The notes below the pieces were generated by a model. That model worked only from the letters and a program-made list of their open reading frames with translations, was not told where the DNA came from and did no database searches. Position numbers and translations under genes: made by a program. From positions 1 to 22,386 of the forward strand of contig PLCF01000078.1 of NCBI GenBank assembly GCA_003135555.1: DNA of 22,386 nucleotides, written 5' to 3'. Below are positions 1 to 22,386 of this stretch, piece by piece. The number at the start of each line of letters is the position of its first letter. The first letter of the stretch is position 1. The stretch comes from Vulcanimicrobiota bacterium (GTDB taxonomy: Bacteria > Vulcanimicrobiota > Vulcanimicrobiia > Vulcanimicrobiales > Vulcanimicrobiaceae).

Positions 1-155
1 CACGAAAGCCCGTCGATCGATCCGGCGAGCGTGAGCGGCAGCGCGGCCGCGGTCGCGGCGAGCACGACGCGCACAAGCCGCCGCGTCTCGCGATCCCGAA
101 ACGCGATCGTTAGAATCGCCGACAAGAGCGGCGCAGCAATCACCCACGCCATCAT
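1..155 (-). CDS. hyfF: Hydrogenase-4 component F-like / Ehr antiporter-like subunit, N-terminal part (runs off window)
   Basis: ATG at 155 overlaps the hyfE TGA (ATGA). Hydrophobic translation MMAWVIAAPLLSAILTIAFRDRETRRLVRVVLAATAAALPLTLAGSIDGLS. The call rests mainly on position after hyfB-C-E. Confidence 0.6.
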   Translation of the reverse strand, partial: MMAWVIAAPLLSAILTIAFRDRETRRLVRVVLAATAAALPLTLAGSIDGLS

Positions 156-763
156 CCGCGCAGTCTCCGCAGCGACTCGACATCAAGCAGAGGATCGTGT
201 ACAACGATGGCGCGCACGATGGCAAGGCCGATAACCGTGGCTATGAGCGCGTCGAAGGCCGTGCCGAGTTCGATCGGTTCGGGCAGACCCGGAGCCAACA
301 TCGATCCGGCAAAGCCGATCCCGATGCCAAGCACGAGCAATCCGACCATGTGCGCAAGCAGATTCCTGTGGACGATCAGCATCCCGACTCCGCACAAGAC
401 GACGAAGGCGATCAGGTCGGCCATGGGGACCGTTGCCACAGCCGGCAGACGCGTCACCATCTTGGCCAGCAGCGCGAACGCGATCACCAGCAGAAGACGG
501 CCGGGAAGAGGCATCGAAGGCCGCAGATCCGCGGCGGCCGGATTCGCGCGTACGAACAGCACGATCCCGAGGGGCGCCAGAACGACTTTGAGCAGCGTCG
601 CAACGGCGAACAGCGCAAAGGTTACAGGCGCAGCGAGGGCGGCGGTTGCATCCAGCGCGCCTACCATCACGGCAAGGACGACATAGGCGATCAAGACCTG
701 GAAGGTGCGCCCGTTCACGAGCAAGACCGCACCGGTGACGAGGACGACGAGGTCCATTGTCAC
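152..763 (-). CDS. hyfE: Hydrogenase-4 component E-like membrane subunit
   Basis: About 203 aa, multi-TM, ending in the HyfE-like tail DPLLDVESLRRLRG. GTG at 763 overlaps the hyfC TGA (GTGA); alternative ATG at 757. The ORF-track extension to 1015 overlaps hyfC and is not used. Confidence 0.8.
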   Translation of the reverse strand: MTMDLVVLVTGAVLLVNGRTFQVLIAYVVLAVMVGALDATAALAAPVTFALFAVATLLKVVLAPLGIVLFVRANPAAADLRPSMPLPGRLLLVIAFALLAKMVTRLPAVATVPMADLIAFVVLCGVGMLIVHRNLLAHMVGLLVLGIGIGFAGSMLAPGLPEPIELGTAFDALIATVIGLAIVRAIVVHDPLLDVESLRRLRG

Positions 764-1638
764 GCGAGCCCTCCCAACACGCGCAAACCGATGCTTGCCG
801 CAGCCAAGATCAACGCCGTGGCGAGCAGTTGCGGCACCTCGAAGAGCCGCAACTTCGCGAACAGCGTTTCGACGACGGTGACCGCGCCGATGAGGCCGAG
901 GATCCACGGCAAGTGCCGCCAGCCGTCCGCACCACCCGGAAGCAGCATCGCCGCCAGCACGAGGAAGCAAAGCTGACGGATGTAGCCGGCGTACTGAAGC
1001 ATCGCCAGTTGCCATCCCGAATATTCCAGAACCAGCCCCTCATGAATCATCGTGAGCTCGTAGTGCGTCTCTTGGTTGTCGATGGGAACGCGTGCGGTCT
1101 CAGCAAGCAGCACCAAGAAGAACGCCGCGAACGCAAGCGTTCCAGCGAGTCCAAACGGCACGTCCAGCAAGAACGAAAGGTGCGTCCCGTGACCTAAAAC
1201 GGCTCCGCCTAGGAGCGCGAGCAGCAGTGCAGGCTCGACGAGACTGCCGAACGTCATCTCGCGGCTGGCTGCCATCCCGGCGAAGGAGCTTCGGCTATCG
1301 AGCGCAGCGAGCGCAAGCACAAACCGTCCCAGAGCCAAGAGGAAGGCTAACGCGATGACGTCGACGATGCTGTCGACGGCGTTCGGCGTGACGATCGGCA
1401 GCAGCGAAGCGAAGGTAACGGCGACGCCGAGCGCGATCCCCGGAGCGATCAACGGTATCGGTGAGACGCCGTGCGGGAGCAGCGCCTCTTTATTCAAGAG
1501 TTTCGCCAAATCGCGATACGGTTGCAGCGCAGATGGTCCCGGACGGCCTTGCAAGTTCGCGCGCAGCCGCTTCATCACGCCCTGCACCAAAGGGGCGAGC
1601 GCGACGATCGACAGGACCTGGACGAGCAGCAGCATCAT
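760..1638 (-). CDS. hyfC: Hydrogenase-4 component C / HycD-like (NuoH / complex I subunit 1 family)
   Basis: Motifs QGRPGPSALQPYRDLAKLLNKE, FAGMAASRE, AETARVPIDN..THYELTMIHEGLVLEYSG. ATGA coupling with hyfB. Confidence 0.92.
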   Translation of the reverse strand: MMLLLVQVLSIVALAPLVQGVMKRLRANLQGRPGPSALQPYRDLAKLLNKEALLPHGVSPIPLIAPGIALGVAVTFASLLPIVTPNAVDSIVDVIALAFLLALGRFVLALAALDSRSSFAGMAASREMTFGSLVEPALLLALLGGAVLGHGTHLSFLLDVPFGLAGTLAFAAFFLVLLAETARVPIDNQETHYELTMIHEGLVLEYSGWQLAMLQYAGYIRQLCFLVLAAMLLPGGADGWRHLPWILGLIGAVTVVETLFAKLRLFEVPQLLATALILAAASIGLRVLGGLA

Positions 1639-3503
1639 CGAGCTAGCGCAACCGTGACGATCAGCGCGGCAACGGCGTAGGCGAGGTAGATCCGCAGACT
1701 CCCGCTCTGCACCAGGCGTGACCGGCGCGCGAACCGCAGGACCAGCGCCGCAAAGCGTCGGGCTACTTCATCGACGACATAGCGGCTTTCGGTCCGATAC
1801 AAGATTCGCTCCGGGAACCATCGTGACGATCCCATCTCGTAACGCCGCTGACGCTGGGGAAGCAGCACAAAGGCGAACACCGTGAGCAGCGGCTTGGAGA
1901 ACGCGGTGGCCGTATATTGCGCCGCCGCAGTGACCGGCGATCCGCAGGTCCAGGTTGGCACGCTGCGCACGCCACGCCGGGCCGCCATGACGACGCACAG
2001 GAGAGCACCGGCAAGCGGCAGCAGCGCCAACGTCGCCGGCAACATGGGAAGTGTCGGCGGAGTCAGCGCAACCAGGCCGAGCGTTTCTCTCACGACGCCG
2101 GCCAGTGGAACGACCGCAAGCGTAGGGACGACGCCGAGCACGATGCAGAGCCCGGCGAGAAGCCCGACTCCTACCGTCGACGAATCGAGCCGCTCGCGAA
2201 GCTGGGGGCGCGCACCTATACGTCGCGACCCGCCGAGGAAGACGACCCCGAAGACTTTGACGAAACAGGCGGCGGCGAGCCCTCCGGTCAGCGCGAGGCC
2301 CGCGATCGCTGCAACGAGTACGAACGTCGCCGTCAGGCCGCCGCCGAACGCGCCGCCGACCAGACTCTGAAAGGTCAGCCACTCGGAAGCGAATCCGTTG
2401 AACGGCGGCAGGCCGGTGATTGCGGCGCAGCCGATGAGAAAGAACGGCGCGGTCCAAACGAGCTCGCCCCAGAGACCACCAAGACGCTCCAGATCGACTG
2501 TGCCCTCCACCTCGTTGACGGTCCCGGCACCCAAGAACAGCAGCGCCTTGAACAAGCCGTGGTTGATCGTGTGGAACAGCGCCGCGACAAGCGCCAATCC
2601 CGCGAGAGCGGAGCTTCCGGCAGATCGTGCGAAAAGAGCGACGCCGATACCGATCACGATGATGCCGACATTCTCTACCGAGTGGTATGCGAGCAGCCGT
2701 TTAAGGTCGTGATCGACGAGGGCGTACAGGACGCCGCCGACGGCGCTGACCGTGCCGATCGCGACCAGCGCAATGCCCCACCAAGACGGCCCCGGGGCGG
2801 CGAGCTCCAGCGTGACCACGAGTAACCCGAACAGGGCGACCTTGAGCATGGCGCCCGAGAGCATGGCGGAGGCGCTCGCCGGCGCGACCGGATGGGCACG
2901 CGGCAACCAGAAGTGCAGCGGCATCAACCCCGCTTTGGAGCCGAAGCCGAGCAACGCGAAGACGAAGACCGTGTCGCGCAGTCCCGGCGAAAGCCGCGCG
3001 GCGTTTGCGGAAATTGCAGCAAATGACGTATCCCCGGCCGCCAGTGCGAGAAGCGTGAGCGCAACGAGCACGCAGAGCGCACCCGTCTGCGCGACGACGA
3101 GGTACGTGAAAGTGGCGCGTCGGACGCCGCGGCGCTCGTGGTGTGCGGCGACCAAGAATGCGGAGACCAGCGACATCGCTTCCCACGCAAAGAAGAAGAG
3201 CACCACGCTGCGGGCTACGAGTACTAAGAGCATCGACGCCGTGAAAAAGGCGATCAGCAATGGGTCGCGTGGCCCGCCCCGGCGCGTGCTCCACAGGGCT
3301 ACCGCCATCGCAAGAATCGCCAGAAGCGCACAGAACGGCGCGCTCAACGACGTTACGGCGAACGTCAGAGCCAGTGCCGGAACGTTCCCTTGGATCGTCT
3401 CAGCCGGCATCTCGGCGCCGTGCGCTCGAAAGCCGATCACGGCTACGGCGGCCGCGAGAAGGGCGACGACAAACGTCGCAACGAGACCGACCAGGCGAAG
3501 CAC
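1635..3503 (-). CDS. hyfB: Hydrogenase-4 component B / HycC-like proton-translocating subunit (NuoL/MrpD family)
   Basis: Motifs FFFAWEAMSL, GFGSKAGLMPLHFWLPRAHPVAP, DLKRLLAYHSVENVG, GLPPFNGFASEW, TWTCG..AQYTATAFSKP. Probable start GTG 3503 (the ORF is open to 3569). Confidence 0.93.
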   Translation of the reverse strand: MLRLVGLVATFVVALLAAAVAVIGFRAHGAEMPAETIQGNVPALALTFAVTSLSAPFCALLAILAMAVALWSTRRGGPRDPLLIAFFTASMLLVLVARSVVLFFFAWEAMSLVSAFLVAAHHERRGVRRATFTYLVVAQTGALCVLVALTLLALAAGDTSFAAISANAARLSPGLRDTVFVFALLGFGSKAGLMPLHFWLPRAHPVAPASASAMLSGAMLKVALFGLLVVTLELAAPGPSWWGIALVAIGTVSAVGGVLYALVDHDLKRLLAYHSVENVGIIVIGIGVALFARSAGSSALAGLALVAALFHTINHGLFKALLFLGAGTVNEVEGTVDLERLGGLWGELVWTAPFFLIGCAAITGLPPFNGFASEWLTFQSLVGGAFGGGLTATFVLVAAIAGLALTGGLAAACFVKVFGVVFLGGSRRIGARPQLRERLDSSTVGVGLLAGLCIVLGVVPTLAVVPLAGVVRETLGLVALTPPTLPMLPATLALLPLAGALLCVVMAARRGVRSVPTWTCGSPVTAAAQYTATAFSKPLLTVFAFVLLPQRQRRYEMGSSRWFPERILYRTESRYVVDEVARRFAALVLRFARRSRLVQSGSLRIYLAYAVAALIVTVALAR

Positions 3504-3736
3504 GACTATGCCTTGAGTAGGTCTTCGAGAACCGTCGTTCCTTGCCGCGGCGTGCGAACAAAGTCGCACCCGCGTGCCGTGCGGGACATCCCCCCGGTAT
3601 TCGCTCGAACGATACGGACCAGGCAGCCGCCTGGCGGGCTAAATCGTGCTGGACCGTAGGGCGCGCCACGCACGATGCCGCACGCGGTGACACGCGCTTG
3701 CACCAGAACGAACATCCGGGACGATGGTAGCCGGCG

Positions 3737-4390
3737 TTACGCGACTCGCAACACCTCGCTGATCGTCTTGCCATCCCAAATGAGGCGCCAGTCGTCGCGC
3801 TTTTCCATCGCTCGAACGACGCGTGGAATGAATATGCCGACGCATTCGCCGGCCGCGCGCCGTACGCTGGCAAAGAGCACGCCCGCGGCACCAGCGTCGT
3901 GAAGCTGTTGGCCCACGGCTTGCGCTGGCGCGTAGTCTTTGGGGTGATAGATCGACGCGTCGTGTCCGCGCACGTCGGCGACCTCTCCGTCCACGGTGAA
4001 CGTCCACAGCGCGAGAACAACGGTCGCCCCACCCGGCGCCCAAGCCGCCCGCAAACGCCGCGCGTGGTGATACGACACTTCAGCGACCGCAGTCGCGGCG
4101 CTCTCTGCGCCGTAGAGAACGCCGTAGCGCCCTGACGAGAACCGGCTTTGCGAGGGGCGCAGAAACGGCATCATGACGGCTGCGGCGCTGGGGCCGCGGT
4201 ATTGGGCGGCGGGCGGTAGCGCGGCGAAAGCGCCGGCAGCGTCCCGTGCGCGCGGATCGGTCACCGCAAGAACGTCGAGCAGAGACTGCAGGTCGTCGGG
4301 ATCGCCATCGACCAACGCAGCGAGCGCGGCGAGTTCAGCGCCGGGCCGTCCCGACAGTCGAAGTGCCGGCGCGAAGGGGCGGGCGTTCAC
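3737..4390 (-). CDS. RES-family toxin (putative NAD+ phosphorylase, MbcT/ParT-like)
   Basis: R-E-S signature: SRFSSGRYGVLY, TAVAEVSYH, GVLFASVR, plus YHPKDY. GTG start overlaps the antitoxin TGA. Confidence 0.9.
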   Translation of the reverse strand: MNARPFAPALRLSGRPGAELAALAALVDGDPDDLQSLLDVLAVTDPRARDAAGAFAALPPAAQYRGPSAAAVMMPFLRPSQSRFSSGRYGVLYGAESAATAVAEVSYHHARRLRAAWAPGGATVVLALWTFTVDGEVADVRGHDASIYHPKDYAPAQAVGQQLHDAGAAGVLFASVRRAAGECVGIFIPRVVRAMEKRDDWRLIWDGKTISEVLRVA

Positions 4391-4764
4391 CAGCCGACGC
4401 GCCAGCCCTCGACGTACCGACTGACGTCGACGAGATCACCGACGTTTCCGGCGAGCATGCGATCGAGAGGCGCAGCGTCGCCGAAATCCGCGTTCGGACG
4501 GCGTACCCAGTCGTCCGCCAGCGGCGACTCCCCAAGAATCGCGTGTAAGCCGCCGTAGATTCCGATCACGTACGAGAGGCGCTCGACCTGATCGCGCGTC
4601 AGGTCAGCAGCTGCGGCGTCGCTCTTCCAGCGGTCGATGGACCGCTCACTGGCCGCCAGGAGCGTGGCTCGTTGCGCTCGGTCGAGGCGCCAGGAGTCGG
4701 CGATGCGGAAGAAGCCCCGGAGCGCGCCGGAGGTCCTTGAACGGACGGGGGTGGGGACAGGCAT
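4387..4764 (-). CDS. Antitoxin, Xre/MbcA/ParS family
   Basis: N-terminal FFRIADSWRL..ATLL HTH. C-terminal ERLSYVIGIYGGLHAIL..ADDWVRRPNADFGDAAPLDRMLAG. AGGAGG RBS at 4773-4778, 8 nt before ATG 4764. Confidence 0.9.
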   Translation of the reverse strand: MPVPTPVRSRTSGALRGFFRIADSWRLDRAQRATLLAASERSIDRWKSDAAAADLTRDQVERLSYVIGIYGGLHAILGESPLADDWVRRPNADFGDAAPLDRMLAGNVGDLVDVSRYVEGWRVGW

Positions 4765-4777
4765 GGGTTCGGCCTCC

Positions 4778-4821
4778 TGAGTCTCGTGTCTCATTATAGC
4801 GCATTTCGCGCCACGAGTCAC
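4778..4821 (-). promoter_or_regulatory. Sigma70-type promoter and putative autoregulatory operator of RES TA pair 1
   Basis: GTGACT (4821-4816), 17 nt spacer, TATAAT (4798-4793). Imperfect palindrome TGAGacacgagaCTCA at 4778-4793 covers the predicted +1. Confidence 0.65.
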
Positions 4822-4917
4822 GCCGTCGCCCTTGCGAACGCGCCCTCGCTCGTCCTATTCAACGACACGAGCGTTGCGAAGACTCCTAACGCCGAGCCTA
4901 GCTCCAGCTGCAAACTC

Positions 4918-5637
4918 TCAGCCCTCGAGATCAGCTGGGCTGGCGCGAGCATTCGCTGCGACGGCGTGTAGCTGGTGGCGCGGCTCTTCGATCAATGCCC
5001 GCACATATCGATCGCCTGTAGCCTCGAGCTCGGCCGTTGCGCTGATGGTCGTTACCCGGCCATCGCGAAGAACCACGGATTCCCGGCAAAGCGCTACGGC
5101 GTCGGCGAGCACCGACGTCGCGAGGACGACGGTGCACTTCGTTCGCTCGACGTAGGATCGAACGAGCGAGCGCAGCGCCGGGCGTGCATCGGCGTCCACA
5201 TTGGTGAAAGGCTCGTCAAGGAAGAGCGCCCCAGGCTCGACGACCAGGGCTCGGGCGATGGCCAGGCGTTGACGCTGCCCGGTTGAGAGCGTCCGCGCGT
5301 CGGCTTCTCCCACATCGTGCAACCCCACATCGCCTAGCGCAGCGCGAGCACGCCGACGGGCGTCTCCCGCGCTGCCGCCGGCCACCGCAACGTAGACCGT
5401 CGCAACGTTCCACAGGACGCTGCCCCGCAGCACCGCGGGACGCGCGAAGACCGACGCCGAGCGGGCGGGCCGGTCGACCGAACCGGTTGCGGGGATCAAC
5501 CCGTGCAGCGCGAGCAGGAGCGTCGTCTTGCCGGCACCATTGGGGCCCAGCAGCGTCGTCCCACCCGAGCGCGCTTCAAACGTCGGAACGTCGAGCACGA
5601 ACGTTCCGCGCCGTGCGACCAGCCCGCGGGCGGTCAC
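4918..5637 (-). CDS. tupC: Tungstate ABC transporter ATP-binding subunit
   Basis: Walker A GPNGAGKT, signature LSTGQRQR, Walker B LFLDEP. GTG 5637 overlaps the tupB TGA; alternative ATG at 5643. Confidence 0.8.
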   Translation of the reverse strand: MTARGLVARRGTFVLDVPTFEARSGGTTLLGPNGAGKTTLLLALHGLIPATGSVDRPARSASVFARPAVLRGSVLWNVATVYVAVAGGSAGDARRRARAALGDVGLHDVGEADARTLSTGQRQRLAIARALVVEPGALFLDEPFTNVDADARPALRSLVRSYVERTKCTVVLATSVLADAVALCRESVVLRDGRVTTISATAELEATGDRYVRALIEEPRHQLHAVAANARASPADLEG

Positions 5638-6263
5638 GCCCATCGTCGCTGCAACGTCATCGCGACACCGGCGGCGACGGCCATGATCCCGAGCAGCATG
5701 GCGACATACGAGAATGCTGCTCCGAACTCGGCCCTACCAACGGCGAGCATCGTGGCCGTCGTGAGGATACGGGTTTGTTCTTCGATATTGCCGCCCGTCA
5801 TCTGCGCTGCACCGACCTCCGCAATAGCTCGCCCGAACCCGGCCAGGAGCGCCGCCGCAAGACCGGGGGCTACCTCGCGTGCGAGCAACACGAACCGGCG
5901 TGGACGGGGAATCTCCAGCCCGGCGAGCTGCATCGGCAAGGTCGTATCCGACGCGCGCAACGCGATGACGGCAAGCGTACCGATGAGCGGAACGACGATG
6001 ATGGTCTGCGCGAGTGCCATCGCGGCCGGTGTGTAGAGCACGTCCCACGACCCCAGCGGGCCGCTGCGCCAGAACGTGAATGCCACAGCGAGCCCGACGG
6101 CGACCGGCGGTAGCCCGAGCCCCGCCGTGAAGGCCACCAACAGCACGGTACGCAGACGCGACCGTCCGTGAACGATCCACAGTGCGCCGGGGATCGCGAA
6201 GACTGCGGCGACGAGCGTCGCCGCCGCGGAGACTGTGATCGAGAGCGCCGCGATGCCCGTCAC
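5634..6263 (-). CDS. tupB: Tungstate ABC transporter permease
   Basis: GLPPVAVGL, GPLGSWDVLYTPAAMALAQ, AGFGRAIAEVGAAQMTGGNIEEQTRILTT, all TupB-like. Confidence 0.88.
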   Translation of the reverse strand: MTGIAALSITVSAAATLVAAVFAIPGALWIVHGRSRLRTVLLVAFTAGLGLPPVAVGLAVAFTFWRSGPLGSWDVLYTPAAMALAQTIIVVPLIGTLAVIALRASDTTLPMQLAGLEIPRPRRFVLLAREVAPGLAAALLAGFGRAIAEVGAAQMTGGNIEEQTRILTTATMLAVGRAEFGAAFSYVAMLLGIMAVAAGVAMTLQRRWA

Positions 6264-6264
6264 G

Positions 6265-7086
6265 CTAGGGTCCTCTGCCGGCGTCCGGCGTGAACAGCGG
6301 TCGCCCGAAGCGCTCGCGACCGTAGGTCGCGATGATACCTTGGCCGGCCGGAGACGTCACGAACGCGGCGAAGGCTGCGCCACCGGTCGTATTGGAGATG
6401 CGTCCCGCGATCGGCTTGACGACGATGACGTGATAGGGATTCCGGAGATCCTTCGCGTCCTCGACGATCGGAACGATGGATAGCCCCGCTCGCTGCGACA
6501 GGTACGTCCCGTCGTCGGTCAGCGTGTACGCGGCCCGCTGCGAAGCGACGTGCAGCGTGTCGCCCATGCCGCTGCCCGTTTTGACGTACCATGTGCCGGA
6601 CGGCGTCACCGATGCCGCTTTCCACAGTGCAAGTTCCTTGGTGTTCGTTCCCGAGTCGTCACCGCGCGAGACGAACGCTGCTTGCGCACGGGCGATCGCC
6701 GCGAATGCCTCCTGCGCCGTTGCAATGCCCTTCACGTGGGCCGGATCGCCCGCCGGTCCGACGACGATGAACGCGTTGTGCATGACGAGCGCGCGGGCCA
6801 CTCCGCGGTCCTTCGCCATGTAGGCTTCCTCGGCGGCAGGCGCGTGCACCAGCAGCACGTCGGCATCACCGCGTTCTCCCATCGCGAGCGCCGCACCGGT
6901 GCCGACGGCGATGGTCTTGACCACGTAGCCCGACGCCTTTTCAAACGCCGGCACCAGGACGTCGAGCAAGCCCGTGTCTTGGGTGCTCGTCGTGGTCGCC
7001 AAAACGACGGCCGGGCCGGCCCGCGCCGGCGGCGCGACGAGGGAGACGCCCAGGATCAGGATCGACGCGCAGAGCCTTCGGAGCAT
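6265..7086 (-). CDS. tupA: Tungstate ABC transporter substrate-binding protein
   Basis: Signal peptide, TupA signature LATTTSTQDTGLL, VGTGAAL..GERGDADVLLVHAP, FVSRGDDSGT, NPYHVI. Confidence 0.92.
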   Translation of the reverse strand: MLRRLCASILILGVSLVAPPARAGPAVVLATTTSTQDTGLLDVLVPAFEKASGYVVKTIAVGTGAALAMGERGDADVLLVHAPAAEEAYMAKDRGVARALVMHNAFIVVGPAGDPAHVKGIATAQEAFAAIARAQAAFVSRGDDSGTNTKELALWKAASVTPSGTWYVKTGSGMGDTLHVASQRAAYTLTDDGTYLSQRAGLSIVPIVEDAKDLRNPYHVIVVKPIAGRISNTTGGAAFAAFVTSPAGQGIIATYGRERFGRPLFTPDAGRGP

Positions 7087-7160
7087 CGCGGCGAATTGCG
7101 ACCGAGCGCTGCGAACTCCCCCGCTTCCGCGACGTTCCGCACGTCGTCGTCAATCTTTTT

Positions 7161-7346
7161 TTACGCGGGTTCGACTGCGGCGCGATCTGACGGTGCGCGT
7201 CCCGGAGGCTGCAACCCAGCCAAAATGACTGTTACGAGCCGGCGGACTGCGGCCTTGGACGGCAGAGTGCTGGCTGCCCTGACCGCGTGGAGGCAGTAGC
7301 TCGCGAGCTCGTCAGGCGCGATGTCGTTCCGGAGGTCGCCGGCCTG
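7161..7346 (-). pseudogene. Probable 3' remnant of a TetR/AcrR-family regulator
   Basis: QAGDLRNDIAPDELASYCLHAVRAASTLPSKAAVRRLVTVILAGLQP resembles TetR C-terminal helices (G.lR.D...d.lA ... l.GL.p). No HTH or credible start upstream. Recognised from memory. Confidence 0.55.
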
Positions 7347-7470
7347 TGGCTGGACCCGGTACGGGTTTCGCAAGCAATACGAGGAGCGTACTGCGTCACA
7401 ACCGCAGCCGCAGTGACTCCGAGCGGTTCGTACGACCGCGGCGTCATTCGCAGCGGTGATAGGTATCCGG

Positions 7471-8214
7471 CTACTCGCGCAGCGCCTCGGGCGGACCGCC
7501 GCGGTTCCAGCGGATCGTCTCGGCGAAATCCGGCGGCTTGGGTGGGACAAATGCGGAGATGCCGCGGACGAACGTCTCGCGGTCGCTCGCCAGCAACGCC
7601 TCGTTGTGGCGTCGCTCGAAGCCGATGGTCGATGACGGTTTGCCGCTCATCGCGCGGCCGCACGGGCTCCCCGAGATATGCGCGGGGTAGACCTCGACGT
7701 AGTCGGGCAGGACCAGCAGCTTGTCGTGGAGCGAAGCGAAGAGTGCGGCGGCAGCCTGCTCCCCGCCGAGATCGGGCCGTCCGACGTCCCCGACGAACAG
7801 CGTGTCGCCCGTGAACACCAGCCACGGTTCTTGGGCGCGGCTCCGGTCGGTGACGAGGTACGAGACGCTTTCAGGCGTGTGTCCGGGCGTGTGCATTGCG
7901 CGGACGACGACATTCCCGAGCGACACCTCGGCGTCGTCGTCGAGTGGCGTGAACGCGTATCCGATCTCCGCGCTGCGATGGTAGTAGATCGGCGCACCGG
8001 TAGCCTCGGCGAGCGCACGGTCCCCGGATCGATGATCGGCGTGGACGTGCGTGCTCAGGATGGCTTCGATCCGCATCCCGCGATCACGAGCGATTTCGAT
8101 GTATTGAGCGACCTCGAACTGAGGATCGACGACCGCAGCGCGGCCTTCACCGCCTCAACCGAAGATGTACGACGCGCAGCCGGTTTCGGATCGAAGGAGC
8201 TGTCGGAAGATCAT
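7471..8214 (-). CDS. MBL-fold persulfide dioxygenase-like protein (ETHE1/CstB-type) with in-frame TGA at codon 20, probable selenocysteine
   Basis: ATG 8214 with AAGGTG RBS. MIFRQLLRSETGCASYIFG-(TGA)-GGEGRAAVVDPQ continues in frame into THVHADH, HTPGHT, FTGDTLF, GRPDL, YPAHISGSPCG. 247 aa with read-through. Confidence 0.85.
8120..8157 (-). promoter_or_regulatory. Putative bacterial SECIS element
   Basis: mRNA UGAGG CGGU GAA GGCCGC GCU GCGGUC GUCG AU CCUCA folds by eye into one interrupted hairpin. The apical loop starts with G, after a 15-nt spacer from the UGA. Confidence 0.6.
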
Positions 8215-8216
8215 GA

Positions 8217-9488
8217 TCAAACACCTTGAGGAGAAAGCGTGCGAGTCGACGCCAGCGTCTCGCGCATACGAACGGCGACGATCGCGCCGGAACCCAGCGT
8301 CAATGCAGCGACGACCGCGATGGCGGCGCTTTGTCCGAGCGCGTGCGCGACGATCCCGGAGAGGAGAGCGCCAAAGGCATAGCCGGAATCCCGCCACAGA
8401 CGGTAAACGCCCACGGATGAGGCGCGCACGAGCGGGTCGACGACGTCGCCGATCGCCGCGAGCAGCGTCGGATAGACCATGGCGGTCCCGACGCCGAGCA
8501 GCACCGCCGCCGCGAGCCACAGCGCGAAGTTGACCGGTGCCAGGAAGAGCGCGATCGCGACCGCCTGCGTCCACATGCCGGCCGCGATCATCCACTTGCG
8601 GCCGAGCCGGTCGGAAAGCGCCCCAGTGCCGAGCTGACACACGCCCCACACGACGGGATACGCTGCGGACAGGATCGCGATCCGCTCGATCGCGAGCCCG
8701 GCGGCGGCGAAATGCAGCGGCAGCAAGCCCCACGCCAGACCGTCGTTGAGATTGTTCACGAGCCCCGCCTGGCTGATCGAGGAAAGCGTACGATCGTTCC
8801 ACGAGACCCGCGCGAACAGCGCCGCGAACGACGAGCCGGCCACCGGACGCGGCGAATCCGCGCGCGCCGCCTCGAAGTGCGCGTGCCCCTGGGTCTCGTG
8901 CACGAAAAATACGGACAGCACCAGGGCGCCGAACACCGAGACGATCCCCAGGGCGAACGGCCACGGGCGCAGCCCGTACGCGGCGGCGATCGCGCCCGAA
9001 AGATAGGCGGCGACGCCGACCGCCAGATAACCGGCGAACTCGTTGAGCCCCATCGCGAGGCCGCGCTGTTTGGGTCCGACGAGGTCGATTTTCATCACGA
9101 CCGTCATCGACCAGCACAGGCCCTGGTTGATCCCCAGCAGCACGTTGGCGAGCACGATCCAGCCCCACGCCGGCGCGAACATCAACAAGAACGGAACGGG
9201 GATCGCGAACAACCAGCCTGCCACGAGCAGCGGTTTGCGGCCGGTTCGGTCGGCGGTCCGGCCGGCGTACAGGTTCGCGAGCGCCTTGGTGAAGCCGAAC
9301 GTGACGATGAATGACAGGACGGCCGTCTCCGAGACGAGCCCGAATACGCGTTGGCCGACCAGCGGCAGCACGTCGCGCTCGATGCCGACCATCGACCCGA
9401 CGAACGCGTTGACAGCGACGAGCAGCCAAAACTGCGTCGCGTTCGCGGCGAGACCGAGGCGAAGCGCTGAGGTCGCTTTAGCCGACAC
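8217..9488 (-). CDS. MFS transporter
   Basis: About 12 TM, motif A twice (GRTADRTGRKP, GALSDRLGRK), plus LGINQGLCWSMTV and GVYRLWRDSGY. Probable GTG start at 9488 overlapping the ArsR gene end. Confidence 0.9.
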   Translation of the reverse strand: MSAKATSALRLGLAANATQFWLLVAVNAFVGSMVGIERDVLPLVGQRVFGLVSETAVLSFIVTFGFTKALANLYAGRTADRTGRKPLLVAGWLFAIPVPFLLMFAPAWGWIVLANVLLGINQGLCWSMTVVMKIDLVGPKQRGLAMGLNEFAGYLAVGVAAYLSGAIAAAYGLRPWPFALGIVSVFGALVLSVFFVHETQGHAHFEAARADSPRPVAGSSFAALFARVSWNDRTLSSISQAGLVNNLNDGLAWGLLPLHFAAAGLAIERIAILSAAYPVVWGVCQLGTGALSDRLGRKWMIAAGMWTQAVAIALFLAPVNFALWLAAAVLLGVGTAMVYPTLLAAIGDVVDPLVRASSVGVYRLWRDSGYAFGALLSGIVAHALGQSAAIAVVAALTLGSGAIVAVRMRETLASTRTLSPQGV

Positions 9489-10164
9489 GCTGGACGTCGC
9501 CGCCCGCGGCGACCCACTCCGCCGGACCGAGCGAAAGCCGTGTCGCGTCCAGGCCGCGGCGGCGCAGCAGCGCGACCGCTTCGTCCGCGAAATCGCAGTA
9601 CGGTCCCCGACAGTACACGACGTAGCGCTTCGATCGAGGCAAGGCGACGTTGCCGGCCCGAAGAGCGTCGAGCGGGGCGCTGATGGCGCCGGGGAGATGC
9701 GCGGCGTCGTACTCCGCGCGAGGACGCGCGTCGAGTAACGCCGTCCGCGCGTCCGCGAGGGCGTCCCGTGCTGCCGCAATGGTCGGTATACCGGGCTCCC
9801 GCGCGCCGAAGTACGAGCGCTCTGCGTCTGCAATGGAGCCGTCCACGGCTTCCGCGACGGCGCGCAGCCCGACGAGGAGGCGGTACACGGCCGGCGCCGC
9901 GGCCCGGTAGTGGGCGAATGTTGCGCGGCGCTCGACCTCGACGAGACCGCACCGTGCCAGCACGCGGAGGTGCTGCGAGGCGTTCGCGACCGTAATGCCT
10001 GCCTCGGCCGCGAGGTCTTGGACCGTGCGCGGCCGTTGGGAGACGAGGTCGAGCAACTCCAGCCTATGCCGGTTCGCGAGCGCTCCCGGGACACGCGCGA
10101 CCGCGGCATAGACTCGGTCCTTGAATCGGCGCTTCCCCCGGCGGTCAGTCAGGCGCTCCGGCAT
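9478..10164 (-). CDS. ArsR/SmtB-family transcriptional regulator fused to a rhodanese domain
   Basis: ALANRHRLELLDLV..RTVQDLA..ANASQHLRVL winged HTH. Rhodanese LLDARPRAEY..HLPGAISAP..VVYCRGPYC. ATG 10164 lies 2 nt after the permease stop. Confidence 0.92.
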   Translation of the reverse strand: MPERLTDRRGKRRFKDRVYAAVARVPGALANRHRLELLDLVSQRPRTVQDLAAEAGITVANASQHLRVLARCGLVEVERRATFAHYRAAAPAVYRLLVGLRAVAEAVDGSIADAERSYFGAREPGIPTIAAARDALADARTALLDARPRAEYDAAHLPGAISAPLDALRAGNVALPRSKRYVVYCRGPYCDFADEAVALLRRRGLDATRLSLGPAEWVAAGGDVQRVG

Positions 10165-10188
10165 ATTCAAGAGATTTCTTGAATATGC
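10161..10188. promoter_or_regulatory. Perfect 12-4-12 inverted repeat, probable ArsR operator
   Basis: GCATATTCAAGA-gatt-TCTTGAATATGC. AT-rich in a GC-rich context, overlapping the ArsR start codon and the permease stop. Confidence 0.75.
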
Positions 10189-11309
10189 TCCTCGGTCCCT
10201 CCAGTGCCCCCACCATGCTCCATCGGATGCGTGGCATTGAGCCGCCAAAGATAGAGGGCCAACAAGCCGAAGATGGCGTTGAGCCAGAACGTATAGTTGA
10301 ACGAGAACAGCGTGAGGTCGTGGCGAATGTTCGGGTTCGGTCGCGGCACAAGGTGAAGAGCCGAGAACGCCCCGTCCATTGCGATCGCCGCGAGCACCAT
10401 CGTGGCGAAGAACACGCCGAAGATGTACAGCATCATCCGCCAGCCGTAGTACTTGCGGTAGATGTCCAGCAGCGGCAGCACGATCAGATCGGCGTAGAGA
10501 AATGCCAGCACCCCGCCAAAGGATATTCCGCTGGCCCACAAGATCGCTGCCATCGGCACGTTCCCGATCGAGCAGACGAACGACACGATTGCAATGATCG
10601 GCCCGACGATCGCGTTCCCGACGAGCTGGACACCGGCCGGCGAATGGTTCAGGAAGAGTGCCTTCCATGCGCCGTCGGGGACGAACGCGCCGAGCGCTCC
10701 GGCGATCAGAAACCCGCCGAAGAGGTCCTTCCAGAGCATGGTGAAGTCCATCGCAGCGTTCTGGGCGATCGCGACGCGCGTCTGCGGATTTCGCAGCCGC
10801 ACAACGAGCGTCGCGCCGGCGGTCTCGACCGAGCCGTGTTCGTGCCCACCCGTCTCGTCGAGGTGGCGACGGGCCTGTTCGACGAGCTCCTTTGGATACG
10901 TAAGCCGCACCAGCAGCGCCATGATCGCGACCAACACCAGACCGCCGATCCACTCCGCCACGGTGAACTGCCAGCCCATCAAGAGGTAGAGGATGATGCC
11001 CAACTCGAGCACGAGATTGGTGGACGAGAACAGGAACGCGAGGCTCGGGACGAGGGCGGCACCCTTCTTGAATAACGTCTTGCTCATCGCCGCAGCTGCA
11101 TAGGAGCATGACGAGCTGACGGCGCCGAATCCGGTCGCAAGCGCAATCTCGCGAATGCCGTCGCGGCCGAGCAGCTGTTGCATTCGTTCCTTCGAAACGA
11201 GGGCTTGCACCGCACCCGACAGCGCAAAGCCCAAGACGAGGCTCCAGCCCACTTGCCAGAACATCCCGGCCGCGAGGAGCAGGGCCTCGCCCAGCTTAGG
11301 AACGATCAT
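10167..11309 (-). CDS. Predicted permease (DUF318/ArsP-like)
   Basis: Multi-TM with conserved Cys motifs SSSCSYAA and FVCSIGNVP, plus STNLVLELG, and a His-containing central loop. Confidence 0.85.
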   Translation of the reverse strand: MIVPKLGEALLLAAGMFWQVGWSLVLGFALSGAVQALVSKERMQQLLGRDGIREIALATGFGAVSSSCSYAAAAMSKTLFKKGAALVPSLAFLFSSTNLVLELGIILYLLMGWQFTVAEWIGGLVLVAIMALLVRLTYPKELVEQARRHLDETGGHEHGSVETAGATLVVRLRNPQTRVAIAQNAAMDFTMLWKDLFGGFLIAGALGAFVPDGAWKALFLNHSPAGVQLVGNAIVGPIIAIVSFVCSIGNVPMAAILWASGISFGGVLAFLYADLIVLPLLDIYRKYYGWRMMLYIFGVFFATMVLAAIAMDGAFSALHLVPRPNPNIRHDLTLFSFNYTFWLNAIFGLLALYLWRLNATHPMEHGGGTGGTEEHIQEIS

Positions 11310-11324
11310 GAAAGCCGGGGCCGA

Positions 11325-11639
11325 TTACTGTTTTGCAACGTCCTGGACGAGGCGGGCAAACACGACATGATACGCGGTTTCGCCCGGCTGGCCGAACTTC
11401 CGTCCAACCGCGACCATTGTGTGGCTGTGCACCGCCGGCGAGAACAGGGCATCGAAGAGTCGCTCGACGTCGAAGGTTCCGTCGTGCAGTCCGGCCTGGT
11501 ACAACGCGACAGCGACCGCTTTTGCATCGGTTGAAGATGGAGCGGGAAGCGGCTTTCCACTACGCTTCATCGTTCCCAGGCCGTCGAGGACGACGTACGT
11601 GAAGACGTCGTCGAAGCGATCGACAGTCGTGGTGCCGAC
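11325..11639 (-). pseudogene. Probable 5'-truncated remnant of a hypothetical protein (or an 81-aa ORF from ATG 11570)
   Basis: Protein-like frame VGTTTVDRFDDVFTYVVLDGLGTMKRSGKPLP..ALYQAG..FDVERLFDALF..AYHVVF is open from directly after the RES-2 TGA to TAA 11325. Confidence 0.4.
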
Positions 11640-12218
11640 TCATTCGTCGTGACCCATGAGGCGGCGCTTCACCCATTGCGGCGTGGCGCCGACTTCGACG
11701 GGATACCACTGCGCGAACGGTAGGCGCTCCAGACGTGTAACGTGTCGAACGGCACGGTCGAAGACGACGAGTTCCTCGCCCTCGATGGAGATGTTCGTGC
11801 GGTCGGCCGCGTCGGCCGAGCGGCATGCAATGCCGTTCTCACCGCGCCCGTATGCGTTTTTGCCGATTGCCTGGCAGGGTCTCCACGACACGCCGACCGG
11901 GTACGTGAGCGGCAAACGAAGCGATTGCAGCCCGATATCGGTCGCGGCGTCGACGACCCGAATCGGCGTCACCGCGATGATCTGCAAGTCCGGGCGCTGC
12001 TCGGGGAGCAAGTCAAATAGCGTTGCGATCTCACCCTCATAGACTCGACGTGCATTTCCGGCGGCGACCGAAATCGTCGCGCACAGGTACAGCACGCCGA
12101 ACGAGCCGGCTGGATTCCATCGGCCGCCGTGGCGCTTTGCGAACGACGTGTCGAGTGGGTCCGTCCACGACGGGTCACACACGCGAAAGTGCAGCCCCTC
12201 GCGCTCAACGTGTCTCAT
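11640..12218 (-). CDS. RES-family toxin (second, divergent type)
   Basis: DPLDTSFA..GGRWNPAGSFGVLY, CQAIG..GIACRSA, EELVVFD. Lies downstream of an HTH antitoxin gene. Confidence 0.85.
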   Translation of the reverse strand: MRHVEREGLHFRVCDPSWTDPLDTSFAKRHGGRWNPAGSFGVLYLCATISVAAGNARRVYEGEIATLFDLLPEQRPDLQIIAVTPIRVVDAATDIGLQSLRLPLTYPVGVSWRPCQAIGKNAYGRGENGIACRSADAADRTNISIEGEELVVFDRAVRHVTRLERLPFAQWYPVEVGATPQWVKRRLMGHDE

Positions 12219-12260
12219 TCCCCTAAGCGTACTGAATGGCTGTGACAGCAGCCCGGCACT

Positions 12261-12611
12261 CTAAGGGGGCGCGTACGAGAATAGGCCTTCGAGATACGCG
12301 TACACCCGGTCCACGCCGCCTTCGGCGATGGTGACAAGCACCGTCTTCCCAGCCAGCCCCTTGCCCGGCGTGCGGACGATCTGCGGGATCCGGGCCGCGA
12401 CGAAACGCCGCCCGAAGTACCCCGCGAGTTCGCGCACGCGATCGACGTCGGCGGCGCGATGGACCGGCACGCCGCGCTGTCGCCACTTGGCGATTGCCGG
12501 GCGGCTGACCCCGAACAACGCGGCCAGTTCATCCTCGCTGAGCGCGAAGCGGCCACGGATCTCATCGAGCGCCGCCGCCCCGATGCGGTGAGCCGCCACA
12601 GCTGCCGTCAT
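12261..12611 (-). CDS. HTH antitoxin cognate to RES toxin 2
   Basis: LSEDELAALFGVSRPAIAKWRQRGVP HTH. C-terminal IPQIVRTPGKGLAGKT resembles the MbcA/ParS 'R.P...L.G.t' motif. ATG 12611. Confidence 0.8.
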   Translation of the reverse strand: MTAAVAAHRIGAAALDEIRGRFALSEDELAALFGVSRPAIAKWRQRGVPVHRAADVDRVRELAGYFGRRFVAARIPQIVRTPGKGLAGKTVLVTIAEGGVDRVYAYLEGLFSYAPP

Positions 12612-12617
12612 GACCCC

Positions 12618-12646
12618 ATTGTAACCTTTTCGCAACCCCGGCGCAA
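12618..12646 (-). promoter_or_regulatory. Sigma70-type promoter, probably giving a leaderless antitoxin mRNA
   Basis: TTGCGC (12646-12641), 17 nt spacer, TACAAT (12623-12618), then only 6 nt to ATG 12611. Confidence 0.6.
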
Positions 12647-12664
12647 CCTTTTCGCAACCCTGGC
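12621..12664. repeat. Four 11-bp tandem direct repeats (two 22-bp units)
   Basis: gtaaccttttc / gcaaccccggc / gcaaccttttc / gcaaccctggc. The 16-mer aaccttttcgcaaccc is exact at 12623 and 12645. Confidence 0.85.
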
Positions 12665-12780
12665 TCCGCAAGTCGCCTCAGCCCGAACGACGACCGCGGG
12701 CGTCGCTTGCGGCCTGCCGGCGTTACCGCAGCCGTCGGGTGCGTGCCCAGCCGGTTACCGGCCGCTGGTAGCCTTCGCCC

Positions 12781-14823
12781 ATGAGCCTTTCCGTCGCGGG
12801 CGAGTTACCCCCGGCTGCGCCCACGCCGGCCGAGCGAATTGCGCCCTATCTGTCGATCGCGCGGGGCGTGATCTTCAACCGGATCTACGTGACGGCCATG
12901 TTCACGATCATCGCCGCCATCGGCAGCTGCGGTGTCTTCGCGATCGTGCGCAGCCAAGAGAGCACCGCGCTGGTCGCGCAAAGTTTCGAGAACGCGAACG
13001 ATGCCACCGAGATGCGCACCGCGCTGGATCGAGAAGACGTCGAGTTGCTCTCACAGATGCGCCAGCGCCAGGGCGTGGAGTCGGATCGGCTGGTCCGGGC
13101 GACGGAGATGTTCGACGCTGCAAACCTCGCGGTCCAGCGCGACGGCTGGGCCAGCAGCGAGCCGCTGCTCAAGACGCTGGGGCCGCGTCAGGCCGCGTTC
13201 GTGGACGACAGCCGGGAGATCGCGTACGCGCTCGCCACCGGCGACTACGCGCGAGCCGCGCGCATCGACGTCGAGCGCGTGGGACCCAACATCGGCGCGA
13301 TGCGGCATGCGCTCAATGCAATATCCGGCCGGCTGTTTCGCGCGAGCGTCGTCGGCGCGGCCGAGGACCGCCGGTTCATGGGGGACTTGCAGCGCCTCAT
13401 CGGGTTCGTCACGATGCTCGGCATGCTGCTGATGGCCGGCTTTGCGGTGCTGCTCCGCCGCTATAAACGTTCCGCGGATGCATCGGCGGCCGCGACCTTT
13501 GCCGCGCTCGAACAAGCGGCGCTTACCGACAGCCTCACCGGCCTGGGCAACAATCGGTCGTTCTACGACGACTTCGAGCGCGAGCTCGCGCGTGCCAAGC
13601 GCCACGCTCATTCGCTGGTTCTGGCACTGGTCGACGTCGACGACTTCAAGGCGGTCAATGATAAAGCCGGACACTCTCACGGCGACGCCGTCCTGGCGCG
13701 CCTGGGCGAGCGGTTGCGCACCCTGCGTCAGGAGGATCGCGGCTATCGCATCGGCGGCGATGAATTCGCGCTCATCCTGGTGGAGACCGAACCTGAAGCA
13801 GCGGCCTTGGCCCTGGAACGCCTGCAGGCCGAGCTCCGCGAGTCCGGGCTGGGCGCCACCGTGAGCATCGGCTACGTCAACCTCACCGCCGACCTGCTCG
13901 ACGCCGAGTCCTACGAGCTCGCCGACACCGCGCTCTATGAAGCCAAGCGGCTCGGGCGCAATCAGACCGTCTGCTTCGACGACATCAGTGGTACGGTGAG
14001 CGTGTTCTCTCCCCGCAAAGCCGACGCGGTTCGGACCATGATCGTGCAAGAACTGCTGACCACGGCGTTCCAACCGATCTGGGACATACACAGCACGCGG
14101 CCGCTGGGCTTCGAGGCCCTGGCGCGTCCGTTCCCGGAAGTCGGCTTGTCGGGTCCGCAGGAGGCGTTCGATGTCGCACAACGCATCCGGCAACTTCCCG
14201 AGCTCGACATGCTGTGCACGCGCAAGGCGCTCGAGGGCGCGGCCGCCCTCCCGGCCGGATCGACCATCTTCATGAACTATTCGCCGGCCTCGCTGACGCA
14301 CGCCGGCTTCGACCCGCAGCGCTTCGTCGCCACCGTGCGGGCAGCGGGCCTGTTGCCCGAGCAGATCGTCATCGAGCTCACCGAGCGCCGCATCGACGAT
14401 CCCGCAATCGTCGCCCAACGAGCCACCGCGCTGCGGGAGCTCGGCGTGCGCTTCGCGCTCGACGATACCGGAAGCGGTCATGCCGGGCTGGAGATCTTGA
14501 GCAAGGTGCGCTTCGATTTCGTCAAGATCGACCGCGGGCTCGTCGTCGAAGCGATGCACAACGGCGAAGCACGCGGCGTGCTGGCCGGGATCATCGCGAT
14601 CGCGCGCGAGACCGGGAGCTACTTGATCGCCGAAGGGATCGAGACCGCGGAGATGCTCGATTTCATCCGCAACGCGCACATCCCCAACTCCGTCGCCGTC
14701 CGCGGGATTCAAGGCTACCTGCTGGGCAGACCCGAGATCGGCGGCACCGATATGCTCTCCCTCGAGCGGCATCACGACTTTCTCGTGGCGCGCGAGCTCG
14801 AAAAGGACAACCTCGCGGCCTAG
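12781..14823 (+). CDS. Membrane-anchored diguanylate cyclase/phosphodiesterase (GGDEF-EAL)
   Basis: Two TMs flanking a helical sensor region. TDSLTGLGN, FKAVND..GHSHGD, I-site RQED, GGDEF. EAL domain EALAR, IELTE, LDDTGSG, VKID, AEGIET, QGY. Confidence 0.93.
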   Translation: MSLSVAGELPPAAPTPAERIAPYLSIARGVIFNRIYVTAMFTIIAAIGSCGVFAIVRSQESTALVAQSFENANDATEMRTALDREDVELLSQMRQRQGVESDRLVRATEMFDAANLAVQRDGWASSEPLLKTLGPRQAAFVDDSREIAYALATGDYARAARIDVERVGPNIGAMRHALNAISGRLFRASVVGAAEDRRFMGDLQRLIGFVTMLGMLLMAGFAVLLRRYKRSADASAAATFAALEQAALTDSLTGLGNNRSFYDDFERELARAKRHAHSLVLALVDVDDFKAVNDKAGHSHGDAVLARLGERLRTLRQEDRGYRIGGDEFALILVETEPEAAALALERLQAELRESGLGATVSIGYVNLTADLLDAESYELADTALYEAKRLGRNQTVCFDDISGTVSVFSPRKADAVRTMIVQELLTTAFQPIWDIHSTRPLGFEALARPFPEVGLSGPQEAFDVAQRIRQLPELDMLCTRKALEGAAALPAGSTIFMNYSPASLTHAGFDPQRFVATVRAAGLLPEQIVIELTERRIDDPAIVAQRATALRELGVRFALDDTGSGHAGLEILSKVRFDFVKIDRGLVVEAMHNGEARGVLAGIIAIARETGSYLIAEGIETAEMLDFIRNAHIPNSVAVRGIQGYLLGRPEIGGTDMLSLERHHDFLVARELEKDNLAA

Positions 14824-14952
14824 CCGGCTCGAACGTCCGTTTGTCCCCGCGTGCAGGATTGAAGAGCGATGTCACGCAGGCGGAAAGCAGCTGCGCAGGA
14901 GCACACGCAATGCGTGACCCTGCTACGAGGAAGGACGACGGAGGCGCGTGAC

Positions 14953-15372
14953 GTGAGAAAGACCCGGCGACAATCCACCGGCGATGCACTGATATACTTT
15001 TGTGTCGTCGTTTTGGTTTTGAGCTCGGCCGTCAAGTTTCTGCAGCCGCCGCAAGCCGTCGACTTCATGCGATCGATGGGATACGAGCACGGGACGTATT
15101 TTCTGATCGCCTGCTTGGAGTTGTTGAGTGCGGTCCTTTTGGGGCTGCGGTCTACGCGACCGTTGGGGCTGCTACTGGTCTCATCGTATCTCGGTGGCGC
15201 GATTGCCGCGCACCTGGCGGACCATCCGAACATTGCGGGCGGAGCGGAGGTAGCCTATCTGTTGAGCCATCCTTACGTCGGCCTGCTTTTGCCCGCTGCC
15301 GTTCTGGCCGCGGCCTGGACCGGCGTCTGGCTGCGCTATCCACGGGTCCTCTCGAGCCTGAATGCCGCCTAG
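14953..15372 (+). CDS. DoxX-family membrane protein
   Basis: SSAVKF..M..MGY..IACLEL..RSTRPLGLLLVSSYLGGAIAAHL. GGAGG RBS at 14940-14944 before GTG 14953. Confidence 0.8.
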   Translation: MRKTRRQSTGDALIYFCVVVLVLSSAVKFLQPPQAVDFMRSMGYEHGTYFLIACLELLSAVLLGLRSTRPLGLLLVSSYLGGAIAAHLADHPNIAGGAEVAYLLSHPYVGLLLPAAVLAAAWTGVWLRYPRVLSSLNAA

Positions 15373-15373
15373 G

Positions 15374-15658
15374 TCATTCGGCCGGACGACGGGCGAGGGC
15401 GTCCTCGAGCGCGGCGATGCGTTCTTCGAGCGACGGGCGCGGGGCGCGCGCCAGCGCGTTGCCCTCGACGAGCTCGTCGAGCGAGAGGTCGAGCGCGCGC
15501 GCGATCCCCGCGACGATGAGCACGCCCGGATCGCGGGTCTCGTCGCGCTCGATGCGTGAGATCGCGGCCTGCGCGACGCCGACCCGTTGCGCCAACTGCG
15601 CCTGGGAAAGCGTCGCCGCGACGCGCGCCGCACGGACCCGCTGTCCGATGGTCTCCAC
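15374..15658 (-). CDS. XRE-family HTH transcriptional regulator
   Basis: IGQRVRAAR..LSQAQLAQRVGVAQAAISRIER..IARALDLSLDELV with a C-terminal coiled coil. Probable GTG start at 15658. Confidence 0.88.
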   Translation of the reverse strand: METIGQRVRAARVAATLSQAQLAQRVGVAQAAISRIERDETRDPGVLIVAGIARALDLSLDELVEGNALARAPRPSLEERIAALEDALARRPAE

Positions 15659-15700
15659 ACCGTTCGATACCGCCGAACGGTGCGCCGGCAAGCGGCCCGG

Positions 15701-16798
15701 CTACACCTTGGCCGGAACGCGCATGGTCGCGCGGTCGCCGACCGCGCGCTGGTACTGCGGCGGCCACGCGATTTCGGCCCCGAGCGCCCGCGCCGCGAAG
15801 AGCGGCCAGTACGGATCGCGCAGCAGCTCGCGGGCCAGCAACACCAGGTCGGCGCGGCCGCCGGCGACGATCGCCTCCGCGTCGGCGGGCTCGACGATCA
15901 TCCCGACGGTGCCCGTGGCGATCCCGGCTTCGCGGCGGATGCGTTCGGCGAAGGGGGTCTGGTAGAGCGGTCCGACCGGGATCGCGTCGGCGGCGACCGG
16001 CACCGCGCCGCCCGAGCTGACGTCGATCAGATCGACGCCGTCGTCGCGCAGCGCGGCGGCGAGCTCGATCGTCTGCTCGACGTCCCAGCCGCCCTCGACC
16101 CAATCGGTCGCCGACAGCCGCACGAACAACGGCAACCGTTCCGGCCACACGGCGCGCACCGCGCGCACGATCTCGCGCGCGAGCCGCGTCCGGTTCTCGA
16201 ACGATCCGCCCCAGCGATCCGTGCGCCGGTTGACCAGCGGCGACAGAAACTCGTGCACGAGGTAGCCGTGCGCGCCGTGGATCTCGAGCACGCTGCCGCC
16301 GGCCTCGAGCGTGCGCCGCGCGCCGGCAGCGAACGCCGCGACGATCCTCGCGATCCCGGCTTCGTCGAGCGCCTGCGGAACCGGGTACCGCGGATCGAAC
16401 GGCTCGTTCCCCGGCCCCAGCGGAGTCCAGGCACCTTCCGTGACGGCGCCGCCGCCCTCCCACGGGCGTTTGGTCGAGCCTTTGCGGCCCGCGTGCGCGA
16501 GCTGGGTCCCCCACTGCGCGCCCTGCCGCGCGCAGAAGCGCGCGATCCGTGCCAGCTCGGCGCCGTGCTCGTCCTTCCAAATGCCGAGGTCCTGCGGCGA
16601 AATGCGGCCTTCGGGCGTGACCGCGATCGCCTCGGTGAAGACCAGCCCGGCGCCGCCGACGGCGCGGCTGCCCAGATGGACGACGTGCCAGTCGTCGGCG
16701 AATCCGTCAGCCGAAGAGTACTCGCACATCGGCGAGACGACGACGCGGTTGCGCAGCGTCACGTCGCGCAGCCGCAGGGGGGAGAAGAGCGCGGACAT
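15701..16798 (-). CDS. namA: NADH:flavin oxidoreductase / Old Yellow Enzyme (YqjM/NamA-like)
   Basis: NRVVVSPMCEYS, QLAHAGRKGS, HGAHGYLVHEFLSP, ARELLRDPYW, WPPQYQR. AGGAG RBS. Confidence 0.9.
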   Translation of the reverse strand: MSALFSPLRLRDVTLRNRVVVSPMCEYSSADGFADDWHVVHLGSRAVGGAGLVFTEAIAVTPEGRISPQDLGIWKDEHGAELARIARFCARQGAQWGTQLAHAGRKGSTKRPWEGGGAVTEGAWTPLGPGNEPFDPRYPVPQALDEAGIARIVAAFAAGARRTLEAGGSVLEIHGAHGYLVHEFLSPLVNRRTDRWGGSFENRTRLAREIVRAVRAVWPERLPLFVRLSATDWVEGGWDVEQTIELAAALRDDGVDLIDVSSGGAVPVAADAIPVGPLYQTPFAERIRREAGIATGTVGMIVEPADAEAIVAGGRADLVLLARELLRDPYWPLFAARALGAEIAWPPQYQRAVGDRATMRVPAKV

Positions 16799-16876
16799 CG
16801 TCTCCTACAGACGCCCTCGCTCGGCGCGCGGTTGCGCTCGCGAGTTTGCTCGACGCTGGCCGGAAGGGCGGCCTTT

Positions 16877-16885
16877 TGCTACTAT
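16877..16885 (+). promoter_or_regulatory. Possible extended -10 promoter element
   Basis: TGcTACTAT 26 nt upstream of ATG 16912, followed by AAGGTGAGG RBS. Confidence 0.4.
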
Positions 16886-16911
16886 ACGGGCATCCAGGGG
16901 TAAGGTGAGGC

Positions 16912-17541
16912 ATGCGCCGTTTTTCAGCGATGATCGCCCTTGCTGGCGTGCTCGCAGCGGCTCCCGCTGCGGCCCAAGAAGATCGCGCCTCGCTGTTGAC
17001 CGCTGCGGGCTTGCCCGCGCCGGTCGCGGAGAAGATCGGCGCCGCGATGGCGAACGTCACGTCGTACCGCGTCCGCGTCACCCTCACCGGCTCGTCCGGG
17101 ATGGACAACACGCTGACCGTCCGGCCCGCGCAGAAGCGGAGCAAGGTGGTAGAGAGTTCCTGGGGCATCGTGACCGAGATGATCTTCGCCGACGGCCGAG
17201 GCTACAGGCGCGTCAACGATGGCGATTGGCATGTCCTCGACCTTCCGCCTCGAGCACCCGGCGCTCCGTCGCCCGCGAAGGCGTTCCTGGACATGACGAA
17301 GATCACGCCGCTACCCGACCGCGTCGAGAACGGTGTCACGGTCGGCGCGTATCAGATGGAGATGCGCTTCCCAGCCATCACGCCGACGGAATCCGTCGCC
17401 TTCACGTGCACCTACGACAAGACGACGTACCTGCCGCGCGCGTGCGCGAACAATACCAGCACCCAGACGTTCGAAGGCTGGAACGACCCGGCCAACATCA
17501 TCGACATCCCGGTGGTGGCGGCGGCGCCGATCTCGCACTAG
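16912..17541 (+). CDS. Secreted hypothetical protein (beta-rich, possibly LolA/LppX-like fold)
   Basis: Good RBS, Sec signal peptide (AAA-Q), alternating beta-strand pattern, Cys pair (FTCTY..RAC), C-terminal WNDPANIIDIP. Confidence 0.7.
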   Translation: MRRFSAMIALAGVLAAAPAAAQEDRASLLTAAGLPAPVAEKIGAAMANVTSYRVRVTLTGSSGMDNTLTVRPAQKRSKVVESSWGIVTEMIFADGRGYRRVNDGDWHVLDLPPRAPGAPSPAKAFLDMTKITPLPDRVENGVTVGAYQMEMRFPAITPTESVAFTCTYDKTTYLPRACANNTSTQTFEGWNDPANIIDIPVVAAAPISH

Positions 17542-17548
17542 CCTCCCG

Positions 17549-18895
17549 CTAGTTGTTCGTCCTCGGGAGATGACGATAACGCGCCGTGAGCTCGTCCTGA
17601 CGCGACCGGTCGTGATACTCGCGGCCGCGCACGAAGACGTGCTCGACGTTGGTCGAGAACTCGAACGGGTCGCCGCTCCAGACCACGACGTTGGCGTCCT
17701 TGCCGGGTGCGAGCGAGCCGACCCGGTCGGCGATCCCCAGGATCGTCGCGGGACCCAGCGTCACCGCGCGCAGCGCGTCGTCGTGCGACATCCCGTACGC
17801 GACCGCGTTGCCGGCTTCGTACTTGACGTTGCGCACGTTGAAGGTCTCCTCGTCCGCGCCGCCGCCGGCGTTGCCGACGAGCCCGACCTCGACGCCCGCC
17901 CGGCGTAACAGCGCGGCGTTCTCCTGGCGCTGGTTGAGCCGGTCGAAGGTCTCGGGGATGTTGTTCATCGCGCCGGTCAGCACCGCGACGTGCGCGGCGG
18001 CGATCCGCGGCGCGATCTTCCAGGCCTCGGCCCCGCCGGCGATGACCAACCGGATCCCCTCGGCGCGCGCGAAGCGCACCATCGCGTCGATGTCGTCGAC
18101 GCGATCCGCCTCCACGATCAGCGGCTCCCGCCCTTGCACGACCGGGAGCAGCGCCGCCAGCGCGCGCCGCGACGCGATGAGCCCGCGCAGCGTGCCGGCG
18201 TCGTACTTGTCGTGCCGCGTCGCGTAGAAGCGCGCGTCGGCGAGCAGCTCGCGTAGCGCCGCCAGCGCCTCGGCGCGCGAGGCCGGCGGTGCGGAGAGCT
18301 CGCCGCCGTTGGCCGTATTGGCATCGCCGGCAGTGTTCTCGTCGACATCGCTGTTGAAGCGCGGGCCGGTGACGATCGTCGCGACCATGCCGACCGGCGC
18401 TTTGCGCACCATCTCGGCGGCCGTGCCGTCGGCCAGATCCATCGCCGCGGCTTGCCCCGAAACGAGCCCGCCGGTGGGGAAGATCCCGACCGTCGTCACG
18501 CCGTCTTCGCGCGCCGCCGCGATGTATGCGGACTCGGAGAAGAAGCCTTCCCAGGGTTGGAAGTCGGCGTTGACCAAGCCGCGGCCGCGCGTGTTTCGCG
18601 TCGACGCTTCGCCGCCGACCTCGACCAGGCCGAGCTGCGTCGCGGCGTTGATAAGCCCCGGCGTGACGATTTTGCCGCGCGCGTCGATGCGCCGCGCGCC
18701 GCCGGGGATCGCGGTCGACGCGCCGCCGACGGCCGTGATGCGGCCGTTGCTCAGCACCACGGTGCCGTTCGCGATCTTCGGCCCGCTGACCGGGTAGACG
18801 GTCCCGCCGGTGAGCGCGACGATCTCGGCCGACGCGACTGCGCTCGTGCCGAGCAGCGCAGCGAGCACGGCGCAACAGGTCACCCGGGCGTTCAC
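17549..18895 (-). CDS. Secreted amidohydrolase-family protein with degenerate metal site
   Basis: GTG 18895 overlaps the upstream TGA. IDARGKIVTPGLI and DRVGSLAPGKDANVVVWSGDP are present, but HxH is replaced by AATQ. Confidence 0.85.
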   Translation of the reverse strand: MNARVTCCAVLAALLGTSAVASAEIVALTGGTVYPVSGPKIANGTVVLSNGRITAVGGASTAIPGGARRIDARGKIVTPGLINAATQLGLVEVGGEASTRNTRGRGLVNADFQPWEGFFSESAYIAAAREDGVTTVGIFPTGGLVSGQAAAMDLADGTAAEMVRKAPVGMVATIVTGPRFNSDVDENTAGDANTANGGELSAPPASRAEALAALRELLADARFYATRHDKYDAGTLRGLIASRRALAALLPVVQGREPLIVEADRVDDIDAMVRFARAEGIRLVIAGGAEAWKIAPRIAAAHVAVLTGAMNNIPETFDRLNQRQENAALLRRAGVEVGLVGNAGGGADEETFNVRNVKYEAGNAVAYGMSHDDALRAVTLGPATILGIADRVGSLAPGKDANVVVWSGDPFEFSTNVEHVFVRGREYHDRSRQDELTARYRHLPRTNN

Positions 18896-20334
18896 TTGCG
18901 CACCGCCGAGCGCACGTAGCCCAGCTCGAAGTCGGTTCGCCAGTTCGCCTGGGGATCGTCGCGGTCGTAGAGCAACGCGCCGTCGACGAAGACCTTCTCC
19001 GCGTGGGTGTAGACGCTGAACGGGTTGCCGTCCCACAACACGACGTCGGCGTTCTTGCCCGCTTCGAGCGAGCCGATACGGTCGTCGAGCCCCAGCAGGT
19101 ACGCCGGGTTGATCGTCATCCACTTGACCGCGACGTCCTCGGTGACGGGCAGCCCGGCGCGTTTCGCTGCGTACATCGCCTTGGCGACCTCTTGGTTGAG
19201 GCGCTGAATCCCCGAGGGGTCGTCGCTGTGGATCGTGGCGCGCCCTCCGGCGGCATCGAACAGCCCGATGTTGGCACGCACCGAGTCGAGCGCTTCCATT
19301 TTGAAGCCGCCCCAGTCGGCCCACATCGTGGTGCCGATCCCTTCCTTCGCGAGCAGGTCGGCGATCTTGTAGCCTTCGATAGCGTGGTGGAAGGCGCGCA
19401 CCTTGTAGCCGAACTCGTGCGACATGTCGATCACCTGCGCCATCTCGTCGGCGCGGTAGCAGTGCATGTGCACGTAGACGTTGCCGCGCAGCGCTTCGGC
19501 CATCGTCTCCAGGGCCAGATCGCGCTGCGGCGGATCGCCCTTGCGGCTCGCGTTCCAGGCATCCCAGCGGCGCTTGTAGGCTTCCGCCGCGATCCAGGCC
19601 GCGCGATAGCCGGCCATGTTGCCCATGCGCGTCGACGGACCGCGCTGCGCGTAGACGCGTTTGGGATTCTCGCCGCACGCCATCTTGAGCCCGTAGCGCG
19701 CGCCGGGAAACTTCATCGCTTGCACCGTACGCGCCGGCACGACTTTGAGGATCGCGCTGCGCCCGCCGATCAGGTTCGCCGAGCCCGGAAGAACCTGCAG
19801 CGTGGTGACGCCGCCGGCGAGCGCGCGTGGAAACTGCGGGTCCTGCGGCCACACCGAATGCTCGGCCCACACGTTGGCGGTGTTGGGGTTGGTTGCTTCG
19901 TTGCCATCGCTATGCGCCTGCGTACCGGGCGCCGGATAGTCGCCCAGATGCGAGTGGATGTCGATGATCCCGGGCGTGACGTACTTGCCGTGCGCGTCGA
20001 TCGTCAGCACCAGATCGGCCGGCGTCCCGATGTTGGCTCCGACCGCGGCGATGCGCCCGTTGCGCAGCAGGATCGAGCCGTTGCGGATTACCGGCCCGGC
20101 GGCGGTCAGGATCGTCGCGTTGCGGATCAGCGTCGCGCGCGACGGGAACGGTACGTACGTCGACGGGTACGGGTCGGCGTTGGGCACCGACAGCGCTCCC
20201 GGGCCCGGGGTCGGCGCGGCGGCCGTGGGAGCCGGCGCCGGCGACGCGGCGCTCTGCTGCGCCGGGCTCGACAGGGGAAGCGCGATGAAAGCCGCCGTGA
20301 CAACGGCGGCCAGCCCGCGGGCGTGACGATACAT
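18892..20334 (-). CDS. Secreted amidohydrolase-family protein (imidazolonepropionase-like)
   Basis: Signal peptide, Pro/Ala linker, TPGIIDIHSHLG, KMACGENPK, HCYRADE, FHHAIE, HSDD, GSLEAGKNADVV. Confidence 0.92.
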   Translation of the reverse strand: MYRHARGLAAVVTAAFIALPLSSPAQQSAASPAPAPTAAAPTPGPGALSVPNADPYPSTYVPFPSRATLIRNATILTAAGPVIRNGSILLRNGRIAAVGANIGTPADLVLTIDAHGKYVTPGIIDIHSHLGDYPAPGTQAHSDGNEATNPNTANVWAEHSVWPQDPQFPRALAGGVTTLQVLPGSANLIGGRSAILKVVPARTVQAMKFPGARYGLKMACGENPKRVYAQRGPSTRMGNMAGYRAAWIAAEAYKRRWDAWNASRKGDPPQRDLALETMAEALRGNVYVHMHCYRADEMAQVIDMSHEFGYKVRAFHHAIEGYKIADLLAKEGIGTTMWADWGGFKMEALDSVRANIGLFDAAGGRATIHSDDPSGIQRLNQEVAKAMYAAKRAGLPVTEDVAVKWMTINPAYLLGLDDRIGSLEAGKNADVVLWDGNPFSVYTHAEKVFVDGALLYDRDDPQANWRTDFELGYVRSAVRK

Positions 20335-20384
20335 GCGAATTCCCTAGGAGAATGGGCGCGATGCTTCCTGCTCGCGGCGCGCGG

Positions 20385-21500
20385 TTACGATGGTGTTGCG
20401 GTCAGGTCGGTGCAGGCGCGTAGCCGGTCGGCCGCGGCTTCGGCCGCCGCGCGCCCGGCCTCGGGGACGGCGTTGGGAACCCCGGCGTAGATCACCGCGG
20501 GCCGCCACGCGGTCGCGACGACGTCGCGGCCGCGCACCGTCACGAGCAGCGCGCCAGTCTGCCGCGTGACCGGTGCGTTGGCGTAGAACGCGAAGTTGCC
20601 CAACCCGTAGTGGACGAACGCCCGGCCGAAGTACCCGCGCCCGAGCAACAGGTGCGCGTGCGACCCGACGATCACGTCGGCACCTGCCGCGACGAGCGCG
20701 CGCATGAGTGCGCGCTGATCGGTCGTCGGACAGTCGACGAGCTCGCGACCCCAATGCAGGTACACGACGACGATGTCGGCCCGCGGTCGAGCGGCGCGCA
20801 CCGCGGCGAGCAGCCGGCTCAGGGCGCCGTGTTTGGCCGAGGCCAAACCGGATTTCGTGTCGGTCGCCGTCCAGCTGTCCTCGAGCTCACCGTCCAACAC
20901 TTGCGTCGCGCCGAAGATCGCGATGCGCTCGTGCTTGCGCTCGACGAGGTACGGGCGATACGCCGCGTACGCGTTTCGTCCCGCACCGACGACCACGACG
21001 CTCTCGGCTGCGGCGGCTTGCAGCGACTCTTCGAGCGCCGTTGCGCCGTAGTCCATCCCGTGGTTGTTGGCCATCGTGACGAGGTCGACGTGCGCCGCGC
21101 GCAGCGCCCGAAACGCCGAGGGCGGCGCACGGAACGTGTACTGCTTCACCTGCGGCCGGCCGGACGTGCCCACGGCCGTTTCGAGGTTGACCATCACGAG
21201 GTCGGCGCCGTCGAAGAGCGGCGCGAGCGAGTCGAGTGCGGTTTCGGGGTCGGCGGCGAGCCGCGTCCCGAGATGGCCCTCGAAGTGGACGTCGCCGCCG
21301 AAGGCCAGCACGACGGGGCCCCGGCGGACCAGGCGATGCCGCACCCGCGGGCGCGGGTCGTTGTGGGCCAGCACGCGCGCCGGCGGCGCCGCATGCCGAG
21401 CCAACGACGGGCTGATGAGCGCGCTGGCCCACGCGCCGCCGGCCAGCAGCGCGCCGGAGAGCGCCAGCATGAAACCGGCGGCCAACCTAGACCAGCGCAA
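20385..21500 (-). CDS. CapA / poly-gamma-glutamate synthesis family metallophosphoesterase
   Basis: GDV, NLE, ANNHGMDYG, HWG.E, GSHAH, GLGNF. Start uncertain (TTG 21500 or ATG 21470). Confidence 0.88.
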   Translation of the reverse strand: MRWSRLAAGFMLALSGALLAGGAWASALISPSLARHAAPPARVLAHNDPRPRVRHRLVRRGPVVLAFGGDVHFEGHLGTRLAADPETALDSLAPLFDGADLVMVNLETAVGTSGRPQVKQYTFRAPPSAFRALRAAHVDLVTMANNHGMDYGATALEESLQAAAAESVVVVGAGRNAYAAYRPYLVERKHERIAIFGATQVLDGELEDSWTATDTKSGLASAKHGALSRLLAAVRAARPRADIVVVYLHWGRELVDCPTTDQRALMRALVAAGADVIVGSHAHLLLGRGYFGRAFVHYGLGNFAFYANAPVTRQTGALLVTVRGRDVVATAWRPAVIYAGVPNAVPEAGRAAAEAAADRLRACTDLTATPS

Positions 21501-21606
21501 CGCCGCAGATCCCCGAGTTCCGCACGCCCAGAGCGGTGCGACGCGTGCCGCTCGGGTGCCTGTCGCCGGGAACGCCGCGGCGGCGCCGGAACGTTTCCGA
21601 GCCAAG

Positions 21607-22182
21607 ATGCTGGCCCGCTTCGCGCTTTCGCTTTTGCTCGGCGTCGCCGTGTGCGCCCCGGCCGGGGCGGTCGAGGAAGCGACCGGGCCGATCTATGTCG
21701 TCATCCCGTTCGGCGAGCCTGGCGATACCGATCCCATCCTCAAGCGTGCGACGACGCAATTCAACCTCGACCTTGCCGATCGCCGCATCCGCACGGTGGT
21801 CGCGCCGCCGATCGATGCGATCGAGGCCGTCGGGACGGCGCGCCAATTTTGCGGCGGCTACAACGCCGACGGGCTGCTGATCCCCCAGCTCCGGTTCGAA
21901 CAGTCCAAGGAGCGCAACCTCACCGGGTTCATCCCGGTGGTCGGCGGCGTCGTCTCGTCGTCGGGGGTTTTCGACCGCTCGCCGATCCGCGCGCAGCTCA
22001 AGCTCTATCTCATCGACTGCACGGGGATCGTGCGTTGGAAGACCTACACCACGGCCAACAAGATCCACAAGGGCCAAAACGTCGCCGCCGGGCTCACCGA
22101 GATCGCCAACGAAGCCTTGGCCGAGGCGGTCGACCAGTTCACGAGCCGGCCCGGGGCCGTGGTCCCAGACAGCGCGCACTAG
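21607..22182 (+). CDS. Secreted hypothetical protein
   Basis: Signal peptide MLARFALSLLLGVAVCAPAGA, strongly GC3-biased codons, alpha/beta pattern with two Cys in the mature part. Confidence 0.75.
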   Translation: MLARFALSLLLGVAVCAPAGAVEEATGPIYVVIPFGEPGDTDPILKRATTQFNLDLADRRIRTVVAPPIDAIEAVGTARQFCGGYNADGLLIPQLRFEQSKERNLTGFIPVVGGVVSSSGVFDRSPIRAQLKLYLIDCTGIVRWKTYTTANKIHKGQNVAAGLTEIANEALAEAVDQFTSRPGAVVPDSAH

Positions 22183-22196
22183 CCGCTAGCCGCTCG

Positions 22197-22386
22197 TTAG
22201 ATGCGGCAGCTGCGCAGGCCCTGCTTCTCGAGGTAGCGCTGGTGGTAGTCCTCCGCGCGGAAGAAGGCTTGCTCGGGGAGAAGCTGGGTTGCGATCGGGC
22301 GGGCGAACCGAGCCTGAGCGCGGACCTTGCTCGCTTCCGCGGTGGCGCGTTGGGCTTCGTCGTGATAGAACACGGCGGAGCGGTAC
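22197..22386 (-). CDS. msrA: Peptide-methionine (S)-S-oxide reductase, C-terminal part
   Basis: YRSAVFYHDEAQ...FFRAEDYHQRYLEKQGLRSCRI then TAA. Absent from the ORF track because its start lies outside the window. Confidence 0.93.
   Translation of the reverse strand, partial: YRSAVFYHDEAQRATAEASKVRAQARFARPIATQLLPEQAFFRAEDYHQRYLEKQGLRSCRI

Follow-up and report, generated by a model that had tools for sequence, protein, structure and literature searches.

A predicted selenoprotein family of stand-alone CstB-type persulfide dioxygenases in uncultured soil bacteria

Is the TGA that closes a 19-codon reading frame in an uncultured bacterium the end of a short peptide, or is it the selenocysteine codon of a longer enzyme? 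The question is posed by a 22,386-nucleotide stretch of DNA, hereafter the window (contig PLCF01000078.1 of assembly GCA_003135555.1, from a Vulcanimicrobiota bacterium). An earlier note, made from its letters alone, suggested that a persulfide dioxygenase-like protein of the metallo-β-lactamase (MBL) fold is encoded there with selenocysteine (Sec) at position 20. Our analysis makes it very likely that the locus encodes one 247-residue selenoprotein, its UGA being decoded by SelA, SelB and tRNA-Sec, and that the product is a stand-alone CstB-type persulfide dioxygenase (PDO) working in a sulfur-detoxification module.

The reading frame and its UGA across relatives

The features of the gene itself are the following.
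7471..8214, minus strand: whole gene of 247 codons for a predicted stand-alone CstB-type persulfide dioxygenase, with UGA (Sec) as codon 20 and a TAG stop at 7473-7471
8155..8157, minus strand: in-frame UGA, read here as Sec20, to which Cys20 of Staphylococcus aureus CstB aligns
8222..8227, minus strand: ribosome-binding site AAGGTG, which precedes ATG 8214 by 7 nt and is replaced by GGAG in relatives

The frame opens with ATG at 8214-8212, 2 nt downstream of the TGA (8219-8217) that terminates the preceding MFS gene, runs through 19 codons (MIFRQLLRSETGCASYIFG) to the TGA at 8157-8155, and is then open as far as the TAG. The earlier note had described precisely this, a 19-codon frame with a ribosome-binding site of its own that ends in TGA and continues free of stops into a complete MBL domain, and the description is borne out. 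A plain ORF call returns a 201-aa piece from M46 only (7471-8076). The note took this call to be truncated and the N-terminal piece to supply the first strands of the family; both points are correct. The Pfam Lactamase_B match on the read-through product covers residues 12-179 and so spans the TGA. An AlphaFold model of the 247-residue product, built from 54 aligned relatives (mean pLDDT 93.6), opens with two strands at residues 2-8 and 13-20, where pLDDT is 95-96. The 19-codon upstream piece, therefore, belongs to the domain. These codons are conserved as protein, with a normal level of synonymous change (0.44).

Gene callers and databases treat the TGA as a genuine stop, which would turn the locus into a pseudogene, or into a 201-aa protein starting at M46 and preceded by an unrelated 19-codon ORF. 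Among the best 120 database matches, 91 are pieces of 192-220 aa, titled MBL fold metallo-hydrolase or hydroxyacylglutathione hydrolase, and the four of these that were fetched all begin after column 20. Nevertheless, we give a genuine stop very little credence: it is at odds with the protein-level conservation of the 19 upstream codons, which encode strands one and two of the fold, with a TGA held at one column in two phyla, and with the full length of those relatives that have Cys at that column.

The evidence on column 20 comes from several searches. In the first one (61 relatives), codon 20 was TGA in all 13 loci of at least 51% identity that cover the codon; of 14 more distant, longer loci, 8 carried Cys, 5 Ser and 1 a different residue. 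A draw of genomes from the phylum gave a match at E 1e-60 or better in 31 of 401, with U20 in 13/13 newly fetched loci of at least 52% identity, two other families included. Altogether, TGA occupies codon 20 in 26/26 checked loci from 25 genomes of three families of Eremiobacterota. When one genome was scanned for each species, a Methylomirabilota bin also turned out to carry the TGA form (locus L057). In that phylum, 64 of the 150 matches listed have one TGA (93 further matches lie beyond the list), and at least 61 of 251 genomes carry such a form; 20 loci were fetched, 19 of them cover codon 20, and U20 is found in every one of these. Cys is aligned to U20 in CstB (3r2u) and in 3tp9, and occupies the column in 19/19 full-length database relatives fetched (57-76% identity). 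The earlier note had reasoned that a selenoprotein should show TGA or Cys here in its homologues, and that a TGA private to the strain would speak for a mutation; close orthologues have TGA, the full-length relatives and both solved structures have Cys, and the codon recurs in 25 Eremiobacterota and at least 61 Methylomirabilota genomes.

A tally of 116 loci, from which 11 partial, frameshifted or duplicate rows had been dropped, separates two architectures. The 36 short forms comprise 26 with Sec, 9 with Cys and 1 with a deletion at column 20 (L056, in which the segment holding the column is missing); among the 80 long, rhodanese-fused forms, 25 have Cys and 55 have other residues. Leaving the deletion aside, position 20 is strictly Cys or Sec in the short forms and variable in the long ones. 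In many Methylomirabilota genomes a short form with TGA coexists with a long form fused to rhodanese and, therefore, the two are not simple substitutes for one another. A quick tree is compatible with a single origin of Sec as well as with several. Three unpublished genomes (G032, G260 and G059) are included in the Eremiobacterota counts, in the tally and in the tree, and a fourth (G628) is among the 61 from Methylomirabilota.

As a separate observation, no conclusion hinges on these four unpublished genomes.

Apart from the source being a metagenome bin, nothing speaks for a sequencing or assembly error at the TGA. Contigs assembled from peat metagenomes, using runs of three independent studies, cover 8107-8451 and show no change at 8155-8157; the variants listed in them (8148, 8149 and 8151) bring codons 22-23 closer to the consensus seen in relatives. 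Together with the same TGA in 25 Eremiobacterota genomes and in 19/19 checked Methylomirabilota loci, this refutes the error, whose probability is practically nil, and supplies the read support for the TGA that the earlier note had called for. RNA run X9 yielded only short, mostly ill-fitting pieces of 90-95% likeness, which are no evidence of expression.

Selenocysteine machinery and the RNA downstream of the UGA

The genome of the window is a bin of 84% completeness and 3.3% contamination, in which the Sec machinery lies on contigs other than that of the gene. It contains selA (488 bits) and selB (278 bits) side by side on contig C38, a tRNA-Sec with anticodon UCA on C91, and selD (377 bits) on C98. 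Thus, all four genes whose presence the earlier note wanted checked (selA, selB, selC and selD) are there. The selD gene has an in-frame TGA itself, reading SACAGUASK, and an fdhA fragment on C59 is likewise Sec-containing (QQARVUHGP). The Methylomirabilota genome with the Sec form L057 has a selB gene too.

Three features follow the UGA, numbered with its U as nucleotide 1.
8131..8145, minus strand: hairpin 1, GGCCGC[GCU]GCGGUC, nt 13-27, with stems invariant in family-level orthologues
8110..8127, minus strand: hairpin 2, GA(U)CCUC[AGUUC]GAGGUC, nt 31-48, with a loop of the form seen in the fdhA SECIS of the same genome
8107..8145, minus strand: block of suppressed synonymous variation, codons 24-36

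The nucleotides 3′ of the UGA are under a constraint that is specific to TGA forms and beyond chance. When 20 published family-level Sec forms are compared in pairs, codons 24-36 show a synonymous diversity of 0.112 vs. 0.530 for the rest of the gene; of 226 windows, none scores lower than this block, and the runner-up that does not overlap it stands at 0.381. The Cys clades have no such dip, with 0.536 in codons 24-36 vs. 0.565 elsewhere in one (n = 5) and 0.70 vs. 0.41 in another (n = 2). The earlier note had counted conserved hairpins in TGA versions only as support, and the constraint agrees with this. The variable positions of the block belong to loops (third base of codon 26 and of codon 33), and one G-to-A change in a Sec-form hairpin keeps the pairing (G.U to A-U). 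In an independent Methylomirabilota clade (n = 15), synonymous diversity drops to zero in codons 26-32, over the hairpin of that clade.

Bacterial SECIS elements of the E. coli fdhF type are stem-loops that form inside the coding region, no more than about 50 nt past the UGA, and carry G/U in the apical loop. The gene studied here differs in having two adjacent hairpins, and the hairpins differ by clade. The stem of hairpin 1 begins 9 nt past the UGA and its G-first loop 15 nt past it, which is the hairpin and the spacer that the earlier note had pointed out; in family-level orthologues the third loop base is its sole variable base (consensus GGCCGC[GCN]GCGGUC). Hairpin 2 lies 18 nt beyond hairpin 1, with its candidate loop 34 nt after the UGA (consensus GA(U)CCUC[AGUUY]GAGGUC). 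The hairpin that the note proposed as SECIS-like is, then, real and constrained, but hairpin 2, with its fdhA-type loop, is at least as good a candidate, and we infer that it is the best one. In the same genome, the UGA of fdhA is followed by GGUGGUC[AGUUU]GGCCGCC, compared with CCUC[AGUUC]GAGG in the PDO gene, and that of selD by a hairpin at 13-27 and then by UGGCGCA[GGUCC]UGCGCCG. We speculate that hairpin 1, placed alike in selD and in the PDO gene, may bring hairpin 2 closer to the UGA.

An AGUUY loop closed by a stem of at least 4 bp at +16 to +45 occurs at 54 of the 70,939 TGA sites of the genome, 10 of which lie in open frames, and only fdhA and the PDO gene translate like proteins; this comparison was picked after the fdhA hairpin was known. 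Elsewhere in the family, the codons of the conserved peptide AVVDPQ hold different hairpins, depending on the clade: in Methylomirabilota group A it is GUCUAC[GGUC]GUAGAC, whose GGUC loop can be compared with the G/U apical loop of bacterial SECIS, and Methylomirabilota group B, together with one Eremiobacterota family, has GCUGUGG[UGGAU]CCACAGC, the hairpin under the zero-diversity block mentioned above. Such a variety of elements in one peptide could be useful for improving SECIS models that miss atypical ones.

Other measures of RNA structure speak against the element. The folding energy downstream of the UGA is unremarkable (z = 0.20 for 71 nt and z = -0.93 for nt 13-48), and the stem of hairpin 2 is weak, at -4.4 kcal/mol vs. 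-10.7 for fdhA and -12.8 for selD. An Rfam scan of 8050-8220 matched no family and returned one chance snoRNA match (E 1.7). Base-pair covariation is absent within clades because the stems never vary there; the support comes from the constraint and from the clade-specific hairpins.

Near-cognate or suppressor decoding can also read a UGA through, inserting Cys or Trp. Sec and Cys insertion are chemically indistinguishable from the sequence data used here, and the weakness of hairpin 2 could be taken in favor of such decoding. We regard it as improbable, since the genome has the full Sec machinery and two classic selenoprotein genes, the nucleotide constraint 3′ of the UGA occurs only in TGA forms, the PDO gene shares its loop with the fdhA SECIS, and other genes here do stop at TGA, the upstream MFS gene (8219-8217) being an example. 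Selenocysteine remains our reading of the codon: the TGA column, the Cys homologues, the Sec machinery and the 3′ nucleotide constraint all support the Sec20 that the earlier note had proposed, and UGA codon 20 almost certainly encodes selenocysteine, as far as sequence comparison can tell. In the mechanism that we propose, the SelA/SelB/tRNA-Sec system of the organism would decode this UGA, directed by an RNA element within codons 24-36, immediately 3′ of it.

Enzyme class, gene neighborhood and the role of residue 20

The residues that bear on the identity of the protein are the following.
8032..8052, minus strand: metal motif THVHADH, codons 55-61, with H56 aligned to the CstB Fe ligand H56
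7660..7662, minus strand: Cys185 in GSPCG, aligned to C201 of the C201-G202 active-site loop of CstB; Cys in 116/116 relatives
8176..8178, minus strand: Cys13 codon, kept in all Sec forms and in the nearest Cys forms, absent in proteobacterial short forms

By sequence, the closest solved relatives are 3tp9 (E 2.8e-48) and CstB, 3r2u (E 6.6e-47), followed by ETHE1-type enzymes and, lower, by glyoxalases II. Foldseek ranks them in the same way, with 3tp9 at TM 0.91, 3r2u at 0.90, other persulfide dioxygenases at 0.83-0.85 and glyoxalases II lower. Across 54 aligned sequences, H56, H112, S183, C185 and G186 never change, and conservation of D137 is 90% or higher; the stretch S183-C185-G186 aligns to the C201-G202 loop. 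The CstB-like cysteine in GSPCG that the earlier note had singled out is, thus, firmly established as a conserved residue. The CstB preprint PMC12934615 gives H56, H119 and D145 as the Fe ligands of CstB. The protein is predicted to hold a mononuclear Fe site (H56, H112 and D137) next to the CstB-specific Cys-Gly loop (C185-G186). It ends at residue 247 without rhodanese domains, and all Sec forms measure 238-249 aa. Since it has no C-terminal RHD/rhodanese part with C408, we classify it by its sequence as a stand-alone CstB-type PDO domain and not as a CstB ortholog; the designation of this type as type III follows PMC5702731.

The neighborhood of the gene adds three features.
8217..9488, minus strand: MFS transporter gene directly upstream of the PDO gene (start approximate)
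9478..10164, minus strand: ArsR-type HTH fused to a rhodanese domain with a CRGPYC loop, the likely regulator of the module
10167..11309, minus strand: ArsP_1-family permease, head of the same-strand row

The PDO gene is the last of this row (ArsP_1 permease, ArsR-rhodanese, MFS, PDO), for whose MFS, ArsR-rhodanese and permease genes NCBIfam offered no specific names. A short PDO, with Sec or Cys, stands beside an MFS gene in 11 of 13 other loci examined. In L059, the sole MFS match is on the opposite strand, about 170 nt upstream of the short PDO, and in L065 the sole MFS_1 match is an ORF (3357-5054) sharing about 370 nt with the PDO gene (3001-3729), which does not establish adjacency. An ArsR-rhodanese gene is found in 7/13 loci and a divergent LysR gene instead in 2/13, counts to be read with four family-level loci whose flank is 1.5 kb only, so that the view ends at the MFS gene. 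ArsR-rhodanese, MFS and PDO constitute a conserved module around both Sec and Cys forms. The PDO is probably co-transcribed with the transporter and the regulator, and the three would act as a module for the detoxification of reactive sulfur.

A selenoprotein of this fold need not be a persulfide dioxygenase; it could also be a thiolesterase resembling glyoxalase II, or its substrates could be compounds of arsenic or selenium. No NCBIfam model passed its threshold, and the best by name was GloB (TIGR03413), at 86.4 bits, far under the cut-off of 200.8. An ArsR-family regulator and an ArsP_1 permease sit in the gene row, and methyltransferase genes adjoin two Cys forms. Against this, the closest solved relatives in both sequence and fold are CstB-type and then other PDOs, with glyoxalases II scoring lower; the CstB-specific Cys-Gly loop is invariant; the regulator bears a rhodanese domain, that is, a domain for sulfane sulfur; and a Cys form in Thiomonas adjoins a gene for a YeeE/YedE sulfur transporter. 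We therefore consider another activity unlikely and keep to a persulfide dioxygenase.

What could Sec contribute at position 20 of such an enzyme? Since Sec marks chemically important residues, its presence flags this position as functional, and the work on CstB reports the corresponding cysteine as modified, with "unknown significance". As described in PMC12934615, C201 of CstB, on a mobile loop, is persulfidated and then oxidised at the Fe site to an S-sulfonate, which is carried about 27 Å to the persulfidated rhodanese C408, where thiosulfate is released. The same preprint states that C20 of CstB was found persulfidated or sulfonated ("significance unknown") at about 29 Å from the Fe of the opposite protomer, and it is drawn adjoining the C201 loop of another subunit.

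Two roles were considered and rejected. A direct role of Sec20 at the metal is excluded because U20 lies at the far end of strand 13-20 in the AlphaFold model and because C20 of CstB is about 29 Å from Fe. The earlier note had pictured a C13-x6-U20 arrangement. Both residues are indeed present, but an intrachain selenenylsulfide pair is unlikely according to the model, since C13 and U20 stand at opposite ends of one β-strand (DSSP 13-20); proteobacterial Cys forms are also without C13.

The short forms are without C408 and keep position 20 strictly as Cys or Sec, which led us to think of Sec20 as a relay for the adduct on C185. Tentatively, then, Sec20 may be a sulfur-relay or resolving nucleophile and, as such, the second active site of rhodanese-less CstB-type dioxygenases, taking over the job that the rhodanese Cys408 has in CstB, probably across the subunit interface. 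The selenolate of Sec20 on a neighboring subunit would take up a sulfane sulfur and then attack the S-sulfonate on the mobile C185 loop. Alternatively, Sec20 might merely load sulfane sulfur, or a rhodanese cysteine might come in trans from the neighboring ArsR-rhodanese protein. If the relay through Sec20 is true, one small protein uses selenium for the task that CstB assigns to a fused rhodanese domain, and the persulfidated or sulfonated Cys20 of CstB would be explained.

Novelty and comparison with known systems

From the conservation of its sequence, we take the gene to be a real selenoprotein gene; its enzyme class is known, but as a family of selenoproteins it is new. This family is widespread in soil bacteria, and databases record it only as N-terminally truncated "hydrolases". 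The earlier note did not know of MBL dioxygenases among the classic selenoprotein families, and the published surveys agree: the whole Table 1 of a 2026 review (PMC13188914), with 119 families, has no MBL-fold, PF00753 or dioxygenase entry, and the word "Lactamase" is absent from the main texts of the GOS 2008, ISME J 2016, deep-Sep 2025 and BSepDB 2026 papers. Full-text searches of the literature found SelTryp as the only MBL-fold selenoprotein (PMC1557815). An O2-dependent iron dioxygenase of sulfide detoxification would, thus, be added to the selenoproteins, and two abundant uncultured phyla of soil and peat carry it in many genomes.

The best-studied counterpart is S. aureus CstB (3r2u), with which the protein has in common the MBL fold, the Fe ligand positions, the Cys-Gly active-site loop (C201-G202 in CstB, C185-G186 here) and a cysteine-type residue 20. 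It differs from CstB in that it is without RHD/rhodanese domains, hence without an equivalent of Cys408, in having Sec for Cys at position 20, and in its extra Cys13. The operon partners of CstB in cst are CstR, TauE, CstA and SQR, whereas here they are ArsR-rhodanese and MFS. The protein from Alicyclobacillus acidocaldarius (3tp9) is the closest by sequence and by fold (41% identity) and has Cys at U20, but it is a 474-aa fusion with rhodanese domains and an uncharacterised structural-genomics entry, in contrast to the stand-alone gene described here.

The ETHE1 or type I PDOs (4chl, 4ysb and 2gcu) have the stand-alone size, the fold (TM 0.83-0.85) and the Fe triad in common with our protein. 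They use glutathione persulfide as substrate and have, in the 4ysb alignment, Asp and not Cys at the position of U20; according to PMC12934615, they are also without the CstB-type Cys-Gly loop.

Among selenoproteins, SelTryp of Kinetoplastida likewise pairs an MBL fold with sulfur-transfer chemistry, through two rhodanese domains, as described in PMC1557815. It is eukaryotic, with a eukaryotic SECIS and with Sec in a C-terminal CxxU tail outside the MBL domain, and is not an ortholog. A search for the Sec-type SQR (NF049943) found no member above the cut-off in the genome of the window. Enzymes of the sulfide and sulfane-sulfur pathway in which Sec takes the place of Cys are listed in Table 1 of PMC13188914; they exhibit the same replacement as the one predicted here, in different folds and families.

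Other UGA-containing genes and depth over the candidate SECIS block

The genome that carries the persulfide dioxygenase (PDO) gene, G000, holds two further genes with an in-frame UGA, and clear hairpins lie 3′ of the UGA in both:

C98:19906-20829, selD (locus L010), reading SACAGUASK
C59:177-971, fdhA fragment at the contig end (locus L150), reading QQARVUHGP

The selD gene of this genome is a selenoprotein gene in its own right. In peat metagenomes, word depth at positions 8079-8189 of the window reaches 400-760 in the part that follows the UGA of the PDO gene, up from about 30-45, and 71-nt contigs carry this depth. The invariant candidate SECIS block seems to be common to many co-occurring strains and to merge into one unitig.

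Paralogs and irregular relatives

Among the matches listed, many Methylomirabilota genomes (e.g., G641, G549, G658, G657 and G640) carry a short, TGA-containing PDO together with a long, rhodanese-fused paralog that has no TGA and an open frame of about 460-520 aa, and at least three (G511, G507 and G493) carry two TGA copies. Two relatives are irregular. The ortholog in a genus-level genome (L033/L048, G009:C310) retains Sec20, and its match is broken across two frames near codon 145, the result of a frameshift or of misassembly. A short Cys-type relative in a Myxococcota bin (L056, match 3001-3690) lacks 11 residues, column 20 among them (AAY...VVDP); the gap reflects either a naturally occurring deletion or faulty assembly.

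Gene neighbourhood and the Thiomonas locus

The following genes surround the PDO gene in the window:

760-3569 (-), NADH dehydrogenase/antiporter-type membrane subunits
3737-4390 (-), RES-domain protein
4918-7086 (-), TupA-like tungstate-binding protein, permease and ABC ATPase, directly downstream of the PDO gene
11640-12218 (-), second RES-domain protein
12781-14823 (+), GGDEF-EAL protein

At 202 bits, the TupA-like protein falls short of the equivalog cut-off (400). This set of three could supply tungsten for formate dehydrogenase. The RES domain is the toxin part of RES-Xre pairs, and the two copies lie on either side of the region. The GGDEF-EAL and NADH dehydrogenase/antiporter-type genes are ordinary neighbours with no bearing on the selenocysteine finding.

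In Thiomonas sp. FB-6 (L065, 273-6178), the Cys form stands in a row of pyridine-nucleotide disulfide oxidoreductase, ArsR-rhodanese, PDO, MFS (an ORF overlapping the PDO gene) and YeeE/YedE-type sulfur transporter genes. This row is a fuller version of the ArsR-rhodanese/MFS/PDO module, in a cultured strain usable for experiments.
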